In this document: in pieces, positions 1 to 64,000 of the stretch | Position numbering within the stretch: position 1 is the stretch's first letter | How the letters are laid out: each line of letters starts with the position of its first letter | DNA from: an uncultured Gammaproteobacteria bacterium | Lineage (GTDB): Bacteria > Patescibacteriota > Patescibacteriia > SBBC01 > CAIJZX01 | Assembly: GCA_964397195.1 (NCBI GenBank) | Contig: CAYNGY010000001.1 | Span: 6,586-70,585 of the forward strand | Direction: 5' to 3' | Length of the DNA stretch: 64,000 nt | Made by a program: the position numbers and the translations under genes | The notes under the pieces: generated by a model | Databases searched by the model: none | Told to the model about the DNA's origin: nothing | What the model saw: only the letters and a program-made list of their open reading frames with translations

Positions 1-1
1 A

Positions 2-1006
2 ATGAAAACAAAAAACAACCCAGTCGCTCAATACGTCACCCTCGTCGGCGTCATCGTCGCCATGTTTTTTGTTGTCTCGCCGGCCCAAGCAGCGGCGCCG
101 AAAGTGCCGCGGAAGATCGACGGCGTCTACGACCTCAAATCGAAGCAAGACAGCGTCCCGATCGCCGTCATGATTGATAATCACACCGCGGCTCGTCCCC
201 AATCGGGTCTCCAATCAGCCTCGTTTGTCTACGAATCATTAGCCGAAGGCGGCATCCCGCGCTTTATGGCTGTCTACGCGAATGTCAGCCTATCACGCGT
301 TGGGCCGGTCCGTTCGATTCGACCATACTTTGCAAAATACGCGTCGGAGTGGCGAGCCGTTGTGGCCCATGCCGGGGGCAGTCCGGATGGATTAAAAGAA
401 GTGAAGAAACAACTGTTGTTGTCGATCGAGGGAATCAAAGGCAAGTACGCCAAATATTTCTTCCGCGCTCTCGGCGGCGGTGTTCATGGTCTCTACACCA
501 ATACAAAGAATCTGGTGGCGGCCGCAAAACTCGGAAAGGTCTGGGGCAAGAAAGCGACCTATCGGGCCTACCAGTTTAAGGACGACGCCGCCACGAGCGC
601 CCGTGGGAAAGACAAGAAAGGGGTGACGATCGATCTCGGATACGGCAAGCTCTACGACATCAAATATGTCTACGACAAGAAGATGAACGCCTACCGTCGG
701 TTCACCGGCGGGAAAGTTCACAAAGATCGACTGACAAATCGTCAGATCAATGTGAAGAATGTGATCATACTGAACGTTCCGAAAGAAAAAGTGCTCGATC
801 GGAAAGGGCGCCTCGATTTGCAGACCGTCGGGAAAGGCACCGGGTATCTGATGCAGAATGGAAAGAATGTGAAGATTACTTGGGCGAAGAAATCCGCAAA
901 CGCTCGGACGATTATCAAAACACTCGATGGCCAAGAAATCCTACTCGTCCGTGGAAATACGTGGATCACGGTGGTGCCGAAAGGGCATTCGTACAAATTC
1001 ATTTAA
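2..1006 (+). CDS. Secreted or lipoprotein-like protein, DUF3048-like (YerB-like)
   Basis: N-terminal signal/TM (VTLVGVIVAMFFVVSPAQA). Motif AVMIDNHTAARPQSGL...HAGGSP is typical of the DUF3048 family as I recall it. Followed by an intrinsic terminator. Confidence 0.5.
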   Translation: MKTKNNPVAQYVTLVGVIVAMFFVVSPAQAAAPKVPRKIDGVYDLKSKQDSVPIAVMIDNHTAARPQSGLQSASFVYESLAEGGIPRFMAVYANVSLSRVGPVRSIRPYFAKYASEWRAVVAHAGGSPDGLKEVKKQLLLSIEGIKGKYAKYFFRALGGGVHGLYTNTKNLVAAAKLGKVWGKKATYRAYQFKDDAATSARGKDKKGVTIDLGYGKLYDIKYVYDKKMNAYRRFTGGKVHKDRLTNRQINVKNVIILNVPKEKVLDRKGRLDLQTVGKGTGYLMQNGKNVKITWAKKSANARTIIKTLDGQEILLVRGNTWITVVPKGHSYKFI

Positions 1007-1043
1007 CGTTACAGAGTAGCGTTATTGATCGTCATACCATCAT

Positions 1044-1071
1044 GGGCTCGCCTCGGGCCCGTTTTTATTTT
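1044..1071 (+). terminator. Intrinsic terminator after the DUF3048 gene
   Basis: 7-bp GC stem (gggctcg/cgggccc) followed by gtttttatttt. Confidence 0.5.
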
Positions 1072-1091
1072 ATGTTAGCCAATCAGGGATT

Positions 1092-1120
1092 GACAAAAGC
1101 GCGTTTCCGTGCTATAGTCC
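1092..1120 (+). promoter_or_regulatory. Sigma70-like promoter TTGACA-17-TATAGT
   Basis: TTGACA at 1092-1097, 17-nt spacer, TATAGT at 1115-1120. About 145 nt upstream of the 1270 start codon. Confidence 0.4.
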
Positions 1121-1269
1121 GGCGTTGCCCTTTTTATATCCACCGCTCAGGCGGTGGTGTTGGGTGGATGAGCATTGTCCATCGAACACTGCCGTGAGGG
1201 CGGTCTCCGATTGAGCTTCGGGGCTTCCGTGAGGGAAGAAATCAAGCTCAGTAAACGCAGGAGGATGTC

Positions 1270-1785
1270 ATGCTGTTTCACCAGTTCCTCAAGTGGCTGA
1301 CGACGGACCTCGGGTCTTCGGTGGCGACGATCGCCATCATCGCACTCACCTTCGTGGCCGGTTGGTGGTTAGATCGCCACCGCCGTCGGGCGAAGCCGGA
1401 GGCGCCCAAGAAGACGAGGGAAGTCGAGCTCTGGAAGGTTGAGACCTTCGTGCTCGAGGCGGTGTACCTCGCGCTGGTCAAGACACACGACGCGCGGCGC
1501 CTGTTGCAGGTCGACCTCAATACTGATCTGGCGGCGAGCGACTGGCACGGCCGGTCACGCCAGATGAGTATCCTCGGGTACGTCGTCCGCGGGGATAGCG
1601 TCGATTCCTTCGAGGCGCGCGGGACCTGTTCCTGGGTCAACGGGGAGACGCCCACGTTCGATGCGGTCATGTCCGTCAATCGCGGGTACGTCTTCCGGTT
1701 CAAGGCGACGGTCGGGCCCGATCATCGGATCCTCGTCGAGGACAACATGAACGTTTCTAGGGCTGACGCGGCAAACCAGCGATAG
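1270..1785 (+). CDS. Hypothetical membrane-anchored protein
   Basis: SD aggagg 5 nt upstream of ATG. N-terminal TM (SSVATIAIIALTFVAGWWL). No family recognised. Confidence 0.4.
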   Translation: MLFHQFLKWLTTDLGSSVATIAIIALTFVAGWWLDRHRRRAKPEAPKKTREVELWKVETFVLEAVYLALVKTHDARRLLQVDLNTDLAASDWHGRSRQMSILGYVVRGDSVDSFEARGTCSWVNGETPTFDAVMSVNRGYVFRFKATVGPDHRILVEDNMNVSRADAANQR

Positions 1786-1854
1786 CGGGCCACTACATCG
1801 CCCATGTCTATCGTCCGAACTCCGTGCGCCACCTTCGAACCCAAAGGAGCGGTC

Positions 1855-2202
1855 ATGAATCCGCACACGATTGATCCGAACAAGATCGGGACGCTCTTCA
1901 TCGTCGGCATCTTCCTGATCGGCGTGCTGTCGGTCGTACTCTACGTCCTGTTCGATAGCCTCAAGCGACTCGAACGCCGCGTCGACGTGTCGGAGGCGAA
2001 CGATCTGCTGGCGCAGATCGAGGCCTCGGTCCTGCGGTATCGGATCATCCACAACCGCTGGCCAGAGAACATCGAAGCCTGCGGCAAGCGGTCGGATGGC
2101 TACCAGGATCTGAACCTGCGAACCACGGGAAGCGCCGTCGTCGTGACAGTCACCGTCTTTCATACTGGTATCTGCCTGACGCGCGTGATCGACATCGAGT
2201 AA
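1855..2202 (+). CDS. Hypothetical small membrane protein (the ORF track extends to 1804; the likely start is the ATG at 1855)
   Basis: AAGGAG SD at 1844-1849, 5 nt before ATG 1855. N-terminal TM (GTLFIVGIFLIGVLSVVLYVLF). Terminator follows. Confidence 0.4.
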   Translation: MNPHTIDPNKIGTLFIVGIFLIGVLSVVLYVLFDSLKRLERRVDVSEANDLLAQIEASVLRYRIIHNRWPENIEACGKRSDGYQDLNLRTTGSAVVVTVTVFHTGICLTRVIDIE

Positions 2203-2236
2203 CTCGTCGCGGCCCAGCGCATTCTGGGCACCCAAG

Positions 2237-2271
2237 ACCGGGCGGCACCAACCGCCCGGTCGATTCTTTTT
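2237..2271 (+). terminator. Intrinsic terminator (plus strand)
   Basis: accgggcgg/ccgcccggt 9-bp stem, then cgattcttttt. Confidence 0.5.
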
Positions 2272-2274
2272 GTA

Positions 2275-4941
2275 CTACCGATTCCCGTGCTGTTGGATAA
2301 TTTTTTCCGCCTCATCCATCTTCACCGACAGCAGCTGTGAGACACCATCATCACCCATCGTCACGCCGTACAAAATAGCTGCTTTTTCCATCGTCGCCCG
2401 GTTGTGAGAAATTGTGACGAACTGCGTCTTGTGGGCGAGTTGATCGAGAATAGCCGCGAAGCGCTGACTGTTTGCCTCGTCGAGGGCCGCATCAACTTCG
2501 TCGAGCACCACGAACGGCGACGGATTATTCGAGATAATCGCACAGAGCAGGGCGATCGAGGTGAGGGCGCGCTCACCGCCTGAAAGCATCGCAATAGACT
2601 GCAGTTTTTTGCCCGGTGGGGTGGCCTTAATGTCGATTCCGGTCACCACTTTTTCCTCATTGGCTTTCGGTTTTACCTCGGCTGTCGGTTGGGCCTCACC
2701 CTGATCATTTACCATCGCCGCCTCAGCCTCGGTTAGGTCATCATCGGCGCGAAGCACTTCTTTCATTAGTACCAATTCGGCTCGCCCACCGCGAAACAGG
2801 GCGCGGAAATAAGTATTAAACTCGTCATTAATCTTTCGGAAGGACGTATCAAAGCGTTTCGAGATGATTTGATCGAGGTCGGCAATCGCTGATTCAAGGG
2901 CGGCAATACCGCCTTTTAAGTCCTCCGCTTGTTTTGAAAGAAACTCCCAGCGCTCGTTTGTTTCCTGGAATTCGGCGGTTACCGTTTCATCAATTCCACC
3001 AATGAGTTGGAGAGAATGTTGAAGGCGACCGATTTCCTCAGCCAGCAGGGTAACGTCGCCGTCGAGTTGTTGTATGACCACTTGGGCGATTTCAGGTAGG
3101 CCATGCTCGCCCATCGCCTGGAGTATTTCGCGGTGGAGGTCGTCCCGGCGTTGGTCGAGGCGGGCGATGGTGACGGACAATTCCGAGACGCGATTCTGGG
3201 CGGTGTTAAATTCGTGTTGGACGGCGCGGAATTCTTTTTGCAGAGCGAAGAGACGTTCCTTCTTCGTCGTTTCAAGTGTATTAAAGTTGTTTATCGATTC
3301 GCGCGCATCTTTCAGTCGAAGATCAACCGCCCCAATCGCCGTCTCGATCTTTTTTGCTTCTTGGGCTGTGGCCGCGTAGGCTTCGTCGGGGTGCGTCTGG
3401 GCCAGTTCTTGAACACTCAGGTCGCGCTCAATACGCTCGAGTTCTTGCGCCAGTTTTTGGCGGTCAAGCGCCTTTTGCGCCGCCTGCGACTCGCGAAGGC
3501 GGAGATCACTTCGGAGCTCCGTGACCCGCTGGAAAATATCCTGTCGCTGCTGAGCGGCGGCGAGGAGGTGTTGTTGTAATTCGGTTAGCGCGTGTGGATG
3601 CGAATCCGGACTAGCCCCGGCGACGCGTTCAAGGAACGCCGTGAGTTCGCCGCGGAGGGCTTGGGCGCGGGTTCGCAATTGGGGAACGTCAACGGTCTCG
3701 ACATGCAGCGCCTCAACGAAGTCATGGTATTTTACTGACCATGCCGACATGGCGCGGTGGACATCCGGGAGCGTAATTTGCTGGGCAAGCTCCCGCTGGA
3801 GTTTCGTGCCCTGCGTTTCTAAATCGCGGAATGTCCGCTCAGCGGCGGCGAGTTCCGCCTCGGCGGCAAGAAGTTTCTCTCGTTGACGCGCCTCGAGGTT
3901 TGTCGCCTCAGTCACATCATCATCAATTCCCCCAATCAGGCGCTTGAGTTCGGCCACTCGTTTCCCGAGATAGGCTGCCTCGCCGGCCCCGCTCTGTTGG
4001 GCAGTCAACTCGAGACGTCCTTTAATCACCGCCTGTTGTTCGAGGAGACGATTCTTTTCGTCGAGAATCGTATTGTAGTCGCGCTGAAGATCGGTGAAGG
4101 TCTCGGTCGATGTTCGCTCTTTTTCGATTGATTCGAGTTCGGCCTGAATGGTGCTAAGTTCTTGTCCAACATGGTCACGCGCTGATTCGGCCGATTGATG
4201 GTGGTCACGGGCCGTGGCTAGTTCCCCGTCAATTTCACGTGACCGAAGTCCGAAATATGTTCGCTGTGTCGCCCGCAACTCCCGTTCAACCTCCTCGCGT
4301 CGCTCAAGGCGTCGGACCTGTCGCGTCAGTGATCGGAGTCGCGGTTCAATTTCTTGCATGATTGCCTCACCTTGGGTGAGATTTTCTTTGCTCTGGGCCA
4401 GCTTGTGGAGCGCCTGCTCTTTTTTTATTTGGAATTGCCGGACACCAGCGGCCTCGTCGAACAAGTGCTTTCGTTCTTGTGGGCTCGAGAGGAGGAATGA
4501 ATCGATCATCCCCTGACCAATCACCGAATATGTACGTTGGCCAAAGTTCGCTTGCGCTAGCATGAGCTGAATGTCCTGGAGTCGTGCGGGCTGATGATTA
4601 ATCAGGTATTCCCCTTCCCCGTCACGGTAGACGCGACGGGTAATGACGAGCTCGCTGTAGTCGATCGGCGCCCCGCGATCCTCATTATTGAGCGTCATCG
4701 ACACTTCGGCGACGCTCAGTCGCTGCTTTCGGTCAGACCCGGCAAATATCACGTCGTCACTTTTCTTGCCACGCAAAAGTTTAAGCGACTGTTCGCCGAG
4801 CACCCAGCGGATAGAGTCTGCCACGTTCGACTTGCCGGAGCCGTTCGGGCCGACAATGGCCGTAATGCCGCGCTGAAACTCCAGCGAAGATTTTTGAGCG
4901 AATGATTTAAATCCTTGGATTTCGAGTTTGGCGAGATACAT
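2275..4941 (-). CDS. smc: SMC-like chromosome segregation ATPase (about 888 aa, short arms)
   Basis: N-terminal Walker A GPNGSGKSN. Long coiled-coil. C-terminal signature LSGGERALTS and Walker B VLDEVDAALD. Start MYLAKLEIQGFKSF at 4941. Confidence 0.85.
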   Translation of the reverse strand: MYLAKLEIQGFKSFAQKSSLEFQRGITAIVGPNGSGKSNVADSIRWVLGEQSLKLLRGKKSDDVIFAGSDRKQRLSVAEVSMTLNNEDRGAPIDYSELVITRRVYRDGEGEYLINHQPARLQDIQLMLAQANFGQRTYSVIGQGMIDSFLLSSPQERKHLFDEAAGVRQFQIKKEQALHKLAQSKENLTQGEAIMQEIEPRLRSLTRQVRRLERREEVERELRATQRTYFGLRSREIDGELATARDHHQSAESARDHVGQELSTIQAELESIEKERTSTETFTDLQRDYNTILDEKNRLLEQQAVIKGRLELTAQQSGAGEAAYLGKRVAELKRLIGGIDDDVTEATNLEARQREKLLAAEAELAAAERTFRDLETQGTKLQRELAQQITLPDVHRAMSAWSVKYHDFVEALHVETVDVPQLRTRAQALRGELTAFLERVAGASPDSHPHALTELQQHLLAAAQQRQDIFQRVTELRSDLRLRESQAAQKALDRQKLAQELERIERDLSVQELAQTHPDEAYAATAQEAKKIETAIGAVDLRLKDARESINNFNTLETTKKERLFALQKEFRAVQHEFNTAQNRVSELSVTIARLDQRRDDLHREILQAMGEHGLPEIAQVVIQQLDGDVTLLAEEIGRLQHSLQLIGGIDETVTAEFQETNERWEFLSKQAEDLKGGIAALESAIADLDQIISKRFDTSFRKINDEFNTYFRALFRGGRAELVLMKEVLRADDDLTEAEAAMVNDQGEAQPTAEVKPKANEEKVVTGIDIKATPPGKKLQSIAMLSGGERALTSIALLCAIISNNPSPFVVLDEVDAALDEANSQRFAAILDQLAHKTQFVTISHNRATMEKAAILYGVTMGDDGVSQLLSVKMDEAEKIIQQHGNR

Positions 4942-5009
4942 CGATGTTTCGACAGCAGCCGCGACAAACACGCGGTGACCTCTATAGTACCACAAGAACA
5001 GGGCGCTTT

Positions 5010-5504
5010 CTAGAGGTTTTCCCGAATTCGCAGGACAAACAGCCCGATCATGATGACCGCGGCAATGAGCTTAACGATCGTTCCGCCTAAGAAGGCGACA
5101 ACGGTCGTATTTCCGGTTTTGAAACTATAGATCTGGTCTCGACCGCGCATCAGGGCGAAGATGACGCCGCCGAGCGCCGGGCCAACGACCAAGGCGTAGA
5201 ACTGGCCGAAAAATGATCCGATGGCGAAGCCAATAATCGCCCCGACAACCTCCCATGCGCCGGCGCGAAACTTCTGCATCCCAAAATGGAAGAGCGTGTA
5301 GTCGAGGAAGATGGTGCCAACGGCAATGGCGGAAACAGTAGCCATAAATGGCTTGGTGATGACCTCGAAGCTGTGACTAGCGGCGTAGACAAACATCCCG
5401 AGCCAGAGGACCGGAATGGATGGCGCAATCGGGAGGAAGATGCTGAAAAAGCCCAAACCGATGAGCGCCCATGCCACGACCGTCGATAATGACTCGATGT
5501 TCAT
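5010..5504 (-). CDS. Small polytopic membrane protein (DUF456-like?)
   Basis: About 4 TM helices, Gly-rich. Family assignment uncertain. Confidence 0.45.
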   Translation of the reverse strand: MNIESLSTVVAWALIGLGFFSIFLPIAPSIPVLWLGMFVYAASHSFEVITKPFMATVSAIAVGTIFLDYTLFHFGMQKFRAGAWEVVGAIIGFAIGSFFGQFYALVVGPALGGVIFALMRGRDQIYSFKTGNTTVVAFLGGTIVKLIAAVIMIGLFVLRIRENL

Positions 5505-6196
5505 GAAATCCAGCCCTTCACCTTTAGTCCGGCCGTGGCGGCCGCGACCTGCGCTTCTTGTTTTGATGCGCCCTCTCCGCTCGCAATTTGTTCCGATCCA
5601 AGGTGGACAGCCACTTCGAAGTGTTTATCATGGTCCGGTCCCCACTCACGCAAAACCTTGTAGCTTGGGGTAATGCCGAAGACTTCCTGGCTCATCTCTT
5701 GGAATCGGCTTTTCGGGTCGACATACAATTCGCCCGCTAAGATGCTCGGTAACTTCGCTAGGATTCGGGCGGAAATAAACTGCTCAGCCGGAGCCAGACC
5801 GGCATCAAGATACATGGCACCGATCAGCGCCTCAATGGCGTTGGCATGGATATTCTGTCGGGCTTTTGAGGCCTTGTCTTTCGCCTCGCCGCGGCTCAGC
5901 ATCAACCACTGATCGAGATCGAGTTCTTTGGCTACTTCCGACAGGCTCTTGGCGTTGACGAGGCTGGCCCGCCAGTTTGTCAGGTCGCCTTCTTGGTTCG
6001 GATAGTTACGATACAAAAAGTCGCTGACAATTAACTCGAGGACGGCATCGCCGAGGTACTCGAGTCGTTCGTTGTGTCCGAGCGGAAACGATGGGTTCTC
6101 ATTGAGGTACGAGCGATGGACAAGCGCTTGGTTGAGCAGGTCGGGATTGATAAAGGTGTGGCCGAGTATGGACTCGAGCGCGGCGTGGTCGTTCAT
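5501..6196 (-). CDS. rnc: Ribonuclease III
   Basis: Signature HRSYLNE...ERLEYLGDAVLELIVSDFLY. C-terminal dsRBD. Confidence 0.9.
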   Translation of the reverse strand: MNDHAALESILGHTFINPDLLNQALVHRSYLNENPSFPLGHNERLEYLGDAVLELIVSDFLYRNYPNQEGDLTNWRASLVNAKSLSEVAKELDLDQWLMLSRGEAKDKASKARQNIHANAIEALIGAMYLDAGLAPAEQFISARILAKLPSILAGELYVDPKSRFQEMSQEVFGITPSYKVLREWGPDHDKHFEVAVHLGSEQIASGEGASKQEAQVAAATAGLKVKGWIS

Positions 6197-8427
6197 GTTG
6201 ACGAAGGGTTCTTCAGGCGCTGACGCCAGCGATTAAAGGCGTATCCGACACCGAGGAGAATGCAGCCTAAGAGAATGAATGAGAGAATTTGATATGGCGT
6301 CGTCAGGGTTTGTACATCAAAAAGGTAGACTTTGGCAATAGTCAGGCCCATGACAACCAGGGCCTGGCGCCGTGCGGAAGGATTCTGCCCGATAAACCCG
6401 AGGAGATACAGGGCTACGCCCTCAAGTCCCCAAGCGACACTCAGCCACCGATTCATAATATCAATCCCTAAGACGATGGTCAGGAATGTTACCGCCAACC
6501 AGCCCAACAAAACGTCGAGCCGTCGGTCCGAGCTCTCGGTCAGCCGCCCACGGAATAAGATGGCGCCGAGGCCAAGGACAATCACGATCCACAGGCCCAG
6601 CACCAGTCGGGTATGAATCGGCAAGAAGCCGGCGCGATCAATCGATGAGGCGATGGTCGCCAGCCATGAGAAGATGGTCACCACCATGATGGCCAGGCCT
6701 ACCAAACGGCGGTGGGTATGGGCCGGGAGGCGGGCCATCCCCCAGGCAATCACAGCAATCACGGTCCAGCTGAACTGCGCCCATCCTACCGGCAACTGTT
6801 GCTTTAAGACGGTTAGCGCGAGCACCAACGCCACATCCGCAAACACTTCCGGCAGATAGCGTTCATACGCCGACAAAGCGCGCGTTCGTAATTGGCGCAT
6901 CATGTAAGCGACGCCGCCGAAAATGACGACCGCGATGATCCCGAGGACGAGACGTCGGTCGACAGAAAGCGTTCCAAACGGGCGCTCCGCAAGTGCTAGG
7001 ACGTTCAGGAGTGAGACGAGAGCTACAAAACTCGTCAGGTACCCCATGATCCGGGTGACGACGAGGCGACTGAGCACACCGACACTGACCACCGCACCCG
7101 CTTCAACGAGCCAAACCATGACCCGGGTGTCTCCTTTGCACCACTGCCCGAGACCGAGGGTAATGAAGGCGATGGCAAAGACAATATAGACATCGCGTAA
7201 GTACCGACGCGACGTGACGGTCGCGGCGGTCCAAGCGAGCGCGGCGCAGACCACGCCGATAAACATTGGTGCCACCCAGCCGTGCGGATTATGGGTCAGG
7301 TCAACGAGCACTTCAAAGAGCGCGTAAAATCCAACCAAGTTTAAAATAGTTCCGCTAATCGTTAACCATTCTTCAGACTTCTGCTTGGCCCCGATCAGCC
7401 AGTGTGCTGCTCCGAAGACGAGTAAGTCGAAGAACAAAACGATCGCGACGATATTGGCGGTGTTGCCACTACGAATCGCGTCGATGTTCATCGTTATCCA
7501 TCCGAACTGAACAAAATATGTTGCAACAATCGCCCCTGTTACCAGTGAAGGCCAGCGCTGTTTCGTCGACACCACGACCGAGCCGGCCGCTAAGAATAAC
7601 AAGGAGATGGCCACAAAGGTATCGAGCGTGTTGGTAAATACCGTCACGTACCCGAGGAAGAAGGCACCAACCGTCAGGGCCCGCGAATGCTGAATGAGCG
7701 CCGCGGCACACATCAGCACGACGACTACGAGGAGGAGCCCCCCGGCCAGAACGGCCGAATCTACCGGCTGTCCCGAAATGGTATGCAGGGCAAATGTACT
7801 GATATACAGGAGGGCCCATGCACCGCTCTGCAAAACGAAGGCAAAACCGCGGTACATCTTCCGGAGCCAAGCCCACAGGCCAAACAACATGAGCGACACG
7901 GCGTAGCCGGTAAAGATGCGGCCAAGGGCGCCGTAATCACGGAAGGCATAATTCAACAATAGCGTAATCCCAACCACGATTGAAATAATACCGACCCAGC
8001 TAAACCAGTGCTTCGCCAAATCCTCTTCAAATTTACTTGGGCGGCGTGCCACGTGTGGTGTTGGTGCTGACGGTGTTCCTGCTGGAGTAGCCGTTGTTGG
8101 TGAAGCCACCGTGGCCTTTTTCGGATTCGGCCAAAAAACCGCGAGCAAGATCATCGCTAAGCCAAGGAGCGGCAATAGCGGCGACACAACCCCGAACATC
8201 ATTACCAAGAGCCCGACAATTCCGAAAATAACTCGTGGCACGGTGGTGCTCGTCGTGTGAGTTGTCGTCGGCGGACGCGGGATGGTAGTGCTGACGGCGG
8301 GCAGTGGCATTGTTGGACGCGACGTCGCCGGTATCGGACGCTCTAAAACCGCCACGCGTCGTTCGAGGCTGGTGACGGCGGACTGGAGGCGCTCTACTTC
8401 GTGTTGGAGTCCGCGGGAGTCTTCCAT
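6193..8427 (-). CDS. Large polytopic membrane protein (DUF2339-like?)
   Basis: N-terminal coiled-coil (LERRVAVLE), a Pro/Thr-rich linker, more than 15 predicted TM helices. Overlaps rnc by 4 nt. Confidence 0.5.
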   Translation of the reverse strand: MEDSRGLQHEVERLQSAVTSLERRVAVLERPIPATSRPTMPLPAVSTTIPRPPTTTHTTSTTVPRVIFGIVGLLVMMFGVVSPLLPLLGLAMILLAVFWPNPKKATVASPTTATPAGTPSAPTPHVARRPSKFEEDLAKHWFSWVGIISIVVGITLLLNYAFRDYGALGRIFTGYAVSLMLFGLWAWLRKMYRGFAFVLQSGAWALLYISTFALHTISGQPVDSAVLAGGLLLVVVVLMCAAALIQHSRALTVGAFFLGYVTVFTNTLDTFVAISLLFLAAGSVVVSTKQRWPSLVTGAIVATYFVQFGWITMNIDAIRSGNTANIVAIVLFFDLLVFGAAHWLIGAKQKSEEWLTISGTILNLVGFYALFEVLVDLTHNPHGWVAPMFIGVVCAALAWTAATVTSRRYLRDVYIVFAIAFITLGLGQWCKGDTRVMVWLVEAGAVVSVGVLSRLVVTRIMGYLTSFVALVSLLNVLALAERPFGTLSVDRRLVLGIIAVVIFGGVAYMMRQLRTRALSAYERYLPEVFADVALVLALTVLKQQLPVGWAQFSWTVIAVIAWGMARLPAHTHRRLVGLAIMVVTIFSWLATIASSIDRAGFLPIHTRLVLGLWIVIVLGLGAILFRGRLTESSDRRLDVLLGWLAVTFLTIVLGIDIMNRWLSVAWGLEGVALYLLGFIGQNPSARRQALVVMGLTIAKVYLFDVQTLTTPYQILSFILLGCILLGVGYAFNRWRQRLKNPSST

Positions 8428-8437
8428 AGGATGGTGA

Positions 8438-8902
8438 TTAAGCTGCTGGTTTTTGTTTGACGGTCGGCGGCGCCGGTTCGATTTTTCCCTGCGCCACCAA
8501 ATCTCGATAAATCGCTCCGAGCACGCCGTTCACGAATCGTCCCGAAGATTCGCCGCCGAACCCTTTCGCCACTTCAATCGCTTCATTAATCGCTACTTTC
8601 GGCGGAATATCTCGGCAATAGGTTAACTCATAGACGCCGATCCGCAAGACATTGCGGTCGACGATGGTAATTTGTTCAATCGGCCACTCTGGTGCGTATT
8701 TGGTGATGGCCGCATCAATCTCGTCGAGACGCTCAAGGAGGCCGCTGATAATGGAATCAGCAAAACCTTCGTCCTCAAAATCAGGCGCAAACTCCTTGAA
8801 GTTGCTCTTCAGAAGTTCAATTGGATCGCGTTGTTTTCCATTAAAATCCCACTCGTACAGCGTCTGCATGACGATGGTGCGAGCGAGATGACGGTTTGAC
8901 AT
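8438..8902 (-). CDS. nusB: Transcription antitermination factor NusB
   Basis: MSNRHLARTIVMQTLYEW... is a typical NusB N-terminus; about 154 aa. The upstream extension in the ORF track is probably not translated. Confidence 0.8.
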   Translation of the reverse strand: MSNRHLARTIVMQTLYEWDFNGKQRDPIELLKSNFKEFAPDFEDEGFADSIISGLLERLDEIDAAITKYAPEWPIEQITIVDRNVLRIGVYELTYCRDIPPKVAINEAIEVAKGFGGESSGRFVNGVLGAIYRDLVAQGKIEPAPPTVKQKPAA

Positions 8903-8954
8903 AGTAAACGTGCAAAAGTGACCAACAATGGCGCGATTCCTCGCGCCAGTTGCG

Positions 8955-9221
8955 TTAATCTTTCTTGTCCTTTTTCTCGGTTTTTTCCTTCGGCGCCTCG
9001 TCCGCTGACTTCTGCTTCCGTTTCGCGGCGCGTCGTTCGACACGACCTTGAATTTTTAGGACCAAGCGACCTTTGTAGTATCCGCAATGTGGACAGGCCA
9101 CGTGCGGTCGGACGCGACGATGACAGTGGCTACAAGCGATCGTTGATGTTTTAGCGAGGGCAAAGTGTGCGGCGCGTTCGCGCTTGCTTTGCTTTGTTCG
9201 GCGTTTCGCGGGAAGACCCAT
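8955..9221 (-). CDS. rpmF: 50S ribosomal protein L32 with a Lys/Glu-rich C-terminal extension
   Basis: MGLPAKRRTKQSKRERAAH...CSHCHRRVRPHVACPHCGYYKGRLV is the L32 Zn-ribbon. A 30-aa KEKTEKKDKKD tail follows. Confidence 0.7.
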   Translation of the reverse strand: MGLPAKRRTKQSKRERAAHFALAKTSTIACSHCHRRVRPHVACPHCGYYKGRLVLKIQGRVERRAAKRKQKSADEAPKEKTEKKDKKD

Positions 9222-9361
9222 ACGAGTTCGTGATAATTCAGTGAATGATTCAAGAAAACCGCTTCCGGTTCGCTTGTATCGTACCATATTTTCAGACGTT
9301 TGGCAAGCCCAACATGAAAACCCGCCCCGATACCAGTGCGGTATGGGGGCGGGGCTGAGGA

Positions 9362-9931
9362 TCAGCGGTGGCAGTAGGAGGCGCGCCACTTCTTCTCCCA
9401 CCACGGGCGGAAGCAGGCCAGCAGAATCTCGTCGTGGTACTTCCCGTTCCGGAAGTGCTGCTTCTTCCGGCGGCCTTCGAGGCGGTAGCCGGCGTTCTGG
9501 TTGTGGGCGACACTGCGGCCGTTGTAGGCAATCGCGGCCGAGCTGATCTTGCGGAGGTTCAAGGTGTCGAACGCGACCTTGAGCAGAAGCAGTTTCGCTT
9601 CCGTTCCGAACCCCTGGTTCCAGAACGGCTTGGCAATCCAGGTGCCGGTCACGGCCGTCAGGTCGATCGTGTTAATCTGACTCAGGACCGTCGTGCCGAT
9701 CGGCGTGCCGTCGCGGAGACAGATGGTGAAGACCATGTCGCCCTTCTCGCCCATGCCGTCGAAGTACTTCTCTTCGGCGGTCATCGTGATCGGGCCGCGA
9801 GCGGCGAGGAACCACCGGACATCGGGGTCATTGATCCACTGCTGAAAGAACGCAAGGTCAGTTTCTTTGTGCGGCGGACGGAGGTACACGCGCTGACCGC
9901 GGATGTACACCGTTTCGTGCTTGGGTGTCAT
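9362..9931 (-). CDS. GNAT family N-acetyltransferase (RimJ/RimL-like)
   Basis: Acetyl-CoA binding region WNQGFGTEA, about 189 aa. Start MTPKHETVY. Confidence 0.75.
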   Translation of the reverse strand: MTPKHETVYIRGQRVYLRPPHKETDLAFFQQWINDPDVRWFLAARGPITMTAEEKYFDGMGEKGDMVFTICLRDGTPIGTTVLSQINTIDLTAVTGTWIAKPFWNQGFGTEAKLLLLKVAFDTLNLRKISSAAIAYNGRSVAHNQNAGYRLEGRRKKQHFRNGKYHDEILLACFRPWWEKKWRASYCHR

Positions 9932-10274
9932 GATGACAAACCCCTTTCGTGCCCAGGCCCGGAATCGTGCGTAACACGATAAACGGTACTGAGCGTCTCC
10001 CGTCGGAGTTAACGAAAAAACACCCGGACGACGTCTCGCCGGGGCGGCTTGTTCCTACGAAGATAGCGCTATCGTTTCAACGTATGCACAAACAGTCCCG
10101 GCCAGACGGCGATTTCGCCGCGGGTATCTTTCATGTCGCAAAAGTGGGACCACTGATATTGCATAGTGCTCGCATCCTATAGAAACAAGGGTAAAAAGTC
10201 AAGCGAATGCGGGTATTGCGCAAAAAAGTAACCGTGCTATTGTTCGCCTAACCACCGACCGTCCCGGCTTACTC

Positions 10275-11843
10275 ATGGGCGCCTGTGGTCCCAACGGCTA
10301 TATGTCTATTCTCCAACGCGCTGTAATCCGCGGCACCATTCCGGCCATCTTACTTGGAACCATGCTGTTCCCGGGAGTCACCGTCGCTGATTTTGGCGAA
10401 ATTCAGCATTCCCCCATTCCGCCGACCCTGCGTAAATGTCGGAACAATATGTGGGGGTGTACGTTGCCGACCGAGTTAGAAAATACCGAGCGGTTCTTAT
10501 CGCGCCGCAAACAAGGCCTACCCTACACGCCCGATCCGCGTCCGCTCACTCCGGCCGGTGAAGTACTGCGCTTGAATACACTCAGCCAAGCCATGGGCTA
10601 CCTCTCGATGTATCGCGCGAATCGCATGATGTACTATCGCCGCGAAGCACAACAGCGTGTTGAGTACATTCTCTCGCTCGGTCAGAGCGGGTATGGCAGT
10701 GGCGTCCGAACCGGCATCTTCGGGTATATGTTTCTCGATGCGTATCGCCTTTTGAATGATAGTCGGTACTTACGAGAAGGATTGCGGATCGCCGACGACT
10801 GCGCGAATCTCCCGGCCAGCGACATGCACATGAATGGCGGACTGATGTGCGCGATTAATCTCGATAGCGCCTATCAGTTGACGGGAGACACCCGGTACCG
10901 TGATGCCGCCCGAGACACGGTCCAACGGACCGCCCCAAAACAATTCGCCGACGGCGCATTTCCGCATCTCCCGACACAAGCTGGCGGTGAAAACCTGAGT
11001 TACACCGCCTGGATGGACGTGGAGATGATTTTGATGCAGCAATTCGACCCGTCGGATCCTAACCTCGAGCTCTTGATGGTCCGAACCGGCCGCTTCCTCA
11101 GTGACCGCATCGCCGCCGACGGCAGTCTGAACTATTTTGATGCGAACGGGTCCTACGATCAAGACGCCGGGAGCGTTTCCCGGTATGGCGTGGCTGACAT
11201 CGCTAGTACCGCACTCGGCGCCTATTCAATCGGCAACCGCTCAGCCGCCGAAAAGGCTCTGACCTTTTTATTCCGTCAACGCTTAAGTGGCCCCGACCTC
11301 GGCGGCTACCCGGATAAGTATGCGGAACTTGATCCGAATAATCCATGGTTGAACGGAAACCCGTCGGTTCTTCGCACCTCACTGATTTTCTGGTATCTGT
11401 CTCTGTTTCAAAACTTCCCGACCTCGTGTAGCGTTGCCCAAAAGTCGTGTACCGTTACGCCCGCGAATTGCAATCCCGCCTATGCGGAACTTGGACTGTG
11501 TAACCAAAGTCTACCGGGGACGCAAACCTGTCTCCTCGGTCGATGGACGTCATGTTTTGATCCGGTCCAAACCGCCTATCGTACCCAGCAAGACTGCAAC
11601 GTGGAAACATACTGTTCGGATGAAAATGGTCAGGCCTGCTTTTACAACTGCACGCACCTTGGGACGAAACGCTGTGTCGGGTCGCAATGTAGTCAAACCT
11701 GTTACGACGTCGATGATCAGATTCAGGGTCCGCCGCAATGTGATGTTCGTTGCTACGAAAACAATTCGTGTTCGCTCGTGACCCAAGAACAGCCATCGCC
11801 AACAATGTGCGTCCAGCGGTTACCGACCGGGTACTTCGACTAA
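10275..11843 (+). CDS. Secreted hypothetical protein with a Cys-rich C-terminal domain
   Basis: N-terminal hydrophobic segment. C-terminal 130 aa contain more than 20 Cys (CNQSLPGTQTC...CYDVDD...). No family recognised. Confidence 0.45.
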   Translation: MGACGPNGYMSILQRAVIRGTIPAILLGTMLFPGVTVADFGEIQHSPIPPTLRKCRNNMWGCTLPTELENTERFLSRRKQGLPYTPDPRPLTPAGEVLRLNTLSQAMGYLSMYRANRMMYYRREAQQRVEYILSLGQSGYGSGVRTGIFGYMFLDAYRLLNDSRYLREGLRIADDCANLPASDMHMNGGLMCAINLDSAYQLTGDTRYRDAARDTVQRTAPKQFADGAFPHLPTQAGGENLSYTAWMDVEMILMQQFDPSDPNLELLMVRTGRFLSDRIAADGSLNYFDANGSYDQDAGSVSRYGVADIASTALGAYSIGNRSAAEKALTFLFRQRLSGPDLGGYPDKYAELDPNNPWLNGNPSVLRTSLIFWYLSLFQNFPTSCSVAQKSCTVTPANCNPAYAELGLCNQSLPGTQTCLLGRWTSCFDPVQTAYRTQQDCNVETYCSDENGQACFYNCTHLGTKRCVGSQCSQTCYDVDDQIQGPPQCDVRCYENNSCSLVTQEQPSPTMCVQRLPTGYFD

Positions 11844-11948
11844 CGGTCGATGTTCAGAAACCAATAGCAGGCGGAAGTGTATTTCCGCCTAGATTAGCCC
11901 ACATTAGGGCATATCCTGAATGTACATGGCGAAACTGAATTTTTGCTG

Positions 11949-11977
11949 AAGAAAAAAGCGCCCTAGGGGAAGGGCGC
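11949..11977 (-). terminator. Intrinsic terminator of the 12043..12846 gene
   Basis: On the minus strand, gcgccct/agggcgc 7-bp stem followed by tttttt. Confidence 0.5.
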
Positions 11978-12042
11978 CGGAGTCGAGAACCTGGCGACTC
12001 CGTGTGGGGCGAGTTGCGAAGGACGAGAGGCGTGCGGCGTGG

Positions 12043-12846
12043 TTATGTACGGAGGACACGAAGATCGAGGATCCGATCGCCGTCGCTGTTCCCCCAGACA
12101 TAAGGAGTAAAGGGCTTCAAGGCCTGTTCCGCCGCCAGCTTCTCACGAAGCAAGACGAGGCCATCGGGCGTTAGGCAGACCGGCCGGACGGCTTGACCGT
12201 TGTGCTCGATGAGCATCTGCCAAGCGTAATCGGAGTGAACGGAGACCCAGCGGTGGCCACGAATCATCTGCCACCAGCGACGGCCACAGGTGCAAAGATA
12301 GCAGTGGGCCGGGTTGCCGAGTTTCGCCAGGACGCGGGCCATCGGTCCGAGGTTCAAACTACCGAGTTCGTGGCGGCATGTCCCGTGGCAGTCGGCGTAC
12401 ATCGTGCTGGCCTGCATCCGTAGTCCAGGCTTCCGTTCGACCGCGGCATGTTCGCGACCGGTCGCAATGAACTCGGCCAGCCGCCCGGCAATGAATCGCT
12501 TGATGGCGTGATTTGCGCCGGAGCTCTCAGTGAACGGGTAGCGATCAGGTTCTGTAAACCAGTTATTCCCGTTGATGCCCGGGTCCTTTGGTCCCATCTC
12601 CCGAACTTTCCAGGCCCAGCCATCGGCGCTCAGAGCATGGAAGAACACATCGATCGAGCGCTGATCCTTGCGGAGCGTCTCGATCGTGACGACGCCATGG
12701 ACGTACTCACCGTTGGGCAGGTTCCACCAGGGGTGAACACGGAGCCACGTTGCGAAGAGCCCATGGCCGAGGTACTCTTCGAACCCCTCCCACCGGTAGT
12801 TGGGCATGTACAGCATTTCAAGTTGCTTCATTTGGCACCTCTCCAT
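12043..12846 (-). CDS. Hypothetical Trp/Cys/His-rich protein
   Basis: 267-aa ORF with CHGTCRH and HCYLCTCGRRWW motifs (possible metal site). Strong terminator downstream. No family recognised. Confidence 0.4.
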   Translation of the reverse strand: MERCQMKQLEMLYMPNYRWEGFEEYLGHGLFATWLRVHPWWNLPNGEYVHGVVTIETLRKDQRSIDVFFHALSADGWAWKVREMGPKDPGINGNNWFTEPDRYPFTESSGANHAIKRFIAGRLAEFIATGREHAAVERKPGLRMQASTMYADCHGTCRHELGSLNLGPMARVLAKLGNPAHCYLCTCGRRWWQMIRGHRWVSVHSDYAWQMLIEHNGQAVRPVCLTPDGLVLLREKLAAEQALKPFTPYVWGNSDGDRILDLRVLRT

Positions 12847-12944
12847 TGAAAGGACTAGTGTGCCGTGTGCATGCGGCCGATTTGGTCGCTACGACGACCC
12901 TAGCAAGCGACCCACGGCCGGTCAAGTTTGCTATACTACGTCGC

Positions 12945-13484
12945 ATGATCACCACGCAACACATCGCCGTTTTCGGGAGCGGATGTTTTTGGTGCTCCGA
13001 GGCGGTCTTTACGGAACTGCGCGGTGTGACGGCGGTGACGTCCGGCTATGCCGGTGGGACGAGTCCGAATCCGACCTACGCTTCGATCCACGCGGATGCG
13101 ACCGGGCATGCCGAGGTCATTAAAATCGAATTTGACCCGCAGGTCATTTCTTACGATCAACTGCTCGAAGTGTTTTTCTTCACCCATGATCCGACAACCC
13201 GCGATCGTCAGGGAAACGATATCGGACCAGAGTATCGCTCGATCATTCTCTACGTCAATGACGCGCAACGTATCGCGGCTGAGGCCATGAAGAAAAAAAT
13301 CGATGATGACCACGTCTATCGGCAACCGATTGTGACGGAGATTCGGCCGCTGCAGAAATTTTTCCTGGCCGAACCCGAACAGCAACGCTTCTATGAAAAG
13401 AATCCCGATCAAATCTACTGTCAGGTGGTGATCGATCCAAAGGTGGCGAAATTTCGTGCGAAGTTTTCCAGCCTCCGAAAATAA
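12945..13484 (+). CDS. msrA: Peptide methionine sulfoxide reductase MsrA
   Basis: GCFWC active site and TGHAEV...FDP...HDPT..RQGND.G..YRS motifs. Start ATG at 12945. Confidence 0.85.
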   Translation: MITTQHIAVFGSGCFWCSEAVFTELRGVTAVTSGYAGGTSPNPTYASIHADATGHAEVIKIEFDPQVISYDQLLEVFFFTHDPTTRDRQGNDIGPEYRSIILYVNDAQRIAAEAMKKKIDDDHVYRQPIVTEIRPLQKFFLAEPEQQRFYEKNPDQIYCQVVIDPKVAKFRAKFSSLRK

Positions 13485-13507
13485 AAAAGCCAGCTGTACG
13501 AGCTGGC
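13479..13507 (-). terminator. Intrinsic terminator of rmlD, shared bidirectionally with msrA
   Basis: gccagct-gtacg-agctggc hairpin flanked by an A-run on the plus strand, which is a U-run on the minus strand. Confidence 0.55.
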
Positions 13508-13511
13508 CTCC

Positions 13512-14366
13512 TCAGGTGAGGAGATAGGAGCGAAGTGCGTCGGGCCACGGTCGCATGCCCGGTCCGTAGCTGTTGAGGAGCACCGACCATTCCGGCCGCG
13601 GTGCCGGTCGCGGAAACTCGGCCGTCGTACATGGGGCGACCATACTCGCCACGCCCGCCAGCTCGAAGGCAAGCGTCGCCAGATCAAACCAGGTGGCCGT
13701 ACCGCTGTTCACGCCGTGGTAGATACCAACGGCGAAATCGTCGTCGACCAACTGGCGAGTGAATCGGGCCAGGTCGAGGGTGTAGGTTGGGGCACCGTGT
13801 TGATCGTTCACCACGTTAACCTCGGGTCGTTGTCGGCCATGACCGATGATCGTGTCGACAAAGTTCTTGCCGCCGGGTCCGTACAGCCATGAGGTGCGGA
13901 TGATGTAGCCGTCACATCCGGCATTGATCCATTCGCGCTCGCCGAACGCTTTCGTTCGTCCGTACGCGCTGTGCGGATTCGGGATGGCGTCCTCGGGATA
14001 GCCGTCAGGACGACAACCGTCAAAGACGTAGTCCGTGCTGAAGTGGATCAGTCGGGCGTTCGTTTCGGCGGCGGCGCGAGCAAGATACCCGACCGCCAGG
14101 CCGTTGACGGCGAGCGCCGCTTCCTCGTTCGTCTCGCAGTCATCGACGGCTGTGTAGGCGGCGCAGTTGATCAGGAGCTCCGGGTGATGCGTCTCGAACA
14201 TCGCGTTGATGGCCCGTTCATCGGTCAGGTCGAGCTCGTCGCGATCAAGGAGTAGCGGCTCCGTATCTGCCCAGACCTCAGCCATCGCGCGGCCGAGCAT
14301 GCCCCGGGCACCGAGGATGATAACGCCCGCGGGAGTGTGATGTGCGTTCAATGGTAGTTCCTCCAT
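13512..14366 (-). CDS. rmlD: dTDP-4-dehydrorhamnose reductase
   Basis: Rossmann motif VIILGARGMLG and RmlD-like catalytic region. Start MEELPLNAH at 14366. Confidence 0.8.
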   Translation of the reverse strand: MEELPLNAHHTPAGVIILGARGMLGRAMAEVWADTEPLLLDRDELDLTDERAINAMFETHHPELLINCAAYTAVDDCETNEEAALAVNGLAVGYLARAAAETNARLIHFSTDYVFDGCRPDGYPEDAIPNPHSAYGRTKAFGEREWINAGCDGYIIRTSWLYGPGGKNFVDTIIGHGRQRPEVNVVNDQHGAPTYTLDLARFTRQLVDDDFAVGIYHGVNSGTATWFDLATLAFELAGVASMVAPCTTAEFPRPAPRPEWSVLLNSYGPGMRPWPDALRSYLLT

Positions 14367-14727
14367 TGCGAATGGGGGCAACAAAAGGTGCGCCAGACTA
14401 TACGGTGATCGACCCATTCAGTCAAGGTGTGTAATTGGCGGAAATGGCTTTGCTAAGCCAAAAACAGCATTCACTGCTATCTACGATCGCCCCCATTCAA
14501 TATGTCGTCAGTGGAGGTTACAGTTGTCGGTAAAGACCGAGCGCGTGCTTGACGCAATCCAACGATGTTGTTTGGCCAACAGCCGATGGCAGTGACCGTA
14601 CAATAAGTATTTACCCTCGTGGTTGACAGGGCGCTGGTTGCGCTGTAGGTTCCAGCCATTCACCGGGGCGGTGAAATGTACCCATAGCCGATTGACTGAT
14701 TCCGAGTCATAGGCGATTGGAGGAGCC

Positions 14728-15225
14728 GTGAACCTTCCAAACCTGGAAAAACTACTGCAGCTGGCGCGGACACAAGTAGTCCTGCGCTATGCCGAACGAT
14801 CCTACGGTGGCGATGGATCCTACAAGCTCGAAGTGGACATCGATGCCTTCGTGGTGAGTGAGAGTGATTTCCTTCACCTCTTTCAGCTGAGAAAGGGGTC
14901 GGCGCTTTGGTCCGTGCCAAAGCGCAGTCGACTTCGTTACTTCGGCGCGTGTGTGGGAGCAGACATCACCAACACGGCGGTCCAGAAGATTTTCGAGGAC
15001 GACCGATACGCGAGTGTCTGGGATTCGCCAAAGCCGTTCGTCGGAATTCTTCAGCCGTTCGACAGGGAGTTTGCCCTGCAGGACATCAGCCTGGTCGGGC
15101 TCATGCACCTCGTTCGCTTCCAGACGATGCTGGCCTGCCAGGAGTCCGAACTGGCTATCGACGATCGGCTGAGAAGCATCATCTCCGACCGTCTCAAGCA
15201 CATCAGCAGCATCTTCTCGATCTGA
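14728..15225 (+). CDS. Hypothetical protein
   Basis: GTG start with GGAGGA SD 4 nt upstream. Soluble, 165 aa. Followed by a terminator. Confidence 0.4.
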   Translation: MNLPNLEKLLQLARTQVVLRYAERSYGGDGSYKLEVDIDAFVVSESDFLHLFQLRKGSALWSVPKRSRLRYFGACVGADITNTAVQKIFEDDRYASVWDSPKPFVGILQPFDREFALQDISLVGLMHLVRFQTMLACQESELAIDDRLRSIISDRLKHISSIFSI

Positions 15226-15250
15226 ACCCACCCGCCCCGGTGGCTTCTTT
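15213..15250 (+). terminator. Intrinsic terminator
   Basis: ccacc..ggtgg stem followed by cttctttttt. Confidence 0.5.
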
Positions 15251-15334
15251 TTTGAGAACGTGCGCACCGCTATCGCGGGAAACGCTTCGCGTATCATTGC
15301 ATTTCTCGACGGGCGCTCTAAGAGTGGTTTTCAA

Positions 15335-15370
15335 AAAACTCCTGCGGTTGAGGCAGGAGTTTCTTTTTCA
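15335..15370 (-). terminator. Bidirectional intrinsic terminator serving gyrA
   Basis: ctcctgc/gcaggag 7-bp stem flanked by an A-run and a T-run. Confidence 0.55.
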
Positions 15371-15376
15371 CTCAGT

Positions 15377-17839
15377 CTAAATAAACGTCACGCTCGCCAC
15401 ACGATCCTTCTCATCTCCGAGTCGCATGACGCGCACGCCTTGCGTGTCGCGGCCGAGGACGGAGACCGACTTGATTGGCGTCCGAATAACCTGGCCTTTT
15501 TGCGAAATTACGATCAGGTCGTTCTGCTCCGACTTCGTGTTGACGATGAAGGCCGTGATGACCTCGCCGGTTTTGTCGGTGACACGAGCCGTGCGGATGC
15601 CTGACCCGCCGCGACCTTGGATCTTGTATTCTTTGAGCGGAGTACGTTTCCCGTAGCCGTGGCCCATAATGACCAGCAGCTGCTCGCCGGTGCCTACTTG
15701 TCCGTCCGGAATAAGGTCCATACCAGCCACTTCATCTTTGCCCTTCAATCGGAAACCGCGTACGCCGGCTGCGCCACGGCCCATTTCTCGTAACGACGCT
15801 TCTTTGAATCGGATCGATTGACCTTGGGCGGAGACGAGCATGATGTCATCCTTGCCGCTCGATGGTTTGACCCATTTCAAGGCGTCCCCGTCTTTGAGGG
15901 TGATAGCGATCAGGCCATTTCGACGAACGTTGGAGAAAGCGTCGGTGGCCACTTTTTTAATCACGCCATGCCGCGTCACCATCACCAACGATTTGAACGG
16001 CTTAATATCGGCGACCGAGAGCACGACGTTCACTTTTTCCTCGCCCGGGAGCTGTAAGAAGTTCACAATCGCTTGACCTTTTGAGGTACGCGTGGCGGCC
16101 GGGATATCATACGCTTTTAGTTGGAAGACGCGCCCACGGTTTGTGAAGAACAACAAATCCGAGTGGGTCGTCGTCGAGAGGAAGTGTGCGACGGAATCTT
16201 CTTCTTTCGTCGTCAATCCAATCACGCCTTTCCCGCCACGTCCTTGGGTTCGGAATTGATCCGGGGCGGTACGCTTGATGTAGCCATCACGCGTGATGAC
16301 AACGATCGTAGACTCATTCGGGATTAAGTCTTCCTGGCTAAACGTGCCGACCGCGCCTTTGACAATCTCGGTTTTTCGCTCGTCGCCAAAACGTTCGCGT
16401 AAGTCCGCCAGTTCCGTTTTAATCACGCCCATAATCCGCTTCGGACTGGCCAATAATTCTTCGAGCTCCTTGATCAGCTTGAGCTTGTCCTTGTGCTCCT
16501 GTTCGATCTTTAGGTGTTCAAGGTTCGCCAGCTGCTGGAGACGCATTTCCAGAATTGCCACGGCCTGTTTCTCGCTCAGTTTAAACTTGGTCATCAAGTT
16601 CCCACGGGCTTCGTCGCGGTCCTTCGATTTCTGGATGGTCTTAATAACCTCTTGAATCGAGGCTAAGGCGATCAGTAACCCTTTCAGGATATGGTCGCGG
16701 TCTTTGGCCACGCGCAGATCGTATTCGGCGCGGCGACGAACAACAACCTGACGGTGTTTTAGATATTCTTCGAGCACCATCTTCAGCGTCAACACGCGCG
16801 GTTGAATCCCGTCAACGATGGCTAGCATGTTGACGTGGAATGTCTCTTGCAGTTGGGTCAGGGTGAAGAGCCGGTTCAAGACTTTCTTCGGGTACGAGTC
16901 GCGCTTTAACTCGATCACAATCCGCACCCCTTCTTTATTCGACTCGTCTCGCAGGTCACGGATCCCGTCGATCTTTTTATCACGAACGAGCTCAGCAATT
17001 CGTTCTAAGACAGTCGCCTTATTGACCGCGTACGGCACCTCGGTGACGATAATCTGGAACCCATGCTTACCCTCAACGATATCGGTCTTGGCGCGCATAA
17101 CAATCGAGCCTTTGCCGGTCGCGTAGGCCGCTTTGATATCTTGGGTATTGTAAATGATACCGCCGGTTGGAAAGTCCGGTCCTTTCACAAACTGCATCAG
17201 GTCATCAACGTCGGCATCCGGATGCTCAATCAGGTGCGAGGTGGCGTCGATAATCTCGGTGATGTTGTGTGGTGGGACGTTCGTGGCCATCCCGACCGCA
17301 ATACCAACCGTGCCGTTCAGTAAAAAGTTCGGCAACTTGGCCGGCAGGACTTTTGGTTCTTGGTGTGACCCATCGTAGTTTGGGGCGAAGTCAACAGTCT
17401 GCTTGTCGATGTCATGCAACATGTCCGCGGCGACACGGTCGAGTCGGGCCTCGGTGTAGCGCTGAGCGGCTGGCGGGTCGCCGTCCATCGATCCAAAGTT
17501 CCCCTGTCCATCTACCAGCGTGTACCGCATCGAAAAGTCCTGGGCCATGCGCACCATGGTGTCGTAAATCGACATGTCACCATGCGGGTGGTATTTCCCC
17601 ATCACTTCCCCGACCACGGTCGCTGATTTTCGGTATTTCGTCCCCGGTCGTACGCCGATCGTCCACATGGCGTAGAGAATGCGTCGTTGCACCGGTTTTA
17701 ACCCGTCGCGGACGTCAGGGAGGGCGCGGGCGACAATGACGCTCATGGCGTAATCCAAATAGGACTCCTGCATTTCGGTCACAATCGGGCGGGCTTCGAT
17801 GCGTCCAATCGCGAATGATGATTTCTTCTCTTCAGCCAT
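15377..17839 (-). CDS. gyrA: DNA gyrase subunit A
   Basis: Hallmark [15 protein letters not shown], catalytic Tyr region and C-terminal beta-pinwheel repeats; 820 aa. Confidence 0.95.
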
Positions 17840-17843
17840 ACGT

Positions 17844-18254
17844 TTATTGACTCAGTTCAGGAAAAACCTCGGAATCGAGGGTTCGAATTTCTTGTTCGGC
17901 CGCCGTGGCGGTTGATTTTTTAAAAGAGTAGGACGTAAACGTCTTTTTAATGCTGTTCCAGGTGTTGCCGAATGAGAATCCGCCGGATCCACCCGATCGC
18001 CAGGCCAGCGGTAACCAGGCGACAATGAGGACAATCGCGCAGACCGCGACTAAGGCCCACATCCAGCGTCGTCGGACCGACTCCGGAAGCTCTGTTTTTT
18101 GTCGGGCTGGAGTCGAGATCTTGGTGGGTGTCGGCGGGGTTGGTTTTTTTGTCACCGCCGGGATGACGACGCGTCGAGCGCTCGTCGGTGGAATCGTTTG
18201 ACCAACAATCTTGACCGGGACATCAACGCTTGGTTTTGATGTTTTTGTGGCCAT
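17844..18254 (-). CDS. Hypothetical single-pass membrane protein
   Basis: Pro/Thr-rich N-terminus and one TM ([18 protein letters not shown]). Immediately upstream of gyrA in the same orientation. Confidence 0.4.
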
Positions 18255-18256
18255 AC

Positions 18257-18856
18257 TTAACTTGGCAGCAGAATAACCACTTGTGCGTCTTCAGCCGGTA
18301 AATTCTTCTTCTCGATCTTAAATTTTTCTACCGGTTCGACATTCTTGACGGCCATGGTCTTAACGAACGCATCAATCGTGGTATACGGAGTCTTGAGACC
18401 AGCGGCCTGGTATTGGATCGGAATGATAATGCGCGGCTCGATCTGGCTCACCAATTCAGCGGCCTGTTCGGCCGTTAAAACGCCCTTCCCGCCAACCGGG
18501 ACACAGAGCACATCAACGCCTTCCAGCGCGGACAGCTCCCCGTTTTCTATTTTATGGTCTAAGTCGCCGAGATGACCGATACTAAGGTCTTCGGCTTCAA
18601 TCCGAAAATGCACCCGGGTCGGTTCTGATGGCAAGTGGATCCCATAAATAAAGACACCCGCCCGTTCAAACTCCCCCGGAGTCTCAACGAGCAGTGGCTC
18701 GCCAGCGACATTTTTCCATTCGCGACCGTCTTTCTGGGTGATGGCCACCATCTGGGCCGCGCCCCGAACGGGCCGTGACGTCGGCGGGTCAATCAGAACA
18801 ACTGTGTCTTTTAGTTGGAGCCGGAGGCCGGCTTCTCCAAGCCAGGAAATTGTCAT
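18257..18856 (-). CDS. MBL-fold metallo-hydrolase (short UPF0173-like)
   Basis: ISWLGEAGLRLQLKDTVVLIDP N-terminus is typical of small metal-dependent hydrolases of the beta-lactamase fold. Confidence 0.65.
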   Translation of the reverse strand: MTISWLGEAGLRLQLKDTVVLIDPPTSRPVRGAAQMVAITQKDGREWKNVAGEPLLVETPGEFERAGVFIYGIHLPSEPTRVHFRIEAEDLSIGHLGDLDHKIENGELSALEGVDVLCVPVGGKGVLTAEQAAELVSQIEPRIIIPIQYQAAGLKTPYTTIDAFVKTMAVKNVEPVEKFKIEKKNLPAEDAQVVILLPS

Positions 18857-18947
18857 GGTTTCGGCGCAAAAAACGGGTGAATGAACACCGTGAGTGTACC
18901 AGAAAAATAGCCATTCGACAAGTGTTCGCCGATCGATTTGAGACCGA

Positions 18948-20093
18948 TTATGACCCGAAGGCGTGGGTCAGGATATCACTGATTGTTTCCGCAGACAGCG
19001 CTCCGACCGTGGCATGAATCCCGGCCGCCGCCCAGATAGCCGCACGTTCCGCTGAAGCACAGATAACCATAGCCGGTTGGTCGCTTGCAATCCCGAGGAG
19101 TGTCGGTTGGATGACGTCGTCATCGTCAATCACTACCAGTCGTGGCGTGTGAGGCATAGCCTTAATCAGCGGTGCACTCACGAGTGGGAGCCAACCAAGT
19201 CGTAGGCGTAGTGCGGTAGCCCACGTTTCTTGCCGATTCTGACTGGCGGTGTTACTGAGGACGAGCACATCCAGCTGAGCGCCCGAGGCCGAGCCATGTA
19301 GTCGGTGACCTTGATCGGCATGAACGGCGTCGGCATGGTAACCGCCCATCAGCGGGACGACCGGGCTAGCGGTAGCTGTTCCACTGTTTGTATCAAGTCG
19401 CGTCGGCGCCTTCCAGCCGATAGCGCTCGGGGCGCTGGTCGTGGTGGGAGCCTCATCACTCGACGACGTAATAGCCGCGCGCCGCTCAGTCGTACTCGGC
19501 TGGGCCTGATTTTTACTGTGTTCTTTGACCATGCCGCGCAGGGTCGTACCGGCGACTTGTTCCGCTCGGTGCGTAAAGGCATACGGATCGCGGACATGTC
19601 GGTCCCCAATAGCAACGAGGGCCTCGACTTCCCCGCGGACAAAGGCTTTTTGTTTGCCCATATCTTTCAGAACTTTTTCCCGGTGGAGCGTTGTTTCCGC
19701 AAAAACATTCTCGGCCTTGGTGTGATCTTTTGAATGTCCGTGGATCTCTTTGGCGTATGCCTTGAGAGCCTTGGTGGTTTGCGACGGGATGTAATGCGGC
19801 ATTTTCAGCAGTTTCTTGGTAATGTCGGTCCGCTCGTTTTTCCCGATCACAAACGGCGTTGGTTTTTGGGTATTCCGGTGGGCAGCGGGTCGGGCCAGAT
19901 TTGGTCGTGCGAATGGCAATGACTGGGCGGTCACTGATGAAACCAAACGAGGCGTCGAACCAAAATACCGATGTGCGCCGGGGTCAAAATGAGGCATAGC
20001 AGTACAAACAGTATACGCCGTTCTGTACGGGCTTGCCAAAAAGCCCCCTTTCGGGTATGCTCCGAGCGTCTTATTTCCTAAGAAAACGCTCAC
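18948..20093 (-). CDS. Hypothetical two-part protein; the start may be internal (MPHYIPSQ at 19802)
   Basis: Long ORF in high-GC DNA. Lys-rich helical N-terminal part, a Ser/Thr/Ala linker, and a C-terminal domain (RLVVIDDDDVIQ...) of unknown fold. No SD seen. Confidence 0.3.
   Translation of the reverse strand: MSVFLGNKTLGAYPKGGFLASPYRTAYTVCTAMPHFDPGAHRYFGSTPRLVSSVTAQSLPFARPNLARPAAHRNTQKPTPFVIGKNERTDITKKLLKMPHYIPSQTTKALKAYAKEIHGHSKDHTKAENVFAETTLHREKVLKDMGKQKAFVRGEVEALVAIGDRHVRDPYAFTHRAEQVAGTTLRGMVKEHSKNQAQPSTTERRAAITSSSDEAPTTTSAPSAIGWKAPTRLDTNSGTATASPVVPLMGGYHADAVHADQGHRLHGSASGAQLDVLVLSNTASQNRQETWATALRLRLGWLPLVSAPLIKAMPHTPRLVVIDDDDVIQPTLLGIASDQPAMVICASAERAAIWAAAGIHATVGALSAETISDILTHAFGS
20022..20050 (+). 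promoter_or_regulatory. Promoter TTGCCA-17-TATGCT upstream of rpsA
   Basis: -35 at 20022-20027, 17-nt spacer, -10 at 20045-20050. Confidence 0.4.
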
Positions 20094-20159
20094 TATTTCC
20101 TCTAGCGCTCGAGCGTCGCTAGGCTTCGGCTCAGCTGAGGCTCAACAATTAAGTGTCTC

Positions 20160-21371
20160 ATGACGAATCCTGCACCAGTGGTGACGTCTGAAATGGATCG
20201 ACTCCTCGCCGATCAAAGTGCCCCGGCTGTGCCGAAAGTGGGCGATATTGTCGATGGAACAGTATTATCCGTTTCAAAAAACGAAGTTCTCCTCGATCTC
20301 GGTGGCACCCATACCGGGCTTGTTCGTGGCCGTGAACTCCTCGATGAATCCGGCGAATATACTAATTTGAAAATCAGCGACCTAGCCGCCGCTACCGTTT
20401 TAGAGCTGGAAAACGAACGCGGGCTAATGGAACTCTCGTTCCGCTCGGCCGGTCACCAAAAAGCCTGGGAAGAGCTGACCCGTCTCTATCAAACCGGCGA
20501 AGTCATCGATGTCGTTATTACCGATGCGAACCGCGGTGGTTTGATGGCCAAAGTCGGCCGGATCGATGGTTTCTTACCAGTCTCGCAACTGACCCCGGAG
20601 CACTATCCTCGCGTTGAGGGTGGCGACAAATCACGAATTCTTGAACTGTTGCAGAAATTCACCGGTCAGACCTTCCGCGTCAAGGTGATTGATGTCAACG
20701 AAGTTGAAAGTAAATTAATTGTCTCAGAGAAATCGGCGTGGGCAAAAGAACAGGCCTCGCTCGTCTCTGGGTTCAAGGTTGGCGACGTGATTGAGGGAAA
20801 AGTAACCGGAGTGGTGGATTTCGGCGCTTTCGTCGAATTTGGTCCGCACCTCGAAGGACTTATTCACATTTCCGAATTGGCTTGGCAGCGCGTTGATAAC
20901 CTACGCGACATGGTCAAAGTTGGTGAAATGATCAAAGCCATGATCATTGGCATCGAGGGTACCAAGATTTCCCTGTCATTAAAGCGACTGTCCGACGATC
21001 CGTGGATTAAAGCGGTTGAGCGCTACACCGTTGGCCAGGTGGTCACGGGCAAAGTTCTCAAGTTGAATCCATTCGGCGCCTTCGTCGAGTTGGACACCGA
21101 GATTCATGGTCTCGCCCATATCTCCGAACTATCCTCGAAGCCGATTAAGTCGGCGGCCGAGGTTTTGAAGGACGGCGAGACGCGTTCATTCAAGATTATC
21201 TCGATTGACCCGGCGCAGCACCGACTCGGTCTGTCGATCAAACAGCTCGAGGATGGCGCGCCAGCTACGGCTGAGGGCGAACGGATCTCTGACCCGGCGC
21301 TCGCGGGTATTAGCCTCGATGAAGAAGAGGCTGGTGCAGCCGCGCCAACCGAACCAGTGGTCAAGGAATAA
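20160..21371 (+). CDS. rpsA: 30S ribosomal protein S1 (four S1 domains)
   Basis: Repeated S1 OB-fold modules (GDIVDGTV..., GEVIDVVI..., GDVIEGKVTGVVDFGAFVEF, GQVVTGKVLKLNPFGAFVEL). Confidence 0.8.
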   Translation: MTNPAPVVTSEMDRLLADQSAPAVPKVGDIVDGTVLSVSKNEVLLDLGGTHTGLVRGRELLDESGEYTNLKISDLAAATVLELENERGLMELSFRSAGHQKAWEELTRLYQTGEVIDVVITDANRGGLMAKVGRIDGFLPVSQLTPEHYPRVEGGDKSRILELLQKFTGQTFRVKVIDVNEVESKLIVSEKSAWAKEQASLVSGFKVGDVIEGKVTGVVDFGAFVEFGPHLEGLIHISELAWQRVDNLRDMVKVGEMIKAMIIGIEGTKISLSLKRLSDDPWIKAVERYTVGQVVTGKVLKLNPFGAFVELDTEIHGLAHISELSSKPIKSAAEVLKDGETRSFKIISIDPAQHRLGLSIKQLEDGAPATAEGERISDPALAGISLDEEEAGAAAPTEPVVKE

Positions 21372-21382
21372 CCCGATCGTCC

Positions 21383-23746
21383 ATGATCAACATCCACGCT
21401 CTACGACTCCGTCGTGGGGCGTGGTTTGTGTTCCCGGTTATCATCCTGATTGCGCTTGGTGCGCCGTGGGTTCGTGGTCGGGTGCTCGTACCGGCCGATA
21501 TTCTCGGCACGATTGATACGACGCATCTTGAGCGACCAATGGCCAATCCGCTGTTATCGGATGTGGTGACGCAGTTTTATCCATGGCAACAATTTCTTTT
21601 TGATCGCCTTGAAGCCGGTGAATGGCCGCTGTGGAACCCATACATCCTCGCCGGCACGCCGTTCATGGCCAATGATCAGTCGGCGATCTTCGACCCGATC
21701 CGACTTTTCACCTATGTCATGGGCATCTCCGCCGCGAATGGGATGTGGGTGATTGCGGCTATCCGACTTCTACTGATAGGTCTATTCACGTGGCTCTGGA
21801 TTCGCGGCCGCGGGGTGAGTTCAGGTGTGGCGCTCACGGCGGGAGCGGTAGCCATGACGGCCAGCTCGAGCGTAGCCTGGGTGGCGTACCCGTTGTTCGC
21901 CGCGGTTGTCTGGCTCCCGTTGATGCTCTACGCCGTCGAACGGGTTGGTCAAAACCCGCGGCGCGCATGGACCGTGCTGACCGTCGCCATCGCCGCCCAG
22001 AGTATCAGCGGGAATATTCAAATATCAGCTTTTTCCTTGGCGGTTATCTTAGCCTGGACACTTGTCCAACAGGTGAAGAGTCGGAAGGGGCAACTAACGC
22101 TGGTGATGACGAGTATCCTTATCGGAGTGGCGATAGCCGCTATCCAACTTCTGCCGACGGCCAGCTTTATTCAGCAAAGTGTCCAACATGACACCGGGCG
22201 TCATGGCTACGCCTCGACCTCAATTTGGCAGGCGATCCGTGGCGGAAAATGGTTCGGATGGAAGTCTGTTGGCGATGCCCAACAAAACGTCGCCACACTT
22301 CTTCCGGTGGTTGTTCCTAACGCTTTCGGCAACCCGGCCCACGGTGCGTATCGTTTCATCGGGAACAACCTGAGTAATAACGCCAACGAACTGGCTGGAT
22401 CGATTGGAATTGTTGGCCTCTTGTTTGCGGTCATTGGTGCGTGGGTGTTTCGACGTGAGCGGGCCGTTCGGGCTATTCTTGCCGGACTCACGGTGAGCAT
22501 CGGGATGATTATCCATGCGCCCATTTTTGAATTACTGAACTATCTCCCTTTTATTAATCAGACGAATACCGGTCGCCTACGCTTTGTAGTGGTCTTTGGC
22601 CTGATCGCGCTCGCCGCCTATGGATACCGCGCGTGGCAGGAGAAAAAAATTTCGCGTCGCGTTTGGACGAGCCTGGCGGTCGCCCTCTGGGCCATATCGA
22701 TCGCCGTTCTCTGGTTTGCTCCGCGCACGCCATGGCGAATCGTCGACTTGATCACTGTGACCGTCGCGCTCGGTGGAGCCATTGGTCTCCAATTCTGGCG
22801 AATCAATCAGCGCTGGTCAGAAAGTATTATTGGTGTCTTGGTCATTTTCCCATTACTCATCACTATGTGGGGCTACAACAGCTCGTCACCACGCGCCGAA
22901 TTGGTCATTGATCAAAAAGTACTGACAACCTTACAGACGACACTCGGCCACAGCTATCGTCTCGCGGCCATCAGTCATCAGCAGAGTGTTCCGGTTGTCC
23001 CGAATACCGGCATGCGCAACGAGCTGTACGATGTTCGCGGGTATGAGGTAGTCCGCTTGTCATCGTTTGACCTCATTGCTCGCGATGTTTTTGCCGAGCC
23101 GAAATCAAATCTCCGCACCATTAGCGGGTATTCGGCCGCGCTCGATCTTCTCGCGGTCAAGGTTGTACTCGTTCCAACCGACGATCTAGCGTGGGTAGCC
23201 GATGATTTTATTGAACATGGATGGGTCCTGAGCGAACTGACCGAACAAGTGACAATGTTTACCAATCCAAATGTTCGCTCACGCGCCTATGTTGCCGGCA
23301 CCGTGAAAACGGTCTCCCCGGAAGCGCCGGCAGCCTCGACCCTACAATCAGCGCTCGGCGATCTTGGTACGACCTATATTGCGACGTCTGCGACCGCGAT
23401 CCCAACCCGCCGTCTCATCGCTGATGCGGTGGTGGCGGAAGAAACGGCAAATACCGTGACCATCACCACCTCAATGCCGGCCGATGGGTACCTCGTTTTA
23501 GCGGACACGTATGCGCCCGGTTGGCGGGCATTCGTTGATGGTCAACCAAGCGACGTGTTGAAGGCGAACGGATGGTCACGCGCGGTTGCCGTTCCGGCCG
23601 GTACACACGAAGTTCGATTTGTGTACAAACCAACCGCCGTGATTGTCGGCCTCTGGATGTCACTGCTCGGACTTGTTATAGGCTTTGTAGTCTGGCTGGG
23701 CTGGTCTCGCATGAAGTATCCCCTGTCACCGCGCGAGCCCAATTGA
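21383..23746 (+). CDS. YfhO family membrane protein (glycosyltransferase-like)
   Basis: FYPWQQF...WNPYILAGTPFMAN signature and more than 12 TM helices; 787 aa. Confidence 0.75.
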   Translation: MINIHALRLRRGAWFVFPVIILIALGAPWVRGRVLVPADILGTIDTTHLERPMANPLLSDVVTQFYPWQQFLFDRLEAGEWPLWNPYILAGTPFMANDQSAIFDPIRLFTYVMGISAANGMWVIAAIRLLLIGLFTWLWIRGRGVSSGVALTAGAVAMTASSSVAWVAYPLFAAVVWLPLMLYAVERVGQNPRRAWTVLTVAIAAQSISGNIQISAFSLAVILAWTLVQQVKSRKGQLTLVMTSILIGVAIAAIQLLPTASFIQQSVQHDTGRHGYASTSIWQAIRGGKWFGWKSVGDAQQNVATLLPVVVPNAFGNPAHGAYRFIGNNLSNNANELAGSIGIVGLLFAVIGAWVFRRERAVRAILAGLTVSIGMIIHAPIFELLNYLPFINQTNTGRLRFVVVFGLIALAAYGYRAWQEKKISRRVWTSLAVALWAISIAVLWFAPRTPWRIVDLITVTVALGGAIGLQFWRINQRWSESIIGVLVIFPLLITMWGYNSSSPRAELVIDQKVLTTLQTTLGHSYRLAAISHQQSVPVVPNTGMRNELYDVRGYEVVRLSSFDLIARDVFAEPKSNLRTISGYSAALDLLAVKVVLVPTDDLAWVADDFIEHGWVLSELTEQVTMFTNPNVRSRAYVAGTVKTVSPEAPAASTLQSALGDLGTTYIATSATAIPTRRLIADAVVAEETANTVTITTSMPADGYLVLADTYAPGWRAFVDGQPSDVLKANGWSRAVAVPAGTHEVRFVYKPTAVIVGLWMSLLGLVIGFVVWLGWSRMKYPLSPREPN

Positions 23747-23778
23747 TTTTCCGGTCCGGCGTGCTACACTAGCCGCCT

Positions 23779-24444
23779 ATGGCCATCATTGAACTCACGG
23801 ATATCATTAAGTCATTCCCCGTCGGCGATGGCCAATTTCAGGCGCTCAAGAACGTCAGCCTCAACGTCAACGCCGGTGAATTTGTGGCTATCATGGGTCC
23901 CTCTGGTTCGGGAAAATCAACGCTCATGAACATTATCGGACTCCTCGACCGTCCGACCGCCGGGTCCTATCAGCTAGATGGCCAGTCGGTATCGCTGACT
24001 ATGTCCGACCGAGCTCAAGCCACTCTGCGCAGTCAATTCATCGGGTTTATTTTTCAAAACTTTAACCTGCTCGCGAATCTCTCAGTAGTTGATAATGTCG
24101 CGTTGCCGGCCGCCTATCTCGCTAAATCACAAAAACCGCGCGAGAAGGCGAAGAAATTATTAGAACGTGTTGGCCTCGGTGAGCGAATCCAATATCAGCC
24201 GAGCAAGCTTTCTGGTGGAGAGCGTCAGCGGGTGGCCATCGCACGTGCCCTGATGAACGATCCGAAAGTCATTTTGGCTGATGAACCGACCGGGAACCTT
24301 GATTCGAAATCTGGTGAGGATGTGATGAACATTCTCCTCGACCTGAACAAGTCCGGAACGACACTCCTCATGGTGACGCACAATGAAGAGCTGGCCAAGC
24401 TCGCCAACCGAACAATTCGGCTTAAGGACGGAGAAATTCTATGA
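23779..24444 (+). CDS. ABC transporter ATP-binding protein (MacB/LolD/FtsE-like)
   Basis: Walker A GPSGSGKST, signature LSGGERQR, Walker B ILADEPTGNLD. Confidence 0.9.
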   Translation: MAIIELTDIIKSFPVGDGQFQALKNVSLNVNAGEFVAIMGPSGSGKSTLMNIIGLLDRPTAGSYQLDGQSVSLTMSDRAQATLRSQFIGFIFQNFNLLANLSVVDNVALPAAYLAKSQKPREKAKKLLERVGLGERIQYQPSKLSGGERQRVAIARALMNDPKVILADEPTGNLDSKSGEDVMNILLDLNKSGTTLLMVTHNEELAKLANRTIRLKDGEIL

Positions 24445-25664
24445 TGCTGCAAGCCGCCCAAAACGCCTTTCGATCAATCTGGACGAAAAAAACCCGCTCG
24501 TTCCTGACCATGCTCGGCGTCATCATCGGCGTTGCCCAGATTATCGCTCTCATCGGATTAGGTCAGGGTGTCAAACAATCCGTGTCGGATGAAGTCACAC
24601 AGTTAGGAACGAATGTGCTGTTTGTCTTGCCCGGAAAGCTACAGGACGCCAATGGAGGTTTTAATCCTAGTGCGTCAGTTGGTGCCTCGACGCTCACCGA
24701 AGATGACTTGGCGCTCTTAAAAACGCGCCCGGAAATTACGACCATTACGCCAATCGCCTTATTGGCCGGTACACCCGCGGTTGGTGAAACGGCGGCGCTA
24801 GGAACGATGACGGTCGCGGTTGAGCCCGATTACTTTGCGGTCATGACCACGGCCGAGTTAGTCGCCGGGCGTCTCTTCACCGCCGCGGAAAATACCGCTA
24901 AGGATCGAGTCATCCTGCTCGGAAAACAACCGAAGACGGCATTGTTCCCAACGTCCACGAATGCCGAGGTTATCGGTAAAACGGTCACCATCGGCAAGGT
25001 GGCATTTACCGTTATCGGCGTGCTCGAAACGCCGCAATCAACGTCAGCCTTCGGTGGCAATTCTTTCGACAACATGGTCTTTATGCCGTACCTGACCGGG
25101 AAAGATGTAAATGAGAATACGCAAATCTTCCGGATGGTCATGAAGATAGATCCGAGTCTGAATGCGAAAGATGAGGCGAATACCATCACGGCACTGTTGA
25201 AAGCGCAACATGGGGCCGACGACTTTACGGTTTTTACTCAAGACGATCTGCTCAGCGTTGTCGACGATATTCTCGGATTAATTACCACCGCGATTGTCGG
25301 CCTCGCCTCGATCTCCCTGATCGTCGGCGGGATCGGAATTATGAACATCATGCTCGTGGCCGTCTCCGAGCGAACGAAAGAAATTGGCCTTCGGAAAGCC
25401 CTCGGCGCAACGCGGGCAAACATCCTCCTCCAATTTATTACTGAGTCGGCGTTCATTTCCTTGATTGGTGGGGCAATTGGTGTTGGTATTGTGGCGGCGA
25501 TCGGACCGATTGTTGAAGCGAAATCAGGACTTCCAATCGTCATCAACCTCCAGTCAGTGCTGATGGCCACGAGCTTCTCACTCGGCGTCGGTGTCCTGTT
25601 CGGACTTCTACCGGCCATCCGCGCCGCCCGTAAAGATCCGATCGAGGCGCTGCGCTACGAATAA
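24441..25664 (+). CDS. ABC transporter permease, FtsX/MacB type
   Basis: N-terminal TM, large periplasmic domain, C-terminal FtsX-like 3-TM bundle. Overlaps the ATPase gene by 4 nt. Confidence 0.8.
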   Translation: MMLQAAQNAFRSIWTKKTRSFLTMLGVIIGVAQIIALIGLGQGVKQSVSDEVTQLGTNVLFVLPGKLQDANGGFNPSASVGASTLTEDDLALLKTRPEITTITPIALLAGTPAVGETAALGTMTVAVEPDYFAVMTTAELVAGRLFTAAENTAKDRVILLGKQPKTALFPTSTNAEVIGKTVTIGKVAFTVIGVLETPQSTSAFGGNSFDNMVFMPYLTGKDVNENTQIFRMVMKIDPSLNAKDEANTITALLKAQHGADDFTVFTQDDLLSVVDDILGLITTAIVGLASISLIVGGIGIMNIMLVAVSERTKEIGLRKALGATRANILLQFITESAFISLIGGAIGVGIVAAIGPIVEAKSGLPIVINLQSVLMATSFSLGVGVLFGLLPAIRAARKDPIEALRYE

Positions 25665-25667
25665 TCA

Positions 25668-25704
25668 ACAATAAAATTCACCCCAACGGTTTCCCGTCGG
25701 GGTG
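25668..25704 (-). terminator. Intrinsic terminator of the RT gene
   Basis: On the minus strand, accccgacgg-GAAA-ccgttggggt 10-bp stem followed by gaattttattgtt. Confidence 0.6.
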
Positions 25705-25726
25705 GGTAGTGTCGTTGCGACACTGG

Positions 25727-26749
25727 CTAGCGCCGCTGGACGTGGGTGCGGTAGCTCGCATAGAGCTCGAGGAGCTTCTTTTCCGTAGCATTCTGGCCGA
25801 CATGACCGACTCCATGGATATAGGGCAGTGTTCCGAGGAACACGCCCATCTTGCCATGGACGACTTCCGGGCGAATGTTCGGGTCGCGCTGTGCGGCATG
25901 CAGCAGTCCGCGCAGTTTCCGAACGTACCAACGTGGTAGGAAGACGCGGCCGTGACGATCGAGGGAGATGCCGTTGATCGTAATCGGTCCGCGGTAGAGG
26001 TCGACGACCTGCGCCTTGCGGTGACTGATCTGGAACCCCGCCGTGGCGATGGTCGCGCGTATCTCGCGCCGGACTTGGTCCGTAATTCGTGCATGTCTCG
26101 AGGAGAACGTCAGGTCGTCGAGGTAGCGCGTGTACGTCAGCTCATGCTGCGTGCAGATCGTCGCCAGCTGGCGATCGAGGACCGTGGCCGCGTAGATGTT
26201 GAACAGGTCGGGCGACGACGGACTTCCCTGGACGAGCCCACGTGATCCGCGCCGGATCGGTGTGGGCGGCGCGATGGCCAGCGTTTGCTGTCGCGCGTGG
26301 CCGATCCGATAGCTCGAACCGGACACGAAGCAGTACTTCTTGAGAAACGCGTGCACGGTCTCGACGGTATCCGGTTTCGGATCGAGGCCACACAGCACGA
26401 AGGCCAAGAGTTCGTCGTCGACGTGTCCATAGGCATCGACGATGTCGAGTAGGTAGAAGTGGCGGTTGGCAAGGTAGATACCGCGCCCCTTCTGTCGCGC
26501 CGGGTACCGATGCCGCCGGACGTTATTGAGCGGCGAGCCATTCGGCCGCGCGCCAACCGCATGCGGCATCTCGACCGGCAGGGCGCGCAGTGCGCGGACA
26601 AACCGCTGGTGCAGTAGCAACATGGCCGGGTTCGGCGCCCCAATCTGGCGGTACTTCGTCGTTCCCGTCAGCGGGTTCGTGTCACGGTACCGGAAGCGCT
26701 GAAACAACGGCACTCCCGGCAGGTCGGCTAGGAATTGGTCAAAGTGCAT
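25727..26749 (-). CDS. Reverse transcriptase, retron-type (about 340 aa). The ORF track extends to 26938; the start with GGAGGA SD is at 26749.
   Basis: RT motif 1 YPARQKGRG, motif 2 YLLDIVDAYGHV, motif 4 LVQGSPSSPDLFNIYA, motif 5 RYLDDLTFSS (YxDD followed by LTFS as in retron RTs), thumb region ITINGISL. SD GGAGGA 6 nt before ATG 26749. Confidence 0.8.
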   Translation of the reverse strand: MHFDQFLADLPGVPLFQRFRYRDTNPLTGTTKYRQIGAPNPAMLLLHQRFVRALRALPVEMPHAVGARPNGSPLNNVRRHRYPARQKGRGIYLANRHFYLLDIVDAYGHVDDELLAFVLCGLDPKPDTVETVHAFLKKYCFVSGSSYRIGHARQQTLAIAPPTPIRRGSRGLVQGSPSSPDLFNIYAATVLDRQLATICTQHELTYTRYLDDLTFSSRHARITDQVRREIRATIATAGFQISHRKAQVVDLYRGPITINGISLDRHGRVFLPRWYVRKLRGLLHAAQRDPNIRPEVVHGKMGVFLGTLPYIHGVGHVGQNATEKKLLELYASYRTHVQRR

Positions 26750-26831
26750 GACGGTTCCTCCGATGTCAGGAGTTACGGGGTCGGGGAAACAGCGCCCCCA
26801 CCCTAGCAGAATGGAGAGAAAGCGCAAATCA

Positions 26832-26890
26832 TAAAAAAGACCCCAGATGTGATCCAGGGTTGCCCGTGATGGGCGGTACGAAGGTGCGGC
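26832..26890 (-). repeat. Module-terminal hairpin element, copy 1 (degenerate)
   Basis: aaaaagaccccagatgtgatccagggttgcccgtgatgggcgg is about 90% identical to copy 2 over 45 nt, but its stem is weakened. Confidence 0.5.
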
Positions 26891-27282
26891 AATCTCTGTC
26901 AGCGCTAGCCTGGGGGCGATCGCCTGAACAGACGCCAATGTTTCCGCTGAGGTTCGCGACGACCACCACGAGTCGTGTGGATACGACCGCAGGGAGGCGA
27001 ACCGGATCTAAACAGACCCAGATCAAGGAGTCGCCAGTTTGTAACGGGCAACGTCCTGCCCCGCAACGTGTGTCACGGGGGTTGTGTTCCATGGGTGGTG
27101 CTACATGCCTCATCGGACGTCTTGCCGATGTGCAGGATCACTCCCCCAGGCCTCTCCTTGTGGGCGCACCTCAAGAGGTAAAACACTCGATCAGAGCGTG
27201 ACAAGGAGCGCGAGGCCCAGCGACGGACCACGCCAGCAATGTATAGCCTTGCTCGGCCCTCGTCAATTCGGCGACCTGTGGG

Positions 27283-27345
27283 AAAAAAAGACCCCGGATG
27301 TGATCCAGGGGTGCCCGTGATGGGCGGGTGCAAATGTGGTGGCCG
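27283..27345 (-). repeat. Module-terminal hairpin element, copy 2
   Basis: aaaaaagaccccggatgtgatccaggggtgcccgtgatgggcgggtgcaaatgtgg. On the minus strand the hairpin is followed by tcttttttt. Confidence 0.5.
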
Positions 27346-27860
27346 CTGAAGTCAGCGGCGACATCCGGGGGTGTCCGCTCGGGAGACGACAGGCCGGTAC
27401 CGCTGAGGTCTGGCTGCGAATGTTGAGAAACGAGAACCAGGCGAATACCTGCGCGATCGGAGAAACCGACCAGGCCGGTACGCGCTCGCACCCACCAGGA
27501 ATCCCGTGCCGGAATCGAACACGCGAACGGACTCGCGTGTGACAACGGGCCCAGGACGGGCGTGGCTCGCGAATGCTCAACCGGATGCGACGCGCACACG
27601 AACTGCCGAAAAAATGCGCGTGCAGCCCCGACCGAGGAGAGGCCGGTCAGCAAACGAGACCGAAATGGGGTGGCTAGTACTGTCACCAACCCCGCATCAA
27701 CGACGTGCGTCATTGATGGTGTACTGCCCTCAGTGGTGCTTGAAGGTGCCCGAGTAACGTTCCCCCGGATATACCGCCCGATGCAGGCGCGGTGTCGCCA
27801 TGGGCCTATCGGCACTCTATCGGTTGCCCTCTGGCGTGTCAAACAAGATAGGAGTGGGCA

Positions 27861-27920
27861 ACCAAAAACAAAAAGACTCCCCGGCGGCGGTCCGTCGGGG
27901 GTACAAATGTGGCGCTCAGC
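27861..27920 (-). repeat. Module-terminal hairpin element, copy 3
   Basis: aaaaagactccccggcggcggtccgtcgggggtacaaatgtgg. Shares the gtRcaaatgtgg tail and the downstream agacgacRggcSggtac and ctgagg blocks with copy 2. Confidence 0.5.
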
Positions 27921-28180
27921 AGCGTTGCGGGTCCAGAGACGACGGCGGGGTACTTCAGCCCACCTCCTGAGGACTCGACGTACGAAAGAGAAAGGACGAC
28001 GAGCCCGAGATGGAATGGCTGTGACCAGCCACTCCGACGCGACAACGTGAGTTGTCGGCGTTGGGTGTTGCCTGTGCAGATCCTCAGCGGCTCCGGTGTC
28101 TTTCCCTGGACCCTCCCGCTCATCTGAGCGGTGCAACGCCGATTGGGCTACCCCGAGTCTACGGTCTCCTTCGGCGAGTG

Positions 28181-28208
28181 TCAAAAACACCCCGGATGGT
28201 CCGGGGTG
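28181..28208 (-). terminator. Intrinsic terminator of the 4-Cys membrane protein gene (same hairpin family)
   Basis: caccccgg-atggt-ccggggtg 8-bp stem followed by ttttt on the minus strand. Confidence 0.6.
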
Positions 28209-28223
28209 TTTCGTGAAGCGAGC

Positions 28224-28691
28224 TTAGACCGTCGGTGTTGAGGCCATCGGTGGCATGACCGCCGGTGTTTTTTTCCGCCACGTTTGAAACGTCGGGATCC
28301 ATGCGGCAATATAGAAGATCAGTCCATAAACGCAGGCCGGCATCGTTCCAGCGGCCAGTGCTTTCAAGACCACGATTTCATAGAACGCCAAGAACCCGGA
28401 GAACAAGACGCCGATGGTCGTGACGATAAGCGTCGCGAGGACGATGCGCTTCGCCTCGGTCTTGACCCAGGCGATCATGACGAGGATCATGGTCAACAGG
28501 AACATGAAAAAACCATAGATGCAGGTCGGTTGGCCGATGATGAGCACCTTTGTATTTCCAACGCCGCAAGACAAGAAAGCCTTCTTACAGCCTTCACCGA
28601 AATAATTCTGATAGCTCAGGTAGCCGGACATGAGGGTGCCGAGCATGGCGCTGACGAGGACCACGCGTTTGGCGGCGGACGAGAAGTTCAT
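28224..28691 (-). CDS. Four-TM membrane protein with four conserved Cys (VKOR/DsbB-like partner of DsbA?)
   Basis: Start MNFSSAAKR. Cys in GEGCKKAFLSCGVG, GQPTCIYG and MPACVYG across 4 TM helices. Two genes upstream of a DsbA-like gene. Family uncertain. Confidence 0.45.
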   Translation of the reverse strand: MNFSSAAKRVVLVSAMLGTLMSGYLSYQNYFGEGCKKAFLSCGVGNTKVLIIGQPTCIYGFFMFLLTMILVMIAWVKTEAKRIVLATLIVTTIGVLFSGFLAFYEIVVLKALAAGTMPACVYGLIFYIAAWIPTFQTWRKKTPAVMPPMASTPTV

Positions 28692-28702
28692 ACGGGTAAC
28701 GG

Positions 28703-29602
28703 TTAGGAGTGAATCGAGTGGGTAAGTGAGGAGAATGTTCGCGCCGCCGGAGCCTGATGGAAGATCTCTTGCAGTGCGTGGATGCATTCAAGCGCCGAGA
28801 GACTCGGGAAACGCTGAATGAGGAGGGCGAATGAACGGACAGATTCAGCTGATTGATCGATGGTGCCCTGGGCTAATTGTACGCCGGCATTGCGGTTTCG
28901 TGAATGGGGGCTGCCGCCGGTGCCGTGAAAGTCGTCGATACCGGCCGGACCGATGATCACCTCGCGCTCGATACCGCAACGGTCAGCGGCGACGACCATC
29001 TCATTCTCACAGCGCTTCCATAAGTCGCTCAGTGCAATTGGTGACCACCCCAATCCAACGCCCAAGCCGTAGACAAGCGCGTAAACGTTTTTCAATACGC
29101 CGGCCAAGGAGACGTCAACCGGATGGGCGCTCTCCATAAACGACATCGCTTCCGGTGGGACAATAGATTCGAGGGTTCGTCGAATCTGTCGGCCGGGACC
29201 GGCGATGACGCCATGGCCGCGTGCGCCCGAGCGAATATCTTCGGCCACCATCGGTCCGCCAATCACCACCCACGGCTGTCTCGTGCCGAGTGTTTCCGCG
29301 GCAATTTCCGCGGCGCACTGGAGCGTATGTTCCTCGAGACCTTTACTAAAGAAGACAAAGGTCGACTGCGGCGTCGCTAAGGGCTGGACATCGGCCAGGG
29401 CTTTTCGGATAGCGTCCGTCGGCACCGCGAATAAAACGAGATCTGCGTTGGGCACACCGGCACTCAGGAGGGTCACCCCGGGCGTAATCCCCGGCTGAGC
29501 GTCCCAGAGCCCAACGGTCGACTGATGACCACGCCCAAACACGTGCGCGAAGGCGCGTCCGAGCCGTCCCGCGCCAATAATGACAATTCGTGTCTGAGCC
29601 AT
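28703..29602 (-). CDS. gpsA: NAD(P)H-dependent glycerol-3-phosphate dehydrogenase
   Basis: IIGAGRLGRAFA Rossmann motif and VLKNVYALVYGLGVGLGWSPIA...LSDLWKRCENEM, which matches the GpsA C-terminal domain. Confidence 0.7.
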   Translation of the reverse strand: MAQTRIVIIGAGRLGRAFAHVFGRGHQSTVGLWDAQPGITPGVTLLSAGVPNADLVLFAVPTDAIRKALADVQPLATPQSTFVFFSKGLEEHTLQCAAEIAAETLGTRQPWVVIGGPMVAEDIRSGARGHGVIAGPGRQIRRTLESIVPPEAMSFMESAHPVDVSLAGVLKNVYALVYGLGVGLGWSPIALSDLWKRCENEMVVAADRCGIEREVIIGPAGIDDFHGTGGSPHSRNRNAGVQLAQGTIDQSAESVRSFALLIQRFPSLSALECIHALQEIFHQAPAARTFSSLTHSIHS

Positions 29603-29606
29603 GGGT

Positions 29607-30251
29607 TTATTTAGCGGCGGCCTGGACGGCCGACACCAGTTCGTCCTTGGTAAATGGAGTATTCAGTTGAACACCATTAATATAGACCGTCGGGGTCCCG
29701 GCGAGGCGAATTTGATTCCCGGTCGCCACGTCTCGCTCAATACGATCTTTGACGCCCGAGCTATTCAGGTCATCGGCAAAGGTCTTTTCGTTGAGGCCGA
29801 GCTCTTTAGCGTATGATTTTAAGGTTACCTGGACATCACCGGCGGTCGACCAGGTGGACTGCCGTTCAAACAGGATATTATGCATCTCCCAGAACTTCCC
29901 CTGGTTACTCGCCGCTTCCGAAGCCTGCGCCGCGATCTGCGCATTCGGATGCGCCTGGCGCAACGGGTAATGTCGATAGACAAAACGGGCCTGATTCCCG
30001 AGCGCTGATTCGGCGTCCTTCAGAATCGGATAGTAGTACCCGCACGCCGGACATTGAAAGTCGCTGTATTCAACGACGGTCACCGGGGCGGTCGCTTCGC
30101 CTAGGATATGATCCGTGTCAGTAATCGTCAGGGCCGCCGTCGTGGTTTCGCTTGATGGGCTGCTACCAAGATTGGCCAGGAGAACAATGAGTCCGATCGT
30201 GCCGATGATACCGCCGACCCACCAGAGGAGTGAACGTGTTTGAGCATTCAT
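29607..30251 (-). CDS. DsbA-like thiol:disulfide oxidoreductase (thioredoxin fold, membrane anchored)
   Basis: N-terminal TM and CPAC active site in FQCPACGYYYP. Confidence 0.75.
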   Translation of the reverse strand: MNAQTRSLLWWVGGIIGTIGLIVLLANLGSSPSSETTTAALTITDTDHILGEATAPVTVVEYSDFQCPACGYYYPILKDAESALGNQARFVYRHYPLRQAHPNAQIAAQASEAASNQGKFWEMHNILFERQSTWSTAGDVQVTLKSYAKELGLNEKTFADDLNSSGVKDRIERDVATGNQIRLAGTPTVYINGVQLNTPFTKDELVSAVQAAAK

Positions 30252-30265
30252 GAGATCTTTGTAAC

Positions 30266-31270
30266 TTAGTGAACAATATTTTGCGGCGTGCCATTCGTAA
30301 AGGCACGGATGTTGTCGATCGTCGTCTGGAGAATTCGTTCCAACGCCTCGCGGGTATTAAAGGCGTTGTGCGGCGTGATGATCACCCGTGGGTGCGAGAG
30401 GAGGGCGTGATCGGCCAGGAGTGTTTTCAGGTCACAGGTTTTCTTGAATTGCTCGCTGACGAGTTGTCGTTCTTCGAGAATGGCACATTCTTCTTCTAAC
30501 ACATCGAGCCCGACCCCGGCGAGGTGTCCGCGTTCAAGCACCTGCACGAGCGCTTGCGTGTCGATCAGTGTCCCGCGCGCGGTGTTAATCAAATATGCGT
30601 CCGGCTTCATCAACATCAACCGCTCTTCGTTCATGAGGTGGAGCGTGCTCGGTAACGCCGGGGCATGGAGTGAGACCACATCGCTGGTGGATAGTACCTC
30701 CTCGAGGGTTAGGTAAGTAAAGCCGAGTTCGCTGGCCAGTTTTGGATTTGGTTTGGCGTCGAAGGCGACGACGTTCATGCCGAATCCTCGGGCCATCCGA
30801 ATCGCGTGTTGTCCGATTCGGCCTGTACCAATAATGCCAAACGTTTTTCCGTGCAGGTCAACGCCGCGCAATCCATCGAGCCGAAAGTCTCCGAGGCGCG
30901 TATGGTCAACGGCCGGGACAATCTTTCGGGTCAGGGCGAGGAGTAAGGCGAAGGCTTGTTCGGCGACGGTATTCTCGCCGTACGACGGAACATTACTGAC
31001 GACAATGCCGCGCTCCGCGCAGGCGGCGAGGTCAATGTGGTCGTATCCGGTTGAAAGCGTCGCGACCATTTTCAGATTCGGCATTTTTTCGAGAACCGCT
31101 TTCGTCACCGGACTATAGATGAAGACCGTCAAAATATTCGGGTCCTTCAGATCACCGGCCGCTTCTAAATGGGCGGCCGAATACACGCCATCGCCCAGCT
31201 CTCGTTTCATGATCTCTATTTCCCATGGTTCGAGTTCAACACCGGCGAGGCGGTACGGAGGATTTGTCAT
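30266..31270 (-). CDS. D-isomer-specific 2-hydroxyacid dehydrogenase (SerA/LdhA-like)
   Basis: NAD-binding GIIGTGRIGQHAIRMARGFGMNVVAFD and catalytic R/E/H region (ITPHNAF). Confidence 0.85.
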   Translation of the reverse strand: MTNPPYRLAGVELEPWEIEIMKRELGDGVYSAAHLEAAGDLKDPNILTVFIYSPVTKAVLEKMPNLKMVATLSTGYDHIDLAACAERGIVVSNVPSYGENTVAEQAFALLLALTRKIVPAVDHTRLGDFRLDGLRGVDLHGKTFGIIGTGRIGQHAIRMARGFGMNVVAFDAKPNPKLASELGFTYLTLEEVLSTSDVVSLHAPALPSTLHLMNEERLMLMKPDAYLINTARGTLIDTQALVQVLERGHLAGVGLDVLEEECAILEERQLVSEQFKKTCDLKTLLADHALLSHPRVIITPHNAFNTREALERILQTTIDNIRAFTNGTPQNIVH

Positions 31271-31545
31271 ACGCGTTTATATACGTCAATGAGTTCGTTG
31301 GTTACTGTATCACCTTTTCCGACTTTTATGTCACGGGCGACGCAGATGGTGAGGTGCTGTCGGATCATCTCCTCGTCAAAGTTCTTGAGGGCCGATTGAA
31401 TCGCCTGTGACTGGTGGACGATATCGATGCAGTTCGCGCCCTCATCCACCATCCGTCGCACCTTCCGCAAGTGCCCTTCGATGATGGCGAGGCGGTGCCC
31501 GACCGACTTTCGCTTATCATTTCCTAAGGTTTTCATATGATACAC
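31267..31545 (-). CDS. csoR: CsoR/RcnR family metal-sensing transcriptional repressor
   Basis: HRLAIIEGHLRKVRRMV...CIDIVHQSQAIQSAL...HL is the CsoR fingerprint with Cys/His ligands; 92 aa. Confidence 0.7.
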   Translation of the reverse strand: MYHMKTLGNDKRKSVGHRLAIIEGHLRKVRRMVDEGANCIDIVHQSQAIQSALKNFDEEMIRQHLTICVARDIKVGKGDTVTNELIDVYKRV

Positions 31546-31599
31546 AGGTTATTCCCAGGTAGGGGTGGGGGGATTCGTGGATAGGTCTGTGGACAGTTC

Positions 31600-31620
31600 T
31601 AATCCCCTATGGGGGGATTA
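31600..31620. promoter_or_regulatory. Candidate CsoR operator: perfect palindrome TAATCCCC-TATGG-GGGGATTA
   Basis: GC-core palindrome 55-75 nt upstream of csoR. Nested inside a second 14-nt inverted repeat (31562-31575 and 31645-31658). Confidence 0.45.
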
Positions 31621-31970
31621 TAGCAATCCACAGGGTTCCGCACAAATCCCCCCTCCCCAGCCCCGGGACTAGCGGAAAAGCAACGTTCGGCGTAGGGTGA
31701 GGTTGCCCTTCAAAAATCGGTGAACGTTGTTCCCCAGCGCCCCTGATGACGCATGAGACAGAAGGTTGTATCACACCAACGTGAGGCAAACTGCTGAGCC
31801 ATGATGTAGGGCGTTGCTGGTTGGGCAACCGGCAATGTCTGAGCGTGCGAAGCGCGTTTCATGGAAGCCATGTCACACGGGTCCCACCCCTCTCAGCACG
31901 ACCGCGGTTCGGTAGATTCTCGTGGCCTTGCGGCCCGAACCGTGTACTGCCTCCGCGTTCACCGTCGCTC

Positions 31971-32001
31971 CACTCGCGGCCCCCTTCGGTCGCGAGATTT
32001 T
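31971..32001 (+). terminator. Plus-strand intrinsic terminator abutting the copZ stop codon
   Basis: ctcgcg-gcccccttcggt-cgcgag hairpin followed by attttttatt. Confidence 0.4.
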
Positions 32002-32211
32002 TTATTCCCGTCGGCGAACGTCGTGCCCGTGCCGCTGGAGCGTTTCGGTCACCATCATCGGCGTGACCGCCGCATCGTGCTCGACCGTTAGTTCTTTTTT
32101 GTGAATGTGCACTTCCGCCCGATGGACTCCCGGAAGATCTTCGCACGCCCCTTCGATATCAATGGCGCACGACGCGCATTCGAGATCGTGGATGGAGAAG
32201 ACGGTGTTCAT
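32002..32211 (-). CDS. copZ: Copper chaperone CopZ (HMA domain)
   Basis: Metal-binding motif LECASCA (MxCxxC), 69 aa. Confidence 0.7.
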   Translation of the reverse strand: MNTVFSIHDLECASCAIDIEGACEDLPGVHRAEVHIHKKELTVEHDAAVTPMMVTETLQRHGHDVRRRE

Positions 32212-33236
32212 ATGACGTTGACGGTTCCTGAATACATCCCCATCCCGCAGGTGAAGGTATATCGTCCGGCCGACGGAAATTGTGCGGTGATCTGACTCGT
32301 GCCGCTGGTCGGAAGATTCTTTGAGATGCCGAGCTTTGGGATGCGGAAGACGCTCGTACAGCCGGAGTTTTTTTCCGTCGTCAGGTTGAAGGTCACGACA
32401 CGCCCGGCTGGGACCGTGACCGCATTCGGCGTATACCCGTCCGCGTGAACATCGATAGCAATGTCCGTGGCCGCAATCTCAGTCGGAGTGGCGCGGCCAG
32501 TTAGCGCCCAGCGCCAGGCGGCGAGTTGGTTTTGGGCGCTGAGCGGCGAATCAGTCGCCACTAACACGCCGTTGAGCGACACGAGTCCGACACCGACGAC
32601 AACCAGCATCGCCACGGTGGCTAATTGTTTTTGAAAAACAGCGACACTCCGCGCGGCGACGCCGACGAGCAAGAAGAGCGGGACGGTACCGAGGACAAAT
32701 GCGCCAAGGATCGCCGCGCCGGTCGCCGCACTCCCCGTTCCGATCGCACTGACCTCCATCGCTTGCGTCGTGCCGCATGGGATCAAGACGGTCAGGAATC
32801 CAACCGCCGCCGGCGCGGCAACGGATTCCCATTTCGCACTGCGGCGGATGAAGCGTCGTCCGGCCGCCGGAAGTTGTGGGGTCAGCCACGGCAAAAAGTT
32901 CGGCCAGCGCAATCGTAACCCGGCGACGATAATAAAGAGGGCCGCGACAGCTTGGAACCACAGTTGGACGGTCGTCGAAAGTTGCATCCGACTCCCGAGC
33001 CAGCCGAGCAAGCCGCCGAGGACGAGGTAGACAAACAGCTTGGCTACCAAAAAGCTGGCGGTCGGCACGAGGGCGTTCGCCCACTGCCATCGTCCGTCAG
33101 CAGCGGCTGAGCGGCGGGCGAGGATCCCGGCGAGGAGTCCGCCTTGGACCGCCATGCAGGTCAGACCACCCGTTGTCAGTCCCGTCAAAAATGCCAACCA
33201 CGGCGTCATATGTACTACGTATTGTAGTACGCTCAC
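32208..33236 (-). CDS. Polytopic membrane protein with a C-terminal cupredoxin-like domain
   Basis: N-terminal multi-TM region resembling the CcdA or TauE family (WLAFLTGLTTGGLTC). C-terminal beta-rich domain with Cys/Met (RYTFTCGMGMYSG). Overlaps copZ by 4 nt. Confidence 0.5.
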   Translation of the reverse strand: MSVLQYVVHMTPWLAFLTGLTTGGLTCMAVQGGLLAGILARRSAAADGRWQWANALVPTASFLVAKLFVYLVLGGLLGWLGSRMQLSTTVQLWFQAVAALFIIVAGLRLRWPNFLPWLTPQLPAAGRRFIRRSAKWESVAAPAAVGFLTVLIPCGTTQAMEVSAIGTGSAATGAAILGAFVLGTVPLFLLVGVAARSVAVFQKQLATVAMLVVVGVGLVSLNGVLVATDSPLSAQNQLAAWRWALTGRATPTEIAATDIAIDVHADGYTPNAVTVPAGRVVTFNLTTEKNSGCTSVFRIPKLGISKNLPTSGTSQITAQFPSAGRYTFTCGMGMYSGTVNVI

Positions 33237-33257
33237 CGCAGCGGGTCAATGTGGCCT

Positions 33258-33286
33258 TGCGTTTTTCGCGGTATTTCGCTATGCTC
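33258..33286 (+). promoter_or_regulatory. Promoter TTGCGT-17-TATGCT for ftsH
   Basis: -35 at 33258-33263, -10 at 33281-33286, 8 nt before the ATG region. Confidence 0.35.
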
Positions 33287-33294
33287 TGCCCGAT

Positions 33295-35130
33295 ATGACT
33301 ATCAATCCCCTCGCAAAAAACCTGCTGTCGCTGTTGGCCGGAATTATCATTCTTGGTGCCTTTTTAAGTCTCTTCAACACGAATGACCAGAAGACCAAAA
33401 CGGTCTCGATCGGTCAGGTGATTGAGAAGATTAACAGCGATAACGTTAAGACCATCGATATCGTCGGCGATAAGCTAATCGCGACCCTCAAGGATGAGTC
33501 GAAGATTTCGGCCCAAAAAGAGCCGACCGTCGACTGGAGCACCTTGGCCAAGAACTACGGCCTTGATTCCGCCAAGCTCATTGCCGTCAGCGGTACCGTC
33601 AAAGACACCGCCGGTACTCAATTCTGGGTTAATGCTCTCCTCCAAATCCTCGTCCCATTCTTGCTCATCCTCGGATTCATCTGGCTAACCTTCCGCCAAG
33701 TCCAAGGGCAAAACAGCCGGGCCATGAACTTCGGCTCCCTTCAACAGAAAGAACCGGAAGAAACGACCGTCAAGAAGAGCAAAATTACCTTCCAAGACGT
33801 GGCCGGTGCAGCCGAGGCCAAAGAAGAACTTCAGGAAATTGTGGAATTCCTAAAAAACCCGACGCGGTTTACTGACCTCGGGGCGAAAATCCCGAAAGGG
33901 GCGCTCTTGGTCGGCCCGCCGGGAACCGGTAAAACACTGCTGGCGAAAGCGGTCGCCGGTGAAGCTGATGTGCCGTTCTATAATATTTCCGGTTCAGAAT
34001 TCGTCGAGATGTTCGTCGGTGTCGGGGCTAGTCGCGTCCGTGATCTGTTCCGCCGCGCCAAGAAAACCGCCCCATCCATCGTCTTCATTGATGAAATTGA
34101 TGCCGTCGGCCGACAACGTGGCGCGGGATTAGGTGGCGGCCATGATGAGCGCGAACAAACACTCAACCAGATTCTCGTGGAAATGGACGGCTTTGATACC
34201 GATACGCACGTCATCGTCGTCGCGGCGACCAACCGTCCCGACATTCTCGACCCCGCTCTGCTTCGTCCGGGCCGATTCGACCGCCGGGTCATGATCGATC
34301 TCCCTGATATTAACGAACGTGAGGCGATTCTCGCGGTCCACGCGAAAAATAAGCCGTTAGCGACCTCGGTCAGTCTGCGACGGCTCGCTGAGCGAACGCC
34401 CGGTTTCTCTGGTGCGGACCTCGCTAATCTCTTGAATGAAGCCGCTATCCTCGCCGCCCGTGGTCGGCGTACCGAAGTGACCATGGATGATGGGATGAAT
34501 GCGATGGAGAAGGTACTACTCGGGCCTGAACGCCGCTCGAAGGTCATGACGGACGATGAGAAGAAGCTGACCGCCTATCATGAAGCCGGGCACGCCGTCG
34601 TCGCCCATTTCACCCACGGCGCGGATCCGGTGCAGAAAGTCTCGGTCATCTCGCGTGGTCGGGCTGGTGGATTTACACTCAACACCCCTACCCACGATAA
34701 GAACTACCGCACGCTGAAAGAGTTTCAGGCGGAACTGGCAGTCATGATGGGCGGGCAAATGGCGGAACGGCTGATCTTCAAAGAAGTCTCCACCGGCGCC
34801 TCGAATGACCTTAAGCGCGCCACCGGCCTCGCCCGGTCAATCGTCACCCGCTACGGCATGAGCAAACTTGGCCCACGGACATACGGTGAATCAGAAGAAA
34901 TGGTCTTCCTCGGGCGGGAAATCCACGAACGTCGGGATTATTCAGAAAAGACCGCCCAAAACATCGATGACGAGATCGACCATATCCTCGTTGAGGCGCG
35001 CACGTCCGCCGAGGCGCTCTTGAAAGAGCGTCGCGACCTGCTGGAAAAGGTGGCCCAAGAACTTCTGGCTAAAGAAACGATCGAACACGACGCCTTCCTC
35101 GCCTTAGCCGGTCCGCGACCGACCGCCTAG
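33295..35130 (+). CDS. ftsH: ATP-dependent zinc metalloprotease FtsH
   Basis: Two N-terminal TM helices, Walker [14 protein letters not shown], second region of homology, zinc motif HEAGHA. Start MTINPLAKN at 33295. Confidence 0.9.
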
Positions 35131-35147
35131 GGGAATGTTGCGCGGGA

Positions 35148-35176
35148 GCAGCCAGAGTGGTATACTCATGGCTGTT
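35148..35176 (+). promoter_or_regulatory. Promoter TTGCGC-17-TATACT followed by the palindrome CCGCAATTGCGG
   Basis: -35 at 35148-35153, -10 at 35171-35176. A 12-bp perfect palindrome at 35188-35199 lies between the promoter and the ATG at 35218. Confidence 0.4.
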
Positions 35177-35217
35177 CGTCGTCCGCAATTGCGGATGCAC
35201 ATGAGACAAAAACAGCC

Positions 35218-36249
35218 ATGAACATCCTCGACATCCTCGATATCGTGATCGAATGGGTCGCCTTCGGCCTCGTGATTCTCGGCATCGTCTTGTTATTTGC
35301 CTCGAAGACGATTCGCCCGTACCTTCGGCAAGGGCTTCAGATCATGTGGTCAAAAAAGTATCTCTGGTTTGTCGGGATCTTCGCCGGCATCACCGCCTAT
35401 GGTGGTGAGGTCAACTTTTTGATGCAGAAAGTCTACGACGTCGCCAGTTTCCGCGACTATATTGCCGCCATTCGCGAGGTCGTCGTCAAAGGTGAGGCCC
35501 ATGACTTCCTCAATCTCCTGCGCCAAGGCTACGCCAACTCGCCGTGGATTCTGACCGGCTACGTCGCTATTATCATCCTCCTGATTGCGCTCATCTATTG
35601 GCTGGTCATTATCTCCCAGGGCCTGATTATGCGTCTCGCCGGTCGTATTGTTGCCGGTGAATCCGGTACGTTCATCGACGCCGTCTCGACCACGGCCGGA
35701 AAATTCTGGAGCCTGCTCAAAGTCGCCATCATGTTCCTCTTAATCGGCTGGGCGGCCTGGCTTGTCCTCGTCGGATTACCGACCATGATTTATTTCCTGA
35801 CCGGTGCCTCAGCTTGGACCGGGGTGGCGCAGGTCGGATCGTACATCTCGCTAGTGATTAGTTTCTTCAACCTCTTCCTCTTGCAATACGCGACGGCGAC
35901 GGTGGTCCTCTACAGCAAACAACCGGTTGATGCCGTGGTCCATGCCTGGCGCATTTTCCGCCGCAATATTCTCCTGACCTTCGAACTTGCCCTTGGCCTC
36001 TTTGCCGCCAACCTGATTACCACCTTCGTCCTCGCCGCCGTCTTGGCCTTCGTCTTCCAGGTCCAGACGATGACCACCTTCATTTCGATGTTGGTCATTC
36101 TCATCCTCCAGCTCGGATTGAGCTCGGCCTTTAGCTTCGCTTCGACGACCGCCCTCTTCGTCCACCTGCAAAATAACTCGCCGGAAAGTAAGCTTGGCCA
36201 GTGGACCGAAAAGATCGTCAATTTGGCGACGGTCAAGAAAGAAGTCTAA
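35218..36249 (+). CDS. Hypothetical polytopic membrane protein
   Basis: About 8 predicted TM helices. No family recognised. Confidence 0.5.
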   Translation: MNILDILDIVIEWVAFGLVILGIVLLFASKTIRPYLRQGLQIMWSKKYLWFVGIFAGITAYGGEVNFLMQKVYDVASFRDYIAAIREVVVKGEAHDFLNLLRQGYANSPWILTGYVAIIILLIALIYWLVIISQGLIMRLAGRIVAGESGTFIDAVSTTAGKFWSLLKVAIMFLLIGWAAWLVLVGLPTMIYFLTGASAWTGVAQVGSYISLVISFFNLFLLQYATATVVLYSKQPVDAVVHAWRIFRRNILLTFELALGLFAANLITTFVLAAVLAFVFQVQTMTTFISMLVILILQLGLSSAFSFASTTALFVHLQNNSPESKLGQWTEKIVNLATVKKEV

Positions 36250-36252
36250 ACA

Positions 36253-36281
36253 CTTGTCAGACATACCCCCGGGGGGTATAC
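36253..36281 (+). promoter_or_regulatory. Promoter TTGTCA-17-TATACT for the tRNA
   Basis: The spacer contains the palindrome cccccgggggg. 25 nt upstream of the tRNA 5' end. Confidence 0.45.
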
Positions 36282-36306
36282 TGCGGGCGTTTTCACGTCT
36301 CTTGAT

Positions 36307-36383
36307 GGGCGGATAGCTCAGCTGGTCAGAGCAGCCGTCTTATACACGGCCGGTCCATGGTTCGAATCCATGTCCGCCCACCA
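36307..36383 (+). tRNA. tRNA-Ile, anticodon UAU (AUA-decoding)
   Basis: Manual cloverleaf: acceptor gggcgga/tccgccc, D-arm gctc..gagc, anticodon stem gccgt/acggc with loop cTTATAc, T-arm catgg-ttcgaat-ccatg, encoded CCA. Confidence 0.75.
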
Positions 36384-36403
36384 AGAGTCGTGAAGAAGGT
36401 ATT

Positions 36404-36931
36404 TTGTCCAAACCTATGGATTTACTCCTTACCCTGAATCCAGAACACGTCACCGAACAGGAAGGTAACACGTACGCAACTCGTGGAGCGGCCCGTGCCG
36501 TTGTTTTAGATACCGATAACAATATCGCGTTACTCCACGTAGTAAATGAAAAGTATTATAAACTCCCCGGCGGCGGTCTCGAGAGCCAAGAAGATCCTAT
36601 CACAGCCCTGCGACGTGAGTGCCTCGAAGAGATTGGCGCTGATATTGATGTAGTGGGTGAGGTTGGTTTGATTGTGGAGTATCGCAAGTTTGAGCAACTC
36701 AAGCAAACGTCGTACTGTTATTTGGCCCGTCTCAAGGGTGAGAAAGGACGTCCGACTTTCACAGAAACAGAAATGGCGGGCGGTTTTCAGGCGGAGTGGG
36801 TTCCCCTCGCCGAAGCGCGCCGGTTGTTTGATGAACGCCTAGCGACCTCCCTTGAAGGCAGTGCGTATATCGTAAAGCGGGACATCAGATTTCTAGAAGA
36901 GGCTGAAAAGCAAATCAAAAAAATCGTCTAG
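36404..36931 (+). CDS. NUDIX hydrolase
   Basis: Nudix box GGGLESQEDPITALRRECLEEIG. Confidence 0.8.
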   Translation: MSKPMDLLLTLNPEHVTEQEGNTYATRGAARAVVLDTDNNIALLHVVNEKYYKLPGGGLESQEDPITALRRECLEEIGADIDVVGEVGLIVEYRKFEQLKQTSYCYLARLKGEKGRPTFTETEMAGGFQAEWVPLAEARRLFDERLATSLEGSAYIVKRDIRFLEEAEKQIKKIV

Positions 36932-36998
36932 GCCCATTTGGTTCTTCCCAGCAACTCGTTCGCACGTCTCGTGTGGGCGGGTACACTGCGGAGGCACT

Positions 36999-37334
36999 GT
37001 GTCACCGATCTTTCAATATCTATTTGCCCTCGGCATCGGGTTGCTGACGGGACTCCTGATCGCCTGCGGTGGGGCGTGGAAAGATACGAAGTGGGAAGCC
37101 TTCAGCTGGTGGACGTTTCTGCGATCGCCGCTGGTCGCTGGCGCGTGGGGCATCGTCCTCCACGCCTGGCTCCCCAACGCCAACTGGCTCCTGCTCGGCC
37201 TGTCCTGCGCTGGTGGCGAACGTCTTTCCGTCGAAACGTGGAAGGCCTGTTGGCGCCGAATGCCCTCGAAGTTCAAGCAGGCGAATCGTGATACGGGGTG
37301 GCTACGCGAGCGACTTCGGAAACGCGCTCGATAA
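36999..37334 (+). CDS. Small hydrophobic protein (GTG start with GGAGG SD)
   Basis: SD ggagg at 36990-36994. 2-3 TM helices, Trp-rich. Immediately upstream of a CDP-alcohol phosphatidyltransferase gene. Confidence 0.4.
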   Translation: MSPIFQYLFALGIGLLTGLLIACGGAWKDTKWEAFSWWTFLRSPLVAGAWGIVLHAWLPNANWLLLGLSCAGGERLSVETWKACWRRMPSKFKQANRDTGWLRERLRKRAR

Positions 37335-37361
37335 GCCCGCTGTCTTGCGCAGGAGGATTTC

Positions 37362-37976
37362 ATGAACGCTCGATCGTCGGGCGTCATGAACGCCCTGACA
37401 CTTGCTCGACTCGGCATCACCGCTTGGCTCTGGACCGTCGTTCGCCACGGATGGCGACAGACGGCGGCGGTGTTACTGCTGGTCATTCTGGCCGATGTCT
37501 TCGACGGCGTCATTGCGCGTCGGCTCGGTGTTGACGGCGTGCGGCGTCGGTTTCTCGATGCCGCGGTCGACCGATTCTCGATTCACTCGGTCTACGCCTT
37601 CGCGCTCTGGACGCATCCGCAATACTGCGGATGGTACTGGCCACTCCTCGTCCGCGATCTGATCGTGGTTCTTGGCTATTGGTGCTTCGTTAAGCCAACC
37701 AGGCGAATCATCGTCGGTTCCGGGTGGCATAAGTGGTCGAGTCTATCGCTCGCGTTGCTCGGGCTCCTCGTCGTGGCCGAGTCAGCGTCGGCCGTGGCCA
37801 TCGTCGCGCCGATCACCATCGGCATCGCCTATCTGCTCCTCGCGGATTACCTCGGACTCGTGTTGGCCACGCGGCGCGCGCAAATCCAAATGCAATGGGA
37901 TGACAACGGCGTCATCCGGGCGCGCGGACTGCTCGGCATCCAAACCCTATCGTCGTACATCACGGGTCGGTCCTAA
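37362..37976 (+). CDS. CDP-alcohol phosphatidyltransferase family protein
   Basis: DVFDGVIARRLGVDGVRRRFLDAAVD matches DG..AR..G...D...D. AGGAGG SD. Multiple TM helices. Confidence 0.6.
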   Translation: MNARSSGVMNALTLARLGITAWLWTVVRHGWRQTAAVLLLVILADVFDGVIARRLGVDGVRRRFLDAAVDRFSIHSVYAFALWTHPQYCGWYWPLLVRDLIVVLGYWCFVKPTRRIIVGSGWHKWSSLSLALLGLLVVAESASAVAIVAPITIGIAYLLLADYLGLVLATRRAQIQMQWDDNGVIRARGLLGIQTLSSYITGRS

Positions 37977-38067
37977 GCGACCGGCCCAGCTTTTTAATAA
38001 AAAGATCCCCCGAGAGAGCATACTGCTCCCCCGGGGATGTTCGGTCTGTGTGCGTTGTTCCTCGTCG

Positions 38068-39243
38068 TTACACGGCGATCGTGTGCGGCGACTGGTCGGC
38101 CAGCGTCACGCCGATCTGCTGGTGACCGGGCGGGTTGAGGCCAGCCAGCTCCGGCCGGACGAAGATGCCGTTCTTGCGGATGAGCTGGCCGTCGAACCAG
38201 ATCTCGCCGCCGCCTGCCGGCTCGCGCTGGTCGCAGACGATGTCCCAGTGCACGCCGCTCTTGTTGCCGTTGTCGGCGTTCTTGTAGGCCTTGCCCGGCG
38301 TCAGGTGGAACGTCCCGCCCACCTTCTCATCGAAGAGCGTGTCGCCGATGATCCTCGTGATGTCGTTGTTGATCCCGAGCGACCACTCGCCGAAGTAGCG
38401 CGCGCCCTCGTCGGTGTTCAGGATCTGCACGATCCGATGCGGGTCGCCGACCTTGCAGGCTGAGCCAACGATCTTGCCATTGGCAATGTCGAACCACACA
38501 CCCTCGAACCGCTCACCGGACTTGGTGATGGTCAGGGTGTTGTACTGGATCATGCCGTTCATCGAGTCGCGGACGGGCGCGGTGTAGACCTCGCCGTCCG
38601 GGATGTTCCAATGCCCGACGCACGGGACGCCGCCGATGCCCTTGATGCTGAAGCTCAGGCGCGTTTCGCCCGGGCCGATGATCTCGACACGGTCAGTCCG
38701 GTCCATCAGCTCCTTGAGCGGCTGGACGGAGCGTTCCATCGCCGGGTAGTCGGCCAGGACCGCCTTGAAGAACATGTCCTCAGCCGCCGTCGTCGACAGG
38801 CCCGCCATCAGCGCGAAGCCGGTGGTCGGCCAGACGCTCAGCACCCAGCGGGTGTGCTCGACGGCCTGCTCGATCGTCGCGCCGGTGTAGTACTTGTCGA
38901 ACCGAGCCTGGTCCTCGCCGGACACGCCCGACATCTCGAGCGGGTTGGTATACCCGCGGAGTGCGATGCGGACCTGCGTCCCCTTCAGCTTGGCCAGGTA
39001 CGCGTCGGCGTCGACCAGCAGCGAAGCCTCGGTACAGCCGACGCGCGCCGCCGCCATCAGCCGCTGGTTCCAGATCAGCGGGTCGAGCATGATGCCACCG
39101 CGCGCGCGTGCCGCCTCGATCACCGCCGCGTTCATCTCATGCGGCGTCGAGACATCGGTCATCAGCAGGACGTGATCGCCCGGCCCGACCTCGGTCGAGA
39201 AACCGACCATGATTTCAGCTAACCGCTTGTACCGCGGATCCAT
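38068..39243 (-). CDS. Aminopeptidase, M29 (AmpS/aminopeptidase T) family
   Basis: Start MDPRYKRLAEIMV with AGGAGG SD. Length and composition are typical of the thermophilic metalloprotease M29 family. Confidence 0.65.
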   Translation of the reverse strand: MDPRYKRLAEIMVGFSTEVGPGDHVLLMTDVSTPHEMNAAVIEAARARGGIMLDPLIWNQRLMAAARVGCTEASLLVDADAYLAKLKGTQVRIALRGYTNPLEMSGVSGEDQARFDKYYTGATIEQAVEHTRWVLSVWPTTGFALMAGLSTTAAEDMFFKAVLADYPAMERSVQPLKELMDRTDRVEIIGPGETRLSFSIKGIGGVPCVGHWNIPDGEVYTAPVRDSMNGMIQYNTLTITKSGERFEGVWFDIANGKIVGSACKVGDPHRIVQILNTDEGARYFGEWSLGINNDITRIIGDTLFDEKVGGTFHLTPGKAYKNADNGNKSGVHWDIVCDQREPAGGGEIWFDGQLIRKNGIFVRPELAGLNPPGHQQIGVTLADQSPHTIAV

Positions 39244-39517
39244 CCGAACCTCCTGAATCACGTCTCGGGATTGAGACGAGCGCCCTACACACGCCGGATG
39301 TGCACAAAGCGCTCGTCTCAAAAAAAACGAGGAATGTAAAAGATCGCGCTAGGACACTAGCAACTATATCGGAGATGTCAACTTAGGGCCTAGTCCGTCG
39401 TAATTACCCCACAACGCTTCATGATCCGGGGAACATTGAGATTTCTGAGCCGTTGTCTCGGATGATTATTGTCACAAAACCTAGCCGTAGCATCTCAGCT
39501 AGGCTTTACCTTTGGAC

Positions 39518-39883
39518 TTACGTAGCCGTTGTGGTCGGATGTTCGCGATCGAACTTTTTCCCCGCCAGATCTTCATATTGTCCAGCTCGAGCATCACTTC
39601 TCTCGGCCTCATCGGTCAAGACGTATTTCGTGTACCACTCGCTCTCTTCGAGACCGTGCTTCTTTTTAAAAGCATCATCCGCTTCGATATTTTTCACGTT
39701 CGCTCGAAACTGTGCCGCCTTCGTATGAAGCTCATCAACGGTTTCTTGTTCTCCATTTGGGCCTAGCGCATATCCGGCACGAGCCATCGCCTCAGCTTTT
39801 TCTGGGTTCTCAATTCGCTGGGATTCATCGGGGGCAACAAAATTCTTTGCCTCCTCTGGTACACCATGTTCATTTTCGCTCAT
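39518..39883 (-). CDS. Hypothetical hydrophilic protein
   Basis: 121-aa acidic/Lys-rich ORF directly downstream of the beta-helix surface protein gene. A terminator hairpin follows at about 39475-39505. Confidence 0.35.
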   Translation of the reverse strand: MSENEHGVPEEAKNFVAPDESQRIENPEKAEAMARAGYALGPNGEQETVDELHTKAAQFRANVKNIEADDAFKKKHGLEESEWYTKYVLTDEAERSDARAGQYEDLAGKKFDREHPTTTAT

Positions 39884-39898
39884 AGAATTCTGAGTTAG

Positions 39899-42514
39899 TT
39901 AACTCCCCCGCAAATCCTGAATCTTGTTTGGCGCCGTGACGTCGACGACGCAGGCTTGAGTCAGCGCCGGTTGATCGTTTGTCGTCCCGCACTGATTCGA
40001 ATCGGTGCAGGTGCGACTCTGTGAACCGTTGACGCAACTTGACCAGGCGGAACACGGAACCGAGTCCCAATCCTCGATACAACTGATCGCGGTCGCGGTA
40101 AAGGCCATGTCGTCAATGTTGCCCCAGCGAATATCCGGACAACTCGAGCTATTCGAGAGCGGATCGGATACTTGACTCCCGGCCGCCAAAATAGCGCGGA
40201 CATATTGATTCCCGGCGGCACCGTTCACGGTGAACGACGTCGTCACCGTTCCATCAACGCCGTCTGAGGTTTGATCGCAGCCGGTCAATCCCGCCGGCCA
40301 ATGTTCAATCAGGTTCCACGACGTGCCGTTGTGATACCAGAGCGATACGTTATCCTCTGGTGGGTTAGCGGCGAAACAACTGTAATCAATCTCGACCGTC
40401 ATCGTTGTTCCCAGCGGCGCCGATGTGCGGCTAATCCGGACATCTTCGATTGAGTTTGTCCCGTCGCATCCGCGTCGCGGCGTTGAACACGCTGTGGCCA
40501 AAATATTATTTCCCGCACAGCCTTGGCAGGCGACGCCGCAACTCAAAGCATTGACACTACAACTTTGGGTTAGGGCCGGGCGGTGGGAAATGGTGCCGCA
40601 ATCATTCGCATCGGTGCAGGTTCGGGTTTGCGTTCCGTTAACACAACTCGACCACGGCGAGCACGGCGTCGATTCCCAGTCTTCGAGACAGATGATGCCG
40701 TTATTCGTCGTGACAGACACGCTCGTTGAGGTCGTGGAGTTGTCCGAGGGGTCACGGGCAATGGCGGTCAGGGTGTGTACTCCGTCTGCTACAAGGGTGG
40801 TATCCCACGGGACGCTGTACGGACTGGTAATATCCTCACCGCCAAGATCGGCGCCATCAAGTTGGAACTGGACCCCGCGAACCTGGAGATCATCAGTCGC
40901 GGTCGCAGTCACAGATGTGGTGCCATTCACGGTGCCGCCCGATGTAGGACCGGTGATACCGACGCTCGGGGCGGTGGTGTCACACGATCGACTCAGCGGG
41001 AGTCGATAGGCCGTTGTACCGCAAGCATTCTCGTCGCTGGCCGTTCGCGTTTGGATATGGTTCGTACAGCTGGACCATGGATCATAGGCCCACGTTTCTT
41101 CACAGGCCGGGACCGTAAACGGCTGGGCGCCGATATCGCTGCCGTTACTGCCGCTGCCAATCGCCGGGGATCCGGCTTGGAGATGGAAGTTCCCGTTCAC
41201 GGTATCCATGAACATCGGACTGCCTTCAATCGAGTGGGCATCGCTCCCGGTGGTCGTCCGCCAGGCCGCCAGGGTTGCGCCAAATCCGCCAAATCCGGCG
41301 ACGCCGCCGCGATTGTGGAACAGGTTGTAATCGCCGCTGTAGCGCAAATTGCCCCAGCCGTCGTAGCCGAAGACGGAGCTGTTGTTGTAGTCAAAGATGT
41401 TGTTGGTCCAGGTATCATTCGGCGGCCCGGATCGATAGCCGAGCGTGGTGAAGCGTTCGGCGCCGGTGATATAGAACGTATTATGGTCCCAGACGTTCCC
41501 GCCGGCGCCGCCAATGAACGACCAGTCGCCACCGTGACCCCAGAAAATATTATTCTGGAAAACATTATTTTTACCCATTCCCTGGAAGAACAATGTCGGT
41601 CCGGTGTCGGATCGGAAAATGTTGTCGCGGAAAATATTATTCGACGGGAACGTCTTGTCGACGTTGCCGCTGGCGATGCGAATCGCCTCTTCGGCGTTTG
41701 TCCAAAAAGTATTGTTGGTAATTAAGCCGTTATCCGCTTCATCACGCATGTACAGGCCGATCGTCGTGCCGGTGCCGTGGATCGAATTATTCTGGAATCG
41801 GGTGCCGGCCGCACAGATAAATCGTACGGAGGCCGTCGCTTCCGGCGGCGGGTCGTTGCGCACGTTGGTAATAGTGTTATTTGTCACGACCGCATTCGTC
41901 TGCGGACAGGGGTGTGATCGGCCGCCGTTAATTTCGAGCAGAATCTTGACGTCAGTGGAGCCGCCGGAGATGGTGTTGTTTTGAATAATCGGCCTATAGA
42001 CGTACCATCCGGCGCGGTCGGCGATGTTGATGTGAATACCGCCGTTGCCGATGGTGTTGTTTTGGACGGTCACGTCGTCGCTCCCCAAGACATCAATCCC
42101 ACGCACCGTATTTTGCTCGAACGTGACGTCGTGAATCAAATCACCGAAGACGCGGAGGTGATCGTCGGACACAACGTTACGCACGGTCACGTTCGTGTAG
42201 GCGTTTTGGTTGCCGTAAAAATCATCAATGTCGACGACGGTTGTACTCGACGAAATGGTCTTTCCGTTCCCGTCGAAAATAACGTCGCTGGCTTGAATGA
42301 TAAAGCAGGTGTTGTTATTGGTGACGGTAATGTTGTTTTGCAAGACGTAGGTACCGGACTGGTTGATCGTCTGACAGGCGGTGACGGTGTGCACGGTTTG
42401 AGCGCGGAGAATTTCATGGATATTCACTCCGACAAATCCAATCAGAACCGCCGCCGCGGCGAGGGCTACGACATGGATCCCCCACGATGCCTGTTTCTTT
42501 TTGGCGCGTTTCAT
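39899..42514 (-). CDS. Secreted surface protein: N-terminal right-handed parallel beta-helix (NNTI/NNIF rungs), then three TSP1-like Cys modules separated by Ig-like segments
   Basis: Signal peptide. Repeated NNTIxNV rungs typical of the pectate-lyase fold. Three copies of about 44 aa matching C..DW....CS.WSSC.NG.Q.RTCTD.N.CGT......LTQ.C (aa 471-512, 609-652, 812-855). Confidence 0.7.
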   Translation of the reverse strand: MKRAKKKQASWGIHVVALAAAAVLIGFVGVNIHEILRAQTVHTVTACQTINQSGTYVLQNNITVTNNNTCFIIQASDVIFDGNGKTISSSTTVVDIDDFYGNQNAYTNVTVRNVVSDDHLRVFGDLIHDVTFEQNTVRGIDVLGSDDVTVQNNTIGNGGIHINIADRAGWYVYRPIIQNNTISGGSTDVKILLEINGGRSHPCPQTNAVVTNNTITNVRNDPPPEATASVRFICAAGTRFQNNSIHGTGTTIGLYMRDEADNGLITNNTFWTNAEEAIRIASGNVDKTFPSNNIFRDNIFRSDTGPTLFFQGMGKNNVFQNNIFWGHGGDWSFIGGAGGNVWDHNTFYITGAERFTTLGYRSGPPNDTWTNNIFDYNNSSVFGYDGWGNLRYSGDYNLFHNRGGVAGFGGFGATLAAWRTTTGSDAHSIEGSPMFMDTVNGNFHLQAGSPAIGSGSNGSDIGAQPFTVPACEETWAYDPWSSCTNHIQTRTASDENACGTTAYRLPLSRSCDTTAPSVGITGPTSGGTVNGTTSVTATATDDLQVRGVQFQLDGADLGGEDITSPYSVPWDTTLVADGVHTLTAIARDPSDNSTTSTSVSVTTNNGIICLEDWESTPCSPWSSCVNGTQTRTCTDANDCGTISHRPALTQSCSVNALSCGVACQGCAGNNILATACSTPRRGCDGTNSIEDVRISRTSAPLGTTMTVEIDYSCFAANPPEDNVSLWYHNGTSWNLIEHWPAGLTGCDQTSDGVDGTVTTSFTVNGAAGNQYVRAILAAGSQVSDPLSNSSSCPDIRWGNIDDMAFTATAISCIEDWDSVPCSAWSSCVNGSQSRTCTDSNQCGTTNDQPALTQACVVDVTAPNKIQDLRGS

Positions 42515-42648
42515 GACCGTTCAAGTATACCATTTTCCGATAAAAACTCGCGAAAACAGAGAATCTGGATATCTTGTGGATACTTCCTGTGGGTAAATAG
42601 GACACTGGTGGTTGATTTTGGCTAATATTAGGGAATTAATCAAAGTGA

Positions 42649-42689
42649 TGTAAAGCAGGCTTGACATTATGTAATCTATGCTTTACATT
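42649..42689 (+). promoter_or_regulatory. Promoter TTGACA-17-TACATT embedded in the inverted repeat TGTAAAGCA-N21-TGCTTTACA
   Basis: -35 at 42661-42666 and -10 at 42684-42689. Palindrome arms at 42649-42657 and 42679-42687, likely the auto-operator of the XRE regulator. Confidence 0.45.
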
Positions 42690-42908
42690 ATGCCCATGGG
42701 CATCGACATCCTCTCCAATCGGCTCAAGGAGCTTCGAGCGAGTCGCGATCTGACTCAGGCCGACCTGGCCGAGCTGGTCAGTGTCACTCGTCAGACGATC
42801 ATCTCGATCGAGAAGGGCGAGTATGTCCCCTCGCTCGGGCTCGGTATGCGTCTGGCCAAAGAATTCGGTCTGCCCGTCGAACAGGTATTTTCACTCATTT
42901 CGAAATAA
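42678..42908 (+). CDS. XRE-family HTH transcriptional regulator (possibly leaderless; start may be ATG 42690 or 42696)
   Basis: HTH LTQADLAELVSVTRQTIISIEKG. Confidence 0.75.
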   Translation: MLYIMPMGIDILSNRLKELRASRDLTQADLAELVSVTRQTIISIEKGEYVPSLGLGMRLAKEFGLPVEQVFSLISK

Positions 42909-42912
42909 GATT

Positions 42913-43599
42913 ATGCAGACGCTCCCCGCCCAAAGCCGCACGAAGTCAATCACCCAGCTTGTCCTTGGCGCCACGCTGGTTATGGTGCCGCTCGTTTTAC
43001 AGCTCGTTTTCTTCTTGAAGAATGGCACGTCATCGATGTTTTTTCGCACGCTGATGGAGACACTCCTCGGCCCGTTGTTTCTGTTGTTCATCGCCTGCTA
43101 TGCCATCGGGATGTTTACGGCCTATCGCGGTCTAGCCAACCTCTCATACGAACCGGGCCATGCGCCGGCGATGGCTGACCGCAAGAACCGTTTAGCCTGG
43201 CTAATCAATATCCTGAGTGGTGTTATGTTCATCACCCTGTCCATGACCGAGTGGCGGACGACGGCTGTCATGAGCAACCTCGAAACCATCAGTCTGCTCG
43301 TCGTGACTATGACCATCGGCACCATCATGCATCGTCGCATCTACCCGAAACACTCCTGGTCAACGGCGGTCATTGGCGATCCGTCGCTCGCCAGTCAAGA
43401 CGAACGGGAAAATGCGATTCTCAATCAGGCCGGCTATCACGCCCTCGCCGCGAGCTTTATTCTGATGGGACTGATCATGTTGGTGATGCTTCTTGCCCCA
43501 AAGCCATCGACGTTAGCGGTGGTGATGTTTTTTGTCGGTGTCTGGTCAATCCAGCGCGGTCTCTACGGGTTTTTTGCCTGGCGCGCGGGACTCCGGTAA
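42913..43599 (+). CDS. Membrane protein co-transcribed with the XRE regulator
   Basis: ATG at 42913, 4 nt after the XRE stop. About 6 TM helices. No family recognised. Confidence 0.5.
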   Translation: MQTLPAQSRTKSITQLVLGATLVMVPLVLQLVFFLKNGTSSMFFRTLMETLLGPLFLLFIACYAIGMFTAYRGLANLSYEPGHAPAMADRKNRLAWLINILSGVMFITLSMTEWRTTAVMSNLETISLLVVTMTIGTIMHRRIYPKHSWSTAVIGDPSLASQDERENAILNQAGYHALAASFILMGLIMLVMLLAPKPSTLAVVMFFVGVWSIQRGLYGFFAWRAGLR

Positions 43600-43806
43600 T
43601 CAGGTCCACCATCTCGACGCTCGATAGGCGAGCACGGCGCTCGGTCTGACAGCCCATCGCGGCCGCCGCGTCTTTGTTGGTGTCAGAGAGGGGTCCGGGC
43701 CGGCGCGCCCGTCCGCGGCCTTCTTGATTTGTTTACTGGCGTATGGTACCGTCCTTAGCGCTTACAGGATCTGACGCGTCATTAACATCGAATATGTCCC
43801 GGTGGG

Positions 43807-43883
43807 GGGCGGCTAGCTCAGTTGGTTAGAGCGTCACATTGACATTGTGAAGGTCAGAGGTTCGACTCCTCTGTCGCCCACCA
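43807..43883 (+). tRNA. tRNA-Val, anticodon GAC
   Basis: Cloverleaf: acceptor gggcggc/gtcgccc, anticodon stem tcaca/tgtga with loop ttGACat, T-arm agagg-ttcgact-cctct, CCA encoded. Confidence 0.8.
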
Positions 43884-43946
43884 CGAGGACAGATTTGTTG
43901 TATGCGCCTAGTTTCGCGTCCTGGTAATCCATGCTAAGGTTTTTTT

Positions 43947-44933
43947 ATGGTGCCCTGGAATCCATCGCCGGTCTATGAAACATTCTGGCGTTTTACCCGA
44001 GCGCGTCAGGACATCTTTCAGCGCCGCTGGCGCGGCCAAGCGGGGCCCTGGACCGACGACCACATTTTACGTGACTACAAATTCACCAACGTTTTCCGCG
44101 CCAGCGACCGCATCAGTCAGTATCTCATCCGTCATGTTCAATACGCCGGGCCGCAGGACGCGCGAAATCTTTTTTATCGGACGATACTTTTTAAACTCTT
44201 CAATCGTCGCGATACGTGGGAGTTTCTTGAGTCGAAGTTCGGCCAACTGACGGTCGACACATTCGATCGCGATACGTTCGTGGCCGCCGTAACCGCCCGT
44301 CAACGGCTGACGCCTATTTATTCCTCCGCCTATATCATGCCGCCGGTCAGTCATGACGGCGCCGCGAAACATGACGGCCATCTGCGTTTACTGCAACAGA
44401 TGCTCGCTGACGATCTCCCGGAACATATCGCCGCCAGCGGCACTTTGTCCGAGGTGTATGAACTTCTCCGATCATATCCCGGCATCGGGAAGTTTCTGGC
44501 GTATCAATATGCGATCGATCTTAACTATTCAGTGCTCACGAATCATTCGGAAATGGAATTCGTCGTTCCGGGGCCAGGCGCGCTCCGCGGAATTCAAAAA
44601 TGCTTTGGGTCTACCGCCCGGCGTGAAGCGACACACATCATTCACTGGATTGCCGCACACCAAGGTGAGGAGCAACGCTCACGCGGGAACGAACCGGTGG
44701 CACTCTTTGGTCGGCCTCTCCAATTGATTGACGTGCAAGGTCTTTTTTGTGAAGTTGATAAGTATGCCCGCGTCGCGCATCCGGATGTTACCACCACGAC
44801 ATTGCCAACAAGAATCAAACAACACTATCGGTCAGCCGGGCCACTAGCCGCGCTTTGGTTTCCGCCAAAATGGGGTCTGAACGAGCGGGTCAATGCCGAA
44901 AAGGTGTCTTTTTTGAAAAGTGTGTTAGTATAG
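43947..44933 (+). CDS. Putative nucleic-acid base-modification enzyme, tentatively alpha-glutamyl/putrescinyl thymine pyrophosphorylase-like
   Basis: N-terminal block RRWRGQAGPWTDDHILRDYKFTNVFRASDRISQYL resembles, from memory, the conserved start of aGPT-Pplase-like proteins. No direct comparison was possible. Confidence 0.4.
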   Translation: MVPWNPSPVYETFWRFTRARQDIFQRRWRGQAGPWTDDHILRDYKFTNVFRASDRISQYLIRHVQYAGPQDARNLFYRTILFKLFNRRDTWEFLESKFGQLTVDTFDRDTFVAAVTARQRLTPIYSSAYIMPPVSHDGAAKHDGHLRLLQQMLADDLPEHIAASGTLSEVYELLRSYPGIGKFLAYQYAIDLNYSVLTNHSEMEFVVPGPGALRGIQKCFGSTARREATHIIHWIAAHQGEEQRSRGNEPVALFGRPLQLIDVQGLFCEVDKYARVAHPDVTTTTLPTRIKQHYRSAGPLAALWFPPKWGLNERVNAEKVSFLKSVLV

Positions 44934-44939
44934 CGCCAT

Positions 44940-45875
44940 ATGTCGAAACCATTGGAACTGACTGCGGCCCCCGACGCTGCCCCATCACGCCTCGATGTCT
45001 TCTTGGCCGCGCATATTGAAACGTCACGCACGCACGCGCAGAAGGTTATTAAGGCCGGCGCAGTGACGATTAACGGGAAGGTTTCTGGTCCGCACGACCC
45101 GGTCCGGGCCAACGATCTGGTGCTCTATGACGACGCCACCGCCGTTCGCCGACCGGTCGTGGTCGAGACGATCGGGAAGGAGCCGGTCTTAATTGATGAA
45201 GACGAAAATTATCTAGTAGTGAATAAACCGTCCGGACTCGTGGTGCACGGCGGTCCCGGTATTCACGAAGACACGCTCGCCGACTGGGCCGTCGCCCATG
45301 ACCCGGTTATCGGAATGGTCGGTGATCGACCGAATGAGCGTCCGGGGATTGTCCACCGTCTTGACCGTGACGTGTCGGGAGTGATGGTTATCGCTAAAAC
45401 GAAAAAAGCCTTCGACAGTCTGAAGGGTCAGTTCCAGATGCACACGATTACCAAAAAATACATCGCGCTCGTCTATGGGTTCCTCAAAGTTGATAGCGGG
45501 AAAATAGATTTCGCCATTGCCCGCAAGCCCGATCATTCCGGGCTGATGGTTGCCCGGCCGGGCAGTAATGAGGGCAAGGCCGCGGAGACGCGTTTCCGGG
45601 TACTAAAAACACTGAAGGGCATGACCCTTGTTCAGGTTGAAACCCTGACCGGTCGGACGCACCAAATCCGCGTCCACTTTAAAGCCATCGGCCACTCGCT
45701 CGTCGGCGATCCGCTCTACCGCAATCGAAAACTCCAACGCCTAAAAATCACCGCCCCGCGACTGTGTCTGCACGCGGCCGTCTTGAAGTTTACCGACCTG
45801 AAAAAGGTTGAACGACGCTACGAAGCGCCCCTCCCGGACGATCTCCGGCAGTTCTTCGCCCGCCTTGGGGGTTGA
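44940..45875 (+). CDS. rluD: RluA-family 23S rRNA pseudouridine synthase (RluD-like)
   Basis: N-terminal S4 domain. Catalytic motif HRLDRDVSGVMVIAKT. Conserved C-terminal GDPLY. Confidence 0.85.
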   Translation: MSKPLELTAAPDAAPSRLDVFLAAHIETSRTHAQKVIKAGAVTINGKVSGPHDPVRANDLVLYDDATAVRRPVVVETIGKEPVLIDEDENYLVVNKPSGLVVHGGPGIHEDTLADWAVAHDPVIGMVGDRPNERPGIVHRLDRDVSGVMVIAKTKKAFDSLKGQFQMHTITKKYIALVYGFLKVDSGKIDFAIARKPDHSGLMVARPGSNEGKAAETRFRVLKTLKGMTLVQVETLTGRTHQIRVHFKAIGHSLVGDPLYRNRKLQRLKITAPRLCLHAAVLKFTDLKKVERRYEAPLPDDLRQFFARLGG

Positions 45876-45926
45876 CCGACCCGGCGGTAACTGCTAGAGT
45901 GCAGGGGCTCAATTTTTCTCTGATTT

Positions 45927-46253
45927 ATGACCGACATTCAGCCAAAGGACATCAAGCCGGGCCAGACCATCCGGGTTCACCAGAAGATTAAAGAAGGTGA
46001 GAAAGAACGCGTGCAGGTTTTTGAAGGCATCGTCATTGCCCGTCGTCATGGCGTCGGTGCTTCCGGGACATTCTGTGTCCGAAAGTATTCCGATGGCATT
46101 GGTGTCGAGCGCATTTTCCCGATTCAATCGCCGATTATCACCAAAGTCGAGCTCGTTCGAACCGCCAAGGTCCGCCGGGCCAAGCTGTACCACTTACGTG
46201 AAACGGGCGCTCGTCCGCTCCGCGAAAAGATCGCGAAGAAGCCGAAAGCCTAA
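45927..46253 (+). CDS. rplS: 50S ribosomal protein L19
   Basis: [45 protein letters not shown] matches L19. Terminator at 46264-46291. Confidence 0.9.
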
Positions 46254-46399
46254 TTTCCAAGCAGCGCCTCCGGGCGCTGTTTTTGTTTTTCTGGTCGGAT
46301 TGACAGGAACGAGTTTTGATGGTAAAGCAATGGCGTCCAACTCAGTCTCGAGTTGGCGATACCAGGCCATCGTGAGCCTGTCCACAAAGGAGAATCACC

Positions 46400-47080
46400 G
46401 TGTCCTTTCCCAAAGTTTCCTATCGCCTGTCGAACGACCTGGGCAGATTGATGAACGGCCCGTACTCCATGCAGACGTCGCTCGGGATGTCCGCCATCAC
46501 CAGCGTCGTGGCCGCAGTGCTGTTCAACCAGCCGCATCGGCTGACCCCAATCCTACCGCTCACGGTTGGCTCAGCGCTCCAGCGCTTCTATGCCGACGTT
46601 CTGAAGAACGGAGCAGTCCTGCGGATGGAGATGATGCGCTGTCACCGGATCGCCGTTTACTTCGATCTGCGGGACGCGCCGAATGCTTCCGAGCCCGGCG
46701 CCGTCGTCGCGACGATCAACGGCTATGTTGCCAGCCAGCAAAAGAGCGTCAGCCAGCTCGAGATCGGTTACGACCTCCTGCTCGGGCAGTTGCTCTGGGC
46801 GCAGTGGAGAAACGGGTTGGTGAATACCCCGATCCGGATCGACACTCCGCACTGTCCGTTCTGCAACGCCGTCCCGACCCCGGATGACAAGCATCATCAC
46901 CCCGAATGCCCGAGCTCCGAGTCTGGTGATGCCACAAAGATGTTCGACTGGCGTCGGGGCTACGATATCGGTCACCGAGATTGGCGGCTGGAAACTGGGT
47001 CGCGCAGTTTCACGCTCGGCCTGTCGATCGGTGAGTTCCACCGTCGGGCGGAGATCGCCTGCGGGCAGATCAAAGTGTGA
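46400..47080 (+). CDS. Hypothetical protein with a Cys/His cluster (HCPFC, HHHPECP)
   Basis: GTG start with AAGGAG SD. 226 aa. Possible zinc site. No family recognised. Confidence 0.4.
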   Translation: MSFPKVSYRLSNDLGRLMNGPYSMQTSLGMSAITSVVAAVLFNQPHRLTPILPLTVGSALQRFYADVLKNGAVLRMEMMRCHRIAVYFDLRDAPNASEPGAVVATINGYVASQQKSVSQLEIGYDLLLGQLLWAQWRNGLVNTPIRIDTPHCPFCNAVPTPDDKHHHPECPSSESGDATKMFDWRRGYDIGHRDWRLETGSRSFTLGLSIGEFHRRAEIACGQIKV

Positions 47081-47281
47081 TCGAGTCGAAACCGAGGGCA
47101 CCTTTTTCACGGGAGAGTATACTCTCCCACTCGGCTGAGGACGCGAATCATTCGTGTCTTGAGCTGATCCTATATACGCAAAAGCAAGCGACTAACGTCG
47201 ACGGTGGCGTCGATGCGAGAGGCTCCCAAGACTTGCGGGTATCTGCCTCTCTGCGTCGCATGATTGTTATTCCTGCCGAAG

Positions 47282-47368
47282 TGGTGCGGACGAGAGGACT
47301 CGAACCTCCAAGCCCTTGCGGGCATCAGCCCCTCAAGCTGACGCGTATACCAGTTCCGCCACGTCCGC
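47282..47368 (-). tRNA. tRNA-Leu, anticodon GAG (class II, long variable arm)
   Basis: On the minus strand: acceptor gcggacg/cgtccgc, 3-bp D-stem, anticodon stem tcagc/gctga with loop ttGAGgg, variable hairpin gccc-gcaa-gggc, T-arm ggagg-ttcgagt-cctct, CCA. Confidence 0.75.
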
Positions 47369-47571
47369 CCCATTTCGACACGAAGAATAGATGTATATGT
47401 TCAACTCCGGTGCTGGCCGCGTTCCGTGCCCCCTAGTTCGGGATTCGGCCACGTCCGCGGATACTGATGCGGGCGGATTATCGCAGGTTCTTGGATTTTT
47501 GACAAGGGCTTTTTACGAGGCGCCGCTTGTTTTTCTTGAGAAATACTAGTAGAATACGCCCGCCCAGACCA

Positions 47572-47648
47572 TGGGCGCGTAGCTCAGTTGGTTAGAGCGA
47601 CTCGTTTACACCGAGTAGGTCAGGGGTCCGAATCCCTTCGCGCCCACC
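47572..47648 (+). tRNA. tRNA-Val, anticodon UAC
   Basis: Acceptor gggcgcg/cgcgccc, anticodon stem actcg/cgagt with loop ttTACac, T-arm agggg-tccgaat-ccctt, CCA. Promoter TTGTTT-17-TAGAAT at 47526-47554. Confidence 0.8.
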
Positions 47649-47709
47649 AGGCAGGAAACGAACGGAGCGTTATTCCTTCGTGCGCACGAAGGCATGATAC
47701 AATACCACT

Positions 47710-47952
47710 ATGGCATTCTTCATCGGATTACTCGTCATCGCTGTCGGCGTCTTCATGATTATGAAGACGGAATGGATCGTCAGTTTTACTGGCCCGATTG
47801 ATTGGGCGGAGCAACACATGGGGACCGAAGGCGGGACGCGGATGTTTATTAAACTGCTCGGCGTCGTGATCATCATCGGTGCCTTCCTAGCCGCAACGGG
47901 GTTGCTCGGTGATTGGGTGCGGGCTATCTTCGCACCGGGATTACAAATATAG
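47710..47952 (+). CDS. Small two-TM membrane protein
   Basis: 80 aa with two hydrophobic helices. Located between tRNA genes. Confidence 0.35.
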   Translation: MAFFIGLLVIAVGVFMIMKTEWIVSFTGPIDWAEQHMGTEGGTRMFIKLLGVVIIIGAFLAATGLLGDWVRAIFAPGLQI

Positions 47953-48032
47953 AGATCGTCGGTCCGCAACTCCGAAGTTCCACGTTCGATCGCGCTTTTA
48001 CAAAATACAAACCGTGATTCTATATTTTTGAA

Positions 48033-48108
48033 GGGCTGTTAGCTCATTTGGTAGAGCGCCGCGTTTGCAACGCGGAGGTGACCGGTTCGAGCCCGGTACA
48101 GTCCACCA
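48033..48108 (+). tRNA. tRNA-Ala, anticodon UGC
   Basis: Acceptor gggctgt/acagtcc including a G3:U70 pair (the Ala identity element), anticodon stem ccgcg/cgcgg with loop ttTGCaa, T-arm accgg-ttcgagc-ccggt, CCA. Confidence 0.85.
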
Positions 48109-48265
48109 AAAGTATATAATTCATCGCCTTGATCGAGGTCTCGACGCTTCGGTATAGAAACATCGAGATCATTTGGGTCGAGGCAACAAGAAACAGCAAC
48201 TGCTTGCTGTTTCGCGGGCCGAGACGGGCACGACGATGTTCCGCAAGGAACCGTCGCGCCCCGGA

Positions 48266-48366
48266 AGAGCGCCGCGTTTGCAACGCGGAGGTGACTGGGT
48301 CGAGCGAAGCGAGACGGGTCGCCAGTGGCGACCCCGGCCCATAGGGCGAGCCCGGTAGGTCCACCA
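48266..48366 (+). pseudogene. Partial duplicate of tRNA-Ala(UGC) (D-arm 3' side to the 3' end) interrupted by a 52-nt hairpin insertion in the T-arm
   Basis: 30 nt are identical to 48054-48083 (agagcgccgcgtttgcaacgcggaggtgac). Then an insertion containing gggtcgcc-agt-ggcgaccc. Then agcccggtaggtccacca (1 mismatch). The 5' half of the tRNA is absent. Confidence 0.55.
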
Positions 48367-48487
48367 AACCGTAATCGACGCAAACTCACCTACACCTAAA
48401 ACAAGAACCGCTAATCCTAGCGGTTCGTGTGTGTTGGGTTTCGACGTGGCCCCCCCACTTTTTCAGTTGCCCCCGGGCAGGCCCGTC

Positions 48488-48838
48488 CTATTTTTCCTCC
48501 GCCACCCCAAGTTTCTTCATCACATCGCGGTTCAGATCCTCACGCCAGCTATCCTTGTATGATTTGGCGTTCCGTAGTAGTCCGTCCGCAAATGCGGCGA
48601 TATCCTTGCCGGTGATCTCGAGGACGCGTTTCCCGTCGGCCGCGCCCTCTTCAAAAAGACCGAGCAGTCCCTCGAGGACAACGATATTGTCCATGGCGTT
48701 CACCGCGGAAAACTTCCATGTATAAACCTTGATTTCATCGTAGACGATTTGGTAGTCGTTTGGCAGGGCGTGGGCGCGCGCTTCCATTTCACGCCAGGCT
48801 TTCTTATCGCCAATGATTTTCTTCAGAAAATTATTCAT
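48488..48838 (-). CDS. DUF1048-family protein (PadR-associated)
   Basis: 116 aa helical protein downstream of, and overlapping, a PadR regulator gene, which is the canonical PadR/DUF1048 pairing. Terminator at about 48395-48425. Confidence 0.55.
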   Translation of the reverse strand: MNNFLKKIIGDKKAWREMEARAHALPNDYQIVYDEIKVYTWKFSAVNAMDNIVVLEGLLGLFEEGAADGKRVLEITGKDIAAFADGLLRNAKSYKDSWREDLNRDVMKKLGVAEEK

Positions 48839-49166
48839 GCAATTTTTCCTTTATAAGATTCATTCGTGATGAGACAAACTTCCATTTTGCCCAAAAAGTT
48901 GTCAGCTCCTTGCGTCCCGCCTCGTTGAGGGTATAAAATTTGCGCGGCGGCCCCATTTCGGACGGTTTTTTCTCGATGTTGACGAGTCGATCGCCTTCGA
49001 GGCGCAGGAGAATGGTATACACCGTTCCCTCAACCACGTCGGTAAAACCGAGCTTGCGGAGGGACGAGGCTATCTCATAGCCGTACGTCTTCTTGTGGCT
49101 GATGATTTCAAGCACGCACCCTTCGAGCACGCCTTTTAACATCTCGGTCAGATTATCCACGGTCAT
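48831..49166 (-). CDS. PadR family transcriptional regulator
   Basis: Winged-helix motif GYEIASSLRKLGF...GTVYTILLRLEGDRLV. Confidence 0.8.
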   Translation of the reverse strand: MTVDNLTEMLKGVLEGCVLEIISHKKTYGYEIASSLRKLGFTDVVEGTVYTILLRLEGDRLVNIEKKPSEMGPPRKFYTLNEAGRKELTTFWAKWKFVSSRMNLIKEKLHE

Positions 49167-49286
49167 TCTCCTTTCTGCTTAGCGGTATCTAGTAGGTAGT
49201 AATACATACTACCAGTACATAGTATCAGAGAGTAGTAAAACTGTCAAGGGGGTATAAAACAGGGCTAGGATTACGTCATTTGAGCC

Positions 49287-49547
49287 TCAAAAATGACGCG
49301 TGGCGAATGCCCGGCCCGATCCCGACTTCAAATACTTCTCAAATCGTGCGGCAATAAATTTGTTCGGGAATACGCAATACCATTGTAGCCGGAATGGCCG
49401 GTGTGGTTTTGTTATAAGGGAAAGTCCCGCGTGGTGTTGTTCAAGTCTTCGACGGAGATGATGCGTTAGCCCAACATAATGAAAATCACCCGCGACACTT
49501 TCGAGAATATAAACGTAATACATAGCCGGTCTCATCGCCAGCCACAT
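49287..49547 (-). CDS. Small GIY-YIG nuclease family protein
   Basis: YYVYILESVAGDFHYVGLTHHLRRRLEQH matches the GIY-YIG core. Confidence 0.65.
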   Translation of the reverse strand: MWLAMRPAMYYVYILESVAGDFHYVGLTHHLRRRLEQHHAGLSLITKPHRPFRLQWYCVFPNKFIAARFEKYLKSGSGRAFATRHF

Positions 49548-49597
49548 TTCTAAGATAATCGTTTACACGCCAAAGTCAAGCCGAGCTTGACGGCGGC

Positions 49598-49673
49598 GTG
49601 GTGACCCGCGGTGGACTCGAACCACCAACCCATTGCTTAAGAGGCAATTGCTCTACCATTGAGCTAGCGGGCC
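49598..49673 (-). tRNA. tRNA-Lys, anticodon CUU
   Basis: On the minus strand: acceptor ggcccgc/gcgggtc, anticodon stem attgc/gcaat with loop ctCTTaa, T-arm ggtgg-ttcgagt-ccacc, CCA. Confidence 0.8.
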
Positions 49674-49719
49674 ACGAACTGAGGATGAATGCCTCGTCAT
49701 TTGAGGCGACAACCCCGCC

Positions 49720-49794
49720 TGGTGCCTGGGATCAGAATCGAACTGATGACGCCAGCCTCTTCAGGGCTGCGCTCTACCACTGAGCTACCCAGGC
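49720..49794 (-). tRNA. tRNA-Phe, anticodon GAA
   Basis: On the minus strand: acceptor gcctggg/cccaggc, anticodon stem cagcc/ggctg with loop ctGAAga, T-arm atcag-ttcgatt-ctgat, CCA. Confidence 0.8.
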
Positions 49795-50034
49795 CCCAGG
49801 CGGGGCTACAAGACACCGGTGTGTCTTATGAAACGTTTGATTGTAAAAGATGGGCGGTGGCCTGTTGAACGATGATCGTGCTCACCAGTGAGTAATTCTT
49901 CCAAAGGCCACCGGTACGGAAAGCCCTCGCAGAATAGCCGAAAAACGGTTTTCAGGCAAGAGCCGTAAGGAAATAAAAGGCCCCGCAACGACCGAAGAGG
50001 TCGAGGCAGGGTTTTGGGCGGTGAGGACACCGCT

Positions 50035-50559
50035 TCATGGTGCTGGCGAGCGCGAGGCGCTTTGATACGTTCGGTTCTCGAGCACGAGTGGGTGCGTCGT
50101 GGCCACGCGTCCCGAAGGGTCGAGGGCGGTGATCAGACGCTGCTGATGATCGATCCCGCGAATGGTGAAGCTGTTCGGGACGATCTCGCCCGCCTCGTTC
50201 AGCGCTTCCGATATCAGAACGGTCGCGCGAGCGTAGCGCTTGGCGGCGACGAGCGTGTCCACCAGGGTGGCCGGGCAATAGTCGATGGGTACGGGGTCGC
50301 GACGCCGCCACGGATTCCGCGCGGTCTCGGGCATCAAGAATCCGAAGTTGCCCCAGTACAGCGAGTACTTTCCGCCATGCCACTCGGCATATCGCTCACA
50401 GGCGGCCCGGGCGAACTCCATGTTCGCGCGCGTCTGTGCGTCGCGGGCGAGGCTCTGACTCCGAACGAAGTTCGGAATGGCCATAGCGGCGAGACCGCTT
50501 ACGACCATCAGTACAACCATCAGCTCCTTGAGGGTCATGCCAGATTCGGAAGTGCGCAT
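50035..50559 (-). CDS. Type IV pilin or pseudopilin-like protein (prepilin N-terminal methylation motif)
   Basis: GMTLKELMVVLMVVSGLAAMAIP has the conserved Glu at +5 and the hydrophobic helix. Start MRTSESG at 50559. Confidence 0.6.
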   Translation of the reverse strand: MRTSESGMTLKELMVVLMVVSGLAAMAIPNFVRSQSLARDAQTRANMEFARAACERYAEWHGGKYSLYWGNFGFLMPETARNPWRRRDPVPIDYCPATLVDTLVAAKRYARATVLISEALNEAGEIVPNSFTIRGIDHQQRLITALDPSGRVATTHPLVLENRTYQSASRSPAP

Positions 50560-50723
50560 CGAATAGCTCTCCTCGTAGGTGATGACGCGCGAGCGCCGGC
50601 GGGAATAGGGCAATCAGTTTCAGTCGTCGATACTCTCTACTTTTTTGGTGCGACTGTCAAGACAACCTTCCCTTTCGTTAAGGGCATGTAAAATTTCGAC
50701 TTTTTCAGTCACCCCAGTCACTA

Positions 50724-51101
50724 CTAACCCAAACGGCTGATACAGAGAGCTAATGCCGCGGCTATCAAAAAAAGTCCGGCCCGGACAATCCGCCACCGGC
50801 CGCGATTGAGCGTCCGAAAGTGACATGGGACCGGAATGAACCCCACCATCGCCAAGGCAAATGATCCGCCGGCTAGATCAAGTCGTTTCCAGCCGTCGCT
50901 GAGTAGGGAGATGCCGGTGCTGATATAGCCGAGCGTAATTGCCGTCCAACAGGCGAAACGCCATCCACGACGCCATGACCATCGCCCGCCGGCCCGAGTC
51001 TTGGCCATCCGCCACCAGTTGCGCGGGATGAACCAAATCCCAAACCCAAGCACAATCAGTCCGAGGAACCGCGGGACGATCGACGTCCAGAGCGTGTTCA
51101 T
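50724..51101 (-). CDS. Hypothetical Trp/Arg-rich membrane protein
   Basis: 125 aa with 3-4 TM helices. No family recognised. Confidence 0.4.
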   Translation of the reverse strand: MNTLWTSIVPRFLGLIVLGFGIWFIPRNWWRMAKTRAGGRWSWRRGWRFACWTAITLGYISTGISLLSDGWKRLDLAGGSFALAMVGFIPVPCHFRTLNRGRWRIVRAGLFLIAAALALCISRLG

Positions 51102-51221
51102 GGTCGACCCTCGAGGTGATGGCGAGATAGACGCATCATGTTCTTAACGGTAGCAATTGCCAGACCAAATCGTCAATAAACCAAAAACGCTCCCGGTGGA
51201 GCGTTTAAGATATTTGGACTA

Positions 51222-51506
51222 TTACATCCCGAGTTTGAGCGCGTCCTTCAAAGACTTCCCGGCTTTGAATTTTGGCACCGTCACCGCTGGGATCTGAATC
51301 TTTTCTCCTGGCTTCTGTGGGTTGACGCCCATGCGCGCTTCGCGGCGCTTAGCCATGAATGTCCCGAAACCGGTCAGGGTGACTTCGCCGCCCTCTTTCA
51401 GAGTAGTGGTGACCACTTCCTCATAGGCGTTGAGCATGTCTTCGGCTTGTTTCTTCGTGACGCCGATTTTTTCGGCGATCTTATCTGCGAGTTCTACTTT
51501 GTTCAT
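51222..51506 (-). CDS. hup: DNA-binding protein HU
   Basis: MNKVELADKIAEK...GFGTF...R.ARMGVNPQ.PGE.IQIPA matches HU. SD gagggggtga. 94 aa. Confidence 0.85.
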   Translation of the reverse strand: MNKVELADKIAEKIGVTKKQAEDMLNAYEEVVTTTLKEGGEVTLTGFGTFMAKRREARMGVNPQKPGEKIQIPAVTVPKFKAGKSLKDALKLGM

Positions 51507-51543
51507 ATGCTCACCCCCTCTCGATGTTGATCGTGATAATGAA

Positions 51544-52356
51544 TTAAACTTCAACCTGTCGTTGGATGCGTGCGATGCGCGTTGTTCGGCCATTGGCGAC
51601 CTCGAGTGCGACGGCGTTGAAGTCGACGAGGCCATGATCCGGGATCTCCCATGCGCCACCAGTTCCGGTTAGAAACTTTGCCAGCGGCTTGTGCCAGTCG
51701 ACCCCGAGCGATGAATCGCGGAGACCGACCATCCCGGCATCGGTAATGTATCCGGTCCCGTTCGGGAGAATGCGTTCATCGGCGGTCGGGATATGGGTAT
51801 GCGTGCCGATGACGGCGGTGACTTTACCGTCGAGGAGCCAACCCATGCCGACTTTCTCGCTGGTGATTTCCGCATGGAAATCGACAATCGTTGCGTCCGC
51901 GGTCGGCAACCCTTCGTTCAGGAGATTCTCCATCATCGGGAACGGATTGATCATCGGTTCCTGTTCAGCCCGATCGATGGTTGAATAGTGCATCCCTAAT
52001 TCGCCCAGCAAGTTTATCACGGTTATCCGTTTTTGGCTAACCGTAAAGGTTTTTATGCCTTGACCGGGATACTCGATCGGCAAATTGTACGGACGAACGA
52101 GCGGGTTCGACGGGTCGCGGTAGATCTCCGCCGCCTCCGGTTTGGCGAAGGTATGGTTCCCGCCGGTACCAATATCGACGCCGGCCGCCAGAATTTCTTG
52201 CAAGGTCGATCGGCTCATGCTTTTGCCGTGGGCGAGGTTCTCACAGTTGGCAATCACCACATCAATCGCAAACTCTTTCCGCAACTCCGGCAGGAGTTTT
52301 GTTACGGCCTTACGACCGGGCTTCCCGACGATATCGCTGATAAAGAGAATGACCAT
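51544..52356 (-). CDS. ymdB: YmdB-like metallophosphoesterase (TIGR00282 family)
   Basis: MVILFISDIVGKPGRKAV...GNHT fingerprint. Confidence 0.8.
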   Translation of the reverse strand: MVILFISDIVGKPGRKAVTKLLPELRKEFAIDVVIANCENLAHGKSMSRSTLQEILAAGVDIGTGGNHTFAKPEAAEIYRDPSNPLVRPYNLPIEYPGQGIKTFTVSQKRITVINLLGELGMHYSTIDRAEQEPMINPFPMMENLLNEGLPTADATIVDFHAEITSEKVGMGWLLDGKVTAVIGTHTHIPTADERILPNGTGYITDAGMVGLRDSSLGVDWHKPLAKFLTGTGGAWEIPDHGLVDFNAVALEVANGRTTRIARIQRQVEV

Positions 52357-52365
52357 GGTGATGCC

Positions 52366-53895
52366 TTAGCGCGCGTATTCAATAATGCGCTTTTCGCGGA
52401 CAACCGTGACTTTAATTTCACCCGGATATTGGAGTTCGGTCTCGATTTTCTTGGCCATGTCGGCCGCGAGTTTCGTGGCGCTATAGTCGTCGATTTCTTC
52501 CGGTCGAACAAAGACACGGATTTCACGGCCAGCCTGAATGGCGAAAGCGCGATCAATGCCCGGGAACGACTTGGCGAGTGTTTCGAGCTCTTCTAAGCGC
52601 TGGACATAGTTTTCGTACGTCCCTTTGCGGGCACCCGGACGAGCACCGGACAATGCATCCGCCACTTTGACCAGGGCCGCTTCAAGCGTCTTCGGGTGTT
52701 CTTCATGATGGCCGAGGGCGTTATAGGCCACTTCTTCCGGGAGGTTGTACTTCTTCATGATCTCGTACCCGATTTGCGGGTGACCGCCTTGGACTTCGTG
52801 GTCGAGAGCCTTCCCGATGTCATGCAAGAGACCGCCCTTCTTACACACGGCGACGTTCGCGCCGAGTTCTTCGGCCAGGAGTCCGGCCAGGAGTCCGACT
52901 TCAACGCTGTGGCGCAGTTGGTTCTGCCCGTAACTCGTGCGGTATTTCAGTCGGCCTAAGATTTGCACCAACCGCGGATCGAGTCCGGCGACACCAACTT
53001 CATACGCCGCTTCTTCACCGGCCTTTTTCATGTCGGTCGCCATTTCTTTTTTGACCTGCTCAACCGTATCTTCGATGCGGCCGGGGTGGATGCGTCCATC
53101 GGACATCAGTTTCTCGAGCACGCGTTTGGCGAGGTGGCGACGGATACCGTTGAATCCGGAAATCACAATTGACTCCGGCGTATCATCAACGACAATTTCA
53201 ATACCGGTTAAGGCCTCAAGCGCTTTAATGTTCCGGCCTTCTTTCCCGATGATCCGGCCTTTCATTTCTTCATTCGGCAAATCGACAATTGTCGTCGAGC
53301 TTTCGGTCGACTGAGACGAGGCCACGCGTTGCATGGCGGTAGCAATGATATTCTTGGCTTCACGTTCAACTTCATCATCAGCCACGGCCTGAACCTTCCG
53401 GACTCGGGCCAAGAGCTCGTCTTTCATGCGCAATTCCGTGTTGTCGACGAGGATACGTTTCGCATCTTCGGCGCTCAATTCGGCAATCCGCTCAAGTTTT
53501 GCCATCTGCTCCTCACGGATTTTCGCGACTTCAACTTTCGTCGCCTCGAGCTGGGTGGCGCGCGTCTCGGCTTCTTGTTTCTGCTTTTCGAGGTCGATCA
53601 GTTTCTGATCAAACATCGCCTCGCGTTTCTCGAGACGTTCTTGAACATGCTGAACTTCGCGGCGGCGCGCCTCTTCCTCTTTTTTCGCTTCGTCGAGAAT
53701 CCGAATCGCCTGATCCTTGGCTTTGATCAGGAGTTCTCGTTCTTTCGACTTGGCCTCATCGACGATGGTCTGGGCTTTCGCCTCGGCCGACTGCGCCTCA
53801 CGAACGGCCCATGTCCGACGAAGAAAGTACCCGGCGATGATTCCGCCCGGAATTCCCACGAGTGCAATTAAGGCCCAAAGTGTTGCTGGTGACAT
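52366..53895 (-). CDS. rny: Ribonuclease Y
   Basis: N-terminal TM, coiled-coil, KH domain IIGKEGRNIKALEALTGIEIVVDD, HD domain with LHDIGKA. Confidence 0.85.
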   Translation of the reverse strand: MSPATLWALIALVGIPGGIIAGYFLRRTWAVREAQSAEAKAQTIVDEAKSKERELLIKAKDQAIRILDEAKKEEEARRREVQHVQERLEKREAMFDQKLIDLEKQKQEAETRATQLEATKVEVAKIREEQMAKLERIAELSAEDAKRILVDNTELRMKDELLARVRKVQAVADDEVEREAKNIIATAMQRVASSQSTESSTTIVDLPNEEMKGRIIGKEGRNIKALEALTGIEIVVDDTPESIVISGFNGIRRHLAKRVLEKLMSDGRIHPGRIEDTVEQVKKEMATDMKKAGEEAAYEVGVAGLDPRLVQILGRLKYRTSYGQNQLRHSVEVGLLAGLLAEELGANVAVCKKGGLLHDIGKALDHEVQGGHPQIGYEIMKKYNLPEEVAYNALGHHEEHPKTLEAALVKVADALSGARPGARKGTYENYVQRLEELETLAKSFPGIDRAFAIQAGREIRVFVRPEEIDDYSATKLAADMAKKIETELQYPGEIKVTVVREKRIIEYAR

Positions 53896-54158
53896 ACTGC
53901 AAAGACTCCAATCCGACCATTCGGCTGGAAACAGAGCCGCGCAAAAGCGATCGTGGTGACACGAGGGCGATACGAGATGCGGTCTGCAGCGTCATGCGAA
54001 TAAAGTCGGAGAAATGAATGATTGACGCTGATGAGGCTATCACGAAAGGCGCTTTTTTGCAAGAGTTAGCGGAAAATCGGCCTTTTTCCCTCTATCTTCT
54101 GACTGAGAAAAACTGAAGCCCTCGACCGTGACCGGCCGAGGGCTGGATGAGAATGGTG

Positions 54159-54761
54159 TTACTTCTTGGTAATTACCGAATCGATCAGGCCGTACTTCTT
54201 TGCATCCAACGGGTCAAAGTAGAAGTCGCGGTCGGTGTCACGCTCGATGGTTTTGAGCGGTTGCCCGGTATGCTTGGCGAGGATTTGATTTAAGCGGTCA
54301 CGAATCTTGAGGATGTGTTCAGCCCGAATCTTAATGTCCGAGGCCTGACCTTCGGCACCGCCCATCACTTGGTGAATCATGATTTCCGCATTCGGCAGGG
54401 CGAATCGTTTCCCCTTCGCGCCCGCGGCGAGTAAAATCGCGGCCATCGACGCGGCCATGCCAACACAAATAGTCTGGACCGCCGGTTTGACGTACTGCAT
54501 GGTGTCGTAGATGGCAAGTCCAGCGGTTACCGATCCGCCCGGGGAGTTGATATAAATCTTGATATCTTTCTTCTCGTCTTCGCTAGCGAGGAACAGAAGC
54601 TGGGCGATAATGATATTCGCCATGTGATCGTCAATCGCATCGCCGATAAAGATAACCCGATCCTTCAAAAGGCGGGAATAGATATCGAAGGCGCGCTCGC
54701 CGTACGATGTCTTTTCAATGACGGTTGGGATGAGGAATTGATCGTGAGGGGCTTTGTTCAT
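54159..54761 (-). CDS. clpP: ATP-dependent Clp protease proteolytic subunit
   Basis: [23 protein letters not shown] (active-site Ser) and the His/Asp region. Start [17 protein letters not shown]. Confidence 0.85.
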
Positions 54762-54795
54762 ATGAGGCGAGGGTAACAAAAAAAGAGTTGTTTGC

Positions 54796-55842
54796 CTAGA
54801 TGGTTGATTCAGAGTTTTTCTCCACCTGCCACCCGAGACCCGTTTCCACGAGTTTTCCTTTGACCCGGAATCCAGCCGCCTTCGCATGACCGCCGCCACC
54901 AAACTTCTTGGCCATGTCGGCGACGTTGACCTCCGATGTGGTACGGAAACTTCCTTTGACGAATCCGCCGACATCTTCTTTCAAGACGAGCGCAATTTTC
55001 CCTTCCGACAGTGTATTCATAAAATTCGCAATCCCTTCGGCCGCATCATCGGTCACGCCGCATTCTTCGTAATCCTTGAGGGTGATAACAGTTGAAACAA
55101 CGCCTGAGTGTTGGTTGTAGGCGATGCGAGATAACGCCCGGCCCCAGAGCTTAAGGGTCCCGAGCGATTTGTTCCGCATCGTCGCGGTCGTAATCGTGCG
55201 GTGATCTGCGCCCCGGGCCATGAGTGTCGCGGCCGCGGCAATAACGCGTTCGGTGGTGTTCGGGTGCGCGAAATGGCCGGTGTCGGTCAGGATGCCGGTC
55301 AGCAGGGCCGTCGCGGTCGGCGCTTGGATTGGCCAGTGTAGCTCCGCGCAAATATGGGTAATCATTTCCGTCGTCGAGGCCGCCGCCGTGTCGACAATGT
55401 TGAGGTCAACAATCGACGAGCCTTGGTGTGTTGTGGTCGTGGGGTGGTGGTCGATATTAATGACGAACGTCTTTTCCGGGTCGCGCTTCGCGAGCTCTTC
55501 GACGAGCGGTGTCCGTCGCACATCGCCAGTGTCAAACAGAATGACGATCGAAAACTCGTGGACCGAATCATCGAGTTCACGCATGACGTGGCGTCGTTTG
55601 GTCAAATACTCAAACATCGCCGGAACATCTTCCGGAACATAGGCAAACCACGACTTCTGGTGATGGTCAAGCAGGTGCCCGAGCGCAACAAGTGATCCGA
55701 GGCTGTCACCATCGACACCAGTGGTATTGGTCAGCAAGATGCGTCCCGGACGCTCGAGGGCGCGCTGTAATTGTTGGGCGAATTGGTGGTAAGAAGTCAT
55801 AGAATAACGGCTGAACCTACCAAAATCCGACCGGCGTGTCAA
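54796..55842 (-). CDS. nrnA: DHH/DHHA1 phosphoesterase (NrnA-like oligoribonuclease/pAp phosphatase)
   Basis: DHH motif NIDHHPT and DHHA1 motif [10 protein letters not shown]. Confidence 0.75.
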
Positions 55843-55865
55843 GCGGCCGTGCGTGACTCATCAGA

Positions 55866-56291
55866 CTAGACTACCTGTTCCGGCGGCAGCAGGCCGTTTT
55901 TCGGGACTGGGGTGAGGGTCGGATCCTGGGCGACAGCGTCGAGGAGGGCGTTCAATGAGGCGACGGATTCCTCGGTGTGATCAAGAGCAAAGATGAGCTT
56001 TGGAACGAACTTCATGTGCAGGCGCTTATTGAGGATGCTTTGCAAGTGGGCGATGCGTTTATTGACCAGTTCAAAAGCCGCTTGGCTCTGTTCGTCAGGA
56101 AAAATCGACAACAACACGCGGGCGCTTTCGGCGTCTGGGGCGACTTCGGCGCGACTGACGGTCAAAAAGACGCCGTCCGGAAGTTCAATCTCTTTTAGGA
56201 TGAGCTCCGCGACCTCGCGTTGGATCAAGACGTTAAGCTGCTGAATACGCTGGCTCGGACCGTCGGTGGATTGAGGGGTGTTCTCGCTCAT
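55866..56291 (-). CDS. rbfA: Ribosome-binding factor A
   Basis: KH-like RbfA core (RIQQLNVLIQREVAELI...VFLTVSRAEVAPD..ARVLLS). Located just downstream of infB. Confidence 0.7.
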   Translation of the reverse strand: MSENTPQSTDGPSQRIQQLNVLIQREVAELILKEIELPDGVFLTVSRAEVAPDAESARVLLSIFPDEQSQAAFELVNKRIAHLQSILNKRLHMKFVPKLIFALDHTEESVASLNALLDAVAQDPTLTPVPKNGLLPPEQVV

Positions 56292-56305
56292 GGGTGTCAG
56301 GAAAA

Positions 56306-58105
56306 CTAGGCCGGATCGGTCAGGGTCCGTTGTCGATATTCGGTGACGGAGAGAATGACGCTGTCACCGGCAATCGCCTCGGTAATCCCCTCGAGCTTCA
56401 TGCCACACTCATTTCCCTCGCTCACTTCTTTGACATTCTGCTTGTTGCTTTGGAGCTGGCCGATGCGCCCACGGGCGATGACGACGCCTTTTCGCTCAAT
56501 GCGAGCATCGCTTCCCTGCACCATCTTTCCGGTCAGCACCTTACCGCCGACAACCTCAAAGGAGTGTTCATGTCGGAAGACAGCTAACAAATTGAGCGTT
56601 CCGATGTCGCGAATTTCGGCTTTTGGTTTCAACATGGCCGTCAACTTCGTCGTCACCGAATCAACGAGCTGGTAGATAATATCGTAGGTCTCGATGGTAA
56701 TGCCCTTACTCCGAGCAAGTTGTTCGGCCTTTGGTGAGAGCAATACGTTAAACCCGAGGAGAATGGCGTGCGCAGATTCCGCCCGGAGCACGTCGGCTTC
56801 GGAAACAATGCCGAGTCCGCGCTGGACGATCTCAACCGCAACTTCCGGATGCTGAATCTTTTTCAACAGTTCAAGAATTGCTTCGGCTGACCCGAGTGTA
56901 TCGGTCTTGAGAATAACAAATAACTTCTGCACTTCCGGCGCATCCTCACCCTCGGCGGCATCGCCGTGGGCGGAAACGGAACGCTTCCCAACGACCGAGG
57001 TTGTATGGAGCCCGAGTTGATGCGACTTCACTTTCTTTTTCAAAATTTGGGCGGCATCCGCATCAACATGGAACACATCGCCGATTTGCGGGGCGGCCTT
57101 GAGTCCGAGAATCTGGACGGCGGTTGACGGCGGGGCAGTCTTAATGAGTTCGCCGCGATCATTTTTCATCGAGCGAACCTTCCCCCAGACCTGTCCAACG
57201 ACAATTTCGTCCCCGGCGCGGAGCGTGCCGGTTTGGACGAGCGCTGAGCACAGCGGCCCTTGTTTCGGATCGACATGTGACTCAATAATCGTCCCAACCG
57301 CCGGGCGTTTCGGGTTGACCATCAGCTTCGACGCATCAATATCGGCTAGCAATAGCACGGATTCAAGGAGTTCTGGAATACCGTGTCCGGTTTTTGCCGA
57401 GACTTGCACGAACGGAACTTTCCCGCCGTACTCTTCGGCCAGAACCTCTTTTTCGGCCAGTTCTTTTTTAACGCGTTCCGGATTCGCTTCCGGCTTATCA
57501 ATTTTAGTCAGCGCAATCAGATACGGCAACTTCGCATCGAGAATCATCTTGAGCGACTCGTGGGTCTGCGGTTTCATGCCCTCTTCTGAGGCGACCACCA
57601 GGATCGCCACGTCCGCAATCGTCGCACCGCGGGCTCGCATTCGGGTGAACGCTTCGTGACCAGGAGTATCGATGAAGGTGATTAGGCGATCATGGGTGTT
57701 CACCTGATACGCTCCAATCGACTGCGTAATACCTCCGGCTTCACCAGCCGTGACGTGCGTTTTACGAATCGCATCAAGTAAGGATGTCTTCCCATGGTCA
57801 ACGTGACCCATCACAACCACGACCGGTGGCCGGGCGGTCAATGTCGCGGTCGGATCTTCGGCGAATGGATTCTCCGCGGCGGCCGCGGGCGTCTCCGCGA
57901 TGTCGGCGGACTCCATCTCAACCGATTGCCCTAAATCAGTGGCGATGATCGCCGCCGTGTCGAAATCAATCTCTTGGTTGACCGAGGCCATCACCCCGTT
58001 TTTCAGAAGCTCAGCCACCACAACCGTGACCGAAAGCCCAAGCTTCTCAGCCAGGTCGCGAACAATGATTGTGGGTGGGATGGTGATAGCGGCCATTAGA
58101 GACAA
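56306..58105 (-). CDS. infB: Translation initiation factor IF-2
   Basis: G domain VVVVMGHVDHGKTSLLD, DTPGH and NKID motifs. C-terminal beta-barrel domains. Confidence 0.9.
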   Translation of the reverse strand: MSLMAAITIPPTIIVRDLAEKLGLSVTVVVAELLKNGVMASVNQEIDFDTAAIIATDLGQSVEMESADIAETPAAAAENPFAEDPTATLTARPPVVVVMGHVDHGKTSLLDAIRKTHVTAGEAGGITQSIGAYQVNTHDRLITFIDTPGHEAFTRMRARGATIADVAILVVASEEGMKPQTHESLKMILDAKLPYLIALTKIDKPEANPERVKKELAEKEVLAEEYGGKVPFVQVSAKTGHGIPELLESVLLLADIDASKLMVNPKRPAVGTIIESHVDPKQGPLCSALVQTGTLRAGDEIVVGQVWGKVRSMKNDRGELIKTAPPSTAVQILGLKAAPQIGDVFHVDADAAQILKKKVKSHQLGLHTTSVVGKRSVSAHGDAAEGEDAPEVQKLFVILKTDTLGSAEAILELLKKIQHPEVAVEIVQRGLGIVSEADVLRAESAHAILLGFNVLLSPKAEQLARSKGITIETYDIIYQLVDSVTTKLTAMLKPKAEIRDIGTLNLLAVFRHEHSFEVVGGKVLTGKMVQGSDARIERKGVVIARGRIGQLQSNKQNVKEVSEGNECGMKLEGITEAIAGDSVILSVTEYRQRTLTDPA

Positions 58106-58156
58106 TAAATCGCCGAGAGTATACGAAAAATACCCTCTGTTGTCAACTGTGCTCTG

Positions 58157-58885
58157 TTATTCGAACGACCGATCCCGGCCGACAATCACGTGGAGCTTCT
58201 GGTGTAAGACCGTAATAGTGACCGGTGGGTTGACCATCACCTGTCCATCAAGGACGATCGGCGTCTCGCCTTCGACGCGTTCAATCTTTGCCGTGGTGAT
58301 CGGGAAGACGCTCGGCGCGTCATGACCGCGATGCAGCCAACTGCCGCCCGCCGGTCGGATGGTCAGTTCGAGTTTCCCGTCATCTGGACGTGAGCCCGGA
58401 CCAAGATTGACGATGGTCACTTCAGATTCCGGGTCGGTGGACTCGACGGTGTAAGCGTGTTCACAATTGACCCGCAAACCAACGGGAAGTTTTGCGTGGA
58501 GGAGAAAATGCATCCCTCCGGCCGACCCCAAATCAATCCGACGCATAATTCGCCGTGACAACATATCACAGGCCGCGACGCCATCTGGGATGCCCAAGGC
58601 GTGAGCGACGAGTTGCTGGGGGCCGACCGGAACTATGCCAAGTGCGGCATCGGCCTCGAGGACGAGCGGGAGAATTTTGGCAATCGTTTGGTCATTCCCA
58701 ATCGCGACAATCGTGTCGGCGCCGCGCTTCAGCATCGTCCGCACGGATTCTTGCAAATTTTTTAGGATGGTAATCTTTTCCGTCCGACCCTGAATGCCGA
58801 GTGTCGCTAAACGTGTCTCGATTCGGATCGACTCCGTTCGATACTTTTGATCTTGAACGAAGCTGTCAAAGACGTACGCGTACAT
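58157..58885 (-). CDS. Diacylglycerol kinase catalytic-domain lipid kinase (YegS/BmrU-like)
   Basis: DAGK_cat-like N-terminal Rossmann (TIVAIGNDQTI) and C-terminal beta domain. Assignment is moderate. Confidence 0.5.
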   Translation of the reverse strand: MYAYVFDSFVQDQKYRTESIRIETRLATLGIQGRTEKITILKNLQESVRTMLKRGADTIVAIGNDQTIAKILPLVLEADAALGIVPVGPQQLVAHALGIPDGVAACDMLSRRIMRRIDLGSAGGMHFLLHAKLPVGLRVNCEHAYTVESTDPESEVTIVNLGPGSRPDDGKLELTIRPAGGSWLHRGHDAPSVFPITTAKIERVEGETPIVLDGQVMVNPPVTITVLHQKLHVIVGRDRSFE

Positions 58886-59286
58886 TAGCCGCGTCCATTC
58901 TTCTCCTTCCCGTTGGCTTCGGGTTGGGCCTCGTGACCGCTCATCGTAACTTTGCCGTGCAAGACGGCGCCGTGGGCGACGGCGATGGCTTGCGTTTCAA
59001 CGTTGCCAAAAATCTTTGCGGTTGGGAGGAGTTCAATCTTGCCGCCGCATTTTACCTGACCCCGGATTTCGCCGCCGACGATAATATTCGCCGCTTCAAC
59101 ATCCGCCTTGATAATCGCGCGCGTGCCAATCCGCAGATTCTTATTGGTCTTGAGTGTCCCCGCGACGTGTCCATCAACGACAATATCACCAGCGCCGACA
59201 AAGGTACCCTCAACTTTTACGCTCGAGCCGATGATGGTCTCGATATCTTTCGTTGACGTTTCATTTTCTCGTTGGAACATAGCCAT
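58885..59286 (-). CDS. Bactofilin
   Basis: Beta-helical repeat pattern (GTFVGAGDIVVDGHVAGTL...IIKADVEAANIIVGGEIRGQV) with a Pro/Lys-rich tail. Confidence 0.7.
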   Translation of the reverse strand: MAMFQRENETSTKDIETIIGSSVKVEGTFVGAGDIVVDGHVAGTLKTNKNLRIGTRAIIKADVEAANIIVGGEIRGQVKCGGKIELLPTAKIFGNVETQAIAVAHGAVLHGKVTMSGHEAQPEANGKEKNGRG

Positions 59287-59331
59287 ATGTATTCGTTAGT
59301 ACGCCCCCATCCTACCGTAAAAAAGCCGGCC

Positions 59332-59739
59332 ATGTCAAAGGAGATCTTGACGTTCGTCGTAAAATCACGTACCCATAGTTCTATGGGACTTTCATTCCAA
59401 CGCCGTCGCGAAACGTTTGTCTGTGTGCACTGCCAAGAAACCGTCATCGGTGATGGGTACACGAACCACTGCCCACGCTGCCTATGGAGTCTTCACGTTG
59501 ACCAGCAACCCGGTGATCGGGCCGAAGCGTGCGGTGGACCGATGGAACCAATCAAGGTTGAGCTACGACATGATGAGTTCGTCATCACCCATCGCTGTCA
59601 GGTCTGTCATCACGAAAAGCGCAATCGCGCCGCCCGCGACGACAATCGTGAGGAAATGATTCGTATCACCGCGGACGTGGCCCGTCGATTTATGAACCGC
59701 ACCGTCGGGCCGTCAGCTCCTAATCAGCCCCAACAGTAA
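59332..59739 (+). CDS. RNHCP-domain protein (start ATG uncertain: 59332 or 59376)
   Basis: Motif GYTNHCPRCLWSLHVD and a second Cys pair (CQVCHHEK), consistent with the RNHCP domain. Confidence 0.5.
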   Translation: MSKEILTFVVKSRTHSSMGLSFQRRRETFVCVHCQETVIGDGYTNHCPRCLWSLHVDQQPGDRAEACGGPMEPIKVELRHDEFVITHRCQVCHHEKRNRAARDDNREEMIRITADVARRFMNRTVGPSAPNQPQQ

Positions 59740-59744
59740 CAGCC

Positions 59745-62700
59745 TTACGGGGCCGGAATTTTCAGAACCCAACCCGGTTGAATGAGTGATGGGTTTGTGG
59801 CCAGCGACGGGTGGGCGCCGATGTTTGCATTCACAAGTCGCTGATACGTGACACCGTTGCCGAGGAACTGATGGGCGATGCTCCAAAGCGAATCGCCGGA
59901 CTTTACCGTGTAGGTTCCACCCTTTGAACTCGTGATTGCCGCCGTACTCGATCGAACGGTAATTTTGTAGGAGGCTGAGAAATCACTGCGAACGCCGTCG
60001 GCATTGGTCGATCGTGTCTTGATGATATGGGTGCCTGGCGATAACTTCTGACGAGCAACCTTCAATACGTACGAGACGATGTCATTCGGCTGGCCACTCA
60101 CCTTCGTGACGCTGACCGATTTTCCGTCCACGTAGACTCGAACCACCTGACCACCGTGCGCAATTCCTGCCACAATGAGCGGCTCGGTGCCGGTGGTTGG
60201 TAAGATCAGTTGCTGGATGACCGGCGTCGCCGTCCGCGCAGTCGCTGTTGGTTCGGGTGTTGGCACTTCAACGCTCGTTTGGAAGGTCGCGTCGGCGTCA
60301 TGGTCGGTCGTCGAGCCGACGGAGATGACTTCGTAGTGGTACGTCTGTCCGGCAGTGAGGCCGGTTAGGGTCATGGTGTGCGTTGTCACCAGGCTCAAAT
60401 CAAGCGCCTCAAGACCGTAATCTGTGGTCAGGCCGTAGCGGACCTTTGAAGTCGCCGGTTCGTTCGTCGTCCAGCTGACGACAACTGAGGTTGGACTGAT
60501 ACCACTCACCAACACATTCGAGATATACGTTCGGGCTCCCGACGCGGTCGTAAAGGCCAGGTCAGCAGAGGCGACCGCGTTCCCGGCTTGGTCGGCGCTC
60601 AACGCTTGGGCGTGGAACGACGTGTCGTTGGCGAGGCCACTAATGGTCACGGAGTGTGATGTGCTCAACGTCGCGTCGAGCGTCGTCAACGTGCCGTATC
60701 CGCTGGTCAGGCCGTAGGCAATTTGGGTGGTAGCCGGTTCCGTGGTGGTCCACGTCAGGGTTGCCGTGCTATCGGTGGGGGCGGCCACGAAACTATTCAC
60801 GGTCGGCGCCAGCGTATCTTTCAAAACCGTGAATGCATCACCAAGTTCGTTGGTTAGTCCATCAAGTGCGTGCACTCGAACGGAAACGTAGGCGGTACCT
60901 TCGGGTAGTGAAGAAAAATCAATTGTCCATGGCGTCGCATACGATGCGACAGCCCCGGAGAAAATCGTGGTCCAGTTTTTTACCAGCGTGCCGGTCTGAT
61001 TTGCCCCGGCGTAGATCGCGTATTCAGCCAGATCAATATTCGGGCCGCTGGCTGATTTTGAAAAACTGACCGTGTAGGTGGTGCCGGCGACATTGCGCGG
61101 TGTCGTATCTCCGCTTTGGGTATCGGTGATCACCGGGACGTCCGTATTCACGGTCACACCGTTGGCGGTTCGCACGCCGCCCGCATTCCCGGCGGTATCG
61201 ACCGCGCGAACGGACACGAAGTACTGCACGCCGCTGGTCAGAGAGAGGCCGGTGGCCGTGACTGATGTACTTGTCCCGGCCGAAGTCCAGCCACGAGTTT
61301 GCACACCGCCGCTTGTCGTCCCAATTGCGTATTCGTATCGCCCGAGCCCGGAGAGTACATCGGTCGCCGCGGACCAGTGCGCGCTCATAGCGGTCGTGCT
61401 CGACTGATAGTCGAGGTCGGAGCCGAGGCCGTCAGTGACTGACGCCGGCGTGGTCGGTGCCGTCCCATCATATTGGTACGGGCCGTAATCAACGACGCCG
61501 CCGCTAAGTGTTCCCCCGATATCGTATGAGGCGGTGTGGAGATACCAGTCGCCGTCCACGGTGGCGGTTTGGATGAACGGTGTTTCACCGAGGCTCGGTG
61601 TGTCGGTGCCCGGAAACGTATAGGTCAGGTTCTGATCCCAGACGCGAACGGTGATCCCGGCCGCAGTCTGATCGTTGAAGGTAAACGTCGACGTGTTGTA
61701 CCACGTTGAGGTGGTTTGGTCGGATATGATGTTTGGTGGGAGCGCCTGCGTATACACGCTCTTTAATGCGGTGTATGACGTTTCAATTCCGTCGCCGTTA
61801 CGTGCTTTGACCTGTATCCGATGGATCGTGCTTGGGGTCAGGCCAGTTCGGGTCCAGGTATTTGTCGTCACCCATCCGGAGTTGACGCCATTTGTGGTGT
61901 CATTAAAGAAGAGTGCCGCTTGGCCGGTACCGAGGTTCGAAATGGTGCCGCCGGCGTGGACCGTAAAGGATGTGGTGGTGACACTATCTTGCGTCACGTT
62001 CGTCGGCGTCTGAATAGCCGTATACGAACTCGCGCTCGAGCCGTCGGTATTGCCATTCGCGTCAGTCACGTTCGGGTGACGGGTGTATTGGGTGTTGGCG
62101 GTCAAACCCGTTTCCGTACAGGACTGTGATCCGGCGGCCAGGTTCGTACAACCGGTCACGTTACTATGGCTGGCATTATGAACGTCATACCGAGTTTCGG
62201 CCGTGGCATTGTCCGTCCAGGTCCACGTAATCGAGGTGGTCGTAATTGTACTATGACTTGTCGCGGTCGGTGCTTGTGGCGGGAGCGTGTAGTTAATGAC
62301 CAACTGCGGTTTATTTGCCGCGGCATCAACCGACGCATACGCCCCCGCCCGGTTCGCAATACTTCCAAAAATGCCGAAACTTATTTTTTGCGTCGTCGTC
62401 AATCGCGCTTGCACGTCGGCGTTCGCCAGCGCGCCGAGGGTGTAGCTCTTCGATCCGGTGGTTCCCCACGATTGGCCGCTAACGTACTCACGACTTGAAC
62501 CGGCGACATCATTGTACACATCAGCACAGGCCAGACTCGAGGTGTCATCCGTCACCCCGCGTACAACCGAAATACTTCCGGAGGTGGTTGTCGAAACGTT
62601 GACGGTCAGCTGAACACTGGTAATGGTGGCGTTAGTCGGAATGGACGCCAAACTAAATTGCATCTCACTGGCATTATTGGTGTCCGTGTATCCACCAAGT

Positions 62701-63275
62701 GAGCAATCAGCAAAGTTGTGAAACTGGCCGCTCGCCTTGAGTATCGTCGAGGATGCGCTCTCGCAAGAGTATTCAGTTAACTCCGCTATACATCCCCCGC
62801 CACCGTCATCGATGTAGGTTGATGTGTTGTTCCCGGTAATGTCGTACGTCGGGTTGAGGGTGACGCTTGATGAATACGCGTCGGCTCGTTGCGGGCGTCC
62901 GGCGATAAAGATTCCGTAGCCGAGCGTAAAGAATTGAATGGAAATAGCGAGGACGGTCAGCATGACCATGCTGACGGAAAGTTTCATCCGTTGTAAATAT
63001 CCGTTGTACGATTCGAGATACTGACCATGTTCGTCCCGCGCGCTCAATTCGCTAAACGCAAACATCGGCGCTTTACGAAAGTGAGATGGAATTTCGAGCA
63101 GGACTAAAAACAAGACGACCAAAAACCGCGCGAACTGGGCGATCGTGAAGAAGACGATATGCAGGAAGCGAGAATCAAAAACACCCTGCGGATTGTGCAA
63201 CCACTCCGCAAAGAGTGCTACCCTTTGTCGTAACCGGACGAGCCGGACATGCATAATATTTGTTTTTCTTTTCAC
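59745..63275 (-). CDS. Giant cell-surface protein with FN3-like and Ig-like repeats and a C-terminal LysM domain (start ambiguous: 63275 or 62987)
   Basis: N-terminal membrane anchor or signal. Thr/Ser-rich repeated beta-modules (ITWTWTDNATAETRY..., ATLTWTTTEP..., VVVSWTTNEP...). C-terminal LysM YTVKSGDSLWSIAHQF...VLKIP. Confidence 0.7.
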   Translation of the reverse strand: MKRKTNIMHVRLVRLRQRVALFAEWLHNPQGVFDSRFLHIVFFTIAQFARFLVVLFLVLLEIPSHFRKAPMFAFSELSARDEHGQYLESYNGYLQRMKLSVSMVMLTVLAISIQFFTLGYGIFIAGRPQRADAYSSSVTLNPTYDITGNNTSTYIDDGGGGCIAELTEYSCESASSTILKASGQFHNFADCSLGGYTDTNNASEMQFSLASIPTNATITSVQLTVNVSTTTSGSISVVRGVTDDTSSLACADVYNDVAGSSREYVSGQSWGTTGSKSYTLGALANADVQARLTTTQKISFGIFGSIANRAGAYASVDAAANKPQLVINYTLPPQAPTATSHSTITTTSITWTWTDNATAETRYDVHNASHSNVTGCTNLAAGSQSCTETGLTANTQYTRHPNVTDANGNTDGSSASSYTAIQTPTNVTQDSVTTTSFTVHAGGTISNLGTGQAALFFNDTTNGVNSGWVTTNTWTRTGLTPSTIHRIQVKARNGDGIETSYTALKSVYTQALPPNIISDQTTSTWYNTSTFTFNDQTAAGITVRVWDQNLTYTFPGTDTPSLGETPFIQTATVDGDWYLHTASYDIGGTLSGGVVDYGPYQYDGTAPTTPASVTDGLGSDLDYQSSTTAMSAHWSAATDVLSGLGRYEYAIGTTSGGVQTRGWTSAGTSTSVTATGLSLTSGVQYFVSVRAVDTAGNAGGVRTANGVTVNTDVPVITDTQSGDTTPRNVAGTTYTVSFSKSASGPNIDLAEYAIYAGANQTGTLVKNWTTIFSGAVASYATPWTIDFSSLPEGTAYVSVRVHALDGLTNELGDAFTVLKDTLAPTVNSFVAAPTDSTATLTWTTTEPATTQIAYGLTSGYGTLTTLDATLSTSHSVTISGLANDTSFHAQALSADQAGNAVASADLAFTTASGARTYISNVLVSGISPTSVVVSWTTNEPATSKVRYGLTTDYGLEALDLSLVTTHTMTLTGLTAGQTYHYEVISVGSTTDHDADATFQTSVEVPTPEPTATARTATPVIQQLILPTTGTEPLIVAGIAHGGQVVRVYVDGKSVSVTKVSGQPNDIVSYVLKVARQKLSPGTHIIKTRSTNADGVRSDFSASYKITVRSSTAAITSSKGGTYTVKSGDSLWSIAHQFLGNGVTYQRLVNANIGAHPSLATNPSLIQPGWVLKIPAP

Positions 63276-63522
63276 CTATACTATAGCAAAAAAAGGGGCT
63301 TTCGTCAATGTCTTCTGTTGTCATTTTGTTGAGTCTTGTGTACCATGTTGTAGCCCTATGCAAGACGAGCACACAAATCGAGACATTCTGACACTCGTGG
63401 TCATTATGGTTGTGTTTGTGTCGATCATTGCCGCTCTGAAAGTCGTTGATGATAAAACTGGAATCATCAAGGACATAGGGACAAGAATCGTATCTAGGTA
63501 CATATAGTATTTAGCGACTCTT

Positions 63523-63597
63523 GCCCCCGTAGCTCAACGGATAGAGCGGTCCCGTCCTAAGGGAATGATAGAGGTTCAATTCCTTTCGGGGGCACCA
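63523..63597 (+). tRNA. tRNA-Arg, anticodon CCU
   Basis: Acceptor gcccccg/cgggggc, 4-bp anticodon stem tccc/ggga with loop gtCCTaa (an unusual G32), T-arm agagg-ttcaatt-ccttt, CCA. Confidence 0.65.
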
Positions 63598-63598
63598 A

Positions 63599-63674
63599 GG
63601 GCCCTTAGCTCATTTGGTAGAGCGCTTCCATGGCATGGAAGAGGTAAGGAGTTCGATTCTCCTAGGGTCCACCA
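63599..63674 (+). tRNA. tRNA-Ala, anticodon GGC
   Basis: Acceptor gggccct/agggtcc with G3:U70, anticodon stem cttcc/ggaag with loop atGGCat, T-arm aggag-ttcgatt-ctcct, CCA. 1 nt after tRNA-Arg. Confidence 0.8.
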
Positions 63675-63690
63675 GACCTAGATTAGCAAG

Positions 63691-63811
63691 ATGTTCCTCG
63701 AGGAACATCTGAATAAAGGAAATGTTCCGCGAGGAACAATTGAAAATACACGAAGAACATATGTTCCTCGGGGAACATATGTAAATTGTCGAATGTTCCG
63801 CGAGGAACATT
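63691..63811. repeat. Array of four palindromes TGTTCC-N4-GGAACA, resembling parS sites
   Basis: ATGTTCCTCGAGGAACAT (63691-63708), AATGTTCCGCGAGGAACAATT (63721-63741), ATATGTTCCTCGGGGAACATAT (63759-63780), AATGTTCCGCGAGGAACATT (63792-63811). Confidence 0.55.
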
Positions 63812-63816
63812 GGCTT

Positions 63817-63892
63817 GGGCCTGTAGCTCATTTGGTAGAGCGCTGCATTCGCATTGCAGAGGTAAGGGGTTCGATTCCCCTCAGGTCCACCA
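63817..63892 (+). tRNA. tRNA-Ala, anticodon CGC
   Basis: Acceptor gggcctg/caggtcc with G3:U70, anticodon stem ctgca/tgcag with loop ttCGCat, T-arm agggg-ttcgatt-cccct, CCA. Confidence 0.8.
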
Positions 63893-64000
63893 ATTGGAAG
63901 TGTCGTAAAGTGTTAGATATCGAGAGTTACTGATTTTCGGGGTTTTTGGTATTTGAAAAGAGGGGTCATTGCTGACCCCCGGGGGTTTTCGGCGGGGCGA

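What the first reader, a model, noticed from the sequence alone, without database searches (positions are those of the whole stretch)
25668..28208. Standalone retron-type reverse transcriptase with no effector and an unusually long (about 1.4 kb) upstream non-coding region
The ORF 25727..26749 (minus strand) encodes a 340-aa RT. Its motifs (QGSPSSP and RYLDDLTFSS, a YxDD box followed by LTFS, with a thumb region ITINGISL) look like retron or defence-associated RTs rather than group II intron or DGR RTs. It has its own SD and its own GAAA-loop terminator. It is wedged convergently against an ABC exporter. There is no effector gene on the same strand: the next minus-strand gene is 1.45 kb upstream, behind its own terminator. 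Canonical retrons carry a 150-250-nt msr-msd plus an effector. Here the only partner is an extended structured non-coding region. An effector-less RT with a large RNA component placed among housekeeping genes is a candidate for an undescribed RT-ncRNA system, either a DRT-like defence or a domesticated retroelement.
Basis: partly seen in the sequence, partly recalled or inferred. Interest (0 to 1): 0.85.

Follow-up and report, generated by a model that had tools for sequence, protein, structure and literature searches.

The report
Retron-like RT with tandem ncRNA genes
A 2.5-kb accessory cassette in a small-genome (Patescibacteria/CPR) bacterium carries a retron-type reverse transcriptase and three tandem genes for a structured RNA I could not find described anywhere, but no effector protein; relatives of this uncharacterised RT-RNA pair occur across CPR lineages.

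Summary
ORF 25727..26749 (-) is an intact 340-aa reverse transcriptase. By sequence profile and predicted fold it is a retron-type RT, but it fits none of the 13 retron types. No protein partner is conserved next to it in 24 loci.

The 1.4-kb upstream "non-coding region" is not one long RNA. It is three tandem paralogous ncRNA genes (A, B, C), each with a sigma-70-like promoter and an intrinsic terminator. All three belong to an RNA family absent from Rfam.

The RNA has this order: a long-range helix P1, two covarying hairpins Pa and Pb, a variable hairpin Pc carrying a C/U-rich tract, and a UCAGCG/CGCUGA helix (Pd) that crosses P1 as a pseudoknot. Its 5' domain lies beside the RT, on the RT's strand, in 44 of 92 related loci. 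It is upstream in 30, downstream in 13, and on both sides in one.

A close relative has the flanking VKOR and MacB genes only 38 nt apart.

Most likely this is an effector-less, retron-derived RT-ncRNA module that makes cDNA from its own RNAs, probably in defence or conflict. The product and the function are inferred, not shown.

The parts
25668..28185 (-). Whole cassette (three ncRNA genes + RT + terminator). It is absent from a close relative.
   Evidence: In L105 (neighbouring 2-Hacid_dh 82% identical) VKOR and MacB are convergent, with 38 nt and one terminator between them. The window has 2.5 kb there. GC is 0.60-0.65 against 0.51-0.55 in the flanks.
25727..26749 (-). Retron-type reverse transcriptase, 340 aa.
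   Evidence: RVT_1 2.8e-15. Retron RT models are the best PADLOC hits. PDB profile hits are Ec83 at 1e-34 and Ec86 at 7e-33. The AF2 model has pLDDT 91, and its top 18 Foldseek hits are retron RTs.
26757..26761 (-). Shine-Dalgarno GGAGG of the RT.
   Evidence: Sequence read directly.
25679..25704 (-). Intrinsic terminator after the RT (GAAA loop).
   Evidence: Terminator scan: 11 pairs, 8 of them GC.
28156..28184 (-). Promoter-like site of ncRNA A (TTGACA-17-TAGACT). Its -35 overlaps the T-tail of the VKOR terminator.
   Evidence: 10 of 12 consensus matches.
27864..28149 (-). ncRNA gene A (about 286 nt, predicted start to terminator).
   Evidence: The R2 5'-domain model hits 28010..28091 at 26.5 bits. 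MFE z = -4.17. Its hub has diverged to UCAGGA, so the 3'-domain model R1 does not detect it.
27814..27842 (-). Promoter-like site of ncRNA B (TTGACA-17-TAGAGT).
   Evidence: 10 of 12 consensus matches.
27283..27807 (-). ncRNA gene B (about 525 nt, with a roughly 250-nt insertion in Pc).
   Evidence: R2 hits 27666..27748 at 17.5 bits, E = 0.009, and this unit was not in the seed. R1 hits 27348..27415 at 24.6 bits. The terminator is at 27310..27283.
27238..27266 (-). Promoter-like site of ncRNA C (TTGACG-17-TACATT).
   Evidence: 9 of 12 consensus matches.
26833..27231 (-). ncRNA gene C (about 400 nt).
   Evidence: R2 hits 27031..27110 at 29.2 bits. R1 hits 26895..26959 at 32.3 bits. MFE z = -3.04. 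The terminator is at 26860..26833.
28104..28113 (-). Unit A, P1 5' strand GGGUCCAGGG. It pairs with 27929..27938 (CUCUGGACCC).
   Evidence: Predicted in the MFE fold. Coordinates.
27762..27772 (-). Unit B, P1 5' strand AUAUCCGGGGG. It pairs with 27361..27371.
   Evidence: In the position-constrained control 10 of 200 shuffles reach the observed score.
27143..27152 (-). Unit C, P1 5' strand GGCCUGGGGG. It pairs with 26907..26916.
   Evidence: In the control 6 of 200 shuffles reach the observed score.
27971..28006 (-). Unit A, Pc hairpin with the C/U-rich loop UCCUUUCUCUUUC.
26951..27003 (-). Unit C, Pc hairpin (GGUUCGC...GCGAACC), which abuts the hub UCAGCG at 26950.
26833..26876 (-). 3' end of unit C. 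It is 95% identical over 44 nt to the 3' end of unit B (27284..27327).
   Evidence: Repeat family D1. Confirmed by blastn.

Best explanation
A self-contained, horizontally acquired two-component module derived from retrons. It consists of one reverse transcriptase plus its cognate structured ncRNA, here present as three independently transcribed paralogous genes.

**Shown**
- The RT is an intact retron-type enzyme.
- The ncRNA family is conserved, covaries, and is physically linked to this RT clade on the same strand.
- No protein partner is conserved.
- The cassette is an indel.

**Inferred**
- The RT binds the conserved scaffold (Pa, Pb, the UCAGCG hub, and the P1/Pd pseudoknot).
- It reverse-transcribes a variable part of each RNA into a small cDNA or RNA-DNA hybrid, so the three units give three different products.
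- The RT-RNA-cDNA complex itself, without a dedicated toxin, carries out the function. That function is most likely an accessory defence or conflict role.
For: **RT class**
- PDB profile hits: Ec83 1e-34 and Ec86 7e-33, over nearly the full length.
- The Foldseek top 18 are retron RTs, with TM 0.52-0.66 normalised to the query and 0.33-0.72 to the target.
- Retron region X N[AV]xxH is present, with H80 invariant. Region Y I[NT]G is present, with G260 invariant. YxDD is invariant (definitions from PMC7736814).

**ncRNA**
- Pa and Pb: 16 of 16 pairs show compensatory changes, and 91% of cells are paired. The covariation score is 0.73 against at most 0.17 when partners are slid.
- On a sequence-only alignment of 8 units the full structure, pseudoknot included, is 92.5% paired against 37-49% when slid. 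There are 14 compensatory pairs against at most 4, and 0 of 500 shuffles reach the observed value.
- P1 is found in 33 of 33 units. In 31 of them it lies no more than 32 nt upstream of the 5' domain. Mean z is 3.6, and 139 of 6600 shuffles reach the observed score.
- Pd shows compensatory variants in divergent members: UUCGGCG/CGCCGAA, UCAAUG/CAUUGA, UUAGCGG/CCGCUA.

**Linkage**
- The R2 model hits 44 of 92 family loci. All but one hit lie on the RT strand. Hits are 38-1166 nt before the RT start (30 loci upstream only) or 23-430 nt after the stop (13 loci downstream only). One locus has hits on both sides.
- R2 gives no hit next to outgroup RTs and none elsewhere in the 64-kb window.

**No effector:**

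**Accessory status**
- Indel relative to L105, with other cargo at the same spot in L107 and L108.
- Raised GC content.
- A different genomic context in every locus.

**Family size:** 618 clusters (50% identity) at E <= 1e-30.
Against: - No cDNA, transcript or phenotype data exist. Promoters and terminators are consensus matches only.
- No conserved G sits at a fixed offset after the P1 5' strand, as a retron branching G would. The hub G is not invariant either (L033).
- Known retrons need an effector. An effector-less retron-type system has no characterised precedent that I could find.
- P1 in window units B and C is individually only marginal, at 10 of 200 and 6 of 200 shuffles.
- Half of the related loci gave no model hit. 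These are mostly the more distant RTs.
- The defence role rests on context alone.
Confidence: 0.55

Rival explanations
1. Repeat-adding polymerase of the DRT9 or telomerase type. The RT reiteratively copies the short C/U-rich tract in Pc and spools out long purine-rich DNA. That DNA is itself the toxic or sequestering effector.
For: A C/U-rich run of 8-23 nt (for example CUUUUCUUCUC) lies about 10-17 nt after Pb in most units. In compact units it sits in the Pc apical loop. DRT9 is a standalone RT plus upstream ncRNA whose conserved U-tract templates poly-dA (PMC12483538). This would explain the absence of an effector.
Against: The RT is retron-type, not UG28. The tract varies in sequence and length, is partly base-paired in some units, and is short in window units B and C. 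By run length alone it is not significant in many units.
Confidence: 0.12
2. An ordinary retron whose effector is encoded elsewhere, supplied by the host or lost, and which makes branched msDNA. Under this reading P1 is the a1/a2 duplex, Pa and Pb are msr stem-loops, and Pc is the msd hairpin.
For: Retron RT hallmarks are present. A terminal long-range helix encloses short conserved hairpins followed by a hairpin of very variable length, as in msr-msd (description in PMC7736814). In many loci the RNA ends 60-85 nt before the RT start codon, like a msr-msd-ret operon.
Against: No conserved branching G follows P1. There is an extra conserved 3' strand (CGCUGA) outside P1 that forms a pseudoknot; I do not recall this for retron ncRNAs, and I did not check it. 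In 13 loci the RNA lies downstream of the RT. The units have their own promoters and terminators and form tandem arrays. No retron type fits: all PADLOC retron models score similarly and only moderately. No effector is conserved in 24 loci.
Confidence: 0.12
3. The RNAs are cis-regulatory leaders or attenuators, or independent small RNAs. The RT does not use them as template.
For: Alternative, mutually exclusive pairings occur at the hub (P2 UGAGG:CCUCA against Pd UCAGCG:CGCUGA), which look like a switch. Unit C ends in a terminator 84 nt before the RT start, so read-through could set the RT level.
Against: The RNA lies downstream of the RT in 13 loci. Units A and B are separate transcription units far from the RT start. 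The RNA is never found away from this RT clade in the sequence searched. Other standalone RTs with adjacent ncRNAs use them as templates (PMC9226505; PMC12483538).
Confidence: 0.06
4. A mobile retroelement or mutagenic retroelement: a group II intron remnant, a DGR, or a self-retrotransposing cassette.
For: The cassette is an insertion-type polymorphism with deviant GC content. The ncRNA is duplicated in tandem.
Against: No group II intron RNA domains or any other Rfam family are found. The group II RT profile match is far weaker than the retron match, and there is no maturase or endonuclease domain. No template/variable repeat pair exists in the window. The three units share structure but not sequence, so they are not recent retro-copies. 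No phage DNA matches.
Confidence: 0.03
5. The upstream region encodes a protein effector, namely the publicly called 339-aa ORF 27171..28190.
For: A gene was called there in a public assembly. The ORF is open for 339 codons.
Against: It has no Pfam hit and no homologue other than itself in 5.8 billion proteins. It spans two predicted terminators and two promoters. The equivalent regions in L002 and other loci hold no related ORF. GC-rich sequence gives long chance ORFs.
Confidence: 0.01

Closest known systems
Retrons (RT + msr-msd ncRNA + effector; 13 types of Mestre et al. 2020, PMC7736814)
   Same: The RT has the retron sequence profile and fold. It shows the region X (NxxxH) and region Y (xxG) hallmarks and is about 300 aa with no extra domain. 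An adjacent same-strand structured ncRNA is closed by a long-range helix, with short conserved hairpins and one hairpin of variable length.
   Different: No effector gene or fused effector domain. The RT fits none of the 13 types. The ncRNA has a pseudoknot-forming 3' strand outside the terminal helix and no conserved branching G. It can lie downstream of the RT, has its own promoter and terminator, and occurs in arrays of 2-3 (plus a partial fourth). The genome and named hits come only from Patescibacteria or from MAGs labelled just 'bacterium'; metagenome contigs carry no taxonomy.
DRT2 (UG2 RT + upstream ncRNA; rolling-circle cDNA that encodes Neo)
   Same: A standalone RT with an upstream, highly structured ncRNA and no protein effector in the locus.
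   Different: The RT is not UG2 (Drt2 NCBIfam 35 bits against a cut-off of 390; PDB 5e-8). No stop-free concatemer frame exists in any unit tested.
DRT9 (UG28 RT + ncRNA with U-tract; protein-primed poly-dA; PMC12483538)
   Same: A standalone RT plus ncRNA, with a conserved pyrimidine-rich tract in a loop of the RNA.
   Different: The RT belongs to a different class (retron-type). The tract is mixed C/U and variable. Nothing is known about priming.
UG38 (small UG/Abi class 2 group reported from Parcubacteria and Nealsonbacteria; PMC9226505)
   Same: An uncharacterised standalone RT group from CPR genomes.
   Different: UG38 was placed in the UG/Abi family, whereas this family scores as retron-type, and no UG or DRT model appears among its best PADLOC hits.

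Membership tests
Retron | RT with region X (NAXXH, H most conserved) and region Y (VTG, G most conserved) | tested here: met
   N76 is at least 90% conserved and H80 is invariant (NVxRH). G260 is invariant within I[NT]G. Both align to the Ec83/Ec86 NAxxH and VTG positions (definition). The A and V residues themselves are replaced.
Retron | RT groups with retron RTs rather than with other RT classes | tested here: met
   PDB profile: retron RTs score 1e-34 to 2e-21, against a group II RT at 3e-11 and DRT2 at 5e-8. The Foldseek top 18 are retron RTs. No phylogenetic tree was built.
Retron | Membership of one of the 13 described types | tested here: not met
   All 38 members hit nearly every retron RT model at similar, moderate E-values (best 3e-39). 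No model stands out. NCBIfam retron_St85_RT scores 75 bits against a cut-off of 235.
Retron | Contiguous msr-msd ncRNA closed by a1/a2 inverted repeats | tested here: inconclusive
   A long-range helix P1 of 10-21 bp closes the RNA in all units examined. However, a conserved strand (CGCUGA) lies 3' of it and pairs back inside (Pd). The RNA is downstream of the RT in 13 loci.
Retron | Conserved branching G directly after a1 | tested here: not met
   The nucleotides following the P1 5' strand show no conserved G at a fixed offset. The hub G of UCAGCG is replaced in L033.
Retron | Production of branched msDNA | not testable with these tools
   Needs nucleic-acid preparations from cells expressing the cassette.
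Retron | Associated effector gene or fused effector domain | tested here: not met
   No protein family recurs beside the RT in 24 loci. The RT is about 300 aa with RVT_1 only. The upstream ORF is spurious.
DRT2 | UG2-class RT | tested here: not met
   NCBIfam Drt2 scores 35 bits against a cut-off of 390. PDB DRT2 scores 5e-8.
DRT2 | Template whose concatemer gives an endless ORF (Neo) | tested here: not met
   Stops occur in all frames of the Box1-to-Pd repeat unit in nearly all units. Only this one choice of template boundaries was tested.
DRT9 | UG28-class RT with a universally conserved U-tract template | tested here: inconclusive
   The RT class is not met (ranks DRT9 28th). A C/U-rich tract is present, but it is variable.
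Group II intron | Intron RNA domains I-VI flanking an RT-maturase ORF | tested here: not met
   No Rfam match at E <= 1 over 24000..30000 or at gathering score over the window. TIGR04416 scores 32 bits against a cut-off of 300.
DGR | Template repeat and variable repeat pair with a target gene | tested here: not met
   No second copy of any part of 26750..28215 exists in the 64-kb window, apart from the B/C 3' ends.
UG38 (UG/Abi class 2) | Sequence membership in the UG38 cluster | not tested
   No UG38 sequences or supplement were available. Only indirect evidence exists: the best PADLOC hits are retron models.

The most novel reading that the evidence does not exclude
This is a distinct class of RT-RNA system. 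A retron-descended RT has dispensed with a protein effector and works with one to three independently transcribed, pseudoknotted template RNAs. It makes a DNA product unlike msDNA, for example unbranched or repetitive purine-rich DNA, or several different cDNAs from one enzyme. That product is itself the functional output in ultra-small CPR bacteria.
Probability: 0.3. Interest if true: 0.9.

Novelty: new variant of a known kind. Interest (0 to 1): 0.72.

Why it matters
Standalone RT-ncRNA systems (DRT2, DRT9) have recently revealed entirely unexpected uses of reverse transcription. Both come from the UG/Abi branch. Here the same minimal architecture appears on the retron branch, where an effector protein has so far been considered integral.

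The family is large, with 618 clusters at 50% identity. The genome and named hits come only from Patescibacteria or from MAGs labelled just 'bacterium', and few defence mechanisms are known for that group.

The module offers a compact (about 300 aa) RT with a defined, covariation-supported RNA scaffold and natural multi-template arrays. If cDNA is made, it would show what a retron-type RT does without a toxin. It could also serve as a small multiplexable ssDNA-producing tool.

Tried and rejected
- **Direct blastn** of the upstream region against 29 related loci found nothing. Similarity lies in structure and short motifs only.
- **Rfam**, at E <= 1 locally and at gathering score over the whole window, returned only tRNAs and a chance snoRNA-like hit.
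- **MAFFT alignment of whole units** put P1 out of register, so a pair count for P1 on A4 was meaningless. I replaced it with shuffle controls and a subclade alignment.
- **The unconstrained P1 search** has a high chance background: 79 of 1440 shuffles reach the observed score, and window units B and C are not individually significant.
- **mafft-qinsi** was unavailable.
- **DRT2-like endless ORF:** rejected.
- **DGR-like repeat:** rejected.
- **Phage origin:** no DNA match.
- **Protein-coding upstream ORF:** rejected.
- **The hub G of UCAGCG as a retron-like branching G** (it resembles, from memory, the UUAGCG around the Ec86 branching G): weakened, because Pd covaries as a helix and the G is replaced in L033.
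- **Helix P2** (Box1 UGAGG:CCUCA) scored poorly on A4 (55% paired). It is supported only by class-level changes and is left as an unresolved alternative pairing.
- **UG38 identity** could not be tested.
- **Literature searches** for this family in CPR found nothing.
Full report
**Observation.** The ORF at 25727..26749 (-) encodes a 340-aa protein. It has a GGAGG 7 nt before the ATG, the motifs QGSPSSP / YTRYLDDLTFSS / ITINGISL, and a Pfam RVT_1 match at 2.8e-15. A GAAA-loop hairpin with a T-rich tail follows at 25704..25679. The gene converges on a MacB-type ABC exporter at 23779..25664. The next gene on the minus strand, a VKOR-family protein at 28224..28787, ends in its own hairpin terminator at 28211..28185.

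**The RT.**
- A search of 5.8 billion proteins found about 90 full-length relatives of 283-432 aa (30-51% identity; a few fragments are shorter). The few that carry a lineage name come from Parcubacteria.
- An exhaustive profile search found 618 cluster representatives at E <= 1e-30.
- In the genome collection, 21 of the 23 family loci are labelled Patescibacteria/CPR (Kerfeld-, Parcu-, Sacchari-, Zambryski-, Harrison-, Campbell-, Berkel-, Andersenbacteria, Paceibacterota). The other two are labelled only 'bacterium'.
- Named relatives of a neighbouring housekeeping gene in the window are Patescibacteria and Kerfeldbacteria.
- YxDD and 14 other positions are invariant in 38 members.
- The family profile matches solved retron RTs over nearly its whole length: Ec83 at 1e-34 and Ec86 at 7e-33. 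A group II RT scores 3e-11 and DRT2 scores 5e-8.
- An AlphaFold model (pLDDT 91) has retron RTs as its 18 best structural matches.
- The two retron hallmarks defined by Mestre et al. 2020 (PMC7736814) are present in modified form: NVxxH with invariant H, and I[NT]G with invariant G.
- No single retron type is a home. All 38 members hit almost all PADLOC retron RT models at similar, moderate scores, and no UG or DRT model is among the best.

**No effector.** Clustering all ORFs of at least 90 aa within about 5 kb of the RT start (to about 6 kb past it) in 24 loci gives one recurrent family, the RT itself. The 339-aa ORF that a public annotation calls across the gap has no Pfam hit and no homologue.

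**The upstream region is three genes.** The promoter and terminator scan finds three sigma-70-like sites on the minus strand. Their -35 hexamers start at 28184, 27842 and 27266. Each is followed 290-525 nt later by a hairpin plus T-tract.

The closest relative with a long contig is L002, a Kerfeldbacteria MAG whose RT is 49-50% identical. It has the same layout, with three units and a partial fourth. The units share no alignable sequence by blastn, but they share an ordered set of elements:
- the P1 5' strand;
- a box ACAGCYCC-(Y)UGAGG;
- hairpin Pa with a YCAW-type loop;
- RGG(G);
- hairpin Pb;
- a hairpin Pc of 24-285 nt, closed by GGUUC/GAACC and carrying a C/U-rich tract;
- the hub UCAGCG;
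- a small hairpin Pe;
- the P1 3' strand;
- CGCUGA.

**Evidence that this is a real RNA family.**
- RNAalifold on an unguided alignment recovers Pa, with 8 of 9 pairs compensatory, and Pd.
- A covariance model of the 5' domain (R2) finds 67 matches. On their alignment 16 of 16 pairs show compensatory changes and 91% of cells pair. The covariation score is 0.73 against at most 0.17 for slid partners. This alignment is fitted to the model.
- On a purely sequence-based alignment of eight units from the subclade with downstream RNAs, the complete structure is 92.5% paired against 37-49% when slid. That structure comprises P1, Pa, Pb, Pc, Pe and the crossing helix Pd. It has 14 compensatory pairs against at most 4, and 0 of 500 shuffles reach the observed value.
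- P1 has an entirely different sequence in each lineage. In 31 of 33 units it lies no more than 32 nt upstream of the 5' domain. Its 3' strand ends within 3 nt of CGCUGA in 33 of the 36 units of the first search. With the search space constrained, mean z is 3.6 and 2.1% of shuffles reach the observed score. The unconstrained control is weaker. Window units B and C are individually only marginal.
- Pd is nearly invariant in most units. It shows compensatory variants in divergent members: UUCGGCG/CGCCGAA, UCAAUG/CAUUGA and UUAGCGG/CCGCUA.
- P1 and Pd cross, so the core is a pseudoknot.
- A further pairing (UGAGG with CCUCA) competes with Pd and Pc for the hub strand. It is only weakly supported.

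**Linkage to the RT.**
- R2 matches of at least 18 bits occur in 44 of 92 family loci.
- All but one match lie on the RT strand. In 30 loci they lie only upstream, 38-1166 nt before the start. In 13 loci they lie only downstream, 23-430 nt after the stop. One locus has matches on both sides.
- R2 gives no match beside the outgroup RTs. The 3'-domain model R1 gives only weak matches there, more than 3 kb from the RT in L027.
- In the 64-kb window, with filters off, the two models hit only units A, B and C. B's 5' domain was not in the seed.
- Loci without a hit mostly carry the more distant RTs.

**The cassette is accessory.**
- In a close relative (L105; neighbouring dehydrogenase 82% identical) gene order is conserved apart from a copper-ATPase gene that the window lacks. 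There VKOR and MacB are separated by 38 nt and a single terminator.
- The window carries 2.5 kb at that point. The insert begins at the T-tail of the orthologous terminator, about 28185, and ends just before the MacB stop codon, about 25668.
- Two more distant relatives carry other cargo at the same junction, including a bpMoxR ATPase.
- The cassette has 60-65% GC against 51-55% in the flanks.
- The genomic context differs in every locus.

**Mechanism.** What is shown: an intact retron-type polymerase, a cognate structured RNA, no protein partner, and accessory status.

What is inferred is taken from how retrons and DRT2/DRT9 work (PMC7736814; PMC9226505; PMC12483538). The RT binds the conserved scaffold and copies part of the RNA. 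The three units share the scaffold but differ in P1, Pc and Pe, so they would give three products. Because no toxin is present, the nucleic-acid product or the complex itself would be the output.

- A DRT2-type endless ORF is excluded for the boundaries tested.
- A DGR-type target copy is absent.
- A DRT9-like reiterative copying of the C/U tract remains possible.
- A canonical branching G could not be identified.

**Comparison and novelty.** The RT is a member of the retron class in the broad sense. The system, however, fails three retron criteria that could be tested: type membership, a branching G, and an effector. Its RNA also has features I do not recall for retron ncRNAs, though I did not check this systematically. 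These are a pseudoknot, a downstream position in a subclade, its own promoters and terminators, and tandem arrays.

Searches of the held literature for retrons or RT-ncRNA systems in CPR found only the mention of UG38. That is a small UG/Abi group from Parcubacteria, and its sequences I could not obtain. I therefore rate this a new variant of a known kind, with appreciable room for something more distinct once the product is known.

Noticed in passing
window 27284-27327 and 26833-26876: The 3' ends of ncRNA units B and C (a small hairpin plus the terminator) are 95% identical over 44 nt, while the rest of the two units shares only structure. This suggests gene conversion or a shared functional 3' module. 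Units K2 and K3 of L002 show the same pattern.
   Followed up: partly
window 27171-28190 (-); L001 274-1293: A public assembly calls a 339-aa hypothetical protein across ncRNA units A and B. It has no Pfam hit and no homologue, and is almost certainly a chance ORF in GC-rich RNA genes.
   Followed up: yes
L002 5886-5953: Besides three full ncRNA units, the Kerfeldbacteria locus has a fourth, partial 5' domain (Pa and Pb, 19.9 bits) inside the RT 5' UTR. A UCAGUG hub-like sequence sits next to the ribosome-binding site.
   Followed up: partly
L009, L041, L056, L059, L060, L061, L067, L068, L072-L075, L085 (13 loci): In a subclade the ncRNA's 5' domain begins 23-76 nt after the RT stop codon (430 nt after it in L041) instead of upstream. 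Its P1 helix is GGGUUUGGGA/UCCCAAACCC.
   Followed up: partly
L015 5822-5896 (-): This is the only 5'-domain model hit above 20 bits on the strand opposite to the RT (23.3 bits, about 50 nt upstream of the RT start). It may be a chance palindromic hairpin or an inverted unit.
   Followed up: no
window about 30251-30266, compared with L105 11011-13308: Three relatives carry a P-type copper ATPase (HMA + E1-E2_ATPase) between the 2-hydroxyacid dehydrogenase and DsbA genes. The window lacks it, although the likely counterpart of the relatives' metal-sensing repressor gene (Trns_repr_metal in L105) remains at 31267-31545 (-); that window ORF was not itself scanned.
   Followed up: partly
L107 14991-17384; L108 8090-11330: The VKOR-MacB junction is a variable spot in this lineage. 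One relative has an HD-domain protein plus two unknown proteins there. Another has a dihydroorotate dehydrogenase and a bpMoxR AAA ATPase, which belongs to a predicted conflict system.
   Followed up: partly
window RT residues about 82-95 and 147-166 (DNA about 26465-26506 and 26252-26311): The window RT and its two nearest relatives (P0002, P0003) carry two lineage-specific insertions. The second is predicted to be disordered (pLDDT < 50).
   Followed up: no
window 36307-63892: Ten tRNA genes lie in the right half of the window, including pairs or triplets at 47282-48108, 49599-49794 and 63523-63892. No other Rfam family reaches its gathering score anywhere in the 64 kb.
   Followed up: no
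window 27980-27992 (unit A); equivalent position in most related units: A C/U-rich tract (UCCUUUCUCUUUC in unit A; CUUUUCUUCUC-like elsewhere, 8-23 nt) recurs about 10-17 nt after hairpin Pb, often in the apical loop of Pc. It could be a template, a protein-binding site or a triplex strand.
   Followed up: partly

What the first reader, a model, noticed from the sequence alone, without database searches (positions are those of the whole stretch)
26832..28208. Upstream region is three diverged tandem copies of a 450-580-nt module, each ending in the same hairpin plus U-tract element
Elements at 26832-26890, 27283-27345 and 27861-27920 share the pattern AAAAAGAC(C/T)CCCGG...hairpin...GGGGT(G/A)CAAATGTGG on the plus strand. 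On the RT strand this reads hairpin plus UCUUUUU, i.e. terminator-like. Downstream of each element the homology continues with conserved blocks: gtcagcg, AGACGAC(A/G)GGC(C/G)GGTAC, CTGAGG, aacgggc and tgtgcag(g)atc. Unit spacing is 451, 583 and 308 nt. A fourth copy of the same hairpin family (28181-28208) is the true terminator of the upstream membrane-protein gene. The RT-proximal copy is degenerate (weakened stem), so it would permit read-through into the RT, and no separate promoter is visible in the 83 nt between it and the RT SD. Tandem paralogous structured modules feeding into an RT resemble neither a single msr-msd nor a DGR TR/VR pair: differences between copies are not adenine-specific. 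Direct repeats bounding a template are, however, what a template-jumping or rolling-circle RT would need.
Basis: seen in the sequence. Interest (0 to 1): 0.8.

Follow-up and report, generated by a model that had tools for sequence, protein, structure and literature searches.

The report
Tandem RNA genes serving reverse transcriptase
Just upstream of a retron-like reverse transcriptase lie three separately transcribed, diverged copies of an uncatalogued structured RNA that accompanies this enzyme family throughout the tiny 'CPR' bacteria, so one enzyme probably works with several partner or template RNAs.

Summary
The repeats are real, with corrections. The 1.47-kb gap upstream of the reverse transcriptase (RT, minus strand 26749-25727) holds three tandem units on the RT strand. 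Each has its own sigma-70-like promoter, a structured RNA of about 285, 525 or 400 nt, and an intrinsic terminator.

The units are paralogues of one RNA family that is absent from Rfam. All share:
- a covarying long-range 5'/3' helix (P1);
- two covarying hairpins (Ha, Hb);
- a pyrimidine-rich tract;
- a conserved box, ACCUCAGCGG, that can pair either with an upstream UGAGG motif or with a downstream CCGCUGA box.

A covariance model of the RNA found it next to the RT, always on the RT strand, in dozens of independent Patescibacteria/CPR loci. Most have one copy. The window's subclade has two to four.

The RT's closest solved relatives are retron RTs, but there is no effector gene, no defence island and no phage context.

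Best reading: a retron-related RT with a lineage-specific array of cognate, probably template, RNAs. Templating itself is inferred. The 339-aa ORF called here in a public assembly is spurious.

The parts
25727..26749 (-). Reverse transcriptase gene, 340 aa, retron clade, YLDD active site. Shine-Dalgarno GGAGGA at 26756-26761.
   Evidence: Pfam RVT_1 2.8e-15. The family profile's best PDB matches are retron Ec83 (5e-35) and Ec86 (9e-34) RTs. Translation.
26750..26832 (-). RT leader. It contains no module. A weak promoter-like TTGCGC (26822-26827), 16 nt, TAGGGT (26800-26805) is present.
   Evidence: Sequence reading. No R1 or R2 hit here.
26833..27266 (-). Module C (RT-proximal): promoter, ~400-nt RNA, terminator.
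   Evidence: Promoter TTGACG-17-TACATT at 27266-27238 and terminator at 26860-26840. R1 hit 26894-26963, E 9e-7. R2 hit 26990-27098, E 0.04.
27143..27152 (-). Module C, P1 5' strand, GGCCUGGGGG. It pairs with 26907-26916 (CCCCCAGGCU).
26944..26953 (-). Module C box 1, ACCUCAGCGG. Box 2 (GCGCUGA) is at 26899-26905 and the 5' motif (GAUGAGGCAU) at 27105-27114.
27027..27080 (-). Module C hairpins Ha (27059-27080) and Hb (27027-27056).
27283..27842 (-). Module B (middle): promoter, ~525-nt RNA with a ~220-nt expansion of the variable region, terminator.
   Evidence: Promoter TTGACA-17-TAGAGT at 27842-27814 and terminator at 27310-27292. R1 hit 27347-27419, E 5e-8. R2 hit 27643-27736, E 7e-12.
27762..27772 (-). 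Module B, P1 5' strand, AUAUCCGGGGG. It pairs with 27361-27371 (CCCCCGGAUGU). An outer helix P0 joins 27794-27799 (GGCGAC) to GUCGCC, which overlaps the start of box 2.
27400..27409 (-). Module B box 1, ACCUCAGCGG. Box 2 (CCGCUGA) is at 27352-27358, the 5' motif (ACUGAGGGCA) at 27725-27734 and the linker GUCGUCU at 27384-27390.
27667..27718 (-). Module B hairpins Ha (27695-27718) and Hb (27667-27693).
27864..28184 (-). Module A (RT-distal): promoter, ~285-nt RNA, terminator.
   Evidence: Promoter TTGACA-17-TAGACT at 28184-28156. Terminator hairpin within 27864-27900, -14.7 kcal/mol. R1 hit 27911-27983, E 9e-4. R2 hit 27982-28077, E 8e-12.
28103..28113 (-). Module A, P1 5' strand, GGGUCCAGGGA. 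It pairs with 27929-27939 (UCUCUGGACCC). The outer helix P0 joins 28133-28139 to 27922-27928.
27963..27973 (-). Module A box 1 variant, UCCUCAGGAGG. The box-2-like UGCUGAGCG is at 27913-27921 and the 5' motif (GCUGAGGAUC) at 28079-28088.
28012..28057 (-). Module A hairpins Ha (28040-28057) and Hb (28012-28035), followed by the AUCUCGGG/pyrimidine tract at 27983-28011.
27326..27339 (-). 3'-tail motif CCACAUUUGCACCC, just before the terminator of module B. A second copy, CCACAUUUGUACCC, lies at 27899-27912 in module A. L002 has a related UUUGCAUAGCC.
28185..28211 (-). Terminator of the upstream VKOR-like gene, a 12-bp perfect hairpin (-20 kcal/mol). Its U-tract overlaps the -35 box of module A.

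Best explanation
The interval 26833-28184 is an array of three paralogous genes for a previously uncatalogued structured non-coding RNA. This RNA is the cognate partner of a retron-clade reverse transcriptase family found across Patescibacteria/CPR.

Shown:
- Each copy has its own strong sigma-70-like promoter and intrinsic terminator.
- Each RNA folds into a closed rod. The 5' segment pairs with the segment just before box 2 (helix P1, with a different sequence in every copy).
- The rod is capped by a conserved core: hairpins Ha and Hb, an AUCGGGUCU-like stretch and a pyrimidine tract.
- Box 1 (ACCUCAGCGG) can pair with an upstream UGAGG motif or with box 2 (CCGCUGA). The two pairings share three nucleotides, so they are alternatives.
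- The RNA travels with the RT gene, on the same strand, either upstream or downstream of it.

Inferred:
- The RT binds the conserved core.
- The RT uses part of each RNA as a template, as retron RTs use msr-msd RNA.
- Because the recognition elements are shared while P1, the linker and the variable stems differ, one RT would make several different cDNA or RNP species.
- The array arose by DNA-level tandem duplication, because each repeat unit includes a promoter and a terminator.

The biological role is not determined. It could be defence or a housekeeping function.
For: RT identity:
- Pfam RVT_1.
- The best PADLOC and NCBIfam hits are retron RTs.
- The family profile against PDB gives retron Ec83 5e-35 and Ec86 9e-34 over almost the full length. 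GsI-IIC scores 1e-10 and Drt2 5e-8.

Transcription units:
- Three promoters sit at the module starts, each just after the preceding terminator. The scan found 5 promoter-like sites against 1.2 +/- 0.7 in shuffles.
- The same terminator-then-promoter junction occurs in L011 and L012.

Structure:
- In an alignment-free test, the 16 nt before box 2 bind their own upstream region at a mean of -24.4 kcal/mol. Non-cognate pairs give -15.9 +/- 3.0. The cognate partner is best in 11 of 13 modules, at a consistent position.
- For Ha and Hb in 47 modules, 91.4% of cells are paired against 66.2% in shuffles. There are 190 double-change cells against 53.5. The covariation score is 0.80, against 0.29 for shuffles and 0.09-0.19 for slid partners.
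- P2 (UGAGG:CCUCA) is 92.7% paired and box1:box2 is 89.1% paired. Both show compensatory changes. Examples are L018 UCAACA/UGUUGA, L011 proximal UUAGCG/CGCUAA and L006_a UGAGA/UCUCA.

Linkage to the RT:
- Model R2 hits lie beside the RT in the genome loci. Of the 29 hits with E<0.1, 28 are on the RT strand.
- All 36 hits at E<0.05 in 70 independent metagenome loci are on the RT strand.
- In the window, only the three modules are hit at significant E-values.

Copy number is 2-4 in the window's subclade: WIN 3, L002 3 plus a partial copy, and L006, L007, L011 and L012 with 2 each.

The region is non-coding. ORF339 shows no codon periodicity, has no Pfam hit and is not conserved in the related loci.
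Against: - No cDNA, RNA-seq or binding data exist, so templating is an analogy from RT homology.
- No conserved unpaired G follows the P1 5' strand. The G in box 1 is A in L018, where it is compensated in box 2. A retron-type branching G is therefore not identified.
- The retron RT signature VTG is replaced by ING, and NAXXH by NVxxH.
- There is no effector gene. This is unusual, since retrons are described as tripartite systems with associated effector proteins (PMC7736814).
- The alignment behind the P2 and box-helix counts was hand-curated.
- Promoters and terminators are consensus matches only.
Confidence: 0.62

Rival explanations
1. A DRT2-, DRT9- or DRT10-like system. The RT would copy a short template in the RNA repeatedly, by rolling-circle synthesis or template jumping, to make concatemeric or repetitive DNA.
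For: - The system is two-component, RT plus ncRNA, with no protein effector. DRT2 is likewise described as an RT plus an essential ncRNA (abstracts of PMC12596737 and PMC12039810).
- The DRT2 ncRNA is described as pseudoknotted (abstract of PMC12039810).
- The P1 and box1:box2 helices are in pseudoknot topology.
- Short direct repeats (UGAGG and CCGCUGA) flank the core, and both are complementary to box 1.
- A pyrimidine tract is conserved.
Against: - The RT is far closer to retron RTs (5e-35) than to Drt2 (5e-8) or Drt3a. The NCBIfam Drt2 score is 35 bits against a cut-off of 390.
- The distance from the 5' motif to box 2 shows no multiple-of-3 bias: 0,0,1,2,2,2,1,0,0,1,1,1. A never-ending ORF is therefore not supported.
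Confidence: 0.12
2. The RNA is a non-templating partner. It could be an RT-binding scaffold or decoy, or a cis-regulatory leader whose box-1 switch controls RT translation. Extra copies would then titrate the RT.
For: - In single-copy and proximal modules, box 2 lies 20-30 nt before the RT start codon (L006b, L007b, L012, L017).
- Two mutually exclusive pairings of box 1 resemble a riboregulatory switch.
Against: - Many modules are downstream of the RT: L009, L015, L024, L032, L082, L087 and the second L012 copy.
- Others are separated from the RT by a terminator and have their own promoter. These include the three window modules and the distal modules of L011 and L007. Neither group can regulate RT translation in cis.
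- All characterised relatives of this RT clade use their ncRNA as a template (established knowledge, PMC7736814).
Confidence: 0.18
3. The repeats are generic intergenic repeats (REP-like or terminator elements), or decaying duplications with no function.
For: - The terminator hairpins of B, C and the upstream gene share a 16-nt core (family D2).
- Module C's core scores weakly with R2 (E 0.04).
Against: - No further significant copies exist in the 64-kb window.
- Structure is maintained by compensatory changes between paralogues and across more than 40 loci.
- Linkage to the RT and to its strand is strict.
Confidence: 0.03
4. The region encodes a protein, the 339-aa ORF at 28190-27171 that a public gene caller annotated. 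Alternatively, it is a DGR template region.
For: - An ORF of 339 aa was called on the Logan contig.
- DGRs are the commonest RT type in CPR (PMC8632793).
Against: ORF:
- GC by codon position is 0.65/0.60/0.60, against 0.67/0.44/0.78 for the RT.
- It has no Pfam hit and no tblastn hit in the related loci.
- It runs across terminator-promoter junctions.

DGR:
- No variable-repeat-like copy of any module exists elsewhere in the window.
- RT motif 4 is QGSPSSP, not the (I/V/L)GxxxSQ motif of DGR RTs (with my own knowledge of the DGR motif).
- No conserved accessory gene is present.
Confidence: 0.02

Closest known systems
Retrons (msr-msd ncRNA plus retron RT)
   Same: - The RT is most similar to retron RTs over nearly its whole length.
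- The ncRNA is encoded next to the RT on the same strand. In the simplest loci it is co-transcribed just upstream of the RT.
- The 5' and 3' parts of the RNA pair through a sequence-variable, covarying helix like a1/a2.
- One to three conserved hairpins are followed by a variable stem-loop region. This matches the general msr/msd layout described in PMC7736814.
   Different: - No effector gene and no defence-island context.
- No identifiable branching-G context.
- VTG is replaced by ING, and NAXXH by NVxxH.
- Conserved box1/box2/UGAGG alternative pairings in pseudoknot topology.
- The RNA can lie downstream of the RT.
- Up to 3-4 independently transcribed ncRNA genes per RT.
- No hit to any Rfam family.
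DRT2 (UG2 RT plus pseudoknotted ncRNA, rolling-circle cDNA)
   Same: A two-component RT plus structured ncRNA locus without a protein effector, with a pseudoknot-type topology.
   Different: - The RT family is different (Drt2 model 35 bits against a cut-off of 390).
- There is no evidence for an open frame across a repeat junction.
- There are several ncRNA genes per RT.
Engineered retron arrays ('multitrons', PMC10370050)
   Same: One RT is served by several ncRNA cassettes in tandem.
   Different: Those are synthetic constructs. Here the array is natural, each unit has its own promoter and terminator, and the units have diverged. My literature searches found no natural counterpart.
Diversity-generating retroelements, the dominant RT type in CPR
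   Same: An RT with an adjacent non-coding template-like region in CPR genomes.
   Different: There is no variable repeat, no adenine-specific pattern and no Avd-like accessory gene. The RT motifs are of the retron/group-II type.

Membership tests
Retron | RT belongs to the retron RT clade | tested here: met
   The family profile's best PDB hits are retron Ec83, Ec86, Ec78 and Ec67 RTs (5e-35 to 4e-24), ahead of group II (1e-10) and Drt2 (5e-8). However, scores fall below the curated NCBIfam retron cut-offs (75 bits against 235), and the PADLOC retron-type hits cover only part of the protein.
Retron | [quoted passage not shown] | tested here: not met
   The family alignment shows N76-V77-x-x-H80 (NVxxH) and I-N-G with an invariant G260 in place of VTG. 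These are related motifs, not the canonical ones.
Retron | ncRNA gene contiguous with the RT on the same strand | tested here: met
   R2 hits lie beside the RT on the RT strand in the genome and metagenome loci. Unlike classical retrons, the RNA is downstream of the RT in several clades.
Retron | Terminal inverted repeats a1/a2 that close the ncRNA | tested here: met
   Helix P1 is 9-14 bp, has a different sequence in each module, and its cognate partner is best in 11 of 13 modules.
Retron | Conserved branching G immediately 3' of a1 | tested here: inconclusive
   P1's 5' strand usually ends in a G run, but the next base is mostly A. The AGC-like G in box 1 is base-paired and is replaced by A in L018.
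Retron | Associated effector protein or domain (tripartite system) | tested here: not met
   No protein family other than the RT is shared across the 41 loci. Only housekeeping synteny is seen. The window neighbours are housekeeping genes.
Retron | Production of msDNA with a 2'-5' branch | not testable with these tools
   This needs cDNA or msDNA detection.
DRT2 (UG2) | RT matches the Drt2 family | tested here: not met
   NCBIfam Drt2 scores 35 bits against a cut-off of 390, on an 84-residue stretch only.
DRT2 (UG2) | Template whose concatemer carries a continuous ORF | tested here: not met
   Distances from the 5' motif to box 2 show no multiple-of-3 bias. The template boundaries were assumed.
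DGR | Template repeat with an adenine-mutated variable repeat in a target gene, plus an accessory Avd | tested here: not met
   No second copy of any module sequence exists in the window, and there is no conserved accessory gene.
Any Rfam 15 family | Covariance-model match | tested here: not met
   E-value scans (threshold 1) of 25000-29500 and of 8 related loci returned only chance-level, unrelated matches. A gathering-threshold scan of the whole window found only tRNAs.
REP / generic intergenic repeat | Many dispersed copies unlinked to one gene | tested here: not met
   Only the three copies occur in the 64-kb window. In the flanks of about 110 RT loci, all hits at E<0.01 lie beside the RT. 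The whole genome was not available.

The most novel reading that the evidence does not exclude
This is a natural multi-template reverse-transcription system. A single retron-clade RT, chromosomal, without an effector and apparently vertically inherited in CPR bacteria, services an array of independently transcribed RNAs. It makes several distinct cDNAs. Initiation is gated by a conserved box-1 switch (UGAGG:CCUCA against UCAGCGG:CCGCUGA), not by a classical retron branching-G context. Its biology would then differ from abortive-infection retrons and might be a housekeeping or symbiosis-related function.
Probability: 0.3. Interest if true: 0.85.

Novelty: new variant of a known kind. Interest (0 to 1): 0.7.

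Why it matters
RT-plus-ncRNA systems such as retrons and DRT2, DRT9 and DRT10 have each revealed an unexpected way of making DNA, and some have become genome-engineering tools.

This locus defines an uncharacterised branch of that kind:
- The RT family has about 160 clusters at 50% identity, essentially confined to CPR/Patescibacteria.
- Its cognate RNA is structured, 200-500 nt long and not in Rfam.
- It has no effector and sits among core genes.

The window's lineage has expanded the RNA gene into arrays. To my knowledge this has been built only synthetically ('multitrons'). If the RNAs are templates, this would be a natural precedent for one RT producing several programmed DNAs.

The RNA's covarying architecture gives concrete constructs for testing priming and template choice.

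Tried and rejected
- **Rfam.** E-value scans of the region and of 8 related loci, and a gathering scan of the window, found nothing relevant.
- **Protein coding.** ORF339 was rejected on codon-position GC, the lack of a Pfam hit and the lack of conservation.
- **DGR.** No variable-repeat-like copy in the window.
- **Conserved effector.** All-against-all blastp of flank ORFs in 41 loci found only housekeeping synteny.
- **Phage origin.** Only one weak relative was found in IMG/VR.
- **Box 1 as the retron branching-G context.** I considered this because box 1 resembles the Ec86 CCUUAGCGAG, which I recalled from memory. I rejected it because the G covaries as a base pair and is A in L018.
- **DRT2-like coding concatemer.** No length bias to multiples of 3.
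- **A regex hunt for hairpin Ha** was too strict to be useful. Model R2 replaced it.
- **Alignment A6**, made with model R1 at E<=10, contained antisense and chance hits and was not used for counts.
- **Literature.** Searches for CPR retron-like RTs or natural tandem retron ncRNAs found nothing. One possibly relevant 2026 preprint on ncRNA mining could not be opened.
- **Organism.** It could not be named.
Full report
**Layout of the locus**

- The RT gene runs on the minus strand from 26749 to 25727. It encodes 340 aa, has an ATG preceded by GGAGGA, and carries a YLDD active site.
- Upstream on the same strand is a VKOR-like membrane protein gene (28787-28224), ending in a perfect 12-bp terminator at 28211-28185.
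- The 1.47 kb in between has no credible coding capacity. A 339-aa ORF (28190-27171) was called on the public Logan copy of this contig, but three things count against it:
  - It shows no codon-position GC periodicity: 0.65/0.60/0.60, against 0.67/0.44/0.78 for the RT.
  - It has no Pfam hit and no counterpart in related loci.
  - It runs straight across terminator-promoter junctions.

**Checking the observation**

- The 44-nt elements at 26833-26876 and 27284-27327 are 95% identical. Such a match never appeared in shuffles.
- The third element (about 27864-27912) shares only the flanks: the A-run/GAC side and GGGTACAAATGTGG. Its hairpin has a different sequence.
- The CAAATGTGG motif is absent from the first element.
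They correspond to what I call box 2, the GUCGUCU linker and box 1.
On the RT strand each terminator is followed immediately by a strong sigma-70-like promoter:
  - TTGACA-17-TAGACT at 28184-28156;
  - TTGACA-17-TAGAGT at 27842-27814;
  - TTGACG-17-TACATT at 27266-27238.
  - The scan found 5 promoter-like sites where shuffles give 1.2 +/- 0.7.
- The region is therefore three promoter-to-terminator units. The RNAs would be about 285 nt (A), 525 nt (B) and 400 nt (C). These lengths are estimates that assume a start about 7 nt after the -10 box.
- The proximal terminator is only slightly weaker than its twin (-10.5 against -12.0 kcal/mol).
- A weak promoter-like TTGCGC-16-TAGGGT lies in the RT leader. 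This is my own reading of the sequence.

**The RT**

- Pfam sees only RVT_1.
- The best PADLOC and NCBIfam matches are retron RTs. All fall below the curated cut-offs or cover only part of the protein.
- A profile of 33 family members matches solved retron RTs best: Ec83 5e-35 and Ec86 9e-34, over nearly the full length. Group II intron RT scores 1e-10 and Drt2 5e-8.
- Retron RT signatures are present only as variants: NVxxH for NAXXH, and ING for VTG (the signatures are as stated in PMC7736814).
- The family has 98 clusters in the indexed search. An exhaustive search gives 163 clusters at 50% identity with E<=1e-30.
- Named members are Patescibacteria/CPR MAGs, including Kerfeldbacteria, Paceibacterota and Saccharibacteria.
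- Only one weak relative is found in viral contigs.

**Tandem modules recur in relatives**

- The closest long homologous locus (L002, identical to L005; Kerfeldbacteria; 49% RT identity) also has about 1 kb of non-coding DNA upstream of the RT.
- That stretch holds three modules with terminators. A partial fourth copy lies in the RT leader.
- The window and L002 modules share three features: a short hairpin (CGACRA-loop-UGUCG), the box ACCUCAGCG and a UUUGCA tail motif.
- Across 40 genome loci, low-GC members have 360-870 nt of non-coding DNA beside the RT.

**Architecture of the module**

Reading 5' to 3', each module contains:
1. the P1 5' strand;
2. a 25-45-nt segment;
3. a YUGAGG motif;
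4. an A-rich spacer;
5. hairpin Ha (9 bp);
6. hairpin Hb;
7. an AUCGGGUCU-like stretch and a pyrimidine tract;
8. a variable hairpin region, expanded by about 220 nt in module B;
9. box 1, ACCUCAGCGG;
10. a 10-25-nt linker, often containing GUCGUCU;
11. the P1 3' strand;
12. box 2, CCGCUGA;
13. then either a terminator or the RT ribosome-binding site.

**Evidence for helix P1**

- I took, without selection, the 16 nt directly 5' of box 2 and the stretch from -400 to -40 upstream of box 1.
- Cognate pairs bind at a mean of -24.4 kcal/mol. Non-cognate pairs give -15.9 +/- 3.0.
- The cognate partner is the best in 11 of 13 modules.
- It always lies 127-202 nt upstream of box 1, or 351 nt in the expanded module B.
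- The three window paralogues keep this helix with different sequences:
  - A: GGGUCCAGGGA / UCUCUGGACCC;
  - B: AUAUCCGGGGG / CCCCCGGAUGU;
  - C: GGCCUGGGGG / CCCCCAGGCU.

**Evidence for hairpins Ha and Hb**

- RNAalifold on 13 modules predicts both hairpins, and 10 of the 14 pairs show compensatory changes.
- I built model R2 from that alignment and aligned 47 modules to it. Counts on this alignment:

| Measure | Observed | Shuffled | Slid partners |
|---|---|---|---|
| Cells paired | 91.4% | 66.2% | 37.5-52.2% |
| Double-change cells | 190 | 53.5 | 6-48 |
| Covariation score | 0.80 | 0.29 | 0.09-0.19 |

- All 14 pairs covary.

**Evidence for the box-1 pairings**

- I made a hand-curated, ungapped alignment of 34 verified modules.
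- UGAGG:CCUCA (P2) is 92.7% paired. Compensatory variants include UGAGA/UCUCA in L006_a, UGAAG/CUUCA in the L028 and L082 group, and CGAG/CUCG in the L012 downstream copy.
- UCAGCGG:CCGCUGA is 89.1% paired. Variants include UCAACA/UGUUGA in L018, UUAGCG/CGCUAA in the L011 proximal copy..GCGA/UCGC.. in L002_M3 and L091, and ..AGCU/AGCU.. in L009.
- For both helices, no shuffle out of 500 reached the observed covariation score. The absolute signal is modest because the boxes are highly conserved, and the alignment is mine.
- The two helices share the three nucleotides UCA, so they are alternatives.
- Box1:box2 also crosses P1, which gives a pseudoknot topology.

**Linkage to the RT**

- In 40 genome loci plus the window, R2 hits lie directly beside the RT. 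Of the 29 hits with E<0.1, 28 are on the RT strand.
- They lie upstream in the window's clade and in L018, L022, L028 and L030. They lie downstream in L009, L015, L024 and L032.
- In 70 independently retrieved metagenome loci, all 36 hits with E<0.05 are on the RT strand, again immediately up- or downstream of the RT.
- In the 64-kb window only the three modules are hit at significant E-values:

| Module | R2 E-value | R1 E-value |
|---|---|---|
| A | 8e-12 | 9e-4 |
| B | 7e-12 | 5e-8 |
| C | 0.04 | 9e-7 |

- blastn finds no other significant copy in the window. The repeats are therefore not generic REP or terminator elements.
- Rfam 15 has no matching family.

**Copy number and origin**

- Most loci carry one module.
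- The window's subclade carries more: the window 3, L002 3 plus a partial copy, and L006, L007 and L011 2 each. L012 has 2, one of them downstream of the RT behind its own TTGACT-16-TAAAAT promoter.
- Paralogues within a locus resemble each other more than they resemble modules elsewhere. Examples are the Ha hairpins of L006 a/b, L012 u/d and L002 M1-M3.
- Each repeat unit includes a promoter and a terminator.
- From these two points I infer repeated, lineage-specific DNA-level tandem duplication, not retroposition.

**Genomic context**

- No protein other than the RT is shared across the loci. The only recurrent neighbours are an amino-acid permease and an acylphosphatase in one syntenic subclade.
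- The window neighbourhood is housekeeping: GyrA, ribosomal protein S1, YfhO, an ABC transporter, VKOR, a DsbA-like protein, GpsA and FtsH.
- This is not a defence island or a prophage.
- The RT-plus-RNA segment is richer in GC than its flanks (0.61-0.63 against about 0.55).

**Interpretation**

- *Shown:* the modules form a structured RNA family that co-occurs with, and lies on the same strand as, a retron-clade RT.
- *Inferred:* the RT binds the conserved core and reverse-transcribes part of the RNA. This follows from the fact that all characterised relatives of this RT clade template cDNA from an adjacent ncRNA closed by a terminal helix (PMC7736814).
- Under that mapping:
  - P1 corresponds to a1/a2;
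  - Ha and Hb correspond to the msr hairpins;
  - the variable stems, box 1 and the linker correspond to the msd side.
- Arguments against calling it a retron:
  - there is no identifiable branching G;
  - the RT signatures are variants;
  - there is no effector;
  - the RNA can be downstream of the RT;
  - the box-1 switch has no counterpart in classical retron ncRNA, to my knowledge.
- A DRT2-like repetitive synthesis remains possible but is not favoured.
- A purely regulatory role fails for modules that cannot act in cis.
- I therefore class this as a new variant of the RT-plus-ncRNA kind, nearest to retrons. Its unusual natural feature is an array of independently transcribed ncRNA genes for one RT.

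Noticed in passing
window 36307-36383 (+): A tRNA-Ile with anticodon UAU. To my knowledge this is uncommon in bacteria, which usually decode AUA with a lysidine-modified CAU tRNA. It is one of 10 tRNA genes in the window.
   Followed up: no
window 27876-27892 and 36562-36578: A 17-nt exact match (ACTCCCCGGCGGCGGTC) between the terminator hairpin of module A and a site inside an ORF 8.7 kb away. The short-blast E-value is 0.005. It is probably a chance match in GC-rich sequence.
   Followed up: no
window 26000-28000: The RT gene plus the RNA array has GC of 0.61-0.63, against about 0.55 in the flanks. RT GC3 is 0.78 against 0.62 for the neighbouring MacB-like gene. This could reflect horizontal acquisition or the demands of RNA structure.
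   Followed up: partly
window 27171-28190 (-); L001 274-1293: The public Logan assembly's gene call includes a 339-aa ORF spanning modules A and B. By codon periodicity and conservation it is spurious, so public protein sets contain a false protein here.
   Followed up: yes
L012 4963-5325: A complete second module lies downstream of the RT, with its own promoter (TTGACT-16-TAAAAT). Its box 1 carries A-to-G, which gives a G-U pair with box 2. Several clades (L009, L015, L024, L032, L082, L087) have their only module downstream of the RT.
   Followed up: partly
L009, L015, L016, L026, L027: These RT loci share neighbouring housekeeping genes: an amino-acid permease (PF03222) upstream and an acylphosphatase downstream. 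The loci come from differently named CPR lineages. This suggests long vertical inheritance, which is unusual for defence-type RT systems.
   Followed up: partly
L075, L082, L087, L032, L098 (5' flank of P1): In the subclade with box 1 = CCUUCAGCGG, a third copy of CCUUCAG sits just 5' of the P1 5' strand. It could pair with the UUGAAG motif or with part of box 2. It may be a further alternative pairing.
   Followed up: no
window 26862-26874 and 27313-27325 (-): Modules B and C share an almost identical 3' tail, made of a small hairpin (GCCCAUCACGGGC) and the terminator, although their bodies are only about 50% alike. This points to recent gene conversion or strong constraint on the tail.
   Followed up: no
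window 25679-25704: A strong hairpin (11 bp) lies between the convergent MacB-like gene and the RT gene. It probably serves as the terminator for both.
   Followed up: no
window 28224-28787 and 29607-30251 (-): A VKOR-like membrane protein and a DsbA-like thioredoxin-fold protein lie close together, separated by a GpsA-like gene. They may form a disulfide-bond formation pair.
   Followed up: no

What the first reader, a model, noticed from the sequence alone, without database searches (positions are those of the whole stretch)
63691..63811. Four tandem parS-like palindromes (TGTTCC-N4-GGAACA) between tRNA-Ala(GGC) and tRNA-Ala(CGC)
Four near-identical 18-22-bp palindromes lie within 120 bp. 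The core TGTTCCTCGAGGAACA differs from the Firmicute parS consensus TGTTNCACGTGNAACA at one position per half-site. Clusters of several centromere sites are typical of plasmid parC loci or of strong ParB nucleation sites, not of tRNA spacers. As RNA in a polycistronic tRNA precursor they would alternatively form four perfect stem-loops, possibly RNase III processing sites (rnc is in this window). Either reading is unusual.
Basis: partly seen in the sequence, partly recalled or inferred. Interest (0 to 1): 0.55.

Follow-up and report, generated by a model that had tools for sequence, protein, structure and literature searches.

The report
Variant parS centromere cluster in tRNA operon
The four palindromes are most likely chromosome-partition (parS) sites for the ParB protein, in a variant spelling, sitting inside a tRNA operon of a Kerfeldbacteria-like ultra-small bacterium, where close relatives carry textbook parS sites at the same spot.

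Summary
Four copies of TGTTCC-N4-GGAACA lie at 63692-63809 between tRNA-Ala(GGC) and tRNA-Ala(CGC), against 0.11 expected by chance.

They are best read as DNA sites for ParB (parS), not as RNA processing signals. Three results support this.
- Relatives from the same Kerfeldbacteria-like clade carry canonical parS (TGTTCCACGTGGAACA) in the same tRNA-Ala spacer (L138, L140) or just upstream of the same tRNA operon (L134, L139). L132 and L135 carry the variant.
- In an unbiased metagenome scan for tandem variant sites, 6 of 9 loci lie directly at parA/parB genes, and 2 are this tRNA spacer.
- The arms are invariant in every copy, with no compensatory changes, while the spacers between copies diverge.

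The variant changes only positions 7 and 10. This is the base that separates parS from the Noc site and is read by ParB residue 201 (Jalal 2020). Half-sites here carry T, G or C, never A. An IF-2 tree suggests the centre switched at least twice in this clade.

Gaps remain. No parA or parB lies in the window or in any related locus I could fetch, and distance to the replication origin is unknown. The window does encode SMC.

Verdict: a new variant of a known kind, in an unusual placement. Moderate interest.

The parts
63692..63707 (.). Variant parS site 1, TGTTCC-TCGA-GGAACA (18-bp palindrome 63691-63708)
   Evidence: The same centre (TCGA) occupies the first site of the orthologous spacer in L135.
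63723..63738 (.). Variant parS site 2, TGTTCC-GCGA-GGAACA
   Evidence: Identical, centre included, to the first site of relative L132/L124 (alignment A3).
63754..63759 (.). AGAACA, a possible relic half-site abutting site 3. It forms the palindrome GAACATATGTTC with the left arm of site 3.
   Evidence: (inverted repeat I8). Relatives also keep relic half-sites: TGTTCCAC in L135 and GTGGAACA in L140.
63758..63781 (.). Variant parS site 3, core TGTTCC-TCGG-GGAACA (63762-63777), with palindromic flanks CATA...TATG
   Evidence: Identical to L132 site 2. L140 carries GATATGTTCC-ACGT-GGAACATATC with the same ATAT flanks and a canonical centre in the same spacer.
63794..63809 (.). Variant parS site 4, TGTTCC-GCGA-GGAACA (18-bp palindrome 63793-63810), 7 nt upstream of tRNA-Ala(CGC)
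   Evidence: Identical to L132 site 3 and aligned with the last site of L135 and of L138.
63523..63597 (+). tRNA-Arg(CCT), first gene of the tRNA operon that hosts the sites
   Evidence: The same gene order occurs in L132, L135, L138 and L140.
63599..63674 (+). tRNA-Ala(GGC), left border of the spacer
63817..63892 (+). tRNA-Ala(CGC), right border of the spacer
48237..48252 (.). Degenerate fifth copy, TGTTCC-GCAA-GGAACC (one arm mismatch). It lies between tRNA-Ala(TGC) and a partial duplicate of that tRNA. It may be a weak or decayed site, or chance.
2275..4995 (-). SMC (906 aa), the condensin that ParB-parS complexes load in other bacteria. This is context, not part of the site.
   Evidence: SMC_N, E = 1.1e-68.

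Best explanation
The four palindromes are a cluster of chromosomal centromere-like parS sites, that is, DNA sites where ParB dimers load. By analogy with studied ParB systems, ParB would bind each 16-bp site through its helix-turn-helix domain. It would then close as a CTP-dependent clamp and slide onto flanking DNA, building a partition complex that ParA and/or SMC act on.

This lineage uses a variant spelling, TGTTCC-[T/G]CG[A/G]-GGAACA. Positions 7 and 10 are no longer A and T. The ancestral location of the cluster is the tRNA-Arg/tRNA-Ala/tRNA-Ala operon of a Kerfeldbacteria-like clade of Patescibacteria.

What is shown: the sites exist and are non-random; canonical parS occupies the orthologous position in relatives; the same variant sits at parAB genes elsewhere; the arms are under sequence-level constraint.

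What is inferred: this organism encodes a ParB; that ParB binds the variant, probably through a change at the residue equivalent to Caulobacter G201; the cluster lies near the origin and serves segregation and SMC loading.
For: 1. Orthologous canonical sites. L138 and L140 have the same synteny (surface protein, small membrane ORF, tRNA-Arg, tRNA-Ala(GGC), spacer, tRNA-Ala(CGC), CsoR-like gene, thioredoxin). Their spacer holds two perfect TGTTCCACGTGGAACA sites. L134 and L139 have one perfect canonical site just upstream of tRNA-Arg. L132/L124 and L135/L123 carry 3 and 2 variant sites in the spacer.

2. Link to parAB. A metagenome scan for two adjacent TGTTCCKCGRGGAACA sites returned 9 loci.
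- L122: parA, three sites, parB.
- L126: two sites, parA.
- L128: yidC, two sites, parA, parB.
- L130: yidC, two sites, parA, parB.
- L129: sites just after the 3' end of a gene whose C-terminus looks like ParB by eye; no search confirmed it.
- L127: sites inside the 3' end of parB.
- L123 and L124: this tRNA spacer.

3. Sequence constraint rather than structure constraint. All 9 variant and 6 canonical copies in the clade have identical arms, TGTTCC/GGAACA. Window sites 2-4 are identical to L132 sites 1-3 over 18-22 nt, centres included. The spacers between them are only about half identical, and IF-2 is 74% identical.

4. Tandem parS clusters with 30-60 bp spacing are common. At least 45 of 120 loci from the genome scan have a parB within 8 kb.

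5. The changed base is the one that ParB residue 201 reads (PMC7383237). In other phyla, ParBs next to centre-variant clusters carry S or A instead of G at that residue, whereas 34-35 of 38 G-type ParBs sit next to ACGT sites (Fisher p about 0.001-0.003).

6. SMC is encoded in the window.
Against: No parA or parB is present in the 64-kb window, nor in any of the Kerfeldbacteria-like loci I could fetch. ParB in this organism is therefore inferred, not seen. No dnaA or other origin marker is in the window, so origin proximity is untested.

The sites fail the strict central CACGTG of the parS consensus. Binding of any ParB to TCGA, GCGA or TCGG centres has not been measured.

The residue-201 correlation comes mostly from one Acidobacteriota clade and has exceptions (L056, L101, L127). 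It is not available for this lineage.

The sites are transcribed within a tRNA precursor and would fold, so an added RNA-level role cannot be excluded.
Confidence: 0.8

Rival explanations
1. The palindromes act as RNA. As stem-loops or inter-copy duplexes in the polycistronic tRNA-Arg/Ala/Ala precursor, they would guide endonucleolytic processing (RNase III, RNase Y) or protect the spacer from exonucleases.
For: The sites lie between co-oriented tRNA genes that are probably co-transcribed. The 142-nt spacer folds at -59.4 kcal/mol with z = -8.8. The minimum-energy fold pairs copy 1 with copy 4 and copy 2 with copy 3 into duplexes of about 17 bp. Both rnc and RNase Y are encoded in the window. 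Two of the four centres (three of five counting the degenerate fifth copy, GCAA) spell GNRA tetraloops (GCGA).
Against: Strong folding is automatic for any repeated palindrome. Local hairpins are only 7-9 bp, below the roughly two helical turns that bacterial RNase III prefers (general knowledge). There is not one compensatory substitution in 15 copies from 7 genomes; the arms are fixed at sequence level. Copy number varies from 1 to 4, and in L134 and L139 the site sits upstream of the first tRNA. The identical 16-mer occurs at parA promoters and inside parB in unrelated lineages. Relatives carry the universal parS sequence at the same place.
Confidence: 0.07
2. The sites are operators for a DNA-binding protein other than the segregation ParB. 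Candidates are a ParB paralogue (Noc-like, or an orphan ParB) or a regulator of the tRNA operon that evolved from, or mimics, parS recognition.
For: The changed position is the one that separates parS from the Noc site, and orphan ParB-like proteins are widespread (PMC7383237; PMC12704722). In L134 and L139 the site abuts the start of the tRNA operon, where a bound protein could affect transcription.
Against: Position 2 is G as in parS, not A as in the Noc site. In six variant loci from other lineages the neighbour is a parAB operon (five) or an apparent parB 3' end (L129), not a paralogue. Genomes in this clade carry either canonical or variant sites at this locus, never both, which suggests one cognate protein. 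No candidate regulator gene lies next to the sites in the window. The CsoR-like gene downstream in relatives has its own, different operator.
Confidence: 0.08
3. The palindromes are selfish or neutral repeats (REP/BIME-like or MITE-like) that happened to accumulate in a tolerant tRNA spacer.
For: They are short palindromes in tandem within extragenic DNA. In a Parcubacteria contig (L043), canonical parS triplets sit in repeated modules of about 110 nt. tRNA-Ala gene fragments around these loci point to local rearrangement.
Against: There is one cluster plus one degenerate copy in 64 kb, and none elsewhere in 10-23 kb of each relative. The sites are conserved at one orthologous locus across genomes with 52-74% IF-2 identity. 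The repeat family's sequence is that of parS, and no RAYT or transposase gene is nearby.
Confidence: 0.03

Closest known systems
Chromosomal parS sites of the ParABS system (consensus TGTTNCACGTGNAACA; Bacillus subtilis Spo0J, Caulobacter ParB, Myxococcus, Pseudomonas)
   Same: It is a 16-bp inverted repeat with identical outer arms (TGTTCC/GGAACA) and the frequent A/T flanks (AATGTTCC...GGAACATT). It occurs as a tight multi-copy cluster. It is orthologous to perfect canonical sites in relatives, and the same variant is found at parAB operons elsewhere. SMC is present.
   Different: Positions 7 and 10 are T/G/C and A/G/C instead of A and T. Across 18 half-sites in three genomes the counts are T 11, G 5, C 2, A 0. 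The cluster sits inside a tRNA operon, which was seen in 0 of 120 other clusters. The cognate ParB has not been seen.
Noc-binding site (NBS, TATTTCCCGGGAAATA) of Firmicutes Noc, a ParB paralogue
   Same: It departs from parS at the same inner position (Jalal's position 6, A to C in NBS). This shows that the base is a natural specificity switch, read by residue 201.
   Different: NBS also changes position 2 (G to A), which is unchanged here. Noc is confined to Firmicutes and functions in nucleoid occlusion. NBS sites are dispersed, not clustered at one locus.
Centre-variant parS clusters next to parAB in Acidobacteriota
   Same: They have the same arms with a changed central tetranucleotide (TGCA, TTCA, ACGG, GCGC, TCGA) and occur in tandem clusters. 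The TCGA form is identical to window site 1.
   Different: They lie beside or between parA and parB, not in a tRNA operon. Their ParB is visible and carries S or A at the G201-equivalent. The phylum is different.
Processing hairpins and REP elements in bacterial tRNA and rRNA operon spacers
   Same: They are short palindromes in a transcribed spacer between tRNA genes, and they form stable hairpins.
   Different: The sequence, not the pairing, is conserved. It is identical to a protein-binding site that is found in non-tRNA contexts, and it does not form a genome-wide repeat family.

Membership tests
Chromosomal parS (ParB loading site) | 16-bp inverted repeat with the outer arms of the consensus (TGTT[N]C ... 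G[N]AACA) | tested here: met
   All four sites have TGTTCC/GGAACA, so 12 of 12 arm positions match.
Chromosomal parS (ParB loading site) | Central CACGTG core of the consensus | tested here: not met
   The centres are CTCGAG, CGCGAG, CTCGGG and CGCGAG, giving 2 mismatches per site at positions 7 and 10. This is why I call it a variant and not a canonical parS.
Chromosomal parS (ParB loading site) | Homology: the same locus holds bona fide parS in related genomes | tested here: met
   Perfect TGTTCCACGTGGAACA occurs in the same tRNA-Ala spacer in L138 and L140, and upstream of the same tRNA operon in L134 and L139.
Chromosomal parS (ParB loading site) | The sequence type is genomically linked to parA/parB genes | tested here: met
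   Six of 9 metagenome loci with tandem variant sites lie directly at parA/parB. In the window itself no parAB gene is nearby.
Chromosomal parS (ParB loading site) | A ParB protein is encoded in the same genome | tested here: inconclusive
   tblastn and Pfam find no ParB or ParA in the 64-kb window or in the related loci held. The rest of the 477-kb contig and of the genome could not be fetched.
Chromosomal parS (ParB loading site) | Location in the origin-proximal part of the chromosome | tested here: inconclusive
   There is no dnaA or dnaN in the window and no clear GC-skew turning point. The position on the chromosome is unknown.
Chromosomal parS (ParB loading site) | Specific ParB binding, with CTP-dependent loading and spreading | not testable with these tools
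   This needs EMSA or BLI, ChIP-seq, or clamp-loading assays.
Noc-binding site (NBS) | A at position 2 and C at position 7 of each half-site (TATTTCCC) | tested here: not met
   Position 2 is G in all eight half-sites. Position 7 is C in only one of eight. The definition is from PMC7383237.
RNase III processing stem in a tRNA/rRNA precursor | A conserved double-stranded RNA helix of about two turns, maintained by compensatory changes | tested here: not met
   Local stems are 7-9 bp. Longer helices arise only by pairing between copies, and copy number varies from 1 to 4 among relatives. No compensatory substitution occurs in 15 copies.
REP/BIME-type repetitive extragenic palindromes | Many copies dispersed in extragenic regions of one genome | tested here: not met
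   There is one cluster plus one degenerate copy in 64 kb, and no extra copies in 10-23 kb of each relative. The whole genome was not available.
Intrinsic terminator | A G+C-rich hairpin followed by a U-tract on the transcribed strand | tested here: not met
   No terminator-like hit lies on the + strand in the spacer. The only hits are on the minus strand and reuse the palindromes.

The most novel reading that the evidence does not exclude
Within one small clade of Kerfeldbacteria-like Patescibacteria, the chromosomal centromere has been re-spelled at least twice independently, from ACGT to T/G-CG-A/G at the base that residue 201 of ParB reads. Each genome is uniformly canonical or uniformly variant. 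This would be a natural, repeated ParB-parS specificity switch, the same axis as the ParB-to-Noc divergence, and it recurs in Acidobacteriota and other phyla. In this clade the centromere is anchored inside a highly transcribed tRNA operon, which may couple ParB/SMC loading to a strong transcription unit.
Probability: 0.35. Interest if true: 0.6.

Novelty: new variant of a known kind. Interest (0 to 1): 0.45.

Why it matters
parS is usually treated as nearly invariant across bacteria (review PMC7022226). That assumption is built into genome scans for centromeres, origin prediction and ParB-based DNA-labelling tools. This case shows a natural variant that strict consensus searches would miss. 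It changes exactly the base known to switch ParB-family specificity, and it is present in several phyla, including the poorly understood Patescibacteria.

The clade offers matched pairs of close genomes with canonical and variant sites at the same locus: L138 versus L135, and L140 versus the window. That makes a clean comparative test of ParB-parS co-evolution possible. It also gives a first handle on chromosome segregation in CPR bacteria, and an example of a centromere embedded in a tRNA operon.

Tried and rejected
- My genome-contig scan used a loose tandem pattern (GTTCCN4GGAAC twice). It was still informative (canonical clusters, centre variants), but it did not return the window's own genome.
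- Fetching DNA beyond the right end of the window failed. The only retrievable contig for the adjacent gene (Logan SRR12487045_65027, L001) breaks inside tRNA-Ala(GGC).
- The search for ParA and ParB in the window and in all Kerfeldbacteria-like loci found nothing. A weak tblastn hit at 46000-46110 is a spurious frame overlapping the L19 gene.
- I ran no further search on ParB. Candidates are chosen by shared words with the query, and I had no CPR ParB to use as a seed.
- Literature searches for parS/ParB in Patescibacteria or CPR returned nothing relevant.
- Rejected: intrinsic terminators.
- Rejected: CRISPR-like array, because the units are 18 nt with 13-23 nt spacers and the repeats are palindromic.
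- Rejected: LexA/Cheo box, which is GAAC-N4-GTTC and so has the opposite arm order.
- Rejected: CsoR operator. In the relative it is a different sequence, ATACCCCCGGGGGGTAT.
- Rejected: Noc site.
- Side check: I tested whether the reverse transcriptase at 25.7-26.9 kb belongs to a diversity-generating retroelement. Only a 44-nt repeat was found, with no clean template/variable repeat pair.

Full report
**Observation.** The region reads: tRNA-Ala(GGC), then gacctagattagcaag-ATGTTCCTCGAGGAACAT-ctgaataaaggaa-ATGTTCCGCGAGGAACA-attgaaaatacacgaagaacat-ATGTTCCTCGGGGAACAT-atgtaaattgtcga-ATGTTCCGCGAGGAACAT-tggctt, then tRNA-Ala(CGC). The repeat finder reports four copies spaced 31, 39 and 32 nt apart. 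TGTTCCNNNNGGAACA occurs four times perfectly, plus once with one mismatch at 48237. Shuffles give 0.11 expected, and 0 of 100 shuffles reach 5. ARAGORN and Rfam agree on tRNA-Arg(CCT) 63523-63597, tRNA-Ala(GGC) 63599-63674 and tRNA-Ala(CGC) 63817-63892. Each site is 2 mismatches from TGTTNCACGTGNAACA, and no closer match to that consensus exists in the window.

**Which organism.** The window is 51-62% G+C. It encodes a short IF-2, RNase Y, RNase III, NusB, GyrA, FtsH and a 906-aa SMC, and it has scattered single tRNA genes. Homologues of the adjacent 1169-aa fn3/LysM surface protein are named Candidatus Kerfeldbacteria or Patescibacteria group by NCBI. An identical protein sits on a 477-kb NCBI contig that I could not fetch. 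No ParA or ParB is encoded in the window.

**Tandem clusters of this kind are what parS looks like.** It returned almost only clusters of TGTTCCACGTGGAACA, from many phyla, often with AAT...ATT flanks. At least 45 of those loci encode ParB within the 8 kb held. Some lineages have the same arms with another centre: TGCA, TTCA or TGAA (L023, L007), GCGC (L055), ACGG (L019) and CGCG (L029, L033).

**The exact variant is tied to parAB.** A metagenome scan for two adjacent TGTTCCKCGRGGAACA sites cannot match the canonical ACGT centre. It gave nine loci. By ORF inspection, tblastn and phmmer, they are:
- L122: parA, three TCGA sites, parB.
- L126: two sites about 100 nt upstream of parA.
- L128: yidC, two sites, parA, parB.
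- L130: yidC, two sites, parA, parB.
- L129: two sites just beyond the 3' end of a gene whose C-terminus looks like ParB by eye; no search confirmed it.
- L127: two sites inside the 3' end of parB.
- L123 and L124: the same tRNA-Ala spacer as in the window.
- L125: sites downstream of thrC, unexplained.

Six of nine at parAB is far beyond chance for a 16-mer.

**The orthologous locus in relatives.** Using homologues of the neighbouring surface protein, I fetched the locus from eight further genomes. All eight share the bactofilin-DAGK-IF-2 block beside the surface protein. Where the tRNA side is held, it carries a small membrane ORF, tRNA-Arg(CCT), tRNA-Ala(GGC), tRNA-Ala(CGC), then a CsoR-like gene, thioredoxin and so on. 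The results are:

| Locus | Sites at the tRNA operon |
|---|---|
| window | four variant sites: TCGA, GCGA, TCGG, GCGA |
| L132 (= L124) | three variant sites: GCGA, TCGG, GCGA |
| L135 (= L123) | TCGA, a relic canonical half-site TGTTCCAC, then GCGA |
| L138 | two canonical sites (ACGT) in the same spacer |
| L140 | two canonical sites plus a relic half-site GTGGAACA in the same spacer |
| L134, L139 | one canonical site upstream of tRNA-Arg (5 nt upstream in L139, about 130 nt in L134) |
| L136, L137 | only tRNA-Arg, next to a serine recombinase; no site |
| L131 | no tRNAs at this position; one hybrid site, TGTTCC-ACGA-GGAACG, before infB |

The window's palindromes therefore occupy the position of textbook parS sites. 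Even the ATAT...ATAT flanks of window site 3 recur around a canonical centre in L140.

**Constraint is on sequence, not on pairing.** Window sites 2-4 and L132 sites 1-3 are identical over 18-22 nt, centres included. The intervening spacers are only about half identical (alignment A3), and IF-2 is 74% identical. Across 15 copies in seven genomes the arms never change and there is no compensatory pair. This is what a protein-binding site predicts. A structural RNA would tolerate compensatory change.

**The changed base.** Counting both strands, half-site position 7 is T 11, G 5, C 2 and A 0 in the window, L132 and L135. Every site has at least one T half, so the preferred form is TGTTCCTCGAGGAACA, the spelling that dominates at parAB in L122, L126, L128 and L129. 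Jalal et al. (PMC7383237) showed that this base ("position 6", A in parS and C in the Noc site) is one of two specificity positions and is read by residue 201 (G in ParB, R in Noc).

I aligned 52 ParB-family ORFs from my loci (44 usable after dropping truncated ORFs, two Noc-type paralogues and one spurious frame) and found the following.
- G at that residue goes with ACGT-type centres in 34-35 of 38 loci.
- S or A at that residue goes with variant centres in 4-5 of 6 loci: L122 S with TCGA, L023 A with TGCA, L019 S with ACGG, L055 S with GCGC. L056 and L101 are exceptions.
- Fisher's exact p is 0.0006-0.003.
- Two Noc-type QKRR paralogues appear as expected.

The non-G ParBs are mostly one Acidobacteriota clade, so this amounts to few independent events. 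It gives a plausible mechanism, not proof, and the ParB of the Kerfeldbacteria lineage is missing.

**History in the clade.** A neighbour-joining tree of IF-2 (559 ungapped columns, 200 bootstraps) gives (L134, L139) as the outer pair, then {L140, (L138, L135), L136} and {L132, window}. L138+L135 has 100% support and the four-genome group 99%. With canonical sites in the outer pair, in L140 and in L138, the simplest reading is two switches to the variant, one on the window/L132 branch and one in L135. The relic canonical half-site in L135 fits this. Transfer of the locus, or a ParB that tolerates both spellings combined with local homogenisation, remain possible. Each genome is uniformly one type at this locus.

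**Placement.** None of the 120 tandem clusters from other genomes lies within 500 nt of a tRNA gene. The tRNA-operon location is therefore specific to this clade and is conserved across genomes down to 52% IF-2 identity. Why it sits there is open. The spacer may simply be one of the few tolerant intergenic sites in a compact genome. Alternatively, a strong transcription unit may be a favourable neighbourhood for ParB/SMC loading. That second idea is my inference and is untested.

**The RNA reading.** The spacer folds at -59.4 kcal/mol with z = -8.8. The best fold pairs copy 1 with copy 4 and copy 2 with copy 3. Any set of repeated palindromes does this. Local stems are 7-9 bp, copy number varies from 1 to 4, and in two relatives the site lies upstream of the operon. 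The same sequence also occurs where there is no tRNA. No + strand terminator is present. The hairpins will exist in the precursor as a by-product, but a dedicated processing role is not supported.

**The fifth copy.** TGTTCCGCAAGGAACC at 48237 has one arm mismatch. It lies 129 nt after tRNA-Ala(TGC) and just before a partial duplicate of that tRNA's 3' two-thirds, which carries an insertion of about 40 nt in the T arm. Similar tRNA-Ala fragments and insertion-bearing copies sit in the L135 and L138 spacers. This suggests a history of tRNA-Ala duplication and rearrangement that carried sites along. I do not count it as a functional site.

**Verdict.** This is a parS-type centromere cluster. It is a sequence variant at a known specificity position, embedded in a tRNA operon, in a lineage where segregation has not been studied. 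The main missing piece is the ParB itself.

Noticed in passing
window 48109-48360: Downstream of tRNA-Ala(TGC) (48033-48108) lies a partial second copy of that tRNA: the 3' side of the D stem through the acceptor end, about 48265-48360. It carries an insertion of about 40 nt in the T arm (gaagcgagacgggtcgccagtggcgaccccggcccatagggc). The motif CGAGACGGG occurs both before and inside it. This may be a remnant attachment-site duplication or a decaying tandem tRNA gene.
   Followed up: partly
L135 4983-5347 and L138 4919-5288: The tRNA-Ala spacers of relatives contain fragments of tRNA-Ala 3' halves, and a tRNA-Ala(CGC)-like gene interrupted by G+C-rich hairpin insertions in the D region. ARAGORN calls two overlapping tRNA-Ala(CGC) genes in L138. 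tRNA-Ala genes in this clade seem prone to duplication or insertion.
   Followed up: no
window 25727-26938 (-), with repeats at 26833-26876 and 27284-27327: A 403-aa reverse transcriptase (RVT_1, E = 4.6e-15) lies in the most G+C-rich part of the window (62%). A 44-nt direct repeat (95% identical) sits at its 5' end and again inside or near the 3' end of the upstream 339-aa ORF that has no family match. It is not a clean template/variable repeat pair, so the type (retron, group II intron, diversity-generating element) is undetermined.
   Followed up: partly
window 43947-44933 (+): A full-length match to the 5-hmdU DNA kinase helical domain (PF18723, E = 6.9e-99). This family is known from phage thymidine hypermodification pathways. 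Here it sits on a Patescibacteria chromosome, next to tRNA-Val and a pseudouridine synthase gene.
   Followed up: no
L043 7000-7830 (Parcubacteria MAG JBAYWF010000010.1): Eight perfect canonical parS sites (plus two TGTTTC/GAAACA-type sites) are arranged as three repeated modules (two triplets and a pair of perfect sites) inside a 364-aa open frame on the opposite strand. No parA or parB lies within the 8 kb held. It looks like a duplicated parS cassette.
   Followed up: no
L023, L007, L019, L055, L056, L122, L126 (Acidobacteriota): A clade of Acidobacteriota ParBs carries S or A in place of the conserved Gly equivalent to Caulobacter G201 (motif F[S/A][H/K]AK instead of GHAR). Their parS clusters have different centres in different genomes: TGCA, TTCA, ACGG, GCGC, TCGA and ACGT.
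   Followed up: partly
L136 3456-4802: In the one relative that lacks both tRNA-Ala genes and the sites, a large serine recombinase (Resolvase, Recombinase, Zn_ribbon_recom) sits about 800 nt from tRNA-Arg(CCT). This suggests an integration or excision event at this locus.
   Followed up: no
window 63962-63992: After tRNA-Ala(CGC) there is a hairpin, GGGGTCA-ttgc-TGACCCC, followed by CGGGGGTTTTCGG. It may be a weak terminator that closes the tRNA operon. The consensus scan did not call it because it has only four T.
   Followed up: partly
L124 about 9200-9215, equivalent region in L140: The palindrome ATACCCCCGGGGGGTAT (L140: ATACCCCTAGGGGGTAT) lies directly upstream of the CsoR-like repressor gene that follows the tRNA operon. 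It is probably that repressor's operator and is unrelated to the parS-type sites.
   Followed up: no
window 58885-59286 (-): A bactofilin gene lies 4 kb from the site cluster, and this is conserved in all relatives (bactofilin-DAGK-IF-2 block). In Myxococcus, bactofilins anchor ParA and ParB-like PadC (mentioned in PMC12704722). No link was tested here.
   Followed up: no
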